NCBI GenBank assembly: GCA_963727485.1
Contig: CAVSGM010000002.1
Location: forward strand, 736,001-800,000
DNA from: an uncultured delta proteobacterium
GTDB taxonomy: Bacteria; Myxococcota; Myxococcia; SLRQ01
Reading direction: 5' to 3'
Length of the DNA stretch: 64,000 bases
Shown here: piece by piece, positions 1-64,000 of the stretch
Layout of the letters: every line of letters begins with the position of its first letter
Numbering within the stretch: position 1 is the stretch's first letter
The notes under the pieces: generated by a model
The model's input: only the letters and a program-made list of their open reading frames with translations
Database searches by the model: none
Told to the model about the DNA's origin: nothing
Translations under genes and position numbers: made by a program

Positions 1-2
1 TG

Positions 3-2456
3 CCCTACCTCTACTTCAACTGGGCCTTCCTCCGCCTGGGCCTGCCGCTGGCCCGCTACGTCAACGGCGTGGGGGCGTTTGCCGCCGGCCTCTTCGGCCG
101 CGGCCTCAAGCCCGACCGCCCCGCGGCCCGGGCCCCGAGCGGCACCGCCGCCGACGAGGCGCGCCTGGAGGCCACCGTCGCCCGGGACCACCCGGCGCTG
201 GTCTTCCTCTGGCACCGGGGCCCGGCGCTCTCCGGGCGCAAGGACACCTTCGGCAGCGACCACGCCGCGGCCCTGGTGCGCCTCCAGCGCGAGCAGGAGC
301 GCCCCATCTTCCTCGTCCCCACCCTGCTCCTCTTCGGCCAGCGCCCCAAGAGCCGCGGCGCCCGGCCCGGGGTCTTCGACATCGTCTTCGGCAACCGCGA
401 GGCCCCGGGGCGCGTCCGGGCGCTCCTGGCGTTCCTGCGCTACCGGCGCACCGCCTGGGTGAAGCTCGGGGACCCGGTGGACCTGAAGGCCTTGGTCGGC
501 GATCACGGCGACCAGCCAGACGCCCGCCTCGGCCGGATGGTCCGCGGGAGCCTCGCCCAGTACCTCGCCCGGGAGGAGCGGGTGGTCATCGGGCCGCCTC
601 TCAAGGACCCGAAGCGCCTCCAGATGGAGCTCCTCCGGGACCACCGCCTCGATGACCGGCTGGTGGAGATCGCCCGGGCCCAGGACCGGCGCGTCGCCGA
701 CGTCCGCCGGGAGGCGCGCCGGGACCTCCGGGAGATCGGCGCCCGCTACGCCCCGAGCCTCATCGCCATCCTCGACCGGGTCCTCGGCTGGGTCTTCCAC
801 CGGATCTACGACGGCATCGACGTCGACGAGGCGGGCCTCGCCCGGGTGGCCGAGGCCGCCAAGGCCGGGCCCCTGGTCCTCTGCCCCAGCCACCGCTCCC
901 ACGTCGACTACCTGGTGCTCTCGTGGGTCTTCTACCGGCACGGGCTGATGCCCCCGCACATCGCCGCCGGGAAGAACCTCTCGTTCTGGCCGCTGGGGCC
1001 CCTGCTCCGCCGCGCCGGCGCCTTCTTCCTCCGGCGCAGCTTCAAGGACGACCCGGTGTACTCGGCGGTGTTCCGGGCCTACGTGAAGAAGCTCCTGCGC
1101 GAGGGCTACAGCCAGGAGTTCTTCATCGAGGGGACCCGCAGCCGCACCGGGAAGATGCTCCCCCCGCGCCTGGGGATGGTGAGCTACGAGGTCGAGGCCT
1201 TCCTCGAGTGCAACCGCCGGGACGCGGCCTTCGTGCCCATCGCCATCTCCTACACCCGGGTCATCGAGGCCAAGAGCTACCGCGCCGAGGGGCTCGGCGC
1301 CGAGAAGCGCCCGGAGAACGTCCGGGGCCTCCTCGCCGCGCGCAAGATCCTCCGGGCACGCTACGGCCGCATCTTCATCCGCTTCGGCGAGCCCATCGCC
1401 CTCGCCGCCTTCCTCCAGGCGCGGGGCCTGGATCCCGAGGCCGCCGGGGTCGCCGGCGAGCCCCCACCCGACCCTGCGACCGTCCGCGGCGCCGTCCGCG
1501 ACCTCGCCTTCCACGTGGCCTACGGCATCGACCGGAGCGCCACCGTCCTCCCCACCACCCTGGCCGCCGCCGGGCTCCTGACCCAGCGGCGTCGGGGCCT
1601 CGAGCTCGAGGAGGTCCTCGACGCCGCGGGCTTCTTCGGGTGCCTCCTGCGCCAGGGCGGCCAGGCGCCGCTCTCCCCCGAGCTCACCTTCGACGACGCC
1701 GGGCGCCTGGACACGACCCCGGTGGCCCAGGCCGTGGACACCCTGGTCCAGGAGGGGGTCCTGGTCCGCCACCAGGTCAGCGGCCGGACCATCCTGGAGA
1801 CGGTCCCCGAGGGCCGGATGACCCTCGACTACTACAAGAACAGCCTGGTGGCCTTCCTCGGCGAGTCCGGCCTCATCGCCACCGCCCTCCTCGCCCGGCG
1901 CGGCCCCGACGGAGCGCCGGTGGCCACCCCCGAGGCCGAGGTCCGGGCCGGCGTGGGGACGCTCTCACGGCTCCTCTCCCGGGAGTTCGTGTTCCGCCCG
2001 GGCCTGGGCCTCGACGCGGCCTACGCGGGTGCCCTGGGCGAGCTCACGGACGCCGGGTGGGTGCACACCCGGGGCAAGCGGCCCCCGAAGCTCGAGGTCA
2101 CCGCCGAGGGGGAGGTGCCCCTGGCCCGGCTCCGGCTCCTGGTCCTCAACCTGGTCGAGGGCTACTGGCTCACCCTCCGGGCCGCCGCCGAGATGCTCGC
2201 CGGGGGCGCCGTCCCCGAGAAGGAGCTGGTGGCCCGGATCCTCGAGGAGGGCCGGGTCCTGGTGCTCACCGGGCGGGTCGCGGCCCCGGAGGCCCTGGCC
2301 AAGCCCCTGGTGCAGGCGGCCCTGGGGACCGCCGTCGACCGGGGCCTCCTCGCCCGGGAGGGCCGCCGGGGCGAGCGCCTGGCGGCCGCGGACCTGGAGG
2401 CGGTCACGGAGATGGTGCACGCCCTCGAGCCCTTCGTCGGCCAGGTGCTGACCTAG
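3..2456 (+). CDS. plsB: Glycerol-3-phosphate acyltransferase (5' end lies outside window)
   Basis: HxxxxD motif PSHRSHVDYL, AAGKNL, GAFFLRR and FIEGTRSRTGK blocks; frame is open back to the window start. Confidence 0.88.
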   Translation, partial: PYLYFNWAFLRLGLPLARYVNGVGAFAAGLFGRGLKPDRPAARAPSGTAADEARLEATVARDHPALVFLWHRGPALSGRKDTFGSDHAAALVRLQREQERPIFLVPTLLLFGQRPKSRGARPGVFDIVFGNREAPGRVRALLAFLRYRRTAWVKLGDPVDLKALVGDHGDQPDARLGRMVRGSLAQYLAREERVVIGPPLKDPKRLQMELLRDHRLDDRLVEIARAQDRRVADVRREARRDLREIGARYAPSLIAILDRVLGWVFHRIYDGIDVDEAGLARVAEAAKAGPLVLCPSHRSHVDYLVLSWVFYRHGLMPPHIAAGKNLSFWPLGPLLRRAGAFFLRRSFKDDPVYSAVFRAYVKKLLREGYSQEFFIEGTRSRTGKMLPPRLGMVSYEVEAFLECNRRDAAFVPIAISYTRVIEAKSYRAEGLGAEKRPENVRGLLAARKILRARYGRIFIRFGEPIALAAFLQARGLDPEAAGVAGEPPPDPATVRGAVRDLAFHVAYGIDRSATVLPTTLAAAGLLTQRRRGLELEEVLDAAGFFGCLLRQGGQAPLSPELTFDDAGRLDTTPVAQAVDTLVQEGVLVRHQVSGRTILETVPEGRMTLDYYKNSLVAFLGESGLIATALLARRGPDGAPVATPEAEVRAGVGTLSRLLSREFVFRPGLGLDAAYAGALGELTDAGWVHTRGKRPPKLEVTAEGEVPLARLRLLVLNLVEGYWLTLRAAAEMLAGGAVPEKELVARILEEGRVLVLTGRVAAPEALAKPLVQAALGTAVDRGLLAREGRRGERLAAADLEAVTEMVHALEPFVGQVLT

Positions 2457-2482
2457 CGCCCTGGGGCGCTGCGACCGCCGCC

Positions 2483-5045
2483 CTAGCCCTTCCGGCCGCC
2501 GGCCTCGAGGCGTGCCTCCAGGGCCCGGATCCGGTCCTCGAGCTTCCGGCCCTGCTCGGTGAGGGTCTCCACGTGCTGCTCCAGGCCGGCGACCTTCGGG
2601 TCCTCGGCGCCGCGGATCTCCGCGAGGACACCGTCGAGGTCCACCTGGTGCTGCCGCGAGAGGGTCGCCCGGTGGGCCTTCAGCGCCCCGAGGGCCTCGG
2701 TGGCCTTGAGGGTCTTGAGGGCCGTGACCGCCGCGCGCCGGACGTTCTCCACCGGGTCGCGCAGCAGGTCCTCACAGGCCTCCACCGCCTCCCGGCGCTG
2801 GGGCGGCGCCAGCCACGCACCGAGGGCACCGAGGGCGCGCACCGCCGCCGGCCGCGCCCGGTTGCTCGTGGCCCCGTGGCGCGCCCGCTCCCGGAGGAGC
2901 GGGAGGTACTCGGCGCGCCGGGTCTCCGCCAGGGCCTCGAAGGCCCCGCCCTGGGCGATGCCCTGGAACCCGTCGCGCCCGGCCGCCGCCTCCAGGCGCG
3001 CCCCGGGGGCGTCCTGGCGCTGGGCCCCGAGGACCTTGTAGGCGGCGGCGGTGGCCCTCGGCGGCAGCCCCGCGTCCAGGCGCCGTTCCACGACCTCGAC
3101 CACCCGGGGGTCCCGGTAGCGCCCCAGCGCCCCGAGGAGCGCCGCCACCACCCGGGCGTCGGGCTCCCCCGGGAGGCGCGCCAGGAGCGCCGCCAGGGCC
3201 ACCTCGGTCCCGGCCTTCCCCAGGGCGTCGGCCATCTCCACCCGTGCCCCCCAGAAGGCCTCGGTCGCCAGGGCGTCTCCCACCGCGGCGATGGCTCCGG
3301 GCCGGCCGCTGGCCACCAGGGTCCGCGCCGCGTGGATGCGGCCGATGACGTCCGGGGCCTCGGCGAGCTGGCGCCGCAGGCGGGGCTCCCCGGGGTCGAA
3401 GTCGAGCTTGCAGAGGACGGTGGCCTCGGGATCGAAGCGCACCTGGTCGGGCGCCTTGGCCATGGGCACCAGCACCGTGTGCTTCGCCTCGGTGAGCTCG
3501 ACGGGCACCACCTCGGTCTTCCCGTCCACGGTGAAGCCCACGTGGGAGTTCAGGTGGAAGACCGGGATCCCCGCCTCGGCGTCGACCTGGGTCTGCTCGA
3601 GGTCGAAGCGCCCCATCCCCGCCTCGGGGTCGTGGGAGAAGGTGACCTTGAGCTTCGGGTAGCCCTTCTGGTGCAGCCACTGGTCGAAGAAACGCCCCAG
3701 GCTCCGGCCGCTGGCCTGCTCCAGGGCCTTCCGGAAGTCGCTGGTCTCCACCACCCCCTGGGCGTGGGCCTCGAGGTAGTCGGTGGACCCCGGCCCAGAA
3801 CGAGGCCTCGCCCACCTCGGCCCGGAGCACGTGGAGGCGGGCGGCGCCACCCGGGTAGAGGTGGCGGTCGAAGAGCTGCCACGAGGAGCGGAAGTGCCGG
3901 TCCACCACCGGCCGCAGGTAGCTCGCGTCGGCCTCGGCGAAGTAGTCCTCGCCGTGGCGGAAGAAGAGGTAGCGGCCCTCGTCGTCGCCGTAGGTGTCCT
4001 CGAGCCAGCACTGCTCCATGAACGTGGCCCAGCTCTCCTTGAGCCAGGCGTGGCTGAAGTCGCGGACCACCAGGAGGTCGCCGAAGTAGCTGTGGGCCAT
4101 CTCGTGGGCGTTGACCTGCTCCACCCGGAGGCCGATCTCGGTGGCCAGCGCCTCGTCGAGGAGGAACTGGTCGTCCCAGCTCACCAGGGAGATGTTCTCC
4201 ATGGCGCCGCCGAGCCCCGGGAGCGCGAACTGGAAGTACTTGGGGAAGGGGAAGTCCATCCGAAGCTTCTTCGTCATCCACCCCAAGAGGTCCCGGGTGC
4301 GGCCGAAGGTGCGCGCCAGGTGGCCGGCGTCGAAGGGCGCGGCGGTGAAGTAGCTCACCGGCCGGCCCTCGAAGTCCCCGTCGTCGAGGCGGACGAAGTC
4401 GCCGAGGGCGAAGCAGAGGATGTAGCTGGGGCAGCGCTGCTCCAGCTTCCAGTGCGCCGTGTGGGTGCCGTCGCCGTGGTCGACGTCCTCGACCAGGGCG
4501 CCGTTGGCGAGGATGGTGAGCCCGGTGGCGGCCCGGAGGTGGAACTCGAGGGTGGTGCGCACCGTGGGCAGGTCCACGCAGGGCAGCCAGTGCCGCGCCC
4601 GCTCGGTCTCGTGATCGGTGGCGGCGAAGCGCGGGGCCTTCGGGTAGGCCTCGTCGGGGCGGGAGAAGAAGAGGCCGGTGGCCGGCCGGGTCACCCGGTA
4701 GCGCACCGCCACCCGGCGGGTCTCCCCCTCGGGGACGCCGTCGGGCCAGTCGAGGCGCAGCCGCTCGCCGTCGTAGTCGGAGGTGAGGAGGTGGCCGTCG
4801 GGGTCGGTGACCGCGACGTCCTCGAAACCCACCGCGTCGAGGGTGAGGGCCCGGGCGCCGGGGCGCCTTGCGAGGACCGTGGTGGTCACCGTGCCCTCGG
4901 CGGTGGCGGCCTCGAGGTCGACGGCGAGGTCGATGTCGAGGTGGACCGGCTCGAGGCCGAGGTCGGGGGCGTACTGGGCCTCGGCCCCCTCGGCGAAGGG
5001 GCGGGGGCCGGCGGCGGCGCAGGCGTGGGTCTTTTGGGTGGACAT
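2483..5045 (-). CDS. pepN: M1-family aminopeptidase with C-terminal HEAT repeats and coiled coil; frameshift near 3785
   Basis: GAMEN and HEMAH..E zinc motif in ORF 2772..5045; the C-terminal half (DYLEAHAQGVVETSDF, HEAT repeats) continues in ORF 2483..3850 after one extra C (gtc-c-acc-gac-tac). Confidence 0.88.
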
Positions 5046-5109
5046 GGGGCGGTCCTAGCCGCTCGCCGGGCCGAGGGCAACCGGGCGTGGCGACGCCGCC
5101 GGGCCCCGG

Positions 5110-6933
5110 TCACTCGTGGACGTGGCCCACGGCGTCGTCGGCGCCGGTGGCCCGGGCCACCTCGGCGATGTCCACCGCCCCCGCCGGGGCCAGGGCCTTG
5201 ATCGTCGCCTGGACCCGCGCCCGCCCCCGCCACCAGTTGAAGCCCAGGGTGAAGGCGAGGTCCACCGGGCCCCGGGCGATGGTGTCGAGCTCGCCCCCGA
5301 GGTCGAAGCCGATGGCCTCCACCTCCCCGAGGCGCGCCTTGAGGTGGCCGGGACCGTCGTCTCGCCGGCCCACCAGGTGGCCACCTTCGAGCTGCGCCCC
5401 CCGGACCACCAGGACCGGCGCCGGGTGGCCCATGCCAAACGGCGCCAGGCGCTCCACCGCGGCGCAGAGCTCCCAGGTGAGGTCGGCCGGGTCCACCTCG
5501 GCGTCGGCCCGGAGGATGGGCACCAGGTCCTCGGGGTCGAGGCGATCGGCGCAGATCGCCTCGAACTCGGCCTGGAAGGCACCCAGCTCGCCCGCCGGGA
5601 GCTCCAGGCCCGCGGCGGCCCGGTGGCCCCCGTAGCGCGTCAGGTGCCCCTCACAGGCCACCAGGGCGTCGTGGAGGTGGAAGCCGGCGTAGGAGCGCCC
5701 GGAGCCCCGGGCCTTCCCGTCCTCGAGGGCCAGGACCAGGGCCGGGCGGTGGAAGCGCTCGACGATCCGCGAGGCCACGATGCCCACCACGCCCCGGTGC
5801 CACCCCTCGCCGGCGAGGACCAGGCCCCGGAGCGCCGGGTCCCGGGTCTCGGCCAGGGCCGCCGCCTCGCCGAGGATGCGCCGCTCGATCTCCCGGCGCT
5901 CGGTGTTGGCCCGGTCCAGGGCCTCGGCCAGCGGCATCGCCTCGGCCTCGGTCTCGGCGAGGAGGAGCCGGAGGCCGGCCCGGGCGTCGTCCAGGCGCCC
6001 GGCGGCGTTGATCCTCGGCCCCAGGCGGAAGCCCACCTGCCCGGCGGTGACCTGCCCGGCCTCGACCCCGGCGACGGCCTTGAGGGCCCGGATCCCGGGT
6101 CGGCGCCCCTCGGCGAGGAGCTGGAGCCCGTGGGCCACCAGGACCCGGTTCTCGTCCTGGAGGGGCACCACGTCGGCGACGGTGCCGAGCGCCACCAGGT
6201 CGAGGAACTGCTTGAGGTTCGGCTCGGAGAGGCCCCGGTCCGTGAACCAGCCCGCGTCCCGGAGGGTCCGGCGCAAGGCCAGGAGCAGGTTGAACACCAC
6301 CCCCACCGCGGCGAGGTGCTGGAAGGGGAAGTCACAGCCGGCCTGGTAGGGGTTGAGGATCGCCGCGGCCCGGGGGAGGGTCGCCGGGACCCGGTGGTGG
6401 TCGATGACCACCACGTCGACCCCCAGGGCCACCGCCCGGTCGACCTCCTCCACCGCCGTGACCCCGCAGTCGCAGGTGACCAGCAGCCGCGTCCCCTGCC
6501 CCGCCAGGCGCTCCACCGCGTCGAGGTTGAGGCCGTAGCCCTCCTCGAGGCGCCGGGGGATGTAGGCGTCCACGTCCGCCCCCACCGCGCCCAGGAAGCG
6601 CACCAGGGACGCCGTGGAGGTCACCCCGTCGACGTCGTAGTCGCCGTAGACGGTGATCCGCTCCCCGGCCTCGAGGGCGCGCCGGAGCCGGGCCACCGCC
6701 CGGTCCATGTCCTTGAGGCGGAAGGGATCGTGGAGGCTGCCGAGGTCCGGCGAGAGGAACGCCGCGGCGGCCTCGGGATCGCCGAGGCCCCGGGCCACCA
6801 GCACCCGGGCCACGAGCTCCGGGAGCCCCAGGGCCGAGGCGAGGCGCCGGGCCAGGGCCGCGTCCACCTGGGCGACGCGCCACCGGGGAGGCGCGGAGGG
6901 AAAGCGGGCGATCGCAGCGATGGGTTCAGCCAA
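5110..6933 (-). CDS. recJ: ssDNA-specific exonuclease RecJ
   Basis: GDYDVDG, DCG, DHH, GTVADVVPL, GPRINAAGRL and GGH motifs. Confidence 0.96.
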   Translation of the reverse strand: MAEPIAAIARFPSAPPRWRVAQVDAALARRLASALGLPELVARVLVARGLGDPEAAAAFLSPDLGSLHDPFRLKDMDRAVARLRRALEAGERITVYGDYDVDGVTSTASLVRFLGAVGADVDAYIPRRLEEGYGLNLDAVERLAGQGTRLLVTCDCGVTAVEEVDRAVALGVDVVVIDHHRVPATLPRAAAILNPYQAGCDFPFQHLAAVGVVFNLLLALRRTLRDAGWFTDRGLSEPNLKQFLDLVALGTVADVVPLQDENRVLVAHGLQLLAEGRRPGIRALKAVAGVEAGQVTAGQVGFRLGPRINAAGRLDDARAGLRLLLAETEAEAMPLAEALDRANTERREIERRILGEAAALAETRDPALRGLVLAGEGWHRGVVGIVASRIVERFHRPALVLALEDGKARGSGRSYAGFHLHDALVACEGHLTRYGGHRAAAGLELPAGELGAFQAEFEAICADRLDPEDLVPILRADAEVDPADLTWELCAAVERLAPFGMGHPAPVLVVRGAQLEGGHLVGRRDDGPGHLKARLGEVEAIGFDLGGELDTIARGPVDLAFTLGFNWWRGRARVQATIKALAPAGAVDIAEVARATGADDAVGHVHE

Positions 6934-7018
6934 GGTGCCGCCGGGTTACCGGACCCGGCGGCGTCCTTCAAGCCTTGACAACCGGGGGACGGCCACCGGG
7001 CCGCCCCGTCCCGGGTGA

Positions 7019-8194
<1,176 letters not shown>

Positions 8195-8207
8195 GTCAGG
8201 ACCCCGG

Positions 8208-9995
8208 TCAGATGCTCACGGTCTCGCGCTGACCGCGGTTCACGGCATCCATGAACACGCGGCTGGCGAACACGCCGCAGAAGAGGGTGGCGACGATGCC
8301 GGCGAGCAGGGTCACGGCGAACCCGCGGATGGGCCCGGTGCCGTACTGCAGGAGCACGAAGGCGGCGATGCCGGTGGTGAGGTTGCCGTCGAGGATGGCG
8401 CTGAAGGCCTTGGCGAACCCGGAGTCGATGGCGGCGCGGGCGGTCTTGCCCACGTCGATCTCCTCGCGGATCCGTTCGTAGATGATCACGTTGGCGTCGA
8501 CGGCCATGCCGATGGTGAGGACGATGCCGGCGAGGCCCGGGAGGGTCAGGGTGGCCCCGAAGGCCGCGAGCATCGCCAGGAGGAAGAAGACGTTCATCAC
8601 CAGGGTGAGGTCGGCGAGGAACCCGCTGGTCTTGTAGTAGAAGGCGGTGAAGAGGAGGACGATGGCCGCGCCGATGAGCAGCGCCTCGACACCGGAGCGG
8701 ATGAGGTCGGGGCCGAGGCTGGCGCCGACGCTGCGCTCCTCGAGGATCCGCACCGGGGCCGGCAGGGCGCCGGCCTTGAGGACCAGCACCAGGTCGTTGG
8801 CCTCCTTGAGGACCTCGTTGTAGGGCTTGAGGCCGCCGAGCTCGATGGAGGCGCGGCCGCCGGTGATGGGCTCCTGGATGATCGGCGCCGAGTTCACCGT
8901 GTCGTCGAGGACGATGGCCATGCGCCGGTGGACGTTGGCGGTGGTGAGGTCACCGAAGGCCTTGGCGCCCTGGTGGTCGAACTCGACCGCGACGTAGGGA
9001 CGGTTGCCCTTCTGGGGGTTCATCTCCACCCGGGCGTCGACCAGGGCGTCGCCGGTGACCGGGGCCTTGCGGGAGAGGATGTACGAGCGGTAGGTCGCCG
9101 GCTTGCCCGGGAGCTCGTCCTTCTCGAAGGCCATCATGGTGTCGTCCGGGGCGAAGGACATCAGGGCGTCCCGGGCCTTCTGGAGGGCCTGCCGGTCCTG
9201 GGACTCGAGGTACCAGGCCTTGATCTCCTTGCCCCCGGGGCCGTAGCCGGTCTCCGGGTGGAGCGAGACGGTGGCGGGGATCTTGCCGGCCTTCTGGAGG
9301 TCGGCGAAGTGCTGGTCGAGGTAGCCGGTCTCCTGGTCCTCGACGACGCGGAACTCGAGCTGGGCGGTCTTGCCGAGCAGATCCTTGGCCCGGTCGGGAT
9401 CCTTCACGCCCGGGAGCTGGATGAGGACCTGGTTCTCGCCCCGGCGGGCGATCTGGGGCTCGGTGACACCCCACTGGTCCACGCGGTTGCGGATGGTCTT
9501 CACCGCCTGGTCCACCGCCTGGGAGCGCGTCTTGTCCAGGAACTTGGGCTTGAACGCCAGGGTCAAATCGCCCGCCGAGCCGGTGGCGACCATGTCCCCG
9601 TAGTAGTCCATCACCACGCTCTTGAACTTGCCGAGCTCGCCGGCCGGGAGCTTGAGGTGCAGGACGGGATTCTTCCGGTCCGGCTCGATGGAGGTGATGG
9701 TGACCTTCTTCTCCTTGGCGTAGCGGGTGATCTCGTCCGCGCGCCGGGAGGCCTTGTCCATCACCGCCTTCTCCACCTCGACGCCCATCACCAGGTGGAT
9801 GCCACCCTGGAGGTCGAGGCCGAGGTTGAGGTGCTTCTTGGGAAGCCACCCCGGCACCTTGGCGCGGAACGCCGCCTCATTGCCCCGCTGGGCCTTGGGC
9901 ATGCGGAAATAGATGACCGTGGGCGCCAGCACCCACCCCGCGAGGAGCAGGAGGGCCACCACGAGCCCGAACCGGTAGAACCATCTGCAATCCAT
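8208..9995 (-). CDS. secD: Protein translocase subunit SecD
   Basis: LGLDLQGG, IQLPG, GMAVDANVIIYERIREE, GPIRGFA. Confidence 0.96.
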   Translation of the reverse strand: MDCRWFYRFGLVVALLLLAGWVLAPTVIYFRMPKAQRGNEAAFRAKVPGWLPKKHLNLGLDLQGGIHLVMGVEVEKAVMDKASRRADEITRYAKEKKVTITSIEPDRKNPVLHLKLPAGELGKFKSVVMDYYGDMVATGSAGDLTLAFKPKFLDKTRSQAVDQAVKTIRNRVDQWGVTEPQIARRGENQVLIQLPGVKDPDRAKDLLGKTAQLEFRVVEDQETGYLDQHFADLQKAGKIPATVSLHPETGYGPGGKEIKAWYLESQDRQALQKARDALMSFAPDDTMMAFEKDELPGKPATYRSYILSRKAPVTGDALVDARVEMNPQKGNRPYVAVEFDHQGAKAFGDLTTANVHRRMAIVLDDTVNSAPIIQEPITGGRASIELGGLKPYNEVLKEANDLVLVLKAGALPAPVRILEERSVGASLGPDLIRSGVEALLIGAAIVLLFTAFYYKTSGFLADLTLVMNVFFLLAMLAAFGATLTLPGLAGIVLTIGMAVDANVIIYERIREEIDVGKTARAAIDSGFAKAFSAILDGNLTTGIAAFVLLQYGTGPIRGFAVTLLAGIVATLFCGVFASRVFMDAVNRGQRETVSI

Positions 9996-10023
9996 CGATG
10001 CCTCCGGCGGCTGCGCCGCCTGG

Positions 10024-10386
10024 TTACTTCTTGTCGGCGTCGTCCGCCGACTCGCCCGCCTCGTTGAAGAGACCGGCCACCTGCTGCTTGAGCACCCGGA
10101 CGCGGACGTCCCGGGCCACCTCGAGGGTGACGATCCGGTCGGTCACGGCGTGGATGCGGCCGACGAGCCCACCCTGGGTCACCACCTCATCGCCCTTCTT
10201 GAGGCCGGTGAGGAGGGTCTGGTGCTGCTTCGCCTGCTTCTGCTGCGGGCGGATGAGTAGGAAGTAGATGACCGCGAACATCAGCACGAGCGGAAGGATC
10301 TGCGCCGCGGCACAGCCCGCTCCGCCGCCCGGGCCACCGGGGGCCTGCTGGGCCAAAAAGGCGTGCAGTAGGTCTCGCAAGTGCAT
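10024..10386 (-). CDS. yajC: Preprotein translocase subunit YajC
   Basis: YFLLIRPQQK..LKKGDEVVTQGGLVG; lies between tgt and secD; GGAGG RBS. Confidence 0.95.
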   Translation of the reverse strand: MHLRDLLHAFLAQQAPGGPGGGAGCAAAQILPLVLMFAVIYFLLIRPQQKQAKQHQTLLTGLKKGDEVVTQGGLVGRIHAVTDRIVTLEVARDVRVRVLKQQVAGLFNEAGESADDADKK

Positions 10387-10411
10387 TTCTCGGGCCTCCT
10401 GGGAAGGCGCT

Positions 10412-10440
10412 CACATACCACCCATGGGTGGGCCCCACAA
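10412..10440 (-). promoter_or_regulatory. Putative sigma70 promoter for yajC-secDF with a 14-bp palindrome in the spacer
   Basis: Minus strand TTGTGG-17nt-TATGTG with extended TG; CCACCCATGGGTGG at 10418-10431. Confidence 0.4.
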
Positions 10441-10460
10441 GGGCGGGATGGCGCCTTCGA

Positions 10461-11588
10461 TCAGTCGGGGCCGGCCGCGTAAGCGTCCAGAAACGCAGCG
10501 GCGAAGGCGGCGTACTCCCCAGCCTCGATGGCCGCCCGGGCCTGGCGCACCAGCCGGTCGTAGAACCAGAGGTTGTGGAGGGTGTTCAGGCGCAGGCCCG
10601 TGAGCTCCCCGGACCGGAAGAGATGACGCAGGTAGGCCCGGCTGTAGGTGCGGCACACCGGGCACGCGCAGGCCTCGTCCGGGGGCCGCTCGTCCTCGGC
10701 GTAGCGGGCGTTGCGGATCACCAGCCGCCCCCGGGAGGTGAAGAGCAGCCCGTTCCGGGCGGTCCGGGTGGGCAGGACGCAGTCGAACATGTCGACGCCG
10801 AGGCCAATGCACCGGACCAGGTCCTCGGGGGTGCCCACGCCCATGAGGTAGCGGGGGCGATCGGCCGGGAGCAGGCCCGCGGTGAAGCCCGCGTACTCCC
10901 ACATCAGATCCCGGGTCTCGCCCACCGAGAGGCCCCCGATGGCGTAGCCGGGGAGGTCCCGGGCGCAGACCTCCTCGGCGTGGCGGCGGCGCAGCGCCGG
11001 GTCGTGGGCCCCCTGGACGATCCCGAAGAGGCTCCCGTCGCCCTCCCCCGCCCGCCAGGCGGTCACGCAGCGATCGAGCCACCGGGTGGTCCGGTCGAGG
11101 GACGCCTCGAGGTAGGCCTTGGAGGCGTCGGCGGCCGGGCACTCGTCGAAGGCCATGATCACGTCGCTGCCGAGGGCGAGCTGGATCTCCATGGACAGCT
11201 CGGGGGTGAGCAGGTGCCGGGCCCCGTCGAGGTGGCTGGCGAAGGCCACGCCCTCCTCGGTGATCTTCCGGCGCTCGGCGAGGCTGAAGACCTGGAAGCC
11301 CCCCGAGTCGGTGAGGATGTTCCGCGGCCAGCTCATGAACCGGTGGAGGCCGCCCCGGGCGCGGATCAGGGCGTGCCCGGGCCGCAGGAAGAGGTGGTAG
11401 GTGTTCCCCAGGAGGATCCGGATGTCGAGGGTCTCCTCGAGGTCGACCCGGTCCATCCCCTTCACCGTGCCGGCGGTCCCCACGGGCATGAACACCGGCG
11501 TCTCCACCGGCCCGTGGGGCAGGTGGAGGCGGCCCCGGCGCGCCCCGGCGGGATCGGTGGCGAGGAGCTCGAAGCGGGCGGGGGCCAC
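10461..11588 (-). CDS. tgt: tRNA-guanine transglycosylase
   Basis: TPVFMPVGT, NTYHL, TDSGGFQVFSL, DMFDCVLPTR, CACPVC..HN zinc site; GTG start at 11588 (ORF-track extension to 12854 is spurious). Confidence 0.95.
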   Translation of the reverse strand: MAPARFELLATDPAGARRGRLHLPHGPVETPVFMPVGTAGTVKGMDRVDLEETLDIRILLGNTYHLFLRPGHALIRARGGLHRFMSWPRNILTDSGGFQVFSLAERRKITEEGVAFASHLDGARHLLTPELSMEIQLALGSDVIMAFDECPAADASKAYLEASLDRTTRWLDRCVTAWRAGEGDGSLFGIVQGAHDPALRRRHAEEVCARDLPGYAIGGLSVGETRDLMWEYAGFTAGLLPADRPRYLMGVGTPEDLVRCIGLGVDMFDCVLPTRTARNGLLFTSRGRLVIRNARYAEDERPPDEACACPVCRTYSRAYLRHLFRSGELTGLRLNTLHNLWFYDRLVRQARAAIEAGEYAAFAAAFLDAYAAGPD

Positions 11589-11599
11589 GGCGCTGCCCG

Positions 11600-13426
11600 T
11601 CAGCGCCCCGCCGTGCACTGCCCGGTGACGTGCTGGCGAGGGTGCTTCGCGGCGATCTCGGCCGCGTGGATGAGCGCCTGGCCCCGGCGCGAGAAGGCCT
11701 GGGCGACCTGGTCGCGCAGGTACGGCCTCGACCACATGATCTTCACCTGGGACCGGCTCATCCCCAGGGTGTCGAAGCCGCTCCCGCCGCCGGCGAGGTA
11801 CTCGTTGGTGACGATCCGGTAGACCCGCTTCGGGCGCAGGGGCCGGCCGTGCACCCGGATGTCGGTGACCTTGCAGCCGTCGGCGTGGAAGGTCAGGCCC
11901 GACCACGAGAGGCCCCCGTGGCCCCCGGCGACGCCGAGGACGACCATCTTCCGCAGGACGGTCCCGGGGAGGGTGAGGATGGCCATGTGGTTGTCGAAGG
12001 GCAGCGCCTTGTAGACCGAGCCGTAGACCAGCTTGCCCTGGGGGAGCGGGGCCCGGAGGCCGCCGCCGTTGGTCATGCCGATGTCCGCGCCCTTCACCGC
12101 CCGGCGGAAGACGTCGGCGACGAGATCGCCGAGCGGCGACTCGCCCCGGTAGCCCGGCTCGATGGAGGTGGGCAGGGTCACGCCGATGGGGCGCTCCTTG
12201 AGCTTCTTCACCGAGGCGAAGGCCGGAGCCAGGAGCTTCTCCACCGCCGCCACCGGATGCACCGGGGCCCCCTCGAAGGTGGCCACCTGGGGAGCGGCGT
12301 GGCTCTTCTTGACCGCCTTCACCTGGCAGGTGGGGCCGTGGGCACCGGGGATGGTCTCGCCGCAGAGGTGGACCAGGTCGACCCCGGTGGGGCCCGGGGC
12401 GGTCAGGGGCACCCGGGCGAGGCCCATCCACTGGCCATAGGCCGCCGCCTCGACGACGCCCATGTCGCCCACGCGCTTGTTCACCAGCATGTGGGTGTGG
12501 CCGCCGACCACCAGGTTGACCAGGCCCTTGGGGAGGGCGTGGACCAGGGTCATCAGGTCGCCGGGATCGCACTTGGAGAGGTCGGTGACCGGCTGGCTGC
12601 CCGGGCACCACGAGCCGCCGTGGAGGAGCACGATGACCGCCTGGGCGCCCTGCGCCCGCAGGGCCTTCGCCTGGGCGAGGACGCAGGCCTCGGGGGCGTC
12701 GAAGGTGAGCCCCACCAGGTTCTTCTTGTTGGTGGTGCTCGGGGTCTCGGGGGTCGAGGCGCCCACCAGGCCCACCTTCACCCCGCCCACGGTGACCATG
12801 GTCGAGGGCTTCACCCAGGCCGGGGACTTCCCGTCGGCGGTGTGGACGTTGCACGAGAGGATGGGGAAGTGGGCCTGGGCCGCCCGGGCCTTGATGGCGC
12901 CCCGGGGATCCTCGCCCGGGTGGCGGACGATGGCGTCCTTGCCCACCGGGCCGTAGTCGAACTCGTGGTTCCCCAGGGCCGCGGCGGAGACGCCGAGCCA
13001 GTTGTAGAAGTCGATGACCGGCGCGCCCTCGGCGAGGTTGGAGACGAGCGTGCCCTGGAACATGTCCCCGGCGCTGACCACCAGCACCGGGCCCTTGGCG
13101 GTGGCCCGAACCCGGTCGACGTAGGCGGCCTCGAGAGCGGCGCCGCCGGTGTGGACCTCGGCGCCCGAGGCGGTGCGGGAGGTGCGGGGGGCGAGGTTCC
13201 CGTGGAGGTCGTTGAAGGTGAGGACGGTGAGGGTCGCGGGGGCCTTCGCCGGGGCCGCGGGTGTGGCCTTCGCGGGCGCGGCCGGGCCAGGCGTCGCCGG
13301 GGTGGCCTGGGCGGCGGCCTTGGGGGCGGGTGCGGCCTTGGGCGCCGGCGCGGCCGGGGCGTGGGCGCAGGCGGCGAGGCCGCAGAGAAGGACCAGGGCG
13401 ACGAGTCGGGGCAGGCGCAGGTTCAT
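11600..13426 (-). CDS. Lipoprotein 5'-nucleotidase / bifunctional metallophosphatase (UshA-like)
   Basis: Lipobox LAAC; NDLHG, GDMFQG, LGNHEFD, GGHTH metallophosphatase motifs; C-terminal NGGGLR..ALPFDN domain. Confidence 0.88.
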   Translation of the reverse strand: MNLRLPRLVALVLLCGLAACAHAPAAPAPKAAPAPKAAAQATPATPGPAAPAKATPAAPAKAPATLTVLTFNDLHGNLAPRTSRTASGAEVHTGGAALEAAYVDRVRATAKGPVLVVSAGDMFQGTLVSNLAEGAPVIDFYNWLGVSAAALGNHEFDYGPVGKDAIVRHPGEDPRGAIKARAAQAHFPILSCNVHTADGKSPAWVKPSTMVTVGGVKVGLVGASTPETPSTTNKKNLVGLTFDAPEACVLAQAKALRAQGAQAVIVLLHGGSWCPGSQPVTDLSKCDPGDLMTLVHALPKGLVNLVVGGHTHMLVNKRVGDMGVVEAAAYGQWMGLARVPLTAPGPTGVDLVHLCGETIPGAHGPTCQVKAVKKSHAAPQVATFEGAPVHPVAAVEKLLAPAFASVKKLKERPIGVTLPTSIEPGYRGESPLGDLVADVFRRAVKGADIGMTNGGGLRAPLPQGKLVYGSVYKALPFDNHMAILTLPGTVLRKMVVLGVAGGHGGLSWSGLTFHADGCKVTDIRVHGRPLRPKRVYRIVTNEYLAGGGSGFDTLGMSRSQVKIMWSRPYLRDQVAQAFSRRGQALIHAAEIAAKHPRQHVTGQCTAGR

Positions 13427-13464
13427 GTCGGGCGGCATCCTACCAGAGGCCCGCCGCCGGGCGC

Positions 13465-14505
13465 CTAGAGGATCAGCATGGCGTCGCCGTAGCTGTAGAA
13501 CCGGTACCCGCGCGCCACCGCCTCCCGGTAGGCGGCCAGCACCCGCTCGGTGCCCCCGAGGGCGCAGACCAGCATCAGGAGCGTCGACCGCGGGAGGTGG
13601 AAGTTGGTGACCAGCCCGTCCACGGTGCGGAAGGCGTAGCCCGGCTTCACGAAGAGGTCGGTGCGCCCCGGCCCGGGCTTCAGGCCCCCGGCGCCGTCGG
13701 CGGCGGCCTCGAGGGTGCGCAGGCTGGTGGTCCCCACGGCGACCACCCGGCCGCCCCGGGCCCGGGTCCGCGCCACCGCTTCGGCGGCGGCCTCGGAGAC
13801 CTCGAAGCGCTCCTGGTGCATCACGTGGTCGTCGACGTCGTCGACGCGCACCGGCAGGAAGGTCCCGGGCCCCACGTGGAGGGTGATCCGCGCCGTCTCC
13901 ACGCCCCGGGCGGCCAGGGCCTCGAGGACCCGGGGGGTGAAGTGGAGCCCCGCGGTCGGCGCCGCCACCGCCCCCGGGCGGTCGGCGAAGATGGTCTGGT
14001 AGCGCTCCCGATCGTCCACCGGCGCCGGCCCGGTGTCCCGGTGGATGTAGGGCGGGAGCGGCATCTGTCCGGCCCCGGCCTCGAGAAGCGGGAGCAGGTC
14101 CTCGGCGGGGGCCTCGAAGCGCACCCGCCGCACCCCGTCCCCCTCGTCGGCGACGATCTCCGCCGCCAGGCCCGTAAGCTCCAGGGCGGTGCCGGGGTGG
14201 AGCCCCTTGCTCGCCCGGCCCATGGCGAGCCAGGTGTGGCGGTCGAGCTGCTCCATGAGCAGGAGCTCCACCCGGCCCCCGGTGTCGCGCTTGTGGCCCC
14301 GGAGGCGCGCCGGGATCACCCGGGCGTCGTTGACCACCAAGAGGTCGCCCTCGGCGAGGCGCTCGGGGAGCGAGCGGAAGGCGCCGTGCTCGGGGGCCCC
14401 GCCGGCGCGCGGGAGCACCAGGAGCCGGGAGGCGTCCCTCTCGGGGAGCGGCGCCTGGGCAATCTGCCCCTCGGGGAGCTCGAAGTCGAAGTCGTCGACG
14501 CGCAT
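13465..14505 (-). CDS. queA: S-adenosylmethionine:tRNA ribosyltransferase-isomerase
   Basis: DFDFELP..IAQ, PLPPYI, AAPTAGLHFT, TNFHLP, YRFYSYGDAM. Confidence 0.97.
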   Translation of the reverse strand: MRVDDFDFELPEGQIAQAPLPERDASRLLVLPRAGGAPEHGAFRSLPERLAEGDLLVVNDARVIPARLRGHKRDTGGRVELLLMEQLDRHTWLAMGRASKGLHPGTALELTGLAAEIVADEGDGVRRVRFEAPAEDLLPLLEAGAGQMPLPPYIHRDTGPAPVDDRERYQTIFADRPGAVAAPTAGLHFTPRVLEALAARGVETARITLHVGPGTFLPVRVDDVDDHVMHQERFEVSEAAAEAVARTRARGGRVVAVGTTSLRTLEAAADGAGGLKPGPGRTDLFVKPGYAFRTVDGLVTNFHLPRSTLLMLVCALGGTERVLAAYREAVARGYRFYSYGDAMLIL

Positions 14506-14548
14506 GGGGCGGGCAGGATAGCCCCAAACCCGGGCCCGTCGGGACCCG

Positions 14549-14989
14549 TCAGTCGGACATCAGCTTCTCGACCGTGTCCTCGGAGCGCATCAGCCCCACC
14601 TTCCCCACAATCTCCTTCACCTTGGGGTAGTCGGCGAGGATCTCCATCACCGGGGCCCGGTCGAAGGCGAGGAGCCGGAGGCCCGTGCTGGCGGTGACCG
14701 TCGCCGACCGGGGCTGGGCCAGCACCGCCGAGATCTCCCCGAAGAACTGACCGGGTCCGAGGACCGCGACCTCCTTGTCGCCCACCACGTCCTCGACCCG
14801 CACGTGGACCTCGCCCTCGAGGATCACCCAGAACACGTCCCCCGCCTCGCCCTCGCGGCAGATCTCGGTGCCCGCCGGCTGCTGCTCCTCCCGGGCGATG
14901 GCCATCATCCGGGCGCGGCCGGCCTCGTCGAGGAAGCCGAAGAGCTTGGACGACTTGGCGAACTCGTCGCTGGTCATGTGCAGGGCCAT
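14549..14989 (-). CDS. Stand-alone cyclic nucleotide-binding domain protein
   Basis: REGEAGD..ILEGEV..FFGEIS..PRSATV cNMP signature; no HTH; GGAGG RBS. Confidence 0.85.
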   Translation of the reverse strand: MALHMTSDEFAKSSKLFGFLDEAGRARMMAIAREEQQPAGTEICREGEAGDVFWVILEGEVHVRVEDVVGDKEVAVLGPGQFFGEISAVLAQPRSATVTASTGLRLLAFDRAPVMEILADYPKVKEIVGKVGLMRSEDTVEKLMSD

Positions 14990-15011
14990 GGGGGCCTCCT
15001 TCGGTGCGAGG

Positions 15012-16844
15012 TCAGAGCGGCAGGGCCACCCGGAAGGTGGTGCCCTGCCCCGGGGCGGAGGTGTAGCCGATGGTCCCGCCGTGCTCCTCGACGATCTTCT
15101 TCACGATGGCGAGGCCGAGGCCGGTCCCGTCGGCCTTGCCGTGGGTGGCGAAGGACTCGAAGAGCCGTCCCTCCATCTCCGGGGGGATGCCCGGACCGGT
15201 GTCGGCGAAGGTCATCACCAGCTCGTCCCCCTCCCGGTCCACGGTCCAGGTGAAGGTGCCCCCGGGCTCCATCGCCTGCCGGGCGTTCCGGGCGATGTTG
15301 GTGATCACCCGCTTGAGCTTGTTCTCGTCGAAGCGCGCGGTGCCCCGGTAGCGGTCGTCGACCTCCAGGGTGACCTTCCCGGTCGCCAGCTCCTCGCCGA
15401 TCACCTCGCGCATCTCCGCCACGAACTTGTGGAGGTAGACCTTGCGCACCAGGATGCTGGCCTCGCCCTTGGCGAAGGCCATGATCTCCCGGGCCATGGC
15501 GTTGATGTGGTCGAACTGCTTGAGGATGGCCTCGACGTGGACCTCGCGCTCCTTGCTCTCGTCCTCCAGGGCCATGAGCTGGGCGTGGCCGCTGATGACG
15601 GTCATGGGCGTCTTGAGGTCGTGGAGGATGCCGCTGACCATCTGCCCCAGCAACGAGAGCCGCTCGGCGCGCTCCCCGGCCTCCCGGGCCTGGCTGATGC
15701 CGATGGCCCGGCTCGCCTGGCCGGCGACCAGGGTGATGGTCTTGAGATCCTCGTCGGTGAAGGGCGCCCCCCCCTCCTTGTTGAGGATCTCCAGGGCGCC
15801 GATGACCTTCCCCCGGGCCCGGAGCGGCGCCGCCACCAGGTTCCGGGTGCGGAAGTGGAGGGTCTCGTCCACCGTGTGGTCGTGGTAGGGGTCGGAGGCG
15901 ACGTCGTTGGCCACCCGGGGGGTACCGGTGCGAGCGACGATGCCGGCGATGCCCCGGCTCGGGGGGAGGCGCAGGCGCCGGAGCTCGTCGGGATCGGTCC
16001 CGGCGGTGGCGCGGAAGTAGAGGGAGCCGCCCTCGTCCTCCTCGAGGAGGATGGACCCGGCCTCGGCGTGGAGGAGCTCGCACGCCTTGGCGAGGAGGCC
16101 GTCGAGGATCTGCTCCAGGTGGGTGGCCGCGGAGATCTGCCGCTCCACGTCGTAGAGGAGGTCGAGCTCGGCCATCTTCTGGCGCAGGCTCTCCTGGGCC
16201 ACCAGCAGCTCGTTGTTCCGGGACAACAGGTCCCGGTAGAGCTTGCTGTTCTCCAGGGCGATGGCGGCCTCGGCGACGATGGCGGAGAGGAGCCGGACGT
16301 CGTCGTCGTCGAAGGGCTCGCCGCCGTGCTTGTTCAGGCACTGGGCCACGCCCAGGACCTGGTGCCGCTGGTCGAACATCGGGAGGGTGAGCACCGAGCC
16401 GGTGCGGTAGCCGCTCTTCTGGTCGACCTCGGGGTTGAAGCGCTCGTCGGCGTAGGCGTCGGGGATGTTCACCCCCTCGCCGGCCTCGGCGACCCAGCCG
16501 GCGATCCCCTTGCCGATGGGCAGGCGCACCTCGGTGACCTCGGCGCCCTGGATCACCTTGGACCACAGCTCGCGCCCGTCGTCGGAGACCAGGAAGAGGG
16601 TCGAGCGATCGGCGCCCATGAGCAGGGTGACCTTCTCCATGATCACCTGGAGCACGGTGTCGAGGTCGATGGTGCGGCCGAGGGCCCGGCCGATCTCCAT
16701 CACCGAGGCGAAGCGCTGCTCCTGCCAGGCGACGTGCTGCTCCAGGGCCGCGACCCGCGACCCCTTGCGCCCGCTGGCGGCTCGTGCCCGAGCCTTCCCC
16801 GGCCTGGCCCCCGCTGGTGATGACGCCGACATCCGCCCGGACAT
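15012..16844 (-). CDS. Cytoplasmic GAF-GAF sensor histidine kinase
   Basis: Two GAF domains with NK..F..D motifs; H-box ILHDLKTP; NIARNA, DTGPGI, GTGLGL. Confidence 0.9.
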   Translation of the reverse strand: MSGRMSASSPAGARPGKARARAASGRKGSRVAALEQHVAWQEQRFASVMEIGRALGRTIDLDTVLQVIMEKVTLLMGADRSTLFLVSDDGRELWSKVIQGAEVTEVRLPIGKGIAGWVAEAGEGVNIPDAYADERFNPEVDQKSGYRTGSVLTLPMFDQRHQVLGVAQCLNKHGGEPFDDDDVRLLSAIVAEAAIALENSKLYRDLLSRNNELLVAQESLRQKMAELDLLYDVERQISAATHLEQILDGLLAKACELLHAEAGSILLEEDEGGSLYFRATAGTDPDELRRLRLPPSRGIAGIVARTGTPRVANDVASDPYHDHTVDETLHFRTRNLVAAPLRARGKVIGALEILNKEGGAPFTDEDLKTITLVAGQASRAIGISQAREAGERAERLSLLGQMVSGILHDLKTPMTVISGHAQLMALEDESKEREVHVEAILKQFDHINAMAREIMAFAKGEASILVRKVYLHKFVAEMREVIGEELATGKVTLEVDDRYRGTARFDENKLKRVITNIARNARQAMEPGGTFTWTVDREGDELVMTFADTGPGIPPEMEGRLFESFATHGKADGTGLGLAIVKKIVEEHGGTIGYTSAPGQGTTFRVALPL

Positions 16845-16889
16845 CCTATCAGGAGGCCGGGCCCGGGCGCGATGCCCCGACGCCGCCGA

Positions 16890-19573
<2,684 letters not shown>

Positions 19574-19585
19574 CGGGGCCCCGCG

Positions 19586-21721
19586 CTACTGACAGCCGCG
19601 CTGCTTCGCCTGGGCCTGGGCCTGCCGGTGGGTCGGGCTCGGCGGGTCGGCGACGGTGATGGCCAGGACCTTGGCGACGTCGCTGCAGCTGCTGGCGTTG
19701 TCGAGGAGGTAGGCCCCCTGGTCCTCGAGGCGCTGGAAGCCCGCCTTCACCCGGGGGTCGTCCTTGTCGACCTTCGCCGCCTTCTGGAAGAGGCCGAAGG
19801 CGTCCTGGTAGCGCTCGCTGGCGATGCGCTGCTTGCCCTGATCGGTGTAGGCCCCCACCAGGGACGAGAGCACCGACTTCCGGTAGAACGATCGCAGCCG
19901 CTGGTCCGGGATGATCTTGCGATCGGCGGCGAGCACCAGCTCCCAGGCGGACCGGGCGCTCTTGACGTCGTTCTTGTACATGTACGCTTGGCCCTCGGTG
20001 AACTTCCCCTGGGCGATCTTCATCTGGGCGTAGAGGTCGTCGGCGGTGGACTGCACCGCGCCGAGCTTGAAGTCCTTGCGCAGCTTGTTCAGGCGCTTGA
20101 GGGACTTCTCCACGTCGCCGTTGTAGTACTGCTTGATGGCCGTGCGCAGGCGCTTGTCGTCGTAGATGCCCCCGAGCACCGCGCCGGGGTCGACCTCGTG
20201 GACCACCACATCGGCGCAGGCCGACCACGGCGCCAGCTCCGGCGGACAGTGCCACCGCTTGCTCGCCGGGACGTGCATCCGCTCCTCGGCGACGTGGAGG
20301 AGCTTGGGCATCCGGGGGTCGGTGTTGCCCGGGCACTGGCAGGCGAAGTCCATGTACTGACCGCAGGCCTTGAGCGCGTCCTTCCAGCGCCCGGCCCGGG
20401 CGTCGCCCTTGCAGTCCGACACGTCGCGCTTGGAGAGGATGTCCATCAGGTTGCGGACCTTGAACTTGGCCCGCCGGTAGTAGGACGACCGCTTGTCGAT
20501 CTTCAGGTAGAGCTTGAACGCCGGGTCGTCGTCACCGAGCTCCGACTTGCGCTCGGCGTCGGAGTAGACCTGCTGCATCTTCTCCTCGAGCTCGACCTGC
20601 CGGAGGAGCTTGCGGGCCTCGGTGTTGATGGGGTCGGCGTCGATGACCTTCTGGAGGGCGGTCTGGGCGTCCTTCCAGCGCTCGGCGTCCATGTAGGCCC
20701 GCGCCCGGCGCAGGAACTCGTAGGTCTTGGCGGTGAGGTCCTCGGTGGCCTTGTCGTCGCTGGAGGCCGGGGTGTCGTTGGCCGGCGCCGGCGGCGGGCC
20801 CTTGCCCCTGAGGGCGAAGCCGATCCCGAAGAGGATGACCAGGGCCCCCACCCCGCCGAGGAGGAGCTTCTTGCGCTTGTCGAGGCCGCCCGCACCGCCG
20901 CGGGCACCCCGCACCGGCCGGCCGCCCCGGCCCGCGCCCGCGCGCCCGAGGCTCGGCAGGGGACCGACGTCCAGGGACGGGTCCACGGGCATCAGCGCCT
21001 CGCCCCCGAGCCCGGCCCCGGCCGCGAAGCGGAACTCCACGTTCCCGAAGCGGACGATGTCGCCGTCCTGGAGCTCCAGGTCGTCGGCGGGGGCCTCGTT
21101 GACGAAGCTGCCGTTGGACGAGCCCAGGTCGCGGACCAGGAGCAGCCCCCCGTCGAGGACGATGAGGGCGTGGCTTCTGGACACCGAGGGGTCGTCGATG
21201 ACGAGGTCGTTGCCGGCGACCCGGCCCACGGTGGCCCGGTCCCCGAGCTCGAAGTACTGGCCGATGGCGGCGCCGGAGAGCCCCTCGAGGGTGCCGAGCG
21301 GCCCCTGGTCGTGGAGCCCCGGCCCGGTGTGGGTGTTGGTGTGCTCGTCGTCGTCCGGGGCGGCGGGCAGGGGCCCGGCGTAGGTCGCCTCGTCTGCGCC
21401 CCGCACGTCCACCGGCGGCGGCGCCTCGGCCCCCTCGGGCTCCTCCACGAAGATCGCGAAGGGCCCGAGCGTCGCCTCGCGGCCGGCCTCGAGGACCACC
21501 GCCCCCACCACCGGCTGCCCGTCGAGGAGGGTGCCGTTGCTCGACCCCAGATCCTCGATGTAGCAGAGCCCGTCCTCGAGGAAGAGTCGGGCGTGGCGAC
21601 GGGAGACGTTGGGATCGGGGAGCTGCACCCCGGCGGAGTCGTCCCGCCCGAGGATCACCTCGCCCACCAGGTCGTACTCGGTCTCGTTCCCCGACGGGTC
21701 TCGGACCACCAGGACGTACAC
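19586..21721 (-). CDS. 2xFHA domain, single TM, periplasmic TPR-like protein (KilD-like position)
   Basis: Two GR..SR.HA..DLGSSNG FHA motifs; TM KRKKLLLGGVGALVILFGIGFAL; helical repeats with paired Cys. Confidence 0.8.
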   Translation of the reverse strand: MYVLVVRDPSGNETEYDLVGEVILGRDDSAGVQLPDPNVSRRHARLFLEDGLCYIEDLGSSNGTLLDGQPVVGAVVLEAGREATLGPFAIFVEEPEGAEAPPPVDVRGADEATYAGPLPAAPDDDEHTNTHTGPGLHDQGPLGTLEGLSGAAIGQYFELGDRATVGRVAGNDLVIDDPSVSRSHALIVLDGGLLLVRDLGSSNGSFVNEAPADDLELQDGDIVRFGNVEFRFAAGAGLGGEALMPVDPSLDVGPLPSLGRAGAGRGGRPVRGARGGAGGLDKRKKLLLGGVGALVILFGIGFALRGKGPPPAPANDTPASSDDKATEDLTAKTYEFLRRARAYMDAERWKDAQTALQKVIDADPINTEARKLLRQVELEEKMQQVYSDAERKSELGDDDPAFKLYLKIDKRSSYYRRAKFKVRNLMDILSKRDVSDCKGDARAGRWKDALKACGQYMDFACQCPGNTDPRMPKLLHVAEERMHVPASKRWHCPPELAPWSACADVVVHEVDPGAVLGGIYDDKRLRTAIKQYYNGDVEKSLKRLNKLRKDFKLGAVQSTADDLYAQMKIAQGKFTEGQAYMYKNDVKSARSAWELVLAADRKIIPDQRLRSFYRKSVLSSLVGAYTDQGKQRIASERYQDAFGLFQKAAKVDKDDPRVKAGFQRLEDQGAYLLDNASSCSDVAKVLAITVADPPSPTHRQAQAQAKQRGCQ

Positions 21722-21727
21722 GACGGG

Positions 21728-23494
21728 CTACTCCTCCCGGAAGATGTCCATGTTCACCGGGATGCCCCGGCGCTGCATGTCGTCGTAGAAGCGCGGGATG
21801 AAGCCGGTGGACACGTGGCGGCCCTGGACCCGCGCTTCCTCGTCGAAGCCTTCCTGCTTGAACACGAAGATGTCGGCGAGGGTGATGATGTCGACCTCCA
21901 TCCCCGCGACCTCGGAGATGTGGGTGATCTTGCGCGAGCCGTCGGAGAACCGCGTCTGCTGCACGATGATGTCCACGGCGCTGGCGATCTGCTCGCGGAT
22001 GGCGCGGATGGGCAGCTCCATGCCGCTCATCAGCACCATGGTCTCCAGCCGCGAGAGGGCGTCACGGGGGGAGTTGGCGTGGGCGGTGGTCAGCGACCCG
22101 TCGTGGCCGGTGTTCATGGCCTGGAGCATGTCCAGGGCCTCGCCGCCACGACACTCACCGACGACGATGCGGTCGGGGCGCATCCGCAGGGTGTTCTTCA
22201 CCAGGTCGCGGATGTGGATGGCGCCCTTGCCCTCGAGGTTGGCGGGCCGGGTCTCGAGCTGGACCCAGTGGTCCTTGTGGAGCTGGAGCTCGGCGGCGTC
22301 CTCGACGGTGATGATGCGCTCGCCGTCGGGGATGAAGTTGGAGAGGATGTTGAGGGTGGTGGTCTTCCCGGAGCCGGTGCCGCCGCTGATGATGATGTTC
22401 TTCCGGGCGAGGATGCACGCCTCGAGGAACTCGGTCATCTGGCTGGTGACGGTCTTGAAGCGCACCAGGTCCTCGGGACCGAGCGCCTCCTTCTTGAACT
22501 TCCGGATGGTGATGCACGGCCCCTTGAGGGCCAGCGGCGGGATGATGGCGTTCACCCGGCTGCCGTCCTTGAGGCGCGCGTCCACCAGGGGGCTCGACTC
22601 GTCGATACGGCGCCCGATGGGGGCGACGATGCGCTCGATGACGCCGAGGACCGCCTTGTTGCTGGAGAAGGTCTTCTCCGAGAGGGTCAGCTTGCCCTTC
22701 TTCTCCACGTAGATCTGGTTCGCATGGTTGACCATGATCTCGGAGATGTCGTCCTCGGCGAGGAACTGCTCGAGGGGCCCGAGACCCAGGGCCTCGTTGA
22801 GGACGTCGGTCTTCAGGCCCTCGATGGAGACGCCCTTGGGGATCTCCTTGTCGAGCTCCATCTGGGCGACGATGTCGTTGACGCCGCGCTCGGTGCGCGC
22901 CCAGAGCTGCTCGTCGCCGAGCTTGTCGATGTTGAGACGCCGGAGGTCCATGTACTCGATGAGGCGGTCGTGGACCTCCCGGAGGAGCCCGTTGTAGCGC
23001 TCGATCTCGGGGTCGACCCGGTGCAGCTTGGCCTTCCGCGCCGCGGCCGCCAGCGAGGCGGGCATGCGCTTGCTGTCCTCGTCCTCATCCGGCTCCGGGG
23101 GCGGGGCGGCCTTGGCGGGAGCGGCCGGGGCCCCGGCGCCGTCGGTGCCGGGCTCGCCGCCCCGGGACCGGCCCCGGGCGCGACGGGCGGGGACGGCGGC
23201 GCCGTCGGCGTCGACGTTGATCACGTAGTCGCCGATGTAGATCTTGTCGGTCCCCCGGACGACCTGGGGGGCGCTGATCTTCTTGCCGTTGACGAAGGTC
23301 CCGTTGGTCGACTTCAGGTCGAGGACGATGAACTTCCCGTCCTTGAGGACGATCTTGGTGTGCTGCTTGGAGATGTTGCTCTTCGGCAGCACCAGATCAT
23401 TGCCGGCCACCCGGCCGATGGTGATGGCGTCCTTCTGGAAGGCGCGGTGTTCCGTCTGCCCGCCCTTCTCGCGGATGACCAGGTTCAGACCCAT
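21728..23494 (-). CDS. cpaF: Tad pilus assembly ATPase CpaF/TadA with N-terminal FHA domain (KilF-like)
   Basis: FHA IGR..SKQH..DLKSTNGT; Walker A GGTGSGKTT; LRMRPDRIVVGECRG; MNTGHDGSLTTAHANS. Confidence 0.92.
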   Translation of the reverse strand: MGLNLVIREKGGQTEHRAFQKDAITIGRVAGNDLVLPKSNISKQHTKIVLKDGKFIVLDLKSTNGTFVNGKKISAPQVVRGTDKIYIGDYVINVDADGAAVPARRARGRSRGGEPGTDGAGAPAAPAKAAPPPEPDEDEDSKRMPASLAAAARKAKLHRVDPEIERYNGLLREVHDRLIEYMDLRRLNIDKLGDEQLWARTERGVNDIVAQMELDKEIPKGVSIEGLKTDVLNEALGLGPLEQFLAEDDISEIMVNHANQIYVEKKGKLTLSEKTFSSNKAVLGVIERIVAPIGRRIDESSPLVDARLKDGSRVNAIIPPLALKGPCITIRKFKKEALGPEDLVRFKTVTSQMTEFLEACILARKNIIISGGTGSGKTTTLNILSNFIPDGERIITVEDAAELQLHKDHWVQLETRPANLEGKGAIHIRDLVKNTLRMRPDRIVVGECRGGEALDMLQAMNTGHDGSLTTAHANSPRDALSRLETMVLMSGMELPIRAIREQIASAVDIIVQQTRFSDGSRKITHISEVAGMEVDIITLADIFVFKQEGFDEEARVQGRHVSTGFIPRFYDDMQRRGIPVNMDIFREE

Positions 23495-23602
23495 GCATGA
23501 CCTCCGGTTCGGGTGAGTCTACCCCAGGCGCCGAGGTCGCAGCCAGGGGTGGCATGGCCCCAAAGGCCAAGGATTCCGCGGGACAGCCCGGCTCGAGCCC
23601 CC

Positions 23603-23639
23603 AAAACGCGAAAGCGGCCCCCGACCTGCTGGGGACCGC
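23603..23639 (-). terminator. Putative intrinsic terminator after the secretin gene
   Basis: Minus strand GCGGTCCCC-8nt loop-GGGGGCCGC followed by TTTCGCGTTTT. Confidence 0.5.
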
Positions 23640-23658
23640 CCTCACCCGCCAGGGCACG

Positions 23659-25140
23659 TCAGTCGAAGATGCTGAAGTGCACCTGGTCGGCGGCCTGCTT
23701 GTAGCGGGTCTTGATGTCGGCGATGGTCTTGCGGATCCGCTCGGTGTCGGGGTTGACGATCCGGGGGGTCACGAAGATGACCAGCTCGCTCTTGGAGTCC
23801 TGGAACTGACGGGACTTCCAGAGCTCGCCGATGATGGGGATGTTCCCCAGAAGCGGGAACTTGGAGACGGTCTTCTGCTCGTCGTGGTTGAACACGCCGG
23901 AGAGGACGATGGTCTCGCCGTGGCGCACCGTGACGTTGGTGGTCACGTTCCGGGTGCGGAAGCCGGGGATGCTGATGTTGCTCCCGATCTTCACCGACAC
24001 CGACTCGTCGACCTCGCTGACCTCGGCGAAGATCTGGACCTGGATGTTCCCGTGGCGGTCGGCGGTGGGCTTGATGTTGAGCTTGACGCCGTAGTCCTTG
24101 TACTGGACCGTCGCCTGGTTGGCGGTGATCATCGGGATGGGCACCTGGCCGCCGGCGAGGAACTTGGCGCTCTCTCCGGAGGCACAGACCAGCTTCGGCT
24201 GGGCCAGGAGCCGGCCGTAGCCGTCGTTGAGGGTCATCCCGAAGGCGAGGTCGGAGCCCGCGGTCCCCGAGAGGGTCCAGACCCCGGTCTTGGTGGCGGG
24301 GAACCCAGGGAGGTTCTGGTTGATGTTGACGCCACCGTTGAGGTTGCCGGTGATGTCGAAGGGCCAGGTGATGCCCACGTTGTCGAGGCCCTTCTTCCGG
24401 ATCTCGACGAACTGGACCTCGGTGAGGATCATCCGCTTGATGCCCACGGTGAGGAGGTTCTGGACCTTCTCGCCGAGGGCCTGGGTGATCAGCAGGGCCT
24501 TCTGCATGTCCTGCTTGGACTCGACCGACCCCTCGAGGAAGATGGTGGTCCCGACCACGTTGGCCTGGACGTCCTTGAGGCCCGCCTTCTGGAACTCCTG
24601 GTTCAGGGCGTTGGCCACCAGCTTCTTGGCGTTGGGGGCGACCCGGACGAAGCTCTTCACCTGGGGATAGAGCTTGGTGATGTCCTTGATCCGCTGGAAG
24701 TCGTCGGTGGTGTAGGCCTGCCCGTCGAGGAAGACCCGGTTGCCGACGATGCGGATGGTCACGCCCTCGATGTCCCCGAGGAGCTGCTTGACCTCTTTGA
24801 CCAGCTCCCGGACGTCCTGGGCGGTGACGTTGATGACGTAGGAGAGCCGGGTGCCGTTCGAGCGCCACACCAGCAGGGTCGTGCGGCCCGGGGTGGCGCC
24901 GGTGATGAGCACCTGGCTCTGGGACGGCAGGGTCGTCACCTGGGCGATGTCGCTGCCGATGGAGACCCGGGTCACGCCCCGGACGGTGAGCACCCGCTGC
25001 TGACCGACGACCAGGGTGATGACGCCGCCGGATTGGGCCGACGCCAGGGGATTGACCGCAAGGCCAACGGCTACCACCAGGATTGCGGTCCAACGGAGGA
25101 TACGGGGGCTGTCCATGGGCTGTCTCCCGGCGCGGATCAC
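23659..25140 (-). CDS. cpaC: Tad-type secretin CpaC/RcpA with N-terminal pilus-formation and BON-like domains (KilC-like)
   Basis: Signal peptide; PGRTTLLVW; LAQPKLVCASGESAKFLAGGQVPIP; PLLGNIPIIGELWKS; ELVIFVTP. Start may be the second Met (MDSPR). Confidence 0.9.
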   Translation of the reverse strand: MIRAGRQPMDSPRILRWTAILVVAVGLAVNPLASAQSGGVITLVVGQQRVLTVRGVTRVSIGSDIAQVTTLPSQSQVLITGATPGRTTLLVWRSNGTRLSYVINVTAQDVRELVKEVKQLLGDIEGVTIRIVGNRVFLDGQAYTTDDFQRIKDITKLYPQVKSFVRVAPNAKKLVANALNQEFQKAGLKDVQANVVGTTIFLEGSVESKQDMQKALLITQALGEKVQNLLTVGIKRMILTEVQFVEIRKKGLDNVGITWPFDITGNLNGGVNINQNLPGFPATKTGVWTLSGTAGSDLAFGMTLNDGYGRLLAQPKLVCASGESAKFLAGGQVPIPMITANQATVQYKDYGVKLNIKPTADRHGNIQVQIFAEVSEVDESVSVKIGSNISIPGFRTRNVTTNVTVRHGETIVLSGVFNHDEQKTVSKFPLLGNIPIIGELWKSRQFQDSKSELVIFVTPRIVNPDTERIRKTIADIKTRYKQAADQVHFSIFD

Positions 25141-25188
25141 GATTGTGCCATTCCTACCACGTCGGCGGTATCGGTGCAGTCTCAGATT

Positions 25189-25734
25189 TCAGCGGAGCGT
25201 GACCAGGAACGCCCAGAGGGTCCCGAAGGCGATGGCCACGCCATAGGGCACGTAGATCGAAGCGCTCTGGTCGTTGGCGTCGGCGCGCTGGTCGCCGTCG
25301 TCCTCGTCCCGGGGTCGGCGCCGGAGCATGCCGGTGACGGTCCGCAGCAGGCGGCCCTTCCACAAGAGCGCCCCCAGGGCCACCGCCCCCCCCACCAGGG
25401 CCACGTAGAGCAGGTCCTGGACCACGAAGGGGAAGCCCATCAGGGCCCCGACCGCCGCCATGAGCTTCACGTCGCCCATGCCGAAGGCGCTGCTGTTGAT
25501 GGCGTTGATCACCAGGAACGGCAGGCCCCCGACCACCAGGCCGACGAGGCTCCACTCCAGCCCCCGCCCCAGGCTCGTGGACCAGCCGTAGGCGATCCCG
25601 TGGATCACCGGCCCGGCGAGGAGCGCCGGGTAGGTGATGACGTTGAGGATCTTCCGGTGGAGCAGATCGGTGACCAGGGAGACGGCGACCGCCACCCCGG
25701 TCAGGGACACCAGGATGATCTCCGCGGTCCCCAC
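25189..25734 (-). CDS. cpaA: A24 prepilin peptidase CpaA/TadV (KilA-like)
   Basis: TDLLHRKILN, GMGDVKLMAAVGA, VPYGVAIAFG. Confidence 0.9.
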   Translation of the reverse strand: MGTAEIILVSLTGVAVAVSLVTDLLHRKILNVITYPALLAGPVIHGIAYGWSTSLGRGLEWSLVGLVVGGLPFLVINAINSSAFGMGDVKLMAAVGALMGFPFVVQDLLYVALVGGAVALGALLWKGRLLRTVTGMLRRRPRDEDDGDQRADANDQSASIYVPYGVAIAFGTLWAFLVTLR

Positions 25735-25783
25735 GCCGTCCCCTTCCCCGCCCGTGCCAGACCCGCCCTTCAGGCGGATCGGA

Positions 25784-26547
25784 TCATCGGATGACGCACT
25801 TCACCTTTTCGGAGCAGATGAAGTACTCGTCGCCGTCCTCGACCTTGCGGCGCTTGATCCGCTTCTTGTTGAACCAGGTGCCGTTGGACGACCCCAGGTC
25901 CTCGACGAAGTAGTCGTCGCCGTCCTTGACGATGACCGCGTGCTCGCGGCTCACCTTCCCCGACTGGATGATGAAGTCGCAGTGCTTGCCGCGGCCGATG
26001 AGGAAGCGATCGGTGTCGACCTTGTCGAGCTCGCCGTCCTCGCCCATGACGTAGAGGCTCTTCTTGGCGGCCTCGCCCATGAGCTCGTCGACAATCTCGT
26101 CGTCGTCGATGTCGTCGTCGAAGTCGGCGTCATCGGCGATCTCGTCGTCGATGAGGTCCTCGGCGGGGGGCGGCGGGGGCGCGCCCTTGCCCTTGATCTG
26201 CCGCTCGAGCTCGGCGGCGGTCTCGAGGACCCGCTCCTCGACCGCCCGGCGCCGGGCCACCGTGTCCCGGTGGGGCGGCTCCGCGGGCTCGGCGTCGGCC
26301 TCGGGCTCGGGCTCGGGATCCGGCGGCGGTGCCGGGGCCATGACCGGCGGGGCCGGCCGGGCCGCCCCATCGGCGGCGGCGGCGCCCCCCCGGGGGTGAG
26401 GAACCCGTTGAGACGGGCGAACATGAACATGGCCTGGTTGATGAGGCCTTCGCGATCGGCCCCCATCTCCTGGGCCATCTCCTCGAAGGCTTCCCACAGG
26501 TGGTCGGCGATGGCGACCTTCCGCGGCGCTCGGCTCTTCTCGATCAT
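25784..26547 (-). CDS. N-terminal ribbon-helix-helix-like domain + acidic/Pro linker + C-terminal FHA; frameshift near 26330-26395
   Basis: N-terminus RKVAIADHLWEAFEEMAQEMGADREGLINQAMFMFA in one frame; FHA IGRGKHC..VSREHA..DLGSSNGT in ORF 25784..26497; G7 tract at 26385-26391. Confidence 0.75.
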
Positions 26548-26594
26548 CCGGGAGACCATATCAGAGCCCCTGGCTGGCGACCAAGGGGGTCGGA

Positions 26595-28410
26595 CTACTC
26601 GTACTTCTCCTCGTAGAACGCGTCGAGGAGGGCGGCATGGCGCTTCTCCACCACCCGGCGCTTGACCTTGAGGGTCGGGGTCAGGGACCCGTCCTCCTGG
26701 GTGAAGTCGGCGTCGAGGATGGCGAAGCGCTTGATGGTTTCGTAGGACGGCAGGCCCTCGTTGAGGGCGTCGACCGCGGTCTGGAGCGCGTGGCGGACCG
26801 CCGGGGCCTTCGTCTGCGCGGCGAAGTCGCCCTGAAGGCCGTGCTCGGCGGCGAAGGCGGCGAGGCTCTCGGCGTCGAGGGTGATGAGGGCGGTGAGGAA
26901 CTTGCGCTTGTCCCCGTGGACCACCACCTGGCTGATGAGGGGGTGGGTCTTGAGCTGGTTCTCGAGGTTCTGGGGGGCGACGTTCTTCCCGCCGGCGGTG
27001 ACGATGATGTCCTTCTTGCGGTCGGTGATCCGCACGTAGCCGTCGTCGTCGATCTCGCCGATGTCCCCGGAGTGGAACCAGCGGTCGGGGTCGATGGCCT
27101 CGGCGGTGGCCTCGGGGAGGTGGTAGTAGCCCTGCATCACCCCGCCGCCGCGGATGAGGATCTCGCCGTCGTCGGCGATGCGCAGCTCGATGCCGGGCAT
27201 CGGCGCGCCCACGGTGCCGAATCTTGATCTTGTCCGGGCGGTTGACGGTGGTGGCCGCCGAGGTCTCGGTGAGGCCGTAGCCCTCGAGGATGCGGATGCC
27301 CGCGAGGTCGAAGAAGTAGGCGATCTTGGGCGAGAGGGGCGCCCCGCCGGAGATGAAGAACTTCATCCGGCCGCCGAAGGTCTCCGAGAGCTTCTCGGCG
27401 ACCTTGCTGAACACCAGGCGGTTGGCCAGCGAGAAGCCGACGCCCCCGTACTCGCGGCCGGCCCGCTTCGCCTCCACGTAGCGGTCGAAGTGGTCCATGG
27501 CCCAGCGGAAGAGCCGGCCCTTGACCCCCGGGGACTCGAGGCCCGCGGCCACCACCTTGGTGAAGACCTTCTCGAAGATCCGGGGCACCGACGCCATGAC
27601 CGTGGGCCGGACCTCGCCGAGGTTCTCGATGAGCTTGTCGATGCTCTCGGCAAACGCCATGGGGTGGCCCAGGCGGTACCAGGCGGCCTTGAGCACCTGG
27701 GCGAAGCTGTGGGCGAGCGGGAGGAAGATCAGCTCCTCGTCGTCGGCCTCGACCAGGGCGATCTGGGCGGTGGCGTTGGCCTCGAAGGCCCAGTTCCCGT
27801 GGGTGAGCACCACGCCCTTGGGGGGCCCGGTGGTCCCGGAGGTGTAGATGAAGCACGCCGGGTCGTCGGGGGAGATCCCGGCGATGCGGTCGCCGAGGAC
27901 CTTGGGGTCGGCGGCCAGCTCCTCGCCGGCGGCCTCGAGGGCGGGCACGTCGGTGACCCAGTCGCCGGCGCCCTGCCCCGTCATCCGGATGACCTTGCGG
28001 ATCGCCGGGAGCTGGCCGCGCACCTCCTGGAACTTGGCGAGCTGGACGTCGTCCTCGACGAAGGCCATCACCGAGCCCGAGTCGTCGGCGACGTAGCGCA
28101 CCTCTTCCGGGGTGTTGGACTGGTAGATGGGCACGGCCACGGCGCCGGCCATCTGGATGGCGAGCTCGGCGACGACCCACTCCACCCGGGTGTTGCCCAA
28201 AAGCGCCACCTTCTCCTTGGGCTCGAGGCCCAGGGCCACCAGGCCGTGGGCCTGGCGCCTCGCCCGGTCCCGCATCTCGGCCCAGGTGAGGGTGCGCCAG
28301 ACGCCGCCCTCCTTGTACCGGGCGGCGGTGGCGTCCGGGGTTCGGGCGACGGTCTGCTCGAAGATCTCGACCAGGTGGGCGCCGCCCTCAGGCGCCGGGC
28401 GCGAGGTCAC
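26595..28410 (-). CDS. fadD: Long-chain fatty acid-CoA ligase; frameshift near 27220
   Basis: YTSGTTGPPKG, EGYGLTET, GTVG (restored by removing one T), SGDIG..ITDRKKD, LTPTLKVKR; GTGA overlap with the upstream gene. Confidence 0.88.
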
Positions 28411-29283
28411 TTCCACTTGGCCATGCGCTCCTGGCACCACTGGTGGTCGCGCTCGATGCTCCGGCGCGTCCCCGACCTTCTTGGGGTCGATGGCCAGGCA
28501 CTTCTTCAGGGCGTCGGCCACCTTGGCGTCCTCGCCCTCCTTGTGCCACACGTCGGCGAGGTAGACGTAGGCGCGGGTCGAGTTGGGGCAGACCTTCAGG
28601 GCCCGATCCAGCCAGGACACGGCCTTCTTGGCGTCGTACTTGGGCCAGGGCAGCTCGTAGTAGAGGCGCCCCTTGGCCACCAGCGGCCCGGCGCAGCTAT
28701 AGCCCTTGTCGAGCTTGATGGCCTTGTCGAGGCGCTCGTTGAACTTGCCCTCCATGCCCCGGGCGAGCGCCGTGAGGATCCCCATCCCCTGGCTCCAGGC
28801 CCCGGCGCCGACGGCGGCGTAGTACTGGCCCTCGACCTTGTTCGGGTCGGACGACCGGGCGTAGTCCCCGTACTGCATGCCCTTCTTGCCCCACGACGCC
28901 TTGATGTCGGTGGTGGGCGCCCCGTCGGCCTTCCAGAAGTAGGCCCGGGACAGGCGCCAGAGGAGCCCGTACTCGCCGGGGTGCTTCTCGCAGGCCCCCT
29001 CGAGCAGGGTGATGCTCTGGTCGATCTTGGGGTCCTTGTAGCTCGGCGAGCGGGTCTTCCAGAGGGCGTCGGCCTGGTGCTCGATGGCCTCGACGTCGGA
29101 CATCTTCGGGGCCTGCTTGGCGGGCGCGGCCTCGGCGGCGGGCGCGGCCTGGGCGGCGTCCTTGGCGGGCGCGGCCTTGGCAGCGGCGTTGTCGGTCTTG
29201 GCCTGCGCGTCGTCCGCGCGGGCCGGGCCCTGGACGGCCATGGCCGCCCCCAGCATCATCGCAAGGATGTACCCCGGCTTCAT
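28407..29283 (-). CDS. Secreted TPR protein; frameshift near 28455
   Basis: Signal peptide ending PARA, Ala/Pro linker, helical repeats (LLWRLSRAYFW, GRLYYELPWP); alternate frame ends WCQERMAKWK* overlapping the fadD start. Confidence 0.72.
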
Positions 29284-29345
29284 GGGACAGTCCCTACCAC
29301 CGGGCGGGGACGTCGGCAATAGCCGGGCGGGGGGCGAGACCGACC

Positions 29346-30741
29346 CTAGTTGCAGGGCTGGTCGGCGGTGCAGGCCTGCTCCACGAAGGACACCTTGTAG
29401 GAGTCCCCGGGCTCGAGCTTGCAGCTCGACTTGGGCTGGTTGCACAGCTGGATCGCCGGGGGCGGGCCCGGGTCGTAGGCCCAGTCGACCCCGTCGGCGC
29501 AGGTCTGGCCGGCCTTGGGCGCCTTGCACACCACCTGGGTCCCGTCGGCCCGGGTGATCTCCCAGGAGCACCAGGGACGGGTCGTTGTTGTGGGGCGTGG
29601 CGTCGAGGACGATCCGGTCGGGGATGGCCAGGGTGACGATCTTCTCCAGGGTCTTGGAGTAGTCGTCCTGGCAGATGGAGTCGGCGAGGGAGCCGGGGAC
29701 GCCGGAGGCCGCCGCGAGGTAGCGGCTCCCGCCGGTGGTGCCGCCGCAGTAGCAGGGGTAGGTGTGGGCGTTCGAAGGGACGCAGCGCGTCGATGCAGCC
29801 GCTGGTTCGACGGGGTCGCAGTAGCAGGGGAACTTGGTGGGATCGCCGGTGCCGCACGCGGCGTCGCAGGCAGGATCGTCGCACCTGGCGGAGACGACCG
29901 TTCCGTCGGCCTGCCGGTTGGCGCTGACGATCACCGCGAGCTTCACCGAGGGGTCCACGCCCTGGAAGAAGTCGGTGTAGCCGCTCACGGGCCCGAGCTT
30001 GCCGCCGTTGGGCTTGGCCGCCTCGGCGACGCACTCGTCGTCGGGGGTGGCGCCCACGTAGACGTCGTTGTTGGGGTCGGAGCAGTCCTGCTCGTCACTG
30101 ATGATGGCGATGACCAGCGTGCTGTCCTTCTGGACGAAGTCCGGCTGCTTCTGGAGGGCGAGCTTGGCGGCGAGGAGACCCTGCTCCTGGCCCGAGCCGC
30201 AGTCGCCGAACTGGACGTTCTGCTCGAACTGGGTGGCGATGTCGGCGTCGGACATGGTCGCCGAGTCGAGGACCTTCTGGTTGCCGGGGACAGCCATGAA
30301 GTCGCCGGCCGGGTAGGGCTGCCCACTGAGGTTGTACATCGAGTGGCAGTCGTAGCCGGTGAGGTCGGGGTAGCTGGTCGTGTGGTGGACCGAGCCGTCC
30401 TGGTACACCGCGTTCTGCGTCACCGACGTATTGGTCGTCGCCAGCCGGTAGTGGATGGGCTTCTGCCCGTTGGCCACCCGCTTCTGGTTCTCCGCCACGA
30501 TGGCGTTGATGAACGCCCCGAAGTTGTTCGCCAGGTTCTGCTGCTCGCCGGCCATGGACCCCGAGTCGTCGACCACGAAGAGGAACTCGGCGTTGGTCAC
30601 GTCCTTGATCTGGTAGGTCCGGTTGGACACCACGATGATCGCCGGGGACACCGGCTCGAAGACGTAGGACTGGCAGCCGCCGGTGACGACGACGAGGAGG
30701 CCTGCCAGCAGGAGCCGGGAAATGCGAGGGGGGCGGCGCAT
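29346..30741 (-). CDS. Cys-rich VWA-domain lipoprotein, CglB-like gliding adhesin; frameshift near 29562
   Basis: Lipobox TGGC then QSYVFEPV (recalls the CglB N-terminus); MIDAS-like VDDSGSM; ISDEQD; many Cys; C-terminus in ORF 29346..29534. Confidence 0.65.
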
Positions 30742-30825
30742 GGTTCTCTCCGGAGAGTAGACGGCGGGACTATATCACCGGGAGAGCCAGAGGGTGCACC
30801 CGGGCCTCGCCCGGGATCACCCGCC

Positions 30826-30854
30826 TTGCGAGCCGGGCCCTCCGTTGCTAGGAA
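30826..30854 (+). promoter_or_regulatory. Putative sigma70 promoter for lon
   Basis: TTGCGA-17nt-TAGGAA with extended TG. Confidence 0.35.
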
Positions 30855-30957
30855 CCCAAGCGAGAGGGGTGTGATCCAAGGGGGTTGCACCCGACCTCGG
30901 GGGGGTAGCCAAACCCCGGCCCGTGGTTAGTTTAAATGGCCGAGGAGACCTGACATC

Positions 30958-33416
<2,459 letters not shown>

Positions 33417-33444
<28 letters not shown>

Positions 33445-34124
33445 CGGCGGCGGCGCACCCATAGCGCCACCAGGAGGCCCACCAGGCCTCCAGCCAGGGC
33501 CCGTTCGAGGCCCGGCGAGATTGGGCGGTCGCCTACGCGGCCGCCCGATTCGCGTCCGGGGTCGAAGGAGGCCAGCGCCGCGTCCACCGCCCGGTACCGG
33601 GCCTTGGGGGCCCCCGCGGGCAGGAGCCAGGTGAGGACGAAGTGGTGGTCCCCGGCGGGGACCAGGGCCACCAGCACCGACCAGCGCCTGCCCCCGCGGG
33701 TCACCGCGCCCTCGAGGCGCAGCGTCGGGCGCCCGGCCACCTTCACCACCTCGGCCCAGAGCACCCGGTAGTCGACGCCCCAGAGGCGCCGGAGGGTGTC
33801 CGGGGCGTGGACCGCCAGGGTGTCCTTGGTGTCGTCGGTCACCTCGAGGCGCCCGGGGACCCGGGCCACGAAGAGGCTCCCCTGCCCCGCCGGGCCCACC
33901 GCCGAGAGGAGGATCCGCCCCGGGGCGCCGCCGGCCGCCGTCCCCGGGAGGCTGGCCACGCCGGTGGGGCCCGGGACCGGGTCGGCGAGGGGCCGCCACC
34001 CGGCCGGGAGGGTCAGGTGGGCGCCGCCGAGGTCCACCCGGCGCCCCCCGGTCCCGGCCCGGGCCGGAACCGGCGCCAGGGCGACGAGCACGGGGAGCAG
34101 GGCCGCGGCGAGGGTCGGGGACAT
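33417..34124 (-). CDS. Hypothetical exported protein with C-terminal TM anchor and basic tail
   Basis: Signal peptide ending PARA; C-terminus LAGGLVGLLVALWVRRRRHR. Confidence 0.6.
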
Positions 34125-34379
34125 CGGGGCCATCCTAGCCCGGGGTTGCGCCGGGCGGCAGGGCCCCGGAACTGGGGTTCCACCCCTCATGTCGTTTTTT
34201 CCATGCAGGCTGTAAGATTCGGACTATGCTGGACGAGACCTAGTGGCGGGGTCCCTTGACCTGAAGCCTAGGTAGTGGACCCGATGGGCCGTCATCTTTC
34301 AATAAGTTAGCAACGTTCCCACTCTCCACGCTGTCCGATCGCAAACACCACCGCCCGGCGTGAAGCCAAGGGGGCTCTC

Positions 34380-35033
34380 GTGGCAGAAAAGCTCAAGTTC
34401 ATCCTCGCCGACTCCCACCCGATCCTCCGACTCGGCGTGAAGGAGGTCCTCTCCTCCGCCGGCCACCAGGTCGTCGCCGAGGTGGACGACGGCAACGCCG
34501 CGGTGGACGCGGCAGTCAAGCACAGCCCCGACATCGTCCTGATGGAGGTCACCCTCGACAAGATGGACGGCATCGAGGCGGCCCGGAAGATCCGGAGCCG
34601 CGCCAAGGAGTCGGTCCAGGTCGTGATCTTCTCCTCCTTCGGGAGCGAGGAGTACGTCCTCCGGGGCCTGGCCGCCGGCGCCCGGGGCTACATCGTCAAG
34701 ACCACCGAGCCCCGGGACTTCCTCGAGGCCATCCGCCGGGTCCGCCACGGGGACGTCTACCTCTCGCCGGACGTGGCCAGCCCGGTGGTGCTCCGCAACC
34801 TCCGCCACGGGCGCATGGAGGATCCCCTCGCGGTCCTCACCGCCCGGGAGCGCCAGGTCCTGCGCCTCGTCGCCGAGGGCCTGACCAACAAGGAGGTCGC
34901 CGCGAGCCTGGGGGTGGCGGTGAAGACCGTCGAGGCGCACCGCGCCAACCTCATGCGCAAGCTCGACCTCCACGACCTCTCGGCCCTCATCCGCTTCGCC
35001 CTCCGGGTGGGGCTCCTGGCCCCCGGGCGCTAG
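34380..35033 (+). CDS. NarL/FixJ-family response regulator with atypical receiver
   Basis: REC fold with ADSH and IVLME; LuxR HTH LTARERQVLRLVAEGLTNKEVA..KTVEAHRANLMRKL. Confidence 0.9.
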   Translation: MAEKLKFILADSHPILRLGVKEVLSSAGHQVVAEVDDGNAAVDAAVKHSPDIVLMEVTLDKMDGIEAARKIRSRAKESVQVVIFSSFGSEEYVLRGLAAGARGYIVKTTEPRDFLEAIRRVRHGDVYLSPDVASPVVLRNLRHGRMEDPLAVLTARERQVLRLVAEGLTNKEVAASLGVAVKTVEAHRANLMRKLDLHDLSALIRFALRVGLLAPGR

Positions 35034-35095
35034 CCGCCCCGCCCCGCCGCAGGGGGCTTTACTGCGGCGGGTTCCCGGGTCAGGATCGGCGCCCC

Positions 35096-35701
35096 ATGGA
35101 CGCCACGCCCGAGATTGAAGCCCGTCGCCAGGAAGCCGAGCGCGAGGTGCGCCGGGGGAACTTCCAGGCCGCGATCACCCTCTACGAGGGGCTCGTGGCC
35201 GAGGTCCCCGACGACGAGCGGCTGGTGGTGCGCCTCGACACCCTGCGCACCCTGCTCCAGCCCCTGGAGCTGACCCACCCCAAGGCCGCCGCCGGGGCCC
35301 GGGCCGCGTCGGCGGAGAACGACGCCCAGGCCGGGGAGGCGGCGGCCAACGCCGGGGACCTGCGCACGGCGGTGGCCGCCTACGAGCGGGCCTGCGCCAC
35401 GGCCCCGGGCAACGCCCTCCTCGCCGAGCGCCTCGAGGAGCTGCGAGCCATGGCCGTGGCCCGGGGGATCGCCGTGGACGCGGCGCCGGCACCGGCGAGC
35501 CCGGCGCCCACCGCCCCGGCCCCCACGACCGCGCCCAGGCCGGCCCCCACGACCGCGGCCCCGCCGGCGCCCGCGACCGCGGCCCCCGCCGAGGCCCCCC
35601 TCCCGGCCGATCCGGTCGCGCGCCTCGAGGCCCTCCTCGAGCGGGTCCAGCGCCGCCGCCGCCGCCGCGTCGACGCCGCCGTCGCGGCCCTGGGCGCGTG
35701 A
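35096..35701 (+). CDS. Hypothetical TPR-like protein with Pro/Ala/Thr repeat linker
   Basis: Two TPR-like helical pairs (GNFQAAITLYE, GDLRTAVAAYE); APTTA repeats. Confidence 0.65.
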   Translation: MDATPEIEARRQEAEREVRRGNFQAAITLYEGLVAEVPDDERLVVRLDTLRTLLQPLELTHPKAAAGARAASAENDAQAGEAAANAGDLRTAVAAYERACATAPGNALLAERLEELRAMAVARGIAVDAAPAPASPAPTAPAPTTAPRPAPTTAAPPAPATAAPAEAPLPADPVARLEALLERVQRRRRRRVDAAVAALGA

Positions 35702-35711
35702 CAGGCGACAC

Positions 35712-35764
35712 TTGTTCGCGACCCGGACGCCCGATAGACTCGGCGCTGCCTGACATCACTGTCA
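35712..35764 (+). promoter_or_regulatory. Putative sigma70 promoter of the pfkA run with downstream palindromic operator
   Basis: TTGTTC-17nt-TAGACT (35712-35740); TGACA-TCAC-TGTCA at 35751-35764. Confidence 0.55.
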
Positions 35765-35815
35765 TGCCTACCCAGCTTCGGGGAGGCAGGGACTTCAGGG
35801 TCGGTAGGGCAAGAC

Positions 35816-36895
35816 GTGTCCGTGACGCGGATCGGAATCCTGACCGGAGGCGGTGACTGCCCCGGCCTGAACGCGGTCATCCGGGCCGTGGTCAAGCGCG
35901 CGCGCGCCGACTTCGGCTGGGCGGTCACGGGCATCGAGGACGGCTTCGCCGGGCTCATGGGCCCCGAGCTCGCCGTCCGGGACCTCGACGCCTCGGACGT
36001 GGTGGGGATCCTCCCCAAGGGCGGAACCATCCTCGGCACCAGCAACCGGGCCAACCCCTACGCCGACGCCGAGGGCCGGGACCGGAGCGCCGAGGTCGCC
36101 GCCCGCCTCCGGGACCTGGGCGTCGACGCCCTGGTGGTCGTCGGCGGCGACGGCACCCAGTCCATCGGCCACCGCCTCTTCGTCGACCACGGGGTGCCCG
36201 TCATCGGCATCCCCAAGACCATCGACAACGACGTCCCCGCCACCGACGCCACCTTCGGCTTCGACAGCGCCCGGGCCATCGCCACCGCCGCCGTGGACAA
36301 CCTCCACAGCACCGCCGAGAGCCACGAGCGGGTGATGCTCCTCGAGGTGATGGGGCGCAACGCCGGCTTCATCGCCCTCCACGCGGGCCTCGCCGGGGGC
36401 GCCGACGTCATCCTCCTCCCGGAGATCCCCTACGACATCCAGGCGGTGCTCGAGAAGCTCCAGGCGCGCGTCCGCCGGGGCCGCCGGTTCTCCATCGTGG
36501 TGGTCGCCGAGGGCGCCCGGCCCCGGGGCGGCGAGCAGGTGATCACCGAGACCGCCGAGGAGATCCCGGGCCGGAACGTGGTCCGCCTCGGAGGCATCGC
36601 CCACCGGGTGTCCCACGAGCTCGCCGGGGTCTGCGAGACCGAGACCCGGGTCACCATCCTCGGCCACCTCCAGCGCGGCGGGTCGCCGACGCCCTTCGAC
36701 CGGATCCTCGGGACCCGCTTCGGCTGCGCGGCCCTGGACCTCATCGCCGACGAGCGCTTCGACCGGATGGTGGCGCTCAAGGGCGGCGACGTGGTCGACG
36801 TGCCCCTCGCCGAGGCCGTGGGCCGGGTGCGCCTCGTCGACCCCGCCGGCCAGATGGTCACCTGCGCGCGCGCCCTGGGGATCTCCTTCGGATGA
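35816..36895 (+). CDS. pfkA: 6-phosphofructokinase (GGDG type, probably ATP-dependent)
   Basis: TGGGDCPGLN, GGDGT, PKTIDND, EVMGR, GHLQRGG. Confidence 0.95.
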   Translation: MSVTRIGILTGGGDCPGLNAVIRAVVKRARADFGWAVTGIEDGFAGLMGPELAVRDLDASDVVGILPKGGTILGTSNRANPYADAEGRDRSAEVAARLRDLGVDALVVVGGDGTQSIGHRLFVDHGVPVIGIPKTIDNDVPATDATFGFDSARAIATAAVDNLHSTAESHERVMLLEVMGRNAGFIALHAGLAGGADVILLPEIPYDIQAVLEKLQARVRRGRRFSIVVVAEGARPRGGEQVITETAEEIPGRNVVRLGGIAHRVSHELAGVCETETRVTILGHLQRGGSPTPFDRILGTRFGCAALDLIADERFDRMVALKGGDVVDVPLAEAVGRVRLVDPAGQMVTCARALGISFG

Positions 36896-38781
36896 GCGCG
36901 GCGCCCCGCATCCCCCGCTACGACCTCCTCGAGGAGGTGGGCTCCGGGGGGATGAGCGTGGTCTATCGGGCCCGGGACACCACCCTCGATCGCGAGGTGG
37001 CGGTGAAGGTGCTCCACCGGCACCTCGCCGGCAAGGACAGCGAACGGAAGCGCTTCCGCCGGGAGGCCATGGCCGTGGCCCGGCTGCGCCACCCGAACAT
37101 CCTCGAGATCCACGACTACGCCGGGGATGACGCCGAGGAGGCCTATATCGTCTCCGAGCTGGTCCGGGGGCCCACCCTGCGGGGCTTCGCCGAGACCACC
37201 GGCTTCGGCCTCCCGGAGATCGGCGCCATGGTGGCCACCGTCCTCGCCGGGGCGCTGGCCCACGCCCACGCCCTGGGCGTCATCCATCGGGACCTCAAGC
37301 CCGAGAACGTGATGATCCAGGACGACGGCACGGTGAAGCTCACCGACTTCGGCGTCGCCCGGATGGTCGACCGGGACGAGCGGATGACCATGACCGGGGC
37401 GCTCCTGGGCTCGCCGGCGCACATGGCCCCCGAGAGCCTCGAGGGCGGTGGCGGCGACGTGCGCAGCGACATCTTCAGCCTGGGCACGGTCCTCTACTGG
37501 CTCGCCACGGGCGCCCTGCCCTACTCCGGCTCGTCACCGGCGGAGGTGCTCCGGCGGATCGCCGAGGGGCACCACACCGACCCCCGGGCCGTGGACCCCC
37601 GGGTCTCCGACGAGCTGGCGGAGATCATCGAGAAGGCCATCGCCCGGGACCCCGCCGACCGGTGGCAGAGCGCCGAGGCCCTGGAGCAGGCCCTCGCCGC
37701 CTACCTCGCGGACCTGGGCATCGAGCGGCCCGCCGAGGCCCTCACCCGGTTCTTCGCCGACCCGGCCGCCTACAAGGCCGGGCTCCAGGCCGACCTGGTG
37801 GCCCGGCTCACCGACCGGGCCCAGGCCGCCACCGACGCCGGGGCGGTCCCCGTGGCCCTCAAGGCCTGCGACCGGCTCCTGGCCCTCGACCCCGGGAACG
37901 CCGCGGCCCTCGCCTGCCTCGAGCGCCTCCACCGCCGGCGCCGGCGTCGCCGACTCGTCGCCGCGGGGATCTCGGTGGTGATCCTCGGCGGCGGGGTCCT
38001 CGCGGTCGCCGCCTGGCCCGCCGGCGGGAGCGCGGGCCGCCGGAGCTCGCCGGCGCCCCACGCGGGCCAGGCGGGCGCGGCCCCGGGCGCGCCCCCCCCG
38101 GCCCCAGGGACGCCGCCCCGCCGCCGGGTCCCCGCCCAGCGGACCCCCGCCGCCCACGCCGCCGACCCGACCCACACCGCCCCGCCGGCCCACGTCCGCC
38201 ACCGGGAGCCGCCGCCGCACGCCGGTCAGCCCCCGGCCCCCCACCCGGCCCACGTCCGCCACCGGGACCCGGCGCCGCACCCCGGTGACGCCCACGCCGC
38301 CCCGGCGGCCGCCGCCCCCCGCCGGACCCTCCGGATCCTCGTCGAGCCCTTCGCCACCATCTCCGTGGACGGCAAGCGCCTCGGCCGGGACCGGGAGGCC
38401 CGCGCCGACCTGCCCCTCGGGCCCCATCACCTGGCCATCACCCGCACCGGCTTCGTGCCCCTCGAGGAGACCGTCAAGGTCGTCGCCGGGACCGACGCCG
38501 AGGTGGTCCGCCGGCGGCTGGTCCCCAAGCCGGCGATCCTCCACATCGTCAACGGCCAGGGGGCCGCCGTGAGCATCGACGGCCAGCTCAAGGGCACCGT
38601 GGGCCCCGGGGGCCTGGACCTCCCGGTGACCTTCCCGGAGCGCCCCGACCAGCGCTACCAGCTCGAGGTGCCCGTGGACCTGCGCCTGGAGAAGGTCGGC
38701 TTCAAGCCCCTGGACCGGAAGCTCACGGTCAAGCCCGGCCAGCACCTGACCCTCCCCGCGACCCTGGAGCCCGCCAAGTGA
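36892..38781 (+). CDS. Membrane Ser/Thr protein kinase with extracytoplasmic PEGA-like domains
   Basis: [26 protein letters not shown] after an Arg run; ATGA overlap with pfkA. Confidence 0.92.
38185..38300 (+). repeat. Imperfect 60-bp tandem duplication in the kinase linker
   Basis: ccggcccacgtccgccaccggga at 38185 and 38245, encoding [10 protein letters not shown] twice. Confidence 0.7.
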
Positions 38782-39830
38782 GCCGCCGCCTCGGGGCCCT
38801 CCTCGCCCTCCTCCTGGTCGCTGTCGGCGCCGGCGCCCCCGCCCGGGCCCAGACGCCGGCGGCCTCGGACCTCAAGCGCGCCAAGGACCGCTACGAGTAC
38901 GGCGACTACGCCGACGCGGCCAAGCTCCTGCACCACCTGGTGGACGACGGCCGCCTCACCTCCGACGGCCAGCTGGTGGAGGCCTACCGGCTGCTGGGCC
39001 TCTCGTACTTCTACGAGAGCAAGCGCGAGGAGGCCCGGTCCGCGTTCGTGCGCCTCCTGTCCATCGAGCCCGACTACCACCTCGACCCCTTCTTCAACCC
39101 GCCCAAGGTGGTGGAGTTCTTCGACCAGGTGAAGGCGGACAACGAGGCGCTCCTGGCGCCCATCCGGGCCCAGAAGCGCAAGGTCGAGGAGGAGCGCCGG
39201 CGCCAGGAGCAGGCCCAGCAGCACCTCCTCGAAGAAGAGGCGAGGCGCCGGGAGACCCTGGCCCGGCGCCAGCAGACCGAGGCCCCGCCGAAGATCATGG
39301 AGAAGGTCGTCGCCGACCACCCCTACCTCCTCAACTGGCTGCCCTTCGGGGTGGGCCAGTTCCAGAACGGCGAGACCTACAAGGGCGGGCTCCTCGCCGG
39401 CGCCGAGACCGTCACGGGCCTGGCGAGCATCATCGGCTTCGTGGTGGTCGCGGGCCTGCGCACCTGCACCACCGTCCCGGTGCCCAAGGGCGACCTCGGC
39501 GATCCGACCCAGACCGAGACCCAGTGCGGGATCCCCGCGGACAGCGTGAGCCTCGCCCGGACCATGGACCGGGTGAAGTGGATCGCCGGCGGGGCCTTCT
39601 GGGGCCTGGTGGTCTACGGGATCGTCGACGCCCACCTGCACTACCAGCCCACGGTGGTCCTCTCCCAGCAGCCCATCGACGTCCCCGCCCCCGCCCCCAG
39701 GAAGGCGGCGGACAAGCCAAGCCCGACCGGCGCCAAGCCCCCCGCCACCAGCGACCTGGCCCCACGCCTCGACCTTGCGCCCTTCTTCGGCCCCACCGGC
39801 GGCGGCGCCGTCCTCACCCTTCGCTTCTAG
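38778..39830 (+). CDS. Secreted TPR + coiled-coil protein with hydrophobic C-terminal segments
   Basis: Signal peptide ending ARA-Q; TPR ([19 protein letters not shown]); [10 protein letters not shown]; terminal LTLRF; GTGA overlap with the kinase. Confidence 0.72.
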
Positions 39831-39844
39831 ACCGGAGCCCGTCC

Positions 39845-41668
<1,824 letters not shown>

Positions 41669-41671
<3 letters not shown>

Positions 41672-41752
41672 CACGCCTGTCGCGGTGGGCGGGACGATTT
41701 CATGGCAATCCCAAGCAAAATCAAGTTGTTGGCACTTGGCGCAGCGGTTGCT
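41669..41752 (+). promoter_or_regulatory. Putative sigma54 promoter with IHF site and upstream palindrome
   Basis: TGGCGC-N5-TTGCT at 41737-41752; AATCAA-GTTG-TTG (WATCAANNNNTTR) at 41719-41731; TGACA-N4-TGTCG at 41669-41682. Confidence 0.6.
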
Positions 41753-42278
41753 TGTCTCTGTGCCTGCATGGTCCCCCAGGACACCGAGCCGACGCCGGTG
41801 GTCCACGCCATCGACCATCCCGCCGATCATCGACGTGAGCACCGTCTTCCCCACCGACCCGGTCGTGACCGTGAACAAGCAGTGCCCCAGCCGGAACACC
41901 TTCCAGCTCGGGATCATCGATCTCGACGTGGACCAGCCGCTCGCGGTCCGGTGGTTCATCGACTACGACCTCTCGGGGCAGCAGTTCGACCCGCCCATCG
42001 TCGAGTACACCATCCCCCCCAACGCCAACGGCGACCCCATGCGCTTCGCCGAGCTCGCCGGGAGCGACCTCGACCTCACCCAGCTGACCCTGGGCAAGCC
42101 GGCCACCCTCGAGGCCTTCGTGGTGGAGACCGGGGCGCTGGCCCCCGACTCGAGGCAGCCGCCGTACTGGCAGAAGCTCCGGGACTGCAAGGCCGCCGGC
42201 TACCCCACCGGCTGCATCCCCTCCCACCCGGCGGTGTTCCGCTGGACCCTCGACGTGAAGGACCAGGTCTGCGAATGA
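41702..42278 (+). CDS. Hypothetical lipoprotein; frameshift near 41820
   Basis: MAIPSKIKLLALGAAVACLCAC lipoprotein signal; body PPIIDVSTVFP..FRWTLDV in the next frame after one extra C. Confidence 0.65.
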
Positions 42279-43935
42279 GGCGCGCCCGGATCATCGCCGC
42301 CGCCCTCGCCGCCCTCGGCCTCGGCGCCTGGGTGTGGGGCGCCACCGGCTGCGGCGCGGCGGCCATGGGCGCCGCCTGCTTCTCCAACGGCGATTGCTCC
42401 GCCGGCGCCCAGTGCGTCCTCGGCGAGTGCACCACCTCGGCGCGGACCTTCCCGGTGGACCTCGACGTCCAGCCCCTGCCCGCCTCGGGTTACCTGCCCC
42501 AGCCGGTCCTCGGGGTGCCGCCCCAGGCCAAAGGCGAGGTCGACGTGGTGGTGCCCCAGCCGGTCACCGTCCACGTCCGCGCCTCGGAGCCGGTGCGGGT
42601 CACCTTCGACGCCGAGGGCGACCTCCGCCACCCCTGAGCTACGCCACCGAGGTCACCCAGGACCAGCCGGGGGTGACCGCCTCGGGGGTCGTCGACCTGG
42701 TCGGCGGGATCCTCGACGGGACGACCGGGCAGCTCGATCCGCTCACCTGGGACGCGGTGGTGGTGCCCACGGTGGCCGGCTGCTGCGACGGCACCGGGAG
42801 CTGCACCGCCCCGGTGGTGGTACGCCATCTGCGCCTCGACGCCGACACCAACTGGGTGCCGCCCCTGCCCACCTCGGTCATCCGGATCACCGGCAAGGTG
42901 GTGGTGAGCCAGGCGAGCTGGACCCCCATCGAGAACCTCCAGGTCCAGGCCTTCGACCCCACCACCGGCATCTTCACCCTGCCGGCGAAGACCGACGCCA
43001 CCGGCGCCTTCTGCCTGGCGGTGGCGCCGCCGCCGGCTGGGCAGAGCTGGCGGCTGACGCTGCGCCTCGGGCCCAGCGACACCCGGCCCACCGTCGACGT
43101 CCCGGGGATCCCCATCACCGCCGGCGGCGGCGACGTGGACCTGGGCGCCGTGGCCATCGGCGATCACGGGGCGCCCCTGCCTCCCATCAGCGGCCGGGTG
43201 CTCGGCCCCGGCGACACGCCGATCCAGGCCGCCCGGGTCACCTTCGACGGCCAGGTGGATCCCAAGGGCACCTTCACCGCCTCGGCCACCACGGACATGG
43301 ACGGGAAGTTCAGCGTCACCCTCCTCCGGGGGACCTACAGCGTCCGCGCCGAGCCCCCGGCGGACAGCCCCGATGGCCCGGCGACCCTCACCGGCTTCGA
43401 CCCCACGACCCTCGCGGTGGGCGAGCCCCTGAAGCTCATGGCGGCCGCGCGGCCGGTGGTCGCCGGCACCGTCCTCGCGCCCATCGCCGGGAGCGGCGCC
43501 ACGCCCCTCGCCGGGGTCGAGGTGGTGGCCGAGCCCGACACCGCGGCCCCCGGACCCCAGGCGCCCCAGTCGTTCACCGCGGTCACCGACGCCTCCGGGG
43601 CCTATCGCCTCGCGGTGGATCCCGGCGCCTACCAGGTGCGCTTCGTGCCCCCGCCGGACACGGGCCTGCCCTGGGCGGTGGGCCGGGCCCTGGCGGTCAC
43701 CGGCGACCGCCAGGTGGCGTCGGTGACCCTGGAGCAGCCGGCGATCCTCCCGGGGAAGGCCCTCGGGCGCACCGGCGGCGGGAGCACCGTGCCCCTGGCG
43801 GGCAGCAAGATCGAGGTCTACGGCCACGCGCCCAGCGGCCGGGCGGTGCTCCTCTGGCGCGGCCGCGCAGGCGACGGGGGCCAGTTCGACGTCCGCCTGC
43901 CCCAGAGCCTCGCCGGGCGCCTCACCGGCGGCTGA
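42275..43935 (+). CDS. Exported Cys-rich / carboxypeptidase-regulatory-like repeat lipoprotein; frameshift near 42632
   Basis: Signal ending ATGC, CFSNGDC..QCVLGEC; repeated TD..G.F/Y..G.Y beta-sandwich units; ATGA overlap with the upstream gene; shift in a C tract. Confidence 0.68.
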
Positions 43936-43985
43936 TCCCACGCGCCGGGCTTGCATTTCCCCGCGCCCTGGGCGACGACTCCCCC

Positions 43986-44519
43986 ATGGCGACGGCGGCG
44001 CATCCCCGGGCCTACCGGCCCTACCGCGTGACGCTCTACGTGCTCTTCATCGCCGTCGCCGCCACCCTGGCCCTGCTCTTCCTCGGGAGCATCGTCCGGG
44101 ACCTGGGGGCGCGGCGCCCGGCGACCCAGGCCCACCACCGCGCGCTCTTCCAGGCGGGCCAGCCGCTGACCAAGGGGTCCTATCTCATCTGCGTGGACCG
44201 CCTCGGCGACCTCCACGACACCCTCGGGGCCCGGTTCGCGGCGCTCCCCCAGGCGGCGGCGAGGCGGGGCAGCGCCGCCCTCGAGGGGTGGCAGGACTTC
44301 TCCCGGAGCTGGCACGACCACCTGGAGCAGGTCGCCGCGACCTGCGGTCTCGGCCAGGCCAACGGGCCCCACGCCGAGGCCCTCCAGACGCTCTACGACC
44401 ACCTGGTGGACCTCCACCGGATCTACGCCACCGAGGCCACCCGGCTCCTCCGGGAGGACGGCGACGCGATCCAGTCGGCGGAGGCGGCCTTCGGGGCCAC
44501 CCGCCGGCGCGTCCCCTGA
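43986..44519 (+). CDS. Hypothetical membrane-anchored helical protein
   Basis: N-terminal TM (YVLFIAVAATLALLFLG), two Cys, GC3-biased frame. Confidence 0.65.
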   Translation: MATAAHPRAYRPYRVTLYVLFIAVAATLALLFLGSIVRDLGARRPATQAHHRALFQAGQPLTKGSYLICVDRLGDLHDTLGARFAALPQAAARRGSAALEGWQDFSRSWHDHLEQVAATCGLGQANGPHAEALQTLYDHLVDLHRIYATEATRLLREDGDAIQSAEAAFGATRRRVP

Positions 44520-44550
44520 GCCGACGGGCGCCCTACCGGCCCCCGCCCGA

Positions 44551-45549
44551 TCAGCGGTGGGTGCCGGCGTCCCCGGGGGCGGTCTTCGGCGCGGTGCCGC
44601 CCCCGCCCCCGTCCCCGGCCGCGGGCTGCTTGGGCGCCGCCGCCTTGGGGGCAGGCCGCTGGCCGAGGCGCCGCCGGAGGAGGGACGCCACCTTGCCCTG
44701 GGACTCGTACTTGAGCCCGGCGGTCCAGGCGGCCTTGGCGTCGTCGTTGCGGCCGAGGGCCGAGAGGGAGTCGCCGAGGAGGAGGCTGGCGTAGGCCTGG
44801 GTGGCCCGGGAGCCGCTGCCGGCGAGGTACTGGCGCAGCCACTTCACCGCCGGCGGGTGCTCGCCGGCCTGGTTGCTCGCCGCGCCCAGGTAGTAGGCCC
44901 CGAGGCGACGCTCGTCGGCCTGCCACCCGGGCGGCAGGGGCCCGGCGAAGGTGTAGAAGCGGGTGAGCGCGGCGGCCGCGGCCTTCATGTCGCCCTGGTG
45001 GTAGGCCTTGAGACCGGCGTCGTAGGCGTCCTGGGCGGCCTGCTGGCGCACCGACCGGGAGACGTCGTCGAGGACCGTGCTGGCGAAGGGCGGCAGGTCC
45101 GACGGGGCGATGGCGGCGTACCGCTCGAGGCCCCGGGCCTGGGACTTGGGATCCTTGGAGGTGAGCAGGTGGTAGGCGTCGAGGGCCTCGCGGCTGGCCC
45201 GATCCCGGCGGGCGAGGCCCGCGGTGGCCGCCTTCTCCGCCTTCTTGGCCGCGTCCTGGGCGGTCTTGGCGGCCTTGAGGCTGCGCTCGGCCCGGGCCCG
45301 CTCGGTGGAGGCCGCGACCCCGGAGACCCACCAGGCCCCGGCGGCGGCGAGGGCGCCGATGACCACGTAGGCGGCGACGTGCCCCACGAAGTGACGCCGC
45401 TCGGCGGCGTCCTGGCGGCTGGCGATGGTCTTGAGCTCGGCGTGGAAGGTCTTCAGGAGGTTGTCGGTCTTGATGATGAGGCTTCTGGCCTCGTAGACCT
45501 CCTTGCGCAGCGCGGCGAGCTCCTTGTCGACCCCGGCGGTCTCGGGCAT
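44551..45549 (-). CDS. Coiled-coil + TM + TPR protein
   Basis: DKELAALRKEVYEARSLIIKTDNLLK coiled coil, TM, TPR pairs; GGAGGA RBS. Confidence 0.75.
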   Translation of the reverse strand: MPETAGVDKELAALRKEVYEARSLIIKTDNLLKTFHAELKTIASRQDAAERRHFVGHVAAYVVIGALAAAGAWWVSGVAASTERARAERSLKAAKTAQDAAKKAEKAATAGLARRDRASREALDAYHLLTSKDPKSQARGLERYAAIAPSDLPPFASTVLDDVSRSVRQQAAQDAYDAGLKAYHQGDMKAAAAALTRFYTFAGPLPPGWQADERRLGAYYLGAASNQAGEHPPAVKWLRQYLAGSGSRATQAYASLLLGDSLSALGRNDDAKAAWTAGLKYESQGKVASLLRRRLGQRPAPKAAAPKQPAAGDGGGGGTAPKTAPGDAGTHR

Positions 45550-45561
45550 GGGACGGTCCTC

Positions 45562-46146
45562 CTACTCGGACGAGACGTCGGGCTCGGGGTCGAAGAGGAC
45601 CACGAGCCCGACACAGGCCATGTTACCGCCGAGGCTGGTGCCGTGGGGGGCGCCGCCGACGTTGACCGTGAGGTGGGCGAAGTCCCAGCGGTCCTCGAGG
45701 TAGATCCCCAGGCCGTGGGTCAGGCGCATCCAGGCCCCGAGCCCCAGGCTCAGGGACTGGGTCGCGCCCTCCGAGTAGTGGCTGCCATCCTGGTCGGCGA
45801 CGAAGCGGTAGCCCCCGGAGACGAAGGCGTAGGGCATCACCGGCCCCAGGCGGAGGGGGGACCAGGTGGTGGTGAGGGCGGCGTCCATCAGCGCCAGGGA
45901 GGCGGTGGCGCTCCCGGCGGTCACCGGGCGGTGGGTGTAGCCGAGCTCGATGCCCAGGGTCCAGTGGGACGAGGCGTACCAGGAGAACCGGGCCCGGGCG
46001 GTGGGGCCGCCGGTGGCCGGGCCGGTGCTCCAGCCGCCGCCGACGGTGATCGAGCCGGCGTTCTTCATCGGGGGCGCGAGGCCCTGGGCGCGGGCGGGTC
46101 CGGCGAGGCAGAGGGCGGTGGCGACGACGAGGACGCCCCTCACCAT
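45562..46146 (-). CDS. Small outer-membrane beta-barrel protein (OmpA-TM/OmpW-like)
   Basis: Signal ending ARA-Q; amphipathic strands WTLGIELGY, PYAFVSGGY, LGIYLEDRW. Confidence 0.65.
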   Translation of the reverse strand: MVRGVLVVATALCLAGPARAQGLAPPMKNAGSITVGGGWSTGPATGGPTARARFSWYASSHWTLGIELGYTHRPVTAGSATASLALMDAALTTTWSPLRLGPVMPYAFVSGGYRFVADQDGSHYSEGATQSLSLGLGAWMRLTHGLGIYLEDRWDFAHLTVNVGGAPHGTSLGGNMACVGLVVLFDPEPDVSSE

Positions 46147-46772
46147 TGGCGCCATCCGTCGTCGTCCTGGGGGTCGGCGCCCGGGGCGCCTCCGGCGGCG
46201 GCGCGGGGCGCCTCGCGGGCCTCGGCGGCGGCGCCGGGCGCCTCGCGGGCCTCGGCGGCCGTGTCCTCGGCCGGGGCGGTGATCTTGGTGCGGTAGCGGC
46301 GCGAGGGCCGCGGGGGCCGGGGGACGCGGTGGGCCTGGGCGCGGGCCGGGCGCGGCGGCGGCGCGGGGGCCTCGGCGGCGACCGGAGGGGCCTCGGCGGC
46401 GACCGCAGGGGGCTCGGGGGCCGGGGCCTCCGGCGACCGGCGCAGGGCGTCGAGGATCCGCTCGCTGGCGCGTCCGAGGGCGTCGCCGCGGCCGTCGTGG
46501 GCGTCGCGGAGGTCGGGTCCGCCGAGGCGGGCCACCTCGGCCTCGAGGAGCCGGACATAGCTCTCGAGCTCCGCCCGCCCCTGCCGCGCCTCCATCAGGC
46601 GCCGGGTGAGATCGAGGGTCCGCTCCTTCTCGGCGATGAGGCCCGAGTGGAGGGACATGAGCGAGTTCATCGCCCGCTCGGCGTAGCTCGCCGGCACCGA
46701 GGCGGCCGCGCGGTCGTCCGCGGATCGCTCCTGGGTGGACGCCTCCAGGCGCCGGTCCGTCGCGCTGTCCAT
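46140..46772 (-). CDS. Hypothetical coiled-coil protein with low-complexity tail
   Basis: GAGGAGG RBS; LHSGLIAEKERTLDLTRRL heptads; 21- and 30-bp repeats in the tail. Confidence 0.65.
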   Translation of the reverse strand: MDSATDRRLEASTQERSADDRAAASVPASYAERAMNSLMSLHSGLIAEKERTLDLTRRLMEARQGRAELESYVRLLEAEVARLGGPDLRDAHDGRGDALGRASERILDALRRSPEAPAPEPPAVAAEAPPVAAEAPAPPPRPARAQAHRVPRPPRPSRRYRTKITAPAEDTAAEAREAPGAAAEAREAPRAAAGGAPGADPQDDDGWRQW

Positions 46773-46954
46773 GCTTCCCTCCTCGGCGTGCAGCGTGGGG
46801 CGCGCGGCATCGGGCCCCGATCGGCGCCGACGGTGCCACGGGCGGTGGTTCCGGTCAAATTCCCGGACGGGGGTGGGAAGGCGCCCACATCCGGAAAACC
46901 CCAATGGGTACGGACCTGTACGGACCCCGCCCTTCGTGGTACACCTGGACGGGC

Positions 46955-49900
46955 ATGGGTCTGCCCAGGGTATCCGTCGTCGCGACCCTCTGTGCGGGGG
47001 TGATCGCCTGTACGCCCACCGCGCCGGTGGACCGCATCCCCCAGGCCGTGGCCTCCGCGGACCGCCTCGCCGGCAACGCCCCCCTCACGGTGGCGTTCAC
47101 CGGCAAGGCCCTCGGCGGCGACCCGCCCCTGAAGTACGCCTGGGACTTCGGCGACGGCCAGAGCGCCCAGGTCCAGAGCCCGACCCACACCTACCCGGTG
47201 AAGGGCAGCTACCACGCGGTGCTCACCGTCACCGACGTCGACGGGGACGCCGACCAGGACGACCTCACCGTCCAGGTCGCCAGCTCCGCCCTCACCGCCC
47301 GCGTCGGCGCCGACCCCCTCTCGGGGAAGGCGCCGCTCCAGGTCCAGTTCACCTCCGGGGTCACCGGCGGCGCCCAGCCCTACACCAGCGACTGGGACTT
47401 CGGCGACGGCAACAAGAGCACCGACGCCAACCCGGTCCACGTGTTCAACACCGGCGGGCAGTACGCCGTCACCTACAAGGTCACCGACGCCAACGGCAAG
47501 AGCGCCACCGACCAGGTCCAGATCTCGGTCTCCGACGCCAGCAAGCCCGCGGCCACCGCCACCGCCACCCCCACCTCGGGGGCGGCGCCCCTCACCGTCG
47601 CCTTCCAGGGGAGCGCCACCGGCGGCACGGCGCCCTACACCTGGGAGTGGGACTTCGGGGACGCGAGCCCCAAGTCCAAGGCGGCGAACCCCAGCCACAC
47701 CTACCAGAGCGCCGGGACCTACACCGCGGCCCTCACCGTCACCGACGCCAACGGCGCCACCGACAGCCGCTCGGTGCAGATCACCGCCGCCGCCAACTCG
47801 GTCCCCGTGGCCAGCGCCAGCGCCACGCCCACCAAGGGGGTGGCCCCGCTCCAGGTGGCGTTCACCGGCCAGGCCACCGGCGGCGACAAGCCCCTGACCT
47901 GGAGCTGGGACTTCGGCGACGGCGGCACCTCCAGCCAGCCCACGCCGACCCACACCTTCCAGACCGCCGGGGTCTACACCGCCACCCTCACCGTCACCGA
48001 CGGCAACGGGGACAGCTCCAGCGCCCAGGTGAGCGTCGAGGTCGGCGACAACCAGATCCCCAAGGTCACCGCCTCGGCCAAGCCCGTCAGCGGCACCGCC
48101 CCCCTCACCGTGAGCTTCAGCGGCACCGCCAGCGGCGGCAACCCGCCGCTCACCTTCTCCTGGGACCTGGGCGACGGATCCACCTCCACCAACCAGAACC
48201 CCAGCCACACCTACCAGGCCGCCGGGACCTACAACGCCACGGTCACCGTCACCGACGCCAACGGCGACACCGACACCAGCTCGGTGTCCATCAACGTCGC
48301 CTCCAACAGCCAGCCGGTGGTCACCGCCTCGGCCTCGCCCACCAGCGGCCAGGCGCCGCTGGCCGTCTCCTTCTACGCCTCGGCCCAGGGGGGCAACCCA
48401 CCCCTGACCTGGTCGTGGAGCTTCGGCGACGGCAGCAAGGCCGCCACCACCGCCAACACCACCCACACCTACCAGGCCGCGGGGACCTACACCGCCCAGG
48501 TGGTCGCCACCGACGTCGACGGCGACGCCAGCTCGGCCACGGTCACCATCCAGGTCTCCTCCAACAGCATCCCCCACGCCCGGGCGTTCGCCGACGTGAC
48601 CCAGGGCATCGCGCCGCTGAAGGTGAGCTTCACCTCCCAGGTCACCGGCGGCGACGCCCCCCTGACCTACGCCTGGGACTTCGGCGACGGCGCCGGGACC
48701 ACCGGGACCAGCGCCAGCCACACCTACCAGAAGGCCGGGAGCTACACGGTCCTGCTCACCGTCACCGACGCCAACGGGGACACCTCCACCGACACCCTCA
48801 CCATCAACGTGGCGAGCAACTCGGTGCCCACCGTCTCGGCGAGCGCCAGCCCCGGCAGCGGCGCCCCACCCCTGGCCGTCGCCTTCACCGCCACCACCAG
48901 CGGGGGCAACGCGCCTCTGACCTACGCCTGGGACTTCGGCGACGGGAGCACCGCCACCGCCCAGAACCCGAGCCACACCTACCAGACCGCCGGCGTGTTC
49001 TCGGCGACGGTGGTGGTCACCGACGCCAACGGCGACTCGGCGAGCGCCTCGACCCAGGTCCTGGTCCAGCAGCAGCTCCCCGACCTCACCGTCTCGGGCC
49101 TCACCATCTCCGCCCAGGGCGACCAGGTGGTCTTCCACTACACGGTCACCAACAACGGCAACGCCGACTGCCCGGCGTTCAACATGGACATCTACGACGA
49201 CCGGAGCACCGCCCCGGCGTCCGGGGAGGCCGGACCCTTCTACCTCCCCGAGCAGCCGCTGGCCGCCGGGGCGAGCCGCACCGAGGGCGCCTTCGTCACT
49301 CTCACGCCGGGCACCCGCTCCGGGTGGATCCAGGCCGACGGCGCCAACTCGGTGGCCGAGAGCGACGAGACCAACAACGTCGCCGGCCCGGTGAGCTACG
49401 ACGTCTCCGGGCCCCTGGTGGTGAACGAGGTCCTCTACGATCCCCCGGGGAGCGACGCCGGGTGCTTCATCGAGCTCCACGGGCCCCCGGGCACCGACCT
49501 CACCGGCTACACCCTGGTGGGGGTGAACGGCGCCGGCGGGACCGACTACGCCACCATCGACCTCTCGGGGCAGGCCATCCGCTCCAACGGCTTCTTCGTG
49601 GTCGCCCAGGACTCGACCGTCCCCGCGTCGGTGGTCGACCTGGTCGACCCCAACGCCAACCTCCAGAACGGCCCCGACAGCGTGCAGCTGCGGTTCAACG
49701 GGGCGGTGGTCGACGCGGTGGGCTACGGCGACTTCTCCTCGGCGACCTTCGCCGGCGAGGGCACCCCGGCCCCGGACCCCTCGTCCTCGACCACCGACTA
49801 CAGCTCCATCGGCCGGGACACGGCGAGCACCGACACCGACGACAACGGCGTCGACTTCCACATCCTCGACTACCCCACCCCGGGGGCCCCGAACCCGATC

Positions 49901-50296
49901 TCCGGCGACACCTGCAGCTACGCCATCCCCGTCACCGCCTCGGCGACCCTCACCGGGACCACCGCCGGCGCCGTGGACGACTACGGCGCCTACAGCTGCG
50001 GCGCCGGGACCTGGCAGCCCGACGTGGTCTACGCCGTGTCCCTCTCCGCCGGCCAGACCCTCACCGCCACCATCACCCAGGCGGCCAGCGGCTTCGATAC
50101 CGTCCTCTATCTCCGGTCGGTGTGCACCTCCACCACCTCCGAGGTCGCCTGCAACGACGACGGGCCGGGCCTGGGCACCAACTCCCAGCTCGTCTACACC
50201 GCGTCCTCCTCGGGGACCTACTACCTGGTGGTCGACGGGTACGGCACGGCGTCGGGGAACTCCGGCGCCTACACCCTGACCGTGAACCTCCAGTAG
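46955..50296 (+). CDS. Surface lipoprotein: 8 PKD repeats + CARDB + lamin-tail-like + PPC-like domain
   Basis: Lipobox VIAC; eight W(D/S)(F/L)GD..H(T/V)(Y/F)..G..TD..G units of about 85 aa; PDLTVS..ESDETNN; VVNEVLYDP..FIELH..PTPG; FDTVLYL..CNDD..GTYYLVVDGY. Confidence 0.88.
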   Translation: MGLPRVSVVATLCAGVIACTPTAPVDRIPQAVASADRLAGNAPLTVAFTGKALGGDPPLKYAWDFGDGQSAQVQSPTHTYPVKGSYHAVLTVTDVDGDADQDDLTVQVASSALTARVGADPLSGKAPLQVQFTSGVTGGAQPYTSDWDFGDGNKSTDANPVHVFNTGGQYAVTYKVTDANGKSATDQVQISVSDASKPAATATATPTSGAAPLTVAFQGSATGGTAPYTWEWDFGDASPKSKAANPSHTYQSAGTYTAALTVTDANGATDSRSVQITAAANSVPVASASATPTKGVAPLQVAFTGQATGGDKPLTWSWDFGDGGTSSQPTPTHTFQTAGVYTATLTVTDGNGDSSSAQVSVEVGDNQIPKVTASAKPVSGTAPLTVSFSGTASGGNPPLTFSWDLGDGSTSTNQNPSHTYQAAGTYNATVTVTDANGDTDTSSVSINVASNSQPVVTASASPTSGQAPLAVSFYASAQGGNPPLTWSWSFGDGSKAATTANTTHTYQAAGTYTAQVVATDVDGDASSATVTIQVSSNSIPHARAFADVTQGIAPLKVSFTSQVTGGDAPLTYAWDFGDGAGTTGTSASHTYQKAGSYTVLLTVTDANGDTSTDTLTINVASNSVPTVSASASPGSGAPPLAVAFTATTSGGNAPLTYAWDFGDGSTATAQNPSHTYQTAGVFSATVVVTDANGDSASASTQVLVQQQLPDLTVSGLTISAQGDQVVFHYTVTNNGNADCPAFNMDIYDDRSTAPASGEAGPFYLPEQPLAAGASRTEGAFVTLTPGTRSGWIQADGANSVAESDETNNVAGPVSYDVSGPLVVNEVLYDPPGSDAGCFIELHGPPGTDLTGYTLVGVNGAGGTDYATIDLSGQAIRSNGFFVVAQDSTVPASVVDLVDPNANLQNGPDSVQLRFNGAVVDAVGYGDFSSATFAGEGTPAPDPSSSTTDYSSIGRDTASTDTDDNGVDFHILDYPTPGAPNPISGDTCSYAIPVTASATLTGTTAGAVDDYGAYSCGAGTWQPDVVYAVSLSAGQTLTATITQAASGFDTVLYLRSVCTSTTSEVACNDDGPGLGTNSQLVYTASSSGTYYLVVDGYGTASGNSGAYTLTVNLQ

Positions 50297-50330
50297 CCCC
50301 GGGGCGCCGGGCCCCCGCTGGGTCACGCGC

Positions 50331-50675
50331 CTAGAGGTTCACGGTGTCCTTGGCCATGGCCCCGGTGGTCAGGCCCGCGGTGACCGTGGTCGCGGTGACC
50401 GGCGTCCCGCCCTTGGTGGCGGTCACGGTGATGGTCACCTGGGTCTCCTGGTCGTCGACCACCACCGCCACCGTCTGGGGGAACGGCTTGCTCAGGTCGA
50501 AGTGCTGGTCCTTGGCCTTCCCCGATCCCTCGATGTGCAGATCGAGGCCGTCGACGTCGGTGGGGACCTGCCGGGTCGAGTCGAGGGTGAGGACCACGCC
50601 GGTGTAGCCGGCGCCGCAGGCGAGCGGCGCGAAGGCGAGGCCGGCGCCGAGGAGGAGCAGGGCGAGGCGCTTCAA
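50331..50675 (-). CDS. Small beta-rich lipoprotein
   Basis: TTG start after GAGGAGG overlapping the upstream TGA; lipobox PLAC. Confidence 0.65.
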   Translation of the reverse strand: MKRLALLLLGAGLAFAPLACGAGYTGVVLTLDSTRQVPTDVDGLDLHIEGSGKAKDQHFDLSKPFPQTVAVVVDDQETQVTITVTATKGGTPVTATTVTAGLTTGAMAKDTVNL

Positions 50676-51610
50676 GGGGGACCTCCTCGCAGCGGGTAGT
50701 GGACGGCGCCGAGGGTGGTCGAGGGGAGGCCCCCGCCCTGGCTGCCGACCACCACCGCGGTGGTGGTCGCCGCGCCCACCGCGACCACGCCCAGGGTGAT
50801 CCACAGCCAGGTGGGCATGCCCCCGTGGTGCCGGTGGGCGACGGCCTCACGGGACTGGGGCATCTGGTCGATGTCCACCGCCTGGATCTTCTCGGGGCCC
50901 GGGTTCGGGGCCGGCGCCTGGGCGAGGGGCGAGGCGACGACCTTGAGGGTCAGCGGCTCGGTGGGGGTGCCGAGGCTGTGGAGGATCTCGCCCTCGGGGG
51001 CCTGGGCCACCAGGTAGTACTCGAGGGCGTAGCCGTCGGCCTCCCCGGCCACCGGCGGCGGGGTGAGGCGCGCCGTCCAGTCGTCTCCCTGGCGGTGGAA
51101 GCGCACCACCTGCCAGTCGGGCTCGCCCTCGCGGCGGTAGTAGGCGAGGAGGTCGCTGGTGAGGTGCTTGCGGTCGACCAGGCTGGCGGTGAGGCTCAGG
51201 GGCCGCCCGGCGAAGGCGCCCGGGGGCGGGAGGTGCTGGATGATCACGGTGGCGGTGCGGACCTTCTCGTAGGCCCGGCGCACCGACGCCGGCAGGGCCC
51301 TGGGCAGGGGCGCCTTGGGCGTGAGGCGCACCCGCCGGCGCCAGGGGGCCACCGCCTCGGCGGGTCGGCCGGCGAGCTGGTAGGCGGCGCCCAGCCACCC
51401 GAGGATGGCCTCCTCCTGGTCCACCGGGAGGCCTGGGAGATCGAGGCCCCGCCGCAGCTCGTGGATCGCCTTGGCGTAGCGGTGGCGATGGATGAGCTGC
51501 CGGGCCTCCTGGAGGTACATGTTGTGCCCCTGGGCCCGGGCCACGGCCGGCAGCAGCGCCAGGGTCGTGGCCAGGAGGAGACCGGGGACGGCGGGTCGAA
51601 GGCGCGGCAT
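50672..51610 (-). CDS. Exported TPR + Ig-like protein with C-terminal TM
   Basis: Signal ending ARA-Q; TPR; IQHLPP..AYYRREG..LEYYLVA; WLWITLGVVAVGA. Confidence 0.7.
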   Translation of the reverse strand: MPRLRPAVPGLLLATTLALLPAVARAQGHNMYLQEARQLIHRHRYAKAIHELRRGLDLPGLPVDQEEAILGWLGAAYQLAGRPAEAVAPWRRRVRLTPKAPLPRALPASVRRAYEKVRTATVIIQHLPPPGAFAGRPLSLTASLVDRKHLTSDLLAYYRREGEPDWQVVRFHRQGDDWTARLTPPPVAGEADGYALEYYLVAQAPEGEILHSLGTPTEPLTLKVVASPLAQAPAPNPGPEKIQAVDIDQMPQSREAVAHRHHGGMPTWLWITLGVVAVGAATTTAVVVGSQGGGLPSTTLGAVHYPLRGGPP

Positions 51611-51628
51611 GATGGGCTCCGTCCTCCC

Positions 51629-52201
51629 CTAGCCCCGGCTGCGGGCGACCAGGGTCGCCATGGCGCCCCGCTCGTCCTCGCGCTCCTCGTAGAGCTCGAC
51701 CTCGAGGTCGGCGAAGAGGCTGCGGAGCTCCCCGGGCTTCAGGCACCACTCCTCGGGGAAGCTCGGGCGCTGCACCCGGTGGGCGGTGGTCCAGGTCTGG
51801 TAGATGAGCACCCCGCCGGCCTTGAGGGCGCTGGCGATCTTCGGCGCCGCCTGCCGCGAGAGGAAGCGGAAGCAGAGCACCAGGTCGTAGGTGGCGACCG
51901 GGAGCGGCTGGGTGGTCACGTCGCCGAGCGAGAGGTGGACGCTCTCGAGGACGCCCTCGCTGCTGGCGGCGACGCGCAGGCGCTCGATGGCGACGTCGGA
52001 GAGGTCGAGGGCGTCGACGTCGTAGCCCCGCTTGGCGAGGAAGAGGGCGTTGGCGCCGATGCCACAGGCCACCTCGAGGGCGCGACCCTTGGGCAGGCTG
52101 GGGATCCGCTCCGCGACGATGACGTCGGGCGCCCAGTCGGCGTTGAAGCCCGCCGCCGAGTACCGTCGGTTCCAGCGGAGCCGGTCAGGATGGATGCTCA
52201 T
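51629..52201 (-). CDS. Class I SAM-dependent methyltransferase (TehB-like)
   Basis: RWNRRY, ALEVACGIGANALFLAKRG, DLSDVAI, LKAGGVLIY. Confidence 0.85.
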   Translation of the reverse strand: MSIHPDRLRWNRRYSAAGFNADWAPDVIVAERIPSLPKGRALEVACGIGANALFLAKRGYDVDALDLSDVAIERLRVAASSEGVLESVHLSLGDVTTQPLPVATYDLVLCFRFLSRQAAPKIASALKAGGVLIYQTWTTAHRVQRPSFPEEWCLKPGELRSLFADLEVELYEEREDERGAMATLVARSRG

Positions 52202-52224
52202 GGGGACGAGCATCATAGCAGCGG

Positions 52225-52806
52225 TCAGCGGGCCCGAGGAATGCCCAGCGCGCGGTTCACCGACGCGGCGTCCATGGGGCCCACCACCCGGTACACGACC
52301 TTCCCCCGGCCGTCGAGGACGAAGGTCGCCGGGAGGGCCCCGTTCCACGACCTGTCGAGCCGGGCGGCGAGGACGCTGGGATCGTCGACGGCGAGGCGGA
52401 AGCGCCCGGGGCCGGGGCCGACCAGCTTCCGGGCCAGGGCCGCGTCCTTGGGCTGGACCACCGCCAGGAGCAGGACCTCGGCCTGGCGGCGCCAGATGGG
52501 GACGGCCTCGAGGACCCGCGGGAGCTCCTTGACGCAGGGGGGGCACCAGGTGGCCCAGAAGTGGACCACCACCCGCCGGTGGGCCTTGCGGGCGTGGTCG
52601 AGGCGGGCGAAGAGGGCCTTGGCGTCGAGGACCGGGAGGGGCGGCTTCCGGGCGGGGGCCCGGCGCTTCCTGGCGACCCCGGGCGTCGCGGGGGCGTGGG
52701 CCCCGGGCCCGGCGGCGGCGCGGGGCCGGGCCGCGCCGTGGGCGGAACCGGCGGCGGCGGGCGCGGCGACGAGGAGCGCGAGCAGGCAGACGGCGAGGCG
52801 ACCCAT
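52225..52806 (-). CDS. Exported TlpA/ResA-like thiol-disulfide oxidoreductase
   Basis: Signal peptide; VVHFWATWCPPCVKELP; GALPATFVLD. Confidence 0.88.
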   Translation of the reverse strand: MGRLAVCLLALLVAAPAAAGSAHGAARPRAAAGPGAHAPATPGVARKRRAPARKPPLPVLDAKALFARLDHARKAHRRVVVHFWATWCPPCVKELPRVLEAVPIWRRQAEVLLLAVVQPKDAALARKLVGPGPGRFRLAVDDPSVLAARLDRSWNGALPATFVLDGRGKVVYRVVGPMDAASVNRALGIPRAR

Positions 52807-52905
52807 GGCCCGGGGATACCGGAGGCCCGACCCGGGGGTCAAGGCGCCCCACCCCGCCGCCCGGGCCGATTGACCCGGGCCGGCACCGGGGGCGACCATG
52901 GGTCC

Positions 52906-53490
52906 GTGGGGGTCCCGCTCCTCGTCACCTGCTTCGAGCCGTTCGACGGGCGCGCTGCGAACACGAGCATGCGCGTCCTGGCGTCCATGCTCGAGAGCCC
53001 GCCCGACGGGGTCGCCGCCCGGGTGCTCCCGGTGGACTTCCGGGCCCTCAAGCGCCTGGTCCCCCGGCTGGTGACCTCGGTGGGCCCGGAGCGCTGGCTC
53101 CTCCTCGGGGAGTACGGCGGCGGCGACCACCTCCGGTGCGAGCGCATCGCGGTGAACCTCCTCGACGGCGACGTCCCCGACAACACGGGCCTCCTCCCCG
53201 GGGGCCGGCGGGCGGTGCGCGGGGGCCCCGACGCCTACTTCACCACCCTCGACCCGGCGCGGCTCCGGGACCACTTCCTGGCCCTCGACATCCCCGCCAC
53301 CCTCTCGGAGAGCGCCGGGACCTACGCCTGCAACCTCGCCCTCTACCTCGCCCTCCACCACGCCCGGCGGAGCGGCGGGGGCACCGAGGTGGGCTTCGTC
53401 CACGTGCCCCGTCACTACCGGCGCACCGGTCACACCCTCCGGGGGCTGCGCGCGGCCCTCGGGGAGCTCGCCCGCGACCTCGCCCGGTGA
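52906..53490 (+). CDS. pcp: Pyroglutamyl-peptidase I
   Basis: LVTCFEPF, ERIAVN, GGPDAYFTTL, AGTYACN (catalytic Cys), GFVHVP (His). Confidence 0.88.
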   Translation: MGVPLLVTCFEPFDGRAANTSMRVLASMLESPPDGVAARVLPVDFRALKRLVPRLVTSVGPERWLLLGEYGGGDHLRCERIAVNLLDGDVPDNTGLLPGGRRAVRGGPDAYFTTLDPARLRDHFLALDIPATLSESAGTYACNLALYLALHHARRSGGGTEVGFVHVPRHYRRTGHTLRGLRAALGELARDLAR

Positions 53491-53525
53491 GCCCGGCGCC
53501 GCGCCCGTCCCCGGGCCAGGCGGCC

Positions 53526-53574
53526 TTGCCAAGGTGCCGGCCATCGGGTACACGCCTTGATTGACGAGTCAATC
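53526..53574 (+). promoter_or_regulatory. Putative sigma70 promoter with palindromic operator over the start site
   Basis: TTGCCA-17nt-TACACG; GATTGAC-GA-GTCAATC at 53559-53574. Confidence 0.6.
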
Positions 53575-53594
53575 TGACATCCCAGGAGCAGCGC

Positions 53595-55178
53595 ATGGCC
53601 CGGAGCGAGAAGATGCGAGCGGCGGTGGAGGCCCTCCTCCACAAGCGGGAGACGGCCTACCAGATGGGCGGCCCCGAGCGGGTGGCCCGCCTCGCCGAGA
53701 AGGGCAAGCTCGACGTCCGCACCCGCCTCGACCTCCTCTTCGACGCCGGGACCTTCGTGGAGCTCGGCCTCCACGCCCAGCACCAGGGCAAGCTCGCGGA
53801 GGCGCAGCCCAAGCCCTCCCCCGCCGACGGCTGCGTCACCGGCATCGGCGAGGTCGACGGGCGCCCGGTGGCCGTCGCCGCCTACGACTTCACGATCTAC
53901 GGCGGCTCCATCGGCGAGATCGCCGAGTACAAGACCACCCGCCTGCGCGACCTGGCCCTCAAGGAGCGCATCCCCATCGTCTGGCTCATCGACTCCGCCG
54001 GGGCGCGCCTCTCCGCCGACAGCGCCATGGACCCGCGGGCCATCTCCGGGTTCGGGGGCACCGGGTACCTGTTCCGGGAGCAGTCGATCCTCTCCGGCGT
54101 CATCCCCCAGGTGGCGGCGATGGTCGGGCCCGGCGCCGCGGGCACCGCCTACATCCCGGGGCTCGCCGACTTCGTCCCCATGGTGAAGGGCACCAGCTCC
54201 ATGGCCATCGGCGGCCCCTACCTCACCGAGTCGACCATCGGCGAGAAGGTCACCGAGGAGGAGCTCGGCGGCTCCAAGATCCACACCACCCTCTCGGGGG
54301 TCGCGGACCTCCAGGTGGAGGACGACCGCGCCTGCATCCAGGCCATCAAGGACTACCTCTCGTACTTCCCCGGCTCGTGCACCGCCAGGCCGCCGCGGCG
54401 GGAGTCGACGGTGAGCCCCGGCGACAAGGTCGACGACGCCATCCTCGACATCGTCCCCGACAACCCGCGCCAAGCCTACGACATGCTCAAGATCCTCCGC
54501 CTGGTGGTCGACGGCGGCGTGCTCTTCGAGATGAAGCCCAAGTGGGCCAAGAACATCGTCACCGCCTTTGCCCGCATCGACGGCCGGCCGGTGGGCCTCG
54601 TCGCCAACAACCCCAAGTACTACGGCGGCATCCTCGACGTGAACTCCGCCGACAAGGCGGCGCGCTTCGTCAACCTCTGCGACAGCTTCAACCTCCCGCT
54701 CGTCTTCTTCCAGGACGTCCCCGGGTTCATGGTGGGCACCAAGGTCGAGCAGGCGGGCATCATCCGCCACGGCGCCAAGATGCTCCAGGCGGTGAGCCTG
54801 GCCACCGTGCCCAAGCTCACGGTGCTGGTGCGCAAGGCCTACGGCGCCGGCTACTACGTGATGAACGGCCGCGCCTACGAGCCCGACCTCATCGTGGCCT
54901 GGCCCGGCGCCGAGGTGAGCGTCATGGGCGCCGAGGGGATGGTCTCCATCGCCGCCCGGAAGATGCTGGCGCAGGCGGACGACCCCAAGGCGGTCAAGCA
55001 GCAGCTCGCCGACGCCCTGCGACCCCACATCAACATCTGGCAGGTCGCGGCCCTCGGCCACGTCGACGACGTCATCGATCCCCGGGAGACCCGGTGGGTG
55101 CTGGCCCGGGCCCTCGCCTACTCGGAGAACAAGACGGTGGAGCGCCCCTGGCGCAAGGGGCCGGTGAGGCCGGTGTAG
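53595..55178 (+). CDS. Acyl-CoA carboxylase carboxyltransferase (beta) subunit, PccB/AccD-like
   Basis: DFTIYGGS, DSAGARL, EELGG..H..SGVAD, DVPGFMVG..GIIRHGAK, RKAYGAG, DDVIDP. Confidence 0.92.
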   Translation: MARSEKMRAAVEALLHKRETAYQMGGPERVARLAEKGKLDVRTRLDLLFDAGTFVELGLHAQHQGKLAEAQPKPSPADGCVTGIGEVDGRPVAVAAYDFTIYGGSIGEIAEYKTTRLRDLALKERIPIVWLIDSAGARLSADSAMDPRAISGFGGTGYLFREQSILSGVIPQVAAMVGPGAAGTAYIPGLADFVPMVKGTSSMAIGGPYLTESTIGEKVTEEELGGSKIHTTLSGVADLQVEDDRACIQAIKDYLSYFPGSCTARPPRRESTVSPGDKVDDAILDIVPDNPRQAYDMLKILRLVVDGGVLFEMKPKWAKNIVTAFARIDGRPVGLVANNPKYYGGILDVNSADKAARFVNLCDSFNLPLVFFQDVPGFMVGTKVEQAGIIRHGAKMLQAVSLATVPKLTVLVRKAYGAGYYVMNGRAYEPDLIVAWPGAEVSVMGAEGMVSIAARKMLAQADDPKAVKQQLADALRPHINIWQVAALGHVDDVIDPRETRWVLARALAYSENKTVERPWRKGPVRPV

Positions 55179-55199
55179 CGGCCGGGGCCGCCGGTTGGG

Positions 55200-55949
55200 C
55201 TAGGGCGCGGTGGTGAAGTCCGAGACGAGCTCGGCGCCAAGCTGCTGGGCGTCGGTGCTCTGGACGTCCGAGGTCACGTGCAGCTGGTAGCCGGTGCTCG
55301 CCGCCAGCGCCGACCGCGGCTTCAGGTCGACCTTCAGCCCCCCGCTGCCGGTCACCGGACCCACCACCGCGCTCACCCGGCGGCCGGCGGTGTCGGCGAG
55401 GAAGAAGTGCCGGGCGTCGGCGAAGCGGTCGGGGATGGGCCGGCTCAGGGTCACCTCCACCGTGGTCGCCGGATCGACGCCGGTGCTCCCGTCGGCCGGG
55501 TCCACCCGGGACACCCCGAAGGCGATGGGCGTGTCCGTGGGCGTGAAGTGGCGGACGAAGGCCTGGCCCATGGGGTTGAAGTACCGATCCTCCACCGTGC
55601 CCGAGACGGTGAGGGTCCACACCACACCGGGGGTGAGCGGCGCGTCGGGGACGAAGCGCACCAGGTTGTCGGTGTCCTGGGCCCGGCGGTCGAGGTGGCC
55701 GCTGGCGGTCAGGGGGCCGGCGACCAGGGTGAAGGCGGCGAGGTTCACCGAGTCCCAGTTCATGGGCTCGGAGAACCACACCGAGAGCGCGGCGCCCGTG
55801 GGCACCCCGGTGGCCCCCTCCACCGGGAGGGCGAAGTCCACCGACGGCGGCGTGGTGTCCACCGCGGCGAAGGGCGACTGCCCGGGGACCGCGCAGCCGG
55901 TGGCGAAGAGCGCGGCCGCCGCCACGCCGAAAAGTCGCGCGCGGATCAT
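55200..55949 (-). CDS. Lipoprotein with two bacterial Ig-like (Big_5-type) domains
   Basis: Lipobox ATGC; DTTPPSV..P..GATGV..FSEPM; second unit VDPADGSTGV..; ATGA overlap with the cytochrome gene. Confidence 0.8.
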   Translation of the reverse strand: MIRARLFGVAAAALFATGCAVPGQSPFAAVDTTPPSVDFALPVEGATGVPTGAALSVWFSEPMNWDSVNLAAFTLVAGPLTASGHLDRRAQDTDNLVRFVPDAPLTPGVVWTLTVSGTVEDRYFNPMGQAFVRHFTPTDTPIAFGVSRVDPADGSTGVDPATTVEVTLSRPIPDRFADARHFFLADTAGRRVSAVVGPVTGSGGLKVDLKPRSALAASTGYQLHVTSDVQSTDAQQLGAELVSDFTTAP

Positions 55950-57208
55950 TGGCAGGCCGTGGGGATGGAGGCGTGGCACTTCTCGCAGCTGCGCGGGTTG
56001 CGCATCGCCGCCGCCTTGCACACCGAGGTGAACCCCGGGGGGTGCGGGGTGAACGAGAGGCCGCTCATCTGGGCGGTGGCGTGGCACTTGAGGCAGGTCT
56101 CCTCCCGGTGGCAGGAGGCGCAGGCCATGATGTTCCGCCGCGCGGCCCAGGCGTGGAAGTTGGGGCTGCTCTGGTGGGCGAGATTGATCCAGCCCTGGGG
56201 ATGGAAGCGCAGGTTCTGGCACTGGCCCGAGGGGGCGTAGGCGCAGTCGGGGGCGTGGAAGGTCGGGTTCTGGGTGGGGTCGCCGCCCCGGACCACGCCG
56301 GTGGGCGCATCGACGCCGATCCCCAAACGCTCATGGCAGGTGACGCAGAACGACTGGCGCCGATGGCAGCCGTTGCAGGAGAGGCTGTCCTGGCGCGCCG
56401 CCACCGGGTGGGTGCTGATCCAGTCCGCCGGGTGGATGTCGAAGGGCTTGAGGGTCCCGTCGTGGCAGTCGGTGCAGAACTTCTTGGTGTGGCAGTCGTC
56501 GCAGATCTTCGCCTGGAGGCGCCCGGCGAGGCTGTGGTTGCGCCGCCACCCGGCGCCGTGGTCCATGTGGAGCACGTCGTCGCCGGGCTCGAGGGTGCCG
56601 GTGGGGAACGAGGTCTGCAGCCGTCCGTCGGGCCCGGTGAGGTGGCAGGTGTCGCACCGCCGCGAGGCGTGGACGTCGTCGTGGCAGGTGAAGCAGGTGG
56701 CCATGGTGGGCAGCTGCTGGCGGGTGGCCTTGGCGACCTTGAACAGCTTCCCGTGGCAGGCGGCGCACTTGATCCCGCGCTTCAGGTGCTGCTGATGGCT
56801 GAACTTGAGGTTCGCGGTGGGGAAGACCGCCGGCCGCACCGGGGCCACCTGCGCGGGGTGCCAGCCGAGGTGGCAGAGGCTGCAGTCGTTCTGCGGCTTG
56901 GCGGTGGACCCGGGCTTCGGCGGCGACACCGCGTGGCAGTCGACGCACCGCGGGTGGGTGGGGATGAGGTGGTCCGCCGGGGAGGTGCTCTGGTCGGCCT
57001 TGTGGCAGTCGTCGCAGGAGAGGATCCCCGTGGCCAGGTGCTCCTTGTGGGTGAAGGCGAAGTCGATGTCCTGGGGCGGGTAGATCGCCTGCGACCGCGG
57101 CCCGGTCGCCGAGGGGTGGGTCGTCGGGAGCGGCTTCCCGTCGGCCCGGGCGACGGAGGCGGCGAGGGCCACCGCGAGGACGGTCACGGCGAGGGCGAGG
57201 CGGCGCAT
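55946..57208 (-). CDS. Periplasmic multiheme cytochrome c, 13 CxxCH motifs
   Basis: Sec signal ending ARA-D; CDDCH, CVDCH, CSLCH, CAACH, CFTCH, CDTCH, CDDCH, CTDCH, CNGCH, CVTCH, CASCH, CLKCH, CEKCH. Confidence 0.92.
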   Translation of the reverse strand: MRRLALAVTVLAVALAASVARADGKPLPTTHPSATGPRSQAIYPPQDIDFAFTHKEHLATGILSCDDCHKADQSTSPADHLIPTHPRCVDCHAVSPPKPGSTAKPQNDCSLCHLGWHPAQVAPVRPAVFPTANLKFSHQQHLKRGIKCAACHGKLFKVAKATRQQLPTMATCFTCHDDVHASRRCDTCHLTGPDGRLQTSFPTGTLEPGDDVLHMDHGAGWRRNHSLAGRLQAKICDDCHTKKFCTDCHDGTLKPFDIHPADWISTHPVAARQDSLSCNGCHRRQSFCVTCHERLGIGVDAPTGVVRGGDPTQNPTFHAPDCAYAPSGQCQNLRFHPQGWINLAHQSSPNFHAWAARRNIMACASCHREETCLKCHATAQMSGLSFTPHPPGFTSVCKAAAMRNPRSCEKCHASIPTACQ

Positions 57209-58579
57209 CAGAAGCCCACTCCCAGGTTGACCACCAGGTAGACCCGGAAGTCGTTGGCGAGGAGCTTGCTGGCGTCGTCCTCGAGGTAGAGGTGCACCCG
57301 GGCCTGCCGGTCGAAGGCGTAGTGGACCCCGGCCCGGACCCCGACGGTGGCCGTGGCCTGGTTTGGGAGCAGCGGGTCGGCGGCGTAGCCCCCGGCGAGG
57401 CCCAGGCTCCCGGAGACCGGGCCGTAGAGGGTGCGCTGGGCGTCGCCCTGCACCCAGGCCTGGGTGCCGCCGTAGCCCCCGAGGTAGGAGAGGTGGAGGG
57501 CGTAGCGGTGCCCCGGGGCCGGGAGCCAGCTGGCGTCGACGGAGCCCCCGGCGGCGAGGCTCTGGGTCTTCATCACCACGTCGGTGTAGCGCCGCACCCG
57601 GGCCCGGAGCTGGAGCGAGAAGCGCGCCACCGGGTGCCAGCGCCCGAAGAGATCGCCCTCTTCCAGCGGTCCGGTGGCGAAGCTGTTCCAGATGGAGTCG
57701 GCGTCGAAGGTGGGCACCGCCCGCAGATAGTCGACGCCGGCGACCCAGCGCCCGGGGAGCTCGGTGTCCACCCGCGCCTGGACGTAGGAGACCCGGCTCA
57801 TGAACAGGTCGTACTCGGCGTTGCCGCTCACCTCGACGCCGAAGCGCCGCCAGGCGACGCTCGCCGCGGCCCGCTCCAGGTCCACCGCCCCGGCGCTCAC
57901 CGCCCGCTGGTAGCCGAGGGTGGCGACGATGCCGGCCACCGGCGTGGTGCCCACCTCGGCGCCCCAGATGACGCTCGGCGCCGACTGGTAGCCCGCCAGG
58001 GGATAGGGCCAGCTCGGGCCCACCCGCTGGGCCAGGGCCGCGTCCGAGGAGCGCACCCCGTCGGGCTCGAAGGTGGGCGAGCCGAGGAACGATCCCGCCT
58101 TGACCATCAGCCCCCCGAAGGCCTCGAAGCGCAAAGGGCCCAGGGTGTAGTCGGCGTCGGCGCCGTCGACGTAGCGGAAGTCGAAGAGCCCCATCCGCAG
58201 CATCCGGCCCACGGTGAGGGTGAGGTGGCGCTCCAGGGTGCGCCACCGGAGGTTGCCCACCAGGAGCTCCACCGTGTCGCGGTTGACCCCGTCGAGGGCC
58301 TCGGGCTCGCCTGGGCGCCAGCCGAGGTCCGTGCCCACCCGGAGGCTCAGGTTGAGATTCGAGGTCGGCGCTCCCGGCGATGTCGTTGCCGTAGAGCGAG
58401 AGGTCCTCGTAGAGGCGCTGGCGGGGGAGCAGCAGCGCGTCGGAGAAGGCGTTGCGCCAGGCGCGCAGCGCGTAGGCCTGCCCCTCGGTCTGGCTACGGA
58501 CGACGAAGGTGCCGGCGAGGGCCGGGGTGGCCACCAGCGCGGCGGCCGCCAGCGCGACGATGCGGGTCGGGGTGCGCGT
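57208..58579 (-). CDS. Outer-membrane beta-barrel (putative porin), about 456 aa; frameshift near 58372, start codon uncertain
   Basis: Signal RIVALAAAALVATPALA; LTVGR..VDGADADY; many amphipathic strands; C-terminus YLVVNLGVGF; TGATG overlap with the cytochrome gene. Confidence 0.75.
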
Positions 58580-58687
58580 CTCTCCTCCAGGGTCGTGCGG
58601 TCGGACCTGCAGCCGCGAGCGGGGCCGCCGATGATAGCCGCAGAGGGCGTGGTCGCAAATGGCGAACCTGCTATCCTCGCCTTACTC

Positions 58688-59422
58688 ATGGGACGCTTCT
58701 TCACTCGCGAGGCGGGCATCCTCATCCTCGTCGGGGGTGTGGTCATCTCCGCCCTCGGCGTGGCCGACCATCTCCCCTGGCCGCTGCTCGCCGCCGTGGT
58801 CTTCGCCTGGGTGCTGGTCGCCGCCGTCCTCTCCATCGGGCTGACCCACTGGCTGGTGCCGGTGTATCTGCGCTTCGGGTTCATCGACCGGGCCATCGAG
58901 CTGTGCCTCCTGGCCCGCGACAGCGCCCCCAACCGCAAGATGCGCGACCAGGCCTCGGTGGACGTGGCCATGATCCACGCCACCACCGGGCGCTTCGCCG
59001 ACGCCCTGCGCAACCTCGAGCGGGTCAACGCCTTCGCCATGGGCACCCTCCCGCGGGCGCTGGTGGAGGCGAACCGCGCCTGGTGCCGGGCCCACCTGAA
59101 CCAGGACCTGGAGAAGGCCCTGGAGGAGGCCCACGGCGCCCGGGAGGCGGTCCCCGACGAGGGCATCTTCGCCTACATCGAGGGCCTGGTGCTCCACCGC
59201 CTCGGCCGGGACGCCGAGGCCCTCGAGGCCATCGAGGCGAGCCTGGTGTCCGAGCCCGATCCCCGCCTGCCCCAGCCCGGGGAGCGCGCCCTGGTGCTCT
59301 CCGAGGTCCGCCAGGCCCTCGGCGACACCGCCGGCGCCCGGGCCGCCCTCGACGACGCCGTCCGCCAGGGGACGCAGGGCCCGTTCCGCGAGGCCATCGA
59401 CCAGGCGCGGGTCAGCCCGTGA
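58688..59422 (+). CDS. Membrane protein with two TMs and TPR repeats
   Basis: Two hydrophobic N-terminal helices, then TPR-like units (GRFADAL, GRDAEAL, GDTAGAR). Confidence 0.7.
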   Translation: MGRFFTREAGILILVGGVVISALGVADHLPWPLLAAVVFAWVLVAAVLSIGLTHWLVPVYLRFGFIDRAIELCLLARDSAPNRKMRDQASVDVAMIHATTGRFADALRNLERVNAFAMGTLPRALVEANRAWCRAHLNQDLEKALEEAHGAREAVPDEGIFAYIEGLVLHRLGRDAEALEAIEASLVSEPDPRLPQPGERALVLSEVRQALGDTAGARAALDDAVRQGTQGPFREAIDQARVSP

Positions 59423-60704
59423 GCGGGTTGCGGCGCTGGATGGTCTGGTCGCGCTGGGCGCCGACGCTCACCAGGACCACCTCGACCCCCACCTCGTCCT
59501 CGATTCGCTTCACGTAGGCGCGCGCCGCCTCGGGGAGGTCGGCGAACGCCCGGCACGCGTCCAGGGGCTCGGTCCACCCGGGGACGGTCTCGTAGACCGG
59601 CTCCAGGGCCTCGAGGATCGCCCGGTCGGTGGGGATGTCGTCGAGGCGCGCGCCGCGGTAGGTGTAGTGGGTGCACACCTTCAGCTCCGCGAAGCCGGTG
59701 AGGACATCGAGCTTGGTGAGCGCCAGGCCGGTGAGGCCGTTGACCCGCGCCGCGTAGCGCAGGGCCGGCAGGTCGAGCCACCCGCAGCGCCTCGGCCGGC
59801 CGGTGGTGGCCCCGTACTCGGAGCCCGCCTCCCGGAGCCGGTCGCCCACCTCGCCTGAGAGCTCGGTGGGGAACGGGCCGGCGCCCACCCGGGTGGTGTA
59901 GGCCTTGCTGATGCCGATGATCTCGTGGAGCGCCGTGGGCCCGATGCCGGTGCCGGTGGCGGCGCCGGCGGCGACGCAGCTGGAGCTGGTGACGAAGGGA
60001 TAGGTCCCCTGGTCGAGGTCGAGGAGCGTCCCCTGGGCCCCCTCGAAGAGGATGGCGTCCCCGGCGCGGCTGCGCTGGAAGAGGAAGAGCGACACGTCGT
60101 CGACCAGGGGCGCCAGGCGCTCGGCGGCCCGGGCGTAGGGCTCGACCACCTCGTCGACGGTGAAGGGGTGGCCCCCGAGGCCCTGGAGGTGATCGTTGAC
60201 CTCGTCGAGGCGGCCCTCGACCCGGGCGCGGAACCGGTGGGGGTCGACCAGCTCCTCGACCCGGATGCCCTGGCGCGCGGCCTTGTCCTCGTAGGTGGGC
60301 CCGATGCCCCGGCCGGTGGTGCCGATGGCGGCCTTGCCGCGCCGGCGCTCCCGAAGGTGATCGAGGCGCTTGTGCCAGGGCATGATCACGTGGGCGGCGC
60401 CGGAGAGGCGCAGGCGCCCGGGGCCCACGGTGATGCCCTTGACCTCGAGGAGGTCGAGCTCCTCGACGAGCGCCAGGGGATCGACCACCACCCCGTTGCC
60501 GATGGCGGTGACCGCGCCGGGGTGGAGCACGCCGGAGGGGATGAGGTGGAGGATGGTCTGCTCGCCGGCGACCACCACCGTGTGCCCGGCGTTGTTGCCC
60601 CCCTGGAAGCGGACGACCACGTCGGCGTCGGCGCTGTAGAGGTCGACGACCTTGCCCTTCCCCTCGTCGCCCCACTGGGCCCCGACGATGACCACGTTCG
60701 GCAT
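59412..60704 (-). CDS. purA: Adenylosuccinate synthetase
   Basis: QWGDEGKGK, GGNNAGHT, IGTTGRGIGP, EGAQG, GATTGRPRRCGW, TKLD. Confidence 0.97.
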   Translation of the reverse strand: MPNVVIVGAQWGDEGKGKVVDLYSADADVVVRFQGGNNAGHTVVVAGEQTILHLIPSGVLHPGAVTAIGNGVVVDPLALVEELDLLEVKGITVGPGRLRLSGAAHVIMPWHKRLDHLRERRRGKAAIGTTGRGIGPTYEDKAARQGIRVEELVDPHRFRARVEGRLDEVNDHLQGLGGHPFTVDEVVEPYARAAERLAPLVDDVSLFLFQRSRAGDAILFEGAQGTLLDLDQGTYPFVTSSSCVAAGAATGTGIGPTALHEIIGISKAYTTRVGAGPFPTELSGEVGDRLREAGSEYGATTGRPRRCGWLDLPALRYAARVNGLTGLALTKLDVLTGFAELKVCTHYTYRGARLDDIPTDRAILEALEPVYETVPGWTEPLDACRAFADLPEAARAYVKRIEDEVGVEVVLVSVGAQRDQTIQRRNPLTG

Positions 60705-60786
60705 TTGGACTCCTCGGCTCCCGGCCCGACGGGCCAGGGTGTAGCACGGCCACGGCGGATCGGTAAACGCGGGAAGGTGGGGAGGC

Positions 60787-60815
60787 TTGACGATCGGCCC
60801 GGGGGCTCGTAATCA
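60787..60815 (+). promoter_or_regulatory. Putative sigma70 promoter of the beta-barrel gene
   Basis: TTGACG-17nt-TAATCA; AAGGAGG RBS downstream. Confidence 0.5.
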
Positions 60816-60872
60816 CCCGGCTGAACGTGCGTGGCCCCGCCCTGGCGCGGGCGATCGCCCAAGGAGGGGAAC

Positions 60873-61616
60873 ATGTCCAACCTTCGTCGCTACGTCGTCG
60901 CTCTCGGTCTCGTCTCCGCCCTCGCGGTGCCCGGTCTCGCCCGGGCCCAGTTCGTGCCCCCGGCCGACGACAGCGCCCCACCCCCGCCGCCCCCCTCGGC
61001 CTCGACGCCGCCGGCGAGCACCCAGATGCACGCCCACACGGCCGGGCCCGCCAAGGACAACCGCCCCACGGGCATGTCCGTGGGCATCGGCGCCGGCTGG
61101 ACCTTCCCCGCCCAGGTGCTCTCCCCGAGCACGGTGAGCGTGCGGATCCGGTTCAACGACTCCCTGGCCCTCGAGCCCACCCTCGCCCTCTCCTTCGGGA
61201 GCGGGGCCACCGAGAACGTCGCCCCCAACGTCGACACCGTCGACCGCCTCGCCGACTACGAGGTGGGCCTGGGGGTGAACCTGCGCTACGTCCTCGCCCG
61301 GGCGGGCAACCTCGACTTCCAGGGGCTCGCGGGCATCGGCTTCGACAACCAGGGGCACCAGACCGACCCCAACGGGCCCAACAACCTCACCCGCGAGGTC
61401 GACACCACCCTGGGGCTGAACTACGGCATCGCCATCGAGTGGTACTTCGCCCGGCACCTCTCGTTCTCCGCCGACGCCATGAACCCCATCGTCTCCTACT
61501 CCGTGAAGTCCCAGGTGGCGCCGGGGCCGCCGCAGGTCTCGAGCACCACCTCGAGCTTCTCCCTGGGCCTGGTGTGGTCGCCGACGGTGCGGCTGCTCTT
61601 CCACGTGTACTTCTAG
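60873..61616 (+). CDS. Outer-membrane beta-barrel protein
   Basis: AAGGAGG RBS; signal ending ARA-Q; Pro linker; about 8 amphipathic strands; C-terminus LLFHVYF. Confidence 0.8.
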   Translation: MSNLRRYVVALGLVSALAVPGLARAQFVPPADDSAPPPPPPSASTPPASTQMHAHTAGPAKDNRPTGMSVGIGAGWTFPAQVLSPSTVSVRIRFNDSLALEPTLALSFGSGATENVAPNVDTVDRLADYEVGLGVNLRYVLARAGNLDFQGLAGIGFDNQGHQTDPNGPNNLTREVDTTLGLNYGIAIEWYFARHLSFSADAMNPIVSYSVKSQVAPGPPQVSSTTSSFSLGLVWSPTVRLLFHVYF

Positions 61617-62872
61617 GCGGGAAGCGGCGACGCCAGGCTCGCGAGGTCGCCCTCGCGCCTGGCGCCGTCGGCGACCCGCACGCGGACGAAGCGTCCCGGG
61701 CCCACGGCGAGCACCACCTCGGCGTGGCCGGTCTCCCGGGCCCAGGCCAGCGCCTCGGCCTCGTCGCGGCCGTCGTCGAGGAGGACCACCGGGCGGCCTG
61801 GGGCCCGGAGCCTGTCGGCCACCCCCAGGGCCTCGGCGTCCCCGAGCGCCCCGGGCACCAGCACCACCCCGGCGGCCGCCTGGGCGCCGTCGCCCAGGGC
61901 CTCCAGCAGGAAGGGGATGTCGATGGCGACGCCCACCGCCGGCGCCGGGCGGCCGTAGCGCCCGAGGAGATTGTCGTAGCGGCCCCCGGCGGCGATCTCC
62001 GAGCCGGCCCCGGCGGCGAAGGCGTGGACGGTGAGCCCGGTGTAGTAGGCGAAGCCCCGGCTCTCGCCGAGGTCGACGGTGATCCGCGCCGGGAGGTCGA
62101 GGGCCGAGAGGGTCTCGAGGACCGCGTCGACCTCGGCCAGGGCCACCTCCCCCACCCCGGCCTTCCGGGCCAGGCGCCGGGCGCGGTCGAGGGTGCCCTG
62201 GCCGTAGAGGGTGGCGAGGTGTGGGAGGGCGCGGCGGGCCCGGGCGGCGTCGCCCCGGGCCTTGGGGAGCGAGGCCACCAGGACCTCGAGGGACGGCGCG
62301 TCCTTGTGGGCCAGGTGGGTGCGCGCCGCGAGGGCCGCGTCGTCGGGGAGCTCGGCGGCGGCGAGGAAGGCGTGGAGGAAGCCGGCGTGCCCCAGGTCGA
62401 GGACCGGGTCGGCGACCCCGGCGGCGTGGAGGGCCCGGGCGGCCAGGGCGACGATCTCCGCGTCGGCGAGGGTCCCGGCGGCGCCGAGGCACTCGACCCC
62501 GGCCTGGTAGATCTCCCGGGTGCGGCCGGCGCGGGCCTCGCGGCCCCGCATCACCGACCCGGCGTAGCTCACCCGCACCGGCGGCGGCAGGCTCGCCAGG
62601 GAGGCCGCCCACATCCTCGCCACCTGGGCGGTGTGGTCGGGGCACAGCGCCACGACCTCGCCGGAGCCGGGCTCCACGCAGCGGAAGAGCCGGTCCCGTG
62701 CCGCCGGGTCGAGGCCGCGGCCGACCACCGCCGCCTTCTCCAAAGTGGGGACGACGACGCGCCGATAGCCGTGGGCGGCGAAGACCTCCCCGAGGCGCGC
62801 CGTCACCGCCAGGAGGCGGGCGGCGGCGTCGGGGAGGTAGTCGCGGACACCGCTGGGGAGGCCCAGGTCCAT
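61613..62872 (-). CDS. hisZ: ATP phosphoribosyltransferase regulatory subunit
   Basis: LPSGVRDYLP, PDHTAQVAR, REIYQAGVECLG, DLGH, YYTG, GGRYDNL. Confidence 0.88.
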   Translation of the reverse strand: MDLGLPSGVRDYLPDAAARLLAVTARLGEVFAAHGYRRVVVPTLEKAAVVGRGLDPAARDRLFRCVEPGSGEVVALCPDHTAQVARMWAASLASLPPPVRVSYAGSVMRGREARAGRTREIYQAGVECLGAAGTLADAEIVALAARALHAAGVADPVLDLGHAGFLHAFLAAAELPDDAALAARTHLAHKDAPSLEVLVASLPKARGDAARARRALPHLATLYGQGTLDRARRLARKAGVGEVALAEVDAVLETLSALDLPARITVDLGESRGFAYYTGLTVHAFAAGAGSEIAAGGRYDNLLGRYGRPAPAVGVAIDIPFLLEALGDGAQAAAGVVLVPGALGDAEALGVADRLRAPGRPVVLLDDGRDEAEALAWARETGHAEVVLAVGPGRFVRVRVADGARREGDLASLASPLPA

Positions 62873-62883
62873 GCGCCCCCGGA

Positions 62884-64000
62884 TCAGACCCGGACGAGAT
62901 CCACGCGGATCATGTGCGGCACCGCCCGGAGCTTCTCCAGGACGGCGTCCTCGGGGGTGGCGTCGACGTTGAGCATCGCCAGCGCCTCGCCCCGCTCGCG
63001 GTCGAGGGAGAGCTGCATCCGGGCGATGTTGATCCCGGCGTCGCCGAGGATGCTGCCGATGCGGCCGATGACCCCGGGCTCGTCCTGGTTCTGCACCACC
63101 AGGATCCGCCCCTCGGGGACCGCCTCGAGATCGAAGCGCTCGAAGCGCACGATCCGCGGCTCCTTGCGTCCGAAGAGGGTCCCGGAGATGGTGAAGGCCG
63201 CCTCGGGCCCGGTGGCCTCGAGGGTGAGCAGGCTGGTGAAGTCGGTGGTGGCCGCGGCGCTCTGCTCCACCAGGGTCAGGCCCCGGTCGGCGGCGAGGTG
63301 GCCGGCGTTGACCTCGTTCACCGGCACGTCGAGCTGGTGCGAGAGCAGCCCCTTGAGGGCGGCCAGCGCCACCGGCTTCACCGGGTAGCGGTTCACCTCG
63401 CCGGCGGTGATCACCTTGAGCTCGGTGGCGTTCAACGGGCCGAGCTGGCCGGCCATCGACCCCAGACGCGCCGCGAGGTCGAGGAACGGCCCCACGGCCT
63501 CCATGACCTCCTGGCTCACGCTGGGCACGTTCACCGAGTTCTGCACCACCCCGTGCTGGAGGTAGGCGGCGATCTGCTCGGCCACCGCCACCGCCACGTT
63601 CTCCTGGGCCTCGTCGGTGGAGGCCCCGAGGTGCGGGGTGCAGATGAAGTTGTCGAGCCCGAGCAGCGGGTGGTCGGCCGGCGGCGGCTCCTTGCCGAAG
63701 ACGTCGAAGGCGGCGCCGCCCACCCGGCCCGACTGGAGGCCCCGGGCCAGCGCGTCCTCGTCGACCACGCCGCCGCGGGCGCAGTTGAGGATGAACACCC
63801 CGGGCTTCATCTTCTCGATGGCCCCGTCGTCGATGATCCCGCGGGTCTCGGCGGTGAGCGGCACGTGGACGCTCACGTAGTCGGCCCGGGCGAAGAGGGT
63901 CTCGAGATCCACCAGCTCGATCTCCATGCGCTTCGCCGCCTCCTTGGAGAGGAACGGGTCGTAGCCGACGACCTTCATCTTCAGGCCCCGGGCCCGGTCG
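62884..64000 (-). CDS. serA: D-3-phosphoglycerate dehydrogenase, long form with ACT domain (5' end outside window)
   Basis: GYDPF, HVPLT, NCARGG, DVF..EP, TPHLGASTDEAQ, C-terminal ACT DEPGVIG..GINIA. Confidence 0.93.
   Translation of the reverse strand, partial: DRARGLKMKVVGYDPFLSKEAAKRMEIELVDLETLFARADYVSVHVPLTAETRGIIDDGAIEKMKPGVFILNCARGGVVDEDALARGLQSGRVGGAAFDVFGKEPPPADHPLLGLDNFICTPHLGASTDEAQENVAVAVAEQIAAYLQHGVVQNSVNVPSVSQEVMEAVGPFLDLAARLGSMAGQLGPLNATELKVITAGEVNRYPVKPVALAALKGLLSHQLDVPVNEVNAGHLAADRGLTLVEQSAAATTDFTSLLTLEATGPEAAFTISGTLFGRKEPRIVRFERFDLEAVPEGRILVVQNQDEPGVIGRIGSILGDAGINIARMQLSLDRERGEALAMLNVDATPEDAVLEKLRAVPHMIRVDLVRV

Follow-up and report, generated by a model that had tools for sequence, protein, structure and literature searches.

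A probable two-component trans-outer-membrane electron conduit with a 13-heme cytochrome in Myxococcota, a distant relative of the Anaeromyxobacter porin-cytochrome pair

The closest described system is porin-cytochrome (Pcc) group IV of Anaeromyxobacter (A2cp1_3538/3539 and Adeh_3391/3392), in which a porin is followed by a 12-heme cytochrome without an outer cytochrome, and which is known from genomics and proteomics alone (PMC4245776). The group IV porin is 24% identical to GSU2644 and GSU2726 and 15% to OmbB, the cytochrome is 30% identical to GSU2643 and 22-23% to OmaB, and the group is related to Geobacter ExtB/ExtC (PMC4245776). Pcc porins have 18-22 strands; most Pcc clusters encode an outer cytochrome, but group IV lacks one, so that this trait is not strictly defining (PMC4245776). 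A Geobacter Pcc complex transferred electrons across liposomes (PMC4245776), and extABCD is described as required for electrode growth in a passage of PMC5585712.

The locus described here lies in a window of 64,000 nucleotides, which is the whole stretch of DNA that was analysed, and the placement of its host in Myxococcota is supported. Habitats of the sequencing runs (salt marsh, sediment) rest on shares of at most 0.32 and carry no weight here; no RNA run was listed for the locus, which has no bearing on expression. The three minus-strand genes of the original prediction are real, and are joined by TGATG at 57208 and by ATGA at 55949 (Table 1).

Table 1. Features of the barrel-cytochrome-lipoprotein locus in the window.
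Feature	Positions	Strand	Remark
Promoter-like site, TTGCGA-16-TATCAT	58631..58658	-	5' of the barrel gene; putative function
GGAGG ribosome-binding site and probable ACG start codon	58577..58588	-	Putative start
Outer-membrane beta-barrel, Pcc-type porin, ~456 aa including signal peptide	57208..58579	-	Frame-split in the assembly
One extra base, assembly error giving an apparent frameshift	58358..58359	-	Absent from bridging contigs
13-heme c-type cytochrome, exported; two c7-type triheme units, then a 7-heme module	55946..57208	-	
Heme-free lipoprotein, two Big_5 Ig-like domains, accessory third subunit	55200..55949	-	PF13205

The promoter-like site is the sole one in positions 55000-59500, where shuffled sequences average 0.0; TATCAT also precedes the barrel gene of locus L042, and TATAAT-like boxes precede those of L001 and L037-L040. 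No in-frame ATG, GTG or TTG stands ahead of the barrel signal peptide in the window, and the ACG at 58579 is the likely start codon. Two sequencing runs cover this region with 0 deviating letters, and the L042 barrel has a TTG after GGAGG at the identical 4-nt spacing. Within the barrel gene, GC3 switches frame between ~58390 and ~58360, and the two frames align with positions 8-72 (N-terminal) and 69-459 (C-terminal) of the barrel profile. The single extra base that had been placed near 58372 is present, but lies at 58358/58359. Contigs that bridge this place lack it in 4 of 4 runs, which stem from 4 studies (in 3 of 3 when the top-ranking run, a possible source, is excluded; every contig has a depth below 5), so the frameshift is an assembly error and not biology, and programmed frameshifting is ruled out.

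The cytochrome has 420 aa and the 13 CxxCH motifs first counted, and its two c7-type triheme units are confirmed by PF14522 (E 6.8e-18, 2 stretches). Since 117 of the 120 homologues listed have 13 CxxCH and the remaining 3 have 12, the 13-heme pattern is more than chance. An alignment of 121 sequences shows conservation of the spare heme ligands, eleven His and M169. Four extra cysteines (322, 330, 397 and 419) had been proposed as disulfide partners; C397 and C419 are conserved (112 and 116 of 121), but C322 and C330 (1 of 121 each) sit within an insertion private to the window cytochrome. The best sequence matches of the N-terminal six hemes among solved structures are c7 cytochromes and ActA of ACIII (8k9e, 6lod, 6f0k, PpcA), a likeness limited to approximately the first 180 residues. 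An ACIII operon occurs ~10 kb away in genome G000, but this linkage is not a conserved one: apart from the trio, no neighbour within ~6 kb is common across families in 21 loci. The 7-heme module gave nothing significant in a sequence search of solved structures. Its profile, built without clade B, matches 18 of 38,421 frames, every one a cytochrome associated with a barrel, or a remnant, and leaves the 15 other multiheme proteins encoded by G000 unmatched; the 6-heme relatives comprise the region of this module alone.

The barrel ends in Phe as predicted, and its description as a large beta-barrel agrees with the structure model of a close relative rather than of the window's own protein, namely the L036 barrel (47% identical), which shows 22 strands and no plug domain (pLDDT 92.7). 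The strand number falls within the range of Pcc porins, and 22 amphipathic segments were counted by eye in the barrel sequence. In the model, the pore could be capped by a long loop (~137-196) and a conserved loop (~283-299). Barrel profiles gave nothing significant for the Pcc barrel family among solved-structure sequences, and the fold search with the model returned generic barrels alone, with no Pcc porin among the matches listed.

The 13-heme cytochrome was found in 78 of 301 genomes of the phylum, with the barrel gene directly upstream in 76 and unlinked in 2, which bears out the predicted synteny; the barrel profile was drawn partly from 20 of these loci, the remaining ones being independent. 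Among 18 hand-picked rows of the 55 with a weak barrel match, a homologous cytochrome adjoins the barrel in all 16 non-remnant loci (one cut by a contig end). Barrel and partner genes have decayed jointly in three remnants.

Profile and pairwise comparisons identify the window pair as a remote homologue of the Anaeromyxobacter porin and 12-heme cytochrome. The cytochrome of locus L055, P0323, has 344 aa and 12 hemes, and falls in a cluster whose members bear the names of the three strains given in PMC4245776; because strain names, length and heme count agree, L055 is taken as group IV, the publication giving no sequence. The window cytochrome is collinear with P0323 (26% identity, E 2e-19). 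Barrel profiles of clade A, to which the window pair belongs, and clade B align end-to-end over 397 columns (probability 99.9, E 1.8e-35), and the clade A profile matches the L055 barrel over positions 9-453 (E 7e-20), while BLAST of the window barrel against it reaches E 2e-4 only. The clade B barrel of G000 matched the first barrel profile (E 6.5e-22) and was unlisted with a deeper one. In the window, an exported cytochrome within the 5-14 hemes of Pcc systems is encoded next to a porin homologous, via L055, to a listed Pcc porin. Because the homology to the Anaeromyxobacter pair extends along the whole of both partners, the claim of a wholly new conduit is rejected. Judged from sequence, the conduit forms its own Myxococcota clade, a distant branch of the known Pcc kind; clade A separates from the Anaeromyxobacter pair in a quick tree (SH-aLRT 98).

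Group IV and clade A share the porin, the cytochrome and the lack of an outer cytochrome; another same-strand multiheme cytochrome gene was found in 0 of 61 loci (some with short flanks), in line with the original prediction. They differ in that the clade A cytochrome has 13 hemes, not 12, a C-terminal Cys pair and a cleavable signal, whereas the N-terminus of P0323 reads as lipobox-like. Clade A also has the accessory Big_5 lipoprotein, as against 0 of 16 clade B/6-heme loci, and its hosts include aerobic myxobacteria. The Geobacter ExtABCD/ExtEFG and OmbB-OmaB-OmcB conduits share a porin and a multiheme cytochrome with the window pair but, unlike it, have extra periplasmic and outer cytochromes and anaerobic metal-reducing hosts. 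Their link to the window is remote and two-step, running through the published group IV identities and not through direct sequence comparison; in a search targeting named Geobacter barrels, names from Anaeromyxobacteraceae and Syntrophales alone appeared among the matches. MtrAB combines a 26-strand barrel with the decaheme MtrA, as compared to 22 strands (L036 model) and 13 hemes here. By analogy, a similar working with a long cytochrome within the barrel, as in MtrAB and MtoAB/PioAB, may be supposed, and Mto/Pio-type clusters likewise lack an outer cytochrome.

The locus probably encodes a Pcc-type two-component electron conduit across the outer membrane, with the binding of the partners and the direction of flow as its conjectural parts. 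Sec would export the cytochrome, which would mature in the periplasm; its C-terminal 7-heme module would sit in the barrel and carry a terminal heme to the cell surface. The two c7 units would reach into the periplasm, where they would pass electrons to or from the respiratory chain. A 13-heme wire may be long enough to dispense with an outer cytochrome, as in MtoAB/PioAB. The lipoprotein may serve as an optional membrane-anchored scaffold or assembly partner, rather than a redox part.

It is unlikely, though not far-fetched, that the cytochrome docks at the periplasmic mouth without spanning the barrel, which would then let a soluble redox substrate (metal chelate, quinone or oxyanion) through to react in the periplasm, or that the two proteins act as a redox store or sensor. 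The absence of a plug from the barrel, which structurally matches generic channels best, the aerobic hosts, and a possible binding site at one heme, whose distal position varies (Glu in 76 and His in 31 of 121), are consistent with docking. Against it, the heme chain at the C-terminus is the module that every barrel partner has, 8 of 16 clade B/6-heme loci place the homologous pair amid additional multiheme cytochromes, and the Geobacter complex did carry electrons across liposomes.

An usher-like export pore, which would bring the cytochrome, or else the Ig-like lipoprotein, to the cell surface, is very unlikely. The ushers FimD and PapC export Ig-fold subunits, and they are the top VIA-align rows of the fold search (Z 17.1 and 16.5, rmsd 5.2-5.6, ~340 aligned); OccD porins and other barrels, however, score level with them at 8-12% identity, MtrB (6r2q_B) itself ranking 16 amid unrelated barrels (Z 14.2, rmsd 4.9, 357 aligned). 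The usher likeness is a generic barrel match; the model has no plug, no chaperone gene was found, the 21 loci hold no conserved extra neighbour, and 24 of 78 pairs have no lipoprotein beside them. Pcc-mediated cytochrome secretion has been raised, and termed speculative, in a passage of a review (PMC12307469).

The third gene encodes a heme-free lipoprotein with two Ig-like domains, as predicted (PF13205, Big_5, two stretches, E 6e-30), with a lipobox-like FATGC read from its sequence. That it completes an obligate trio, as a surface adhesin replacing the outer cytochrome for contact with minerals or cells, is likewise very unlikely, even though in 54 of 78 genomes its gene is closely coupled to that of the cytochrome and no same-strand outer cytochrome was found in 61 loci. 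The obligate trio is not supported because the other 24 genomes have no such lipoprotein next to the pair, and none was found in the loci of families f14 (0 of 13), f3 (0 of 3) and f4 (0 of 2); the lipoprotein is an accessory subunit. No evidence was found for the adhesin role: most homologues have one Big_5 domain, a sequence search of solved structures gave nothing significant and matched no solved adhesin, and the slot is taken in L042 and L096 by a monoheme PSCyt1-like lipoprotein, while L049 has a Big_5-PSCyt1 fusion upstream (each below the Pfam cut-off). A plain orthologue of MtrAB, OmbB/OmaB or ExtBC, to which the like architecture and the remote homology to the Pcc family might point, is extremely improbable, given that the cytochrome scores 16 bits with the MtrA/DmsE decaheme model TIGR03508 (cut-off 192.2), the modelled barrel has 22 strands and not the 26 of MtrB/PioB, 26 barrels gave only weak generic matches and no family in Pfam and NCBIfam, both of which presumably include an MtrB/PioB model, and clades A and B, already separated in the tree, coexist in G000.

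As regards direction in the Pcc-type conduit, uptake of electrons from extracellular donors into oxygen respiration is tentatively preferred; disposal of electrons when oxygen is short is somewhat less likely. Uptake is favoured because the hosts are aerobic (homologues bear the names of the aerobic genera Myxococcus, Stigmatella and Cystobacter), the outer cytochrome is absent, and G000 carries a second conduit, of clade B, with an MtrC-like cytochrome. Absence of the outer cytochrome has been linked to Fe(II)-oxidising mtr clusters, but the same study saw no Fe(II) oxidiser with a pcc cluster, which weakens the case for uptake (PMC4245776). The literature searched contained no experiment on any clade A member. 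The named aerobic hosts are not known to carry out extracellular respiration, which counts against a conduit.

Porin-cytochrome conduits are usually read as markers of anaerobic metal respiration. An intact, conserved conduit in cultured, reportedly strictly aerobic myxobacteria would mean that soil predators exchange electrons with their surroundings for another purpose. The system is open to testing, as it comprises only two or three genes and has cultured carriers such as Stigmatella aurantiaca, Myxococcus fulvus and Cystobacter fuscus. Annotation pipelines miss the barrel because it has no Pfam or NCBIfam family, despite the 1,687 representative proteins matching its profile. In a more specific and rather unlikely proposal, the clade A Pcc conduit of aerobic, predatory myxobacteria runs inward: its self-sufficient 13-heme wire would feed oxygen respiration from Fe(II), reduced humics or the surfaces of prey or sibling cells, and the lipoprotein slot would hold an exchangeable surface adaptor (Ig stalk or monoheme). 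If this is true, no earlier member of the Pcc family would be of the uptake type, and myxobacteria would have an energy source that has gone unrecognised.

As originally predicted, the window carries three minus-strand genes with overlapping joints, TGATG between barrel and cytochrome and ATGA between cytochrome and lipoprotein. Pfam searches revealed two c7 stretches in the cytochrome, and the lipoprotein likewise has two of Big_5 type. The barrel gene is split in the window assembly by one surplus base at 58358/58359, which is absent from the bridging contigs of all four runs, drawn from four studies (3/3 without the top-ranking run, a possible source of the assembly). These contigs, each of depth <5, are mutually consistent, and two of them display no other difference. 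Since the two window frames also align one after the other along the barrel profile (positions 8-72, then 69-459), the frameshift is an assembly error. No ATG, GTG or TTG precedes the barrel signal peptide; an ACG at 58579 follows a GGAGG and a TATCAT promoter-like site, the start region has the same letters in two runs, and a relative (locus L042) carries TTG at the equivalent position, suggesting that translation starts at this ACG. Barrel genes tend towards weak starts, with a probable ACG in the window (58577-58658) and TTG or GTG in L001, L037-L040 and L042. A TATAAT-like box lies 9 nt ahead of the TTG/GTG start in L001 and L037-L040, and may indicate very short leaders.

Coordinates of the trio and of two other genes of the window
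Feature	Coordinates	Strand	Description
Barrel	58579-57208	-	
Cytochrome	57208-55946	-	420 aa, 13 CxxCH motifs
Lipoprotein	55949-55200	-	
PKD protein	46904-50296	+	1130 aa; eight PKD domains plus CARDB and PPC domains; likely surface or secreted
Exported protein	60831-61616	-	261 aa; C-terminal Phe, no Pfam match; probably a small outer-membrane barrel

The cytochrome is present in 78 of the 301 Myxococcota genomes searched, and in 76 of these the barrel gene immediately precedes it in the same orientation; the two genes are separated in G136 and G248. Twenty of the linked loci are not independent, because the barrel profile was built partly from them. Across 121 aligned homologues the 13 motifs are conserved, as are 11 spare His residues and M169 (117/121). 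At H85, the thirteenth candidate ligand, 76 homologues carry Glu and 31 carry His. Among the listed homologues, 117 of 120 have 13 motifs and three have 12. Of the four extra cysteines initially pointed out, C397/C419 are conserved in this alignment and C322/C330 are private to the window. Hemes 1-6 resemble c7 cytochromes and ACIII ActA, and the last seven form a module without a match among solved structures. The profile of this C-terminal module found 18 matches in 38,421 frames, every one a barrel partner or remnant, and none among the other 15 multiheme proteins of the window's own genome (G000), a distribution that ties the module specifically to this family of barrels.

Beyond the gene layout, fold, conservation and homology, which are observed, the proposed arrangement is that the 7-heme module would plug the barrel and reach the cell surface, the c7 tandem would stay periplasmic, exchanging electrons with the respiratory chain, and the lipoprotein would be an optional scaffold; this arrangement is considered fairly probable. 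A cytochrome that does not span the membrane, placed behind a substrate channel, is unlikely. G000 has genes for cytochrome c maturation, two subunits of heme-copper oxidase, an ACIII-type operon and 17 frames with at least three CxxCH. The ACIII-type operon lies, together with a heme-copper oxidase subunit, ∼10-20 kb from the trio, just outside the window (G000:C2:804974-816209, L081), and adjacent 30-heme and 8-heme proteins are encoded at G000:C3:97142-102575 (L076).

The barrel has no fitting Pfam or NCBIfam family beyond weak generic matches (26 members checked) and no sequence match among solved structures, and its profile matches 1,687 representative proteins (E up to 0.001). An intact relative (L036, 47% identical) is predicted to have 22 strands and no plug (pLDDT 92.7, pTM 0.86), with a width of ∼39-40 Å between C-alpha atoms by a textbook formula with an assumed shear number; porins of the porin-cytochrome conduit (Pcc) family have 18-22 strands (PMC4245776). 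Fold searches returned generic large barrels only, MtrB ranking 16th by Z, and language-model look-alikes, leads only, are unnamed clusters of Myxococcota, Thermodesulfobacteriota, Nitrospirota, Ignavibacteriota, Gemmatimonadota and Acidobacteriota. That the barrel is an export pore is improbable.

Conservation of the whole trio stood for the pair and failed for the lipoprotein, which adjoins it in only 54/78 genomes (37/61 wide loci, 17/17 narrow), as judged by a profile built from 12 proteins out of such loci; the unpublished genome G196 is counted among the 78, the 76 and the 24 without lipoprotein. By family, it occurs in f1 (3/3), f2 (36/39, one locus without it lying at a contig end), f12 (14/14) and f17 (1/1), and in none of the loci of f14 (13), f3 (3), f4 (2), f8, f13 and f24. 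Most lipoproteins carry one Ig domain, and those of f1 two. A monoheme lipoprotein occupies the slot in both f4 loci, and L049 has an upstream Big_5-monoheme fusion. PSCyt1-like monoheme lipoproteins with atypical heme motifs, scoring below the PSCyt1 cut-off, lie in or near the slot at L042:5848-6318, L096 and L049:8599-9660. That the three genes form an obligate trio with the lipoprotein as an adhesin is quite improbable. The predicted lack of a neighbouring outer cytochrome was borne out, an additional same-strand multiheme gene occurring in 0/61 loci, six of which carry <1.3 kb of downstream sequence; in 10/13 f14 loci (e.g. L044:11954-12649) a divergent 3-4-heme gene sits upstream of the barrel at a distance of a few kb. 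Three f2 genomes retain remnants of a deleted operon (L071:6721-7125, L072:6693-7145, L073:6182-6673), which indicate recent loss, and no operon match was found in the 18 genomes of genus g11 searched.

A further 55 matches to the barrel profile were weak, and 18 of these, chosen by hand, were fetched. Two are remnants; at the other 16 loci a homologous cytochrome adjoins the barrel, carrying 12-13 hemes at 11 loci and six at four, and truncated by a contig end at one. Further multiheme genes occur in eight of the 16. The cytochrome of L055 (P0323; 344 aa, 12 hemes) belongs to a cluster whose members' names point to Anaeromyxobacter dehalogenans 2CP-1, 2CP-C and strain K, the strains with a two-gene pcc cluster of porin and 338-344 aa, 12-heme cytochrome (group IV; PMC4245776), and L055 thus appears to be group IV. 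In that study, cytochromes of this length are argued to be able to cross the membrane unaided. P0323 is collinear with the window cytochrome (26%, E 2e-19); the L055 barrel matches the window barrel weakly in pairwise comparison (E 2e-4) and the barrel profile clearly (E 7e-20; profile-profile probability 99.9 over 397 columns). The window-to-Geobacter relation rests on published group IV identities, the porin being 24% identical to GSU2644 and GSU2726 and 15% to OmbB, and the cytochrome 30% to GSU2643 (PMC4245776 supplement), the extC of an electrode conduit (PMC5585712). A quick tree of 43 barrels, rooted at the midpoint and with four long branches, sets the window's branch, clade A, apart from the rest (SH-aLRT 98). 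A plain orthologue of a characterised complex is very improbable.

G000 holds conduits of both clade A and clade B, the branch including L055. Its clade B locus (C2:1339831-1345530, L075) encodes an MtrC-like decaheme, an 11-heme GSu_C4xC protein, a barrel and a 13-heme cytochrome. A Polyangiales bacterium record (L002:1-10180) has a clade B pair amid 7-, 8-, 13-, 25- and 10-heme genes. M169 is probably a heme ligand (His/Met), and His/Met hemes tend to higher potential. Clade A cytochrome cluster members include Myxococcus fulvus, M. stipitatus, Stigmatella aurantiaca, Cystobacter fuscus, Archangium and Melittangium, and all myxobacteria except Anaeromyxobacter are described as strictly aerobic (PMC2330069). 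Four points incline us towards electron uptake: the hosts are aerobic, an outer cytochrome is missing, the probable Met ligand is conserved and G000 has a second, MtrC-bearing conduit. Against it stands the survey in PMC4245776, which detected no pcc cluster in Fe(II) oxidisers.

No study of clade A was found in the largely open-access literature searched, and the accessions of five clade A members and one group IV member had no literature mention. A preprint reports that Myxococcota harbour many novel putative EET cytochrome clusters matching ExtABC (10.1101/2022.03.26.485925), and this family may be among them; PMC10553843, PMC12133095, PMC13591261 and PMC12307469 provide general background. 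The claim of a wholly new conduit does not hold, as the porin-cytochrome architecture, even in the two-gene form with a long cytochrome, is already published. What is new is that clade A is distinct and extends into aerobic myxobacteria, and that it has an accessory slot for a lipoprotein.
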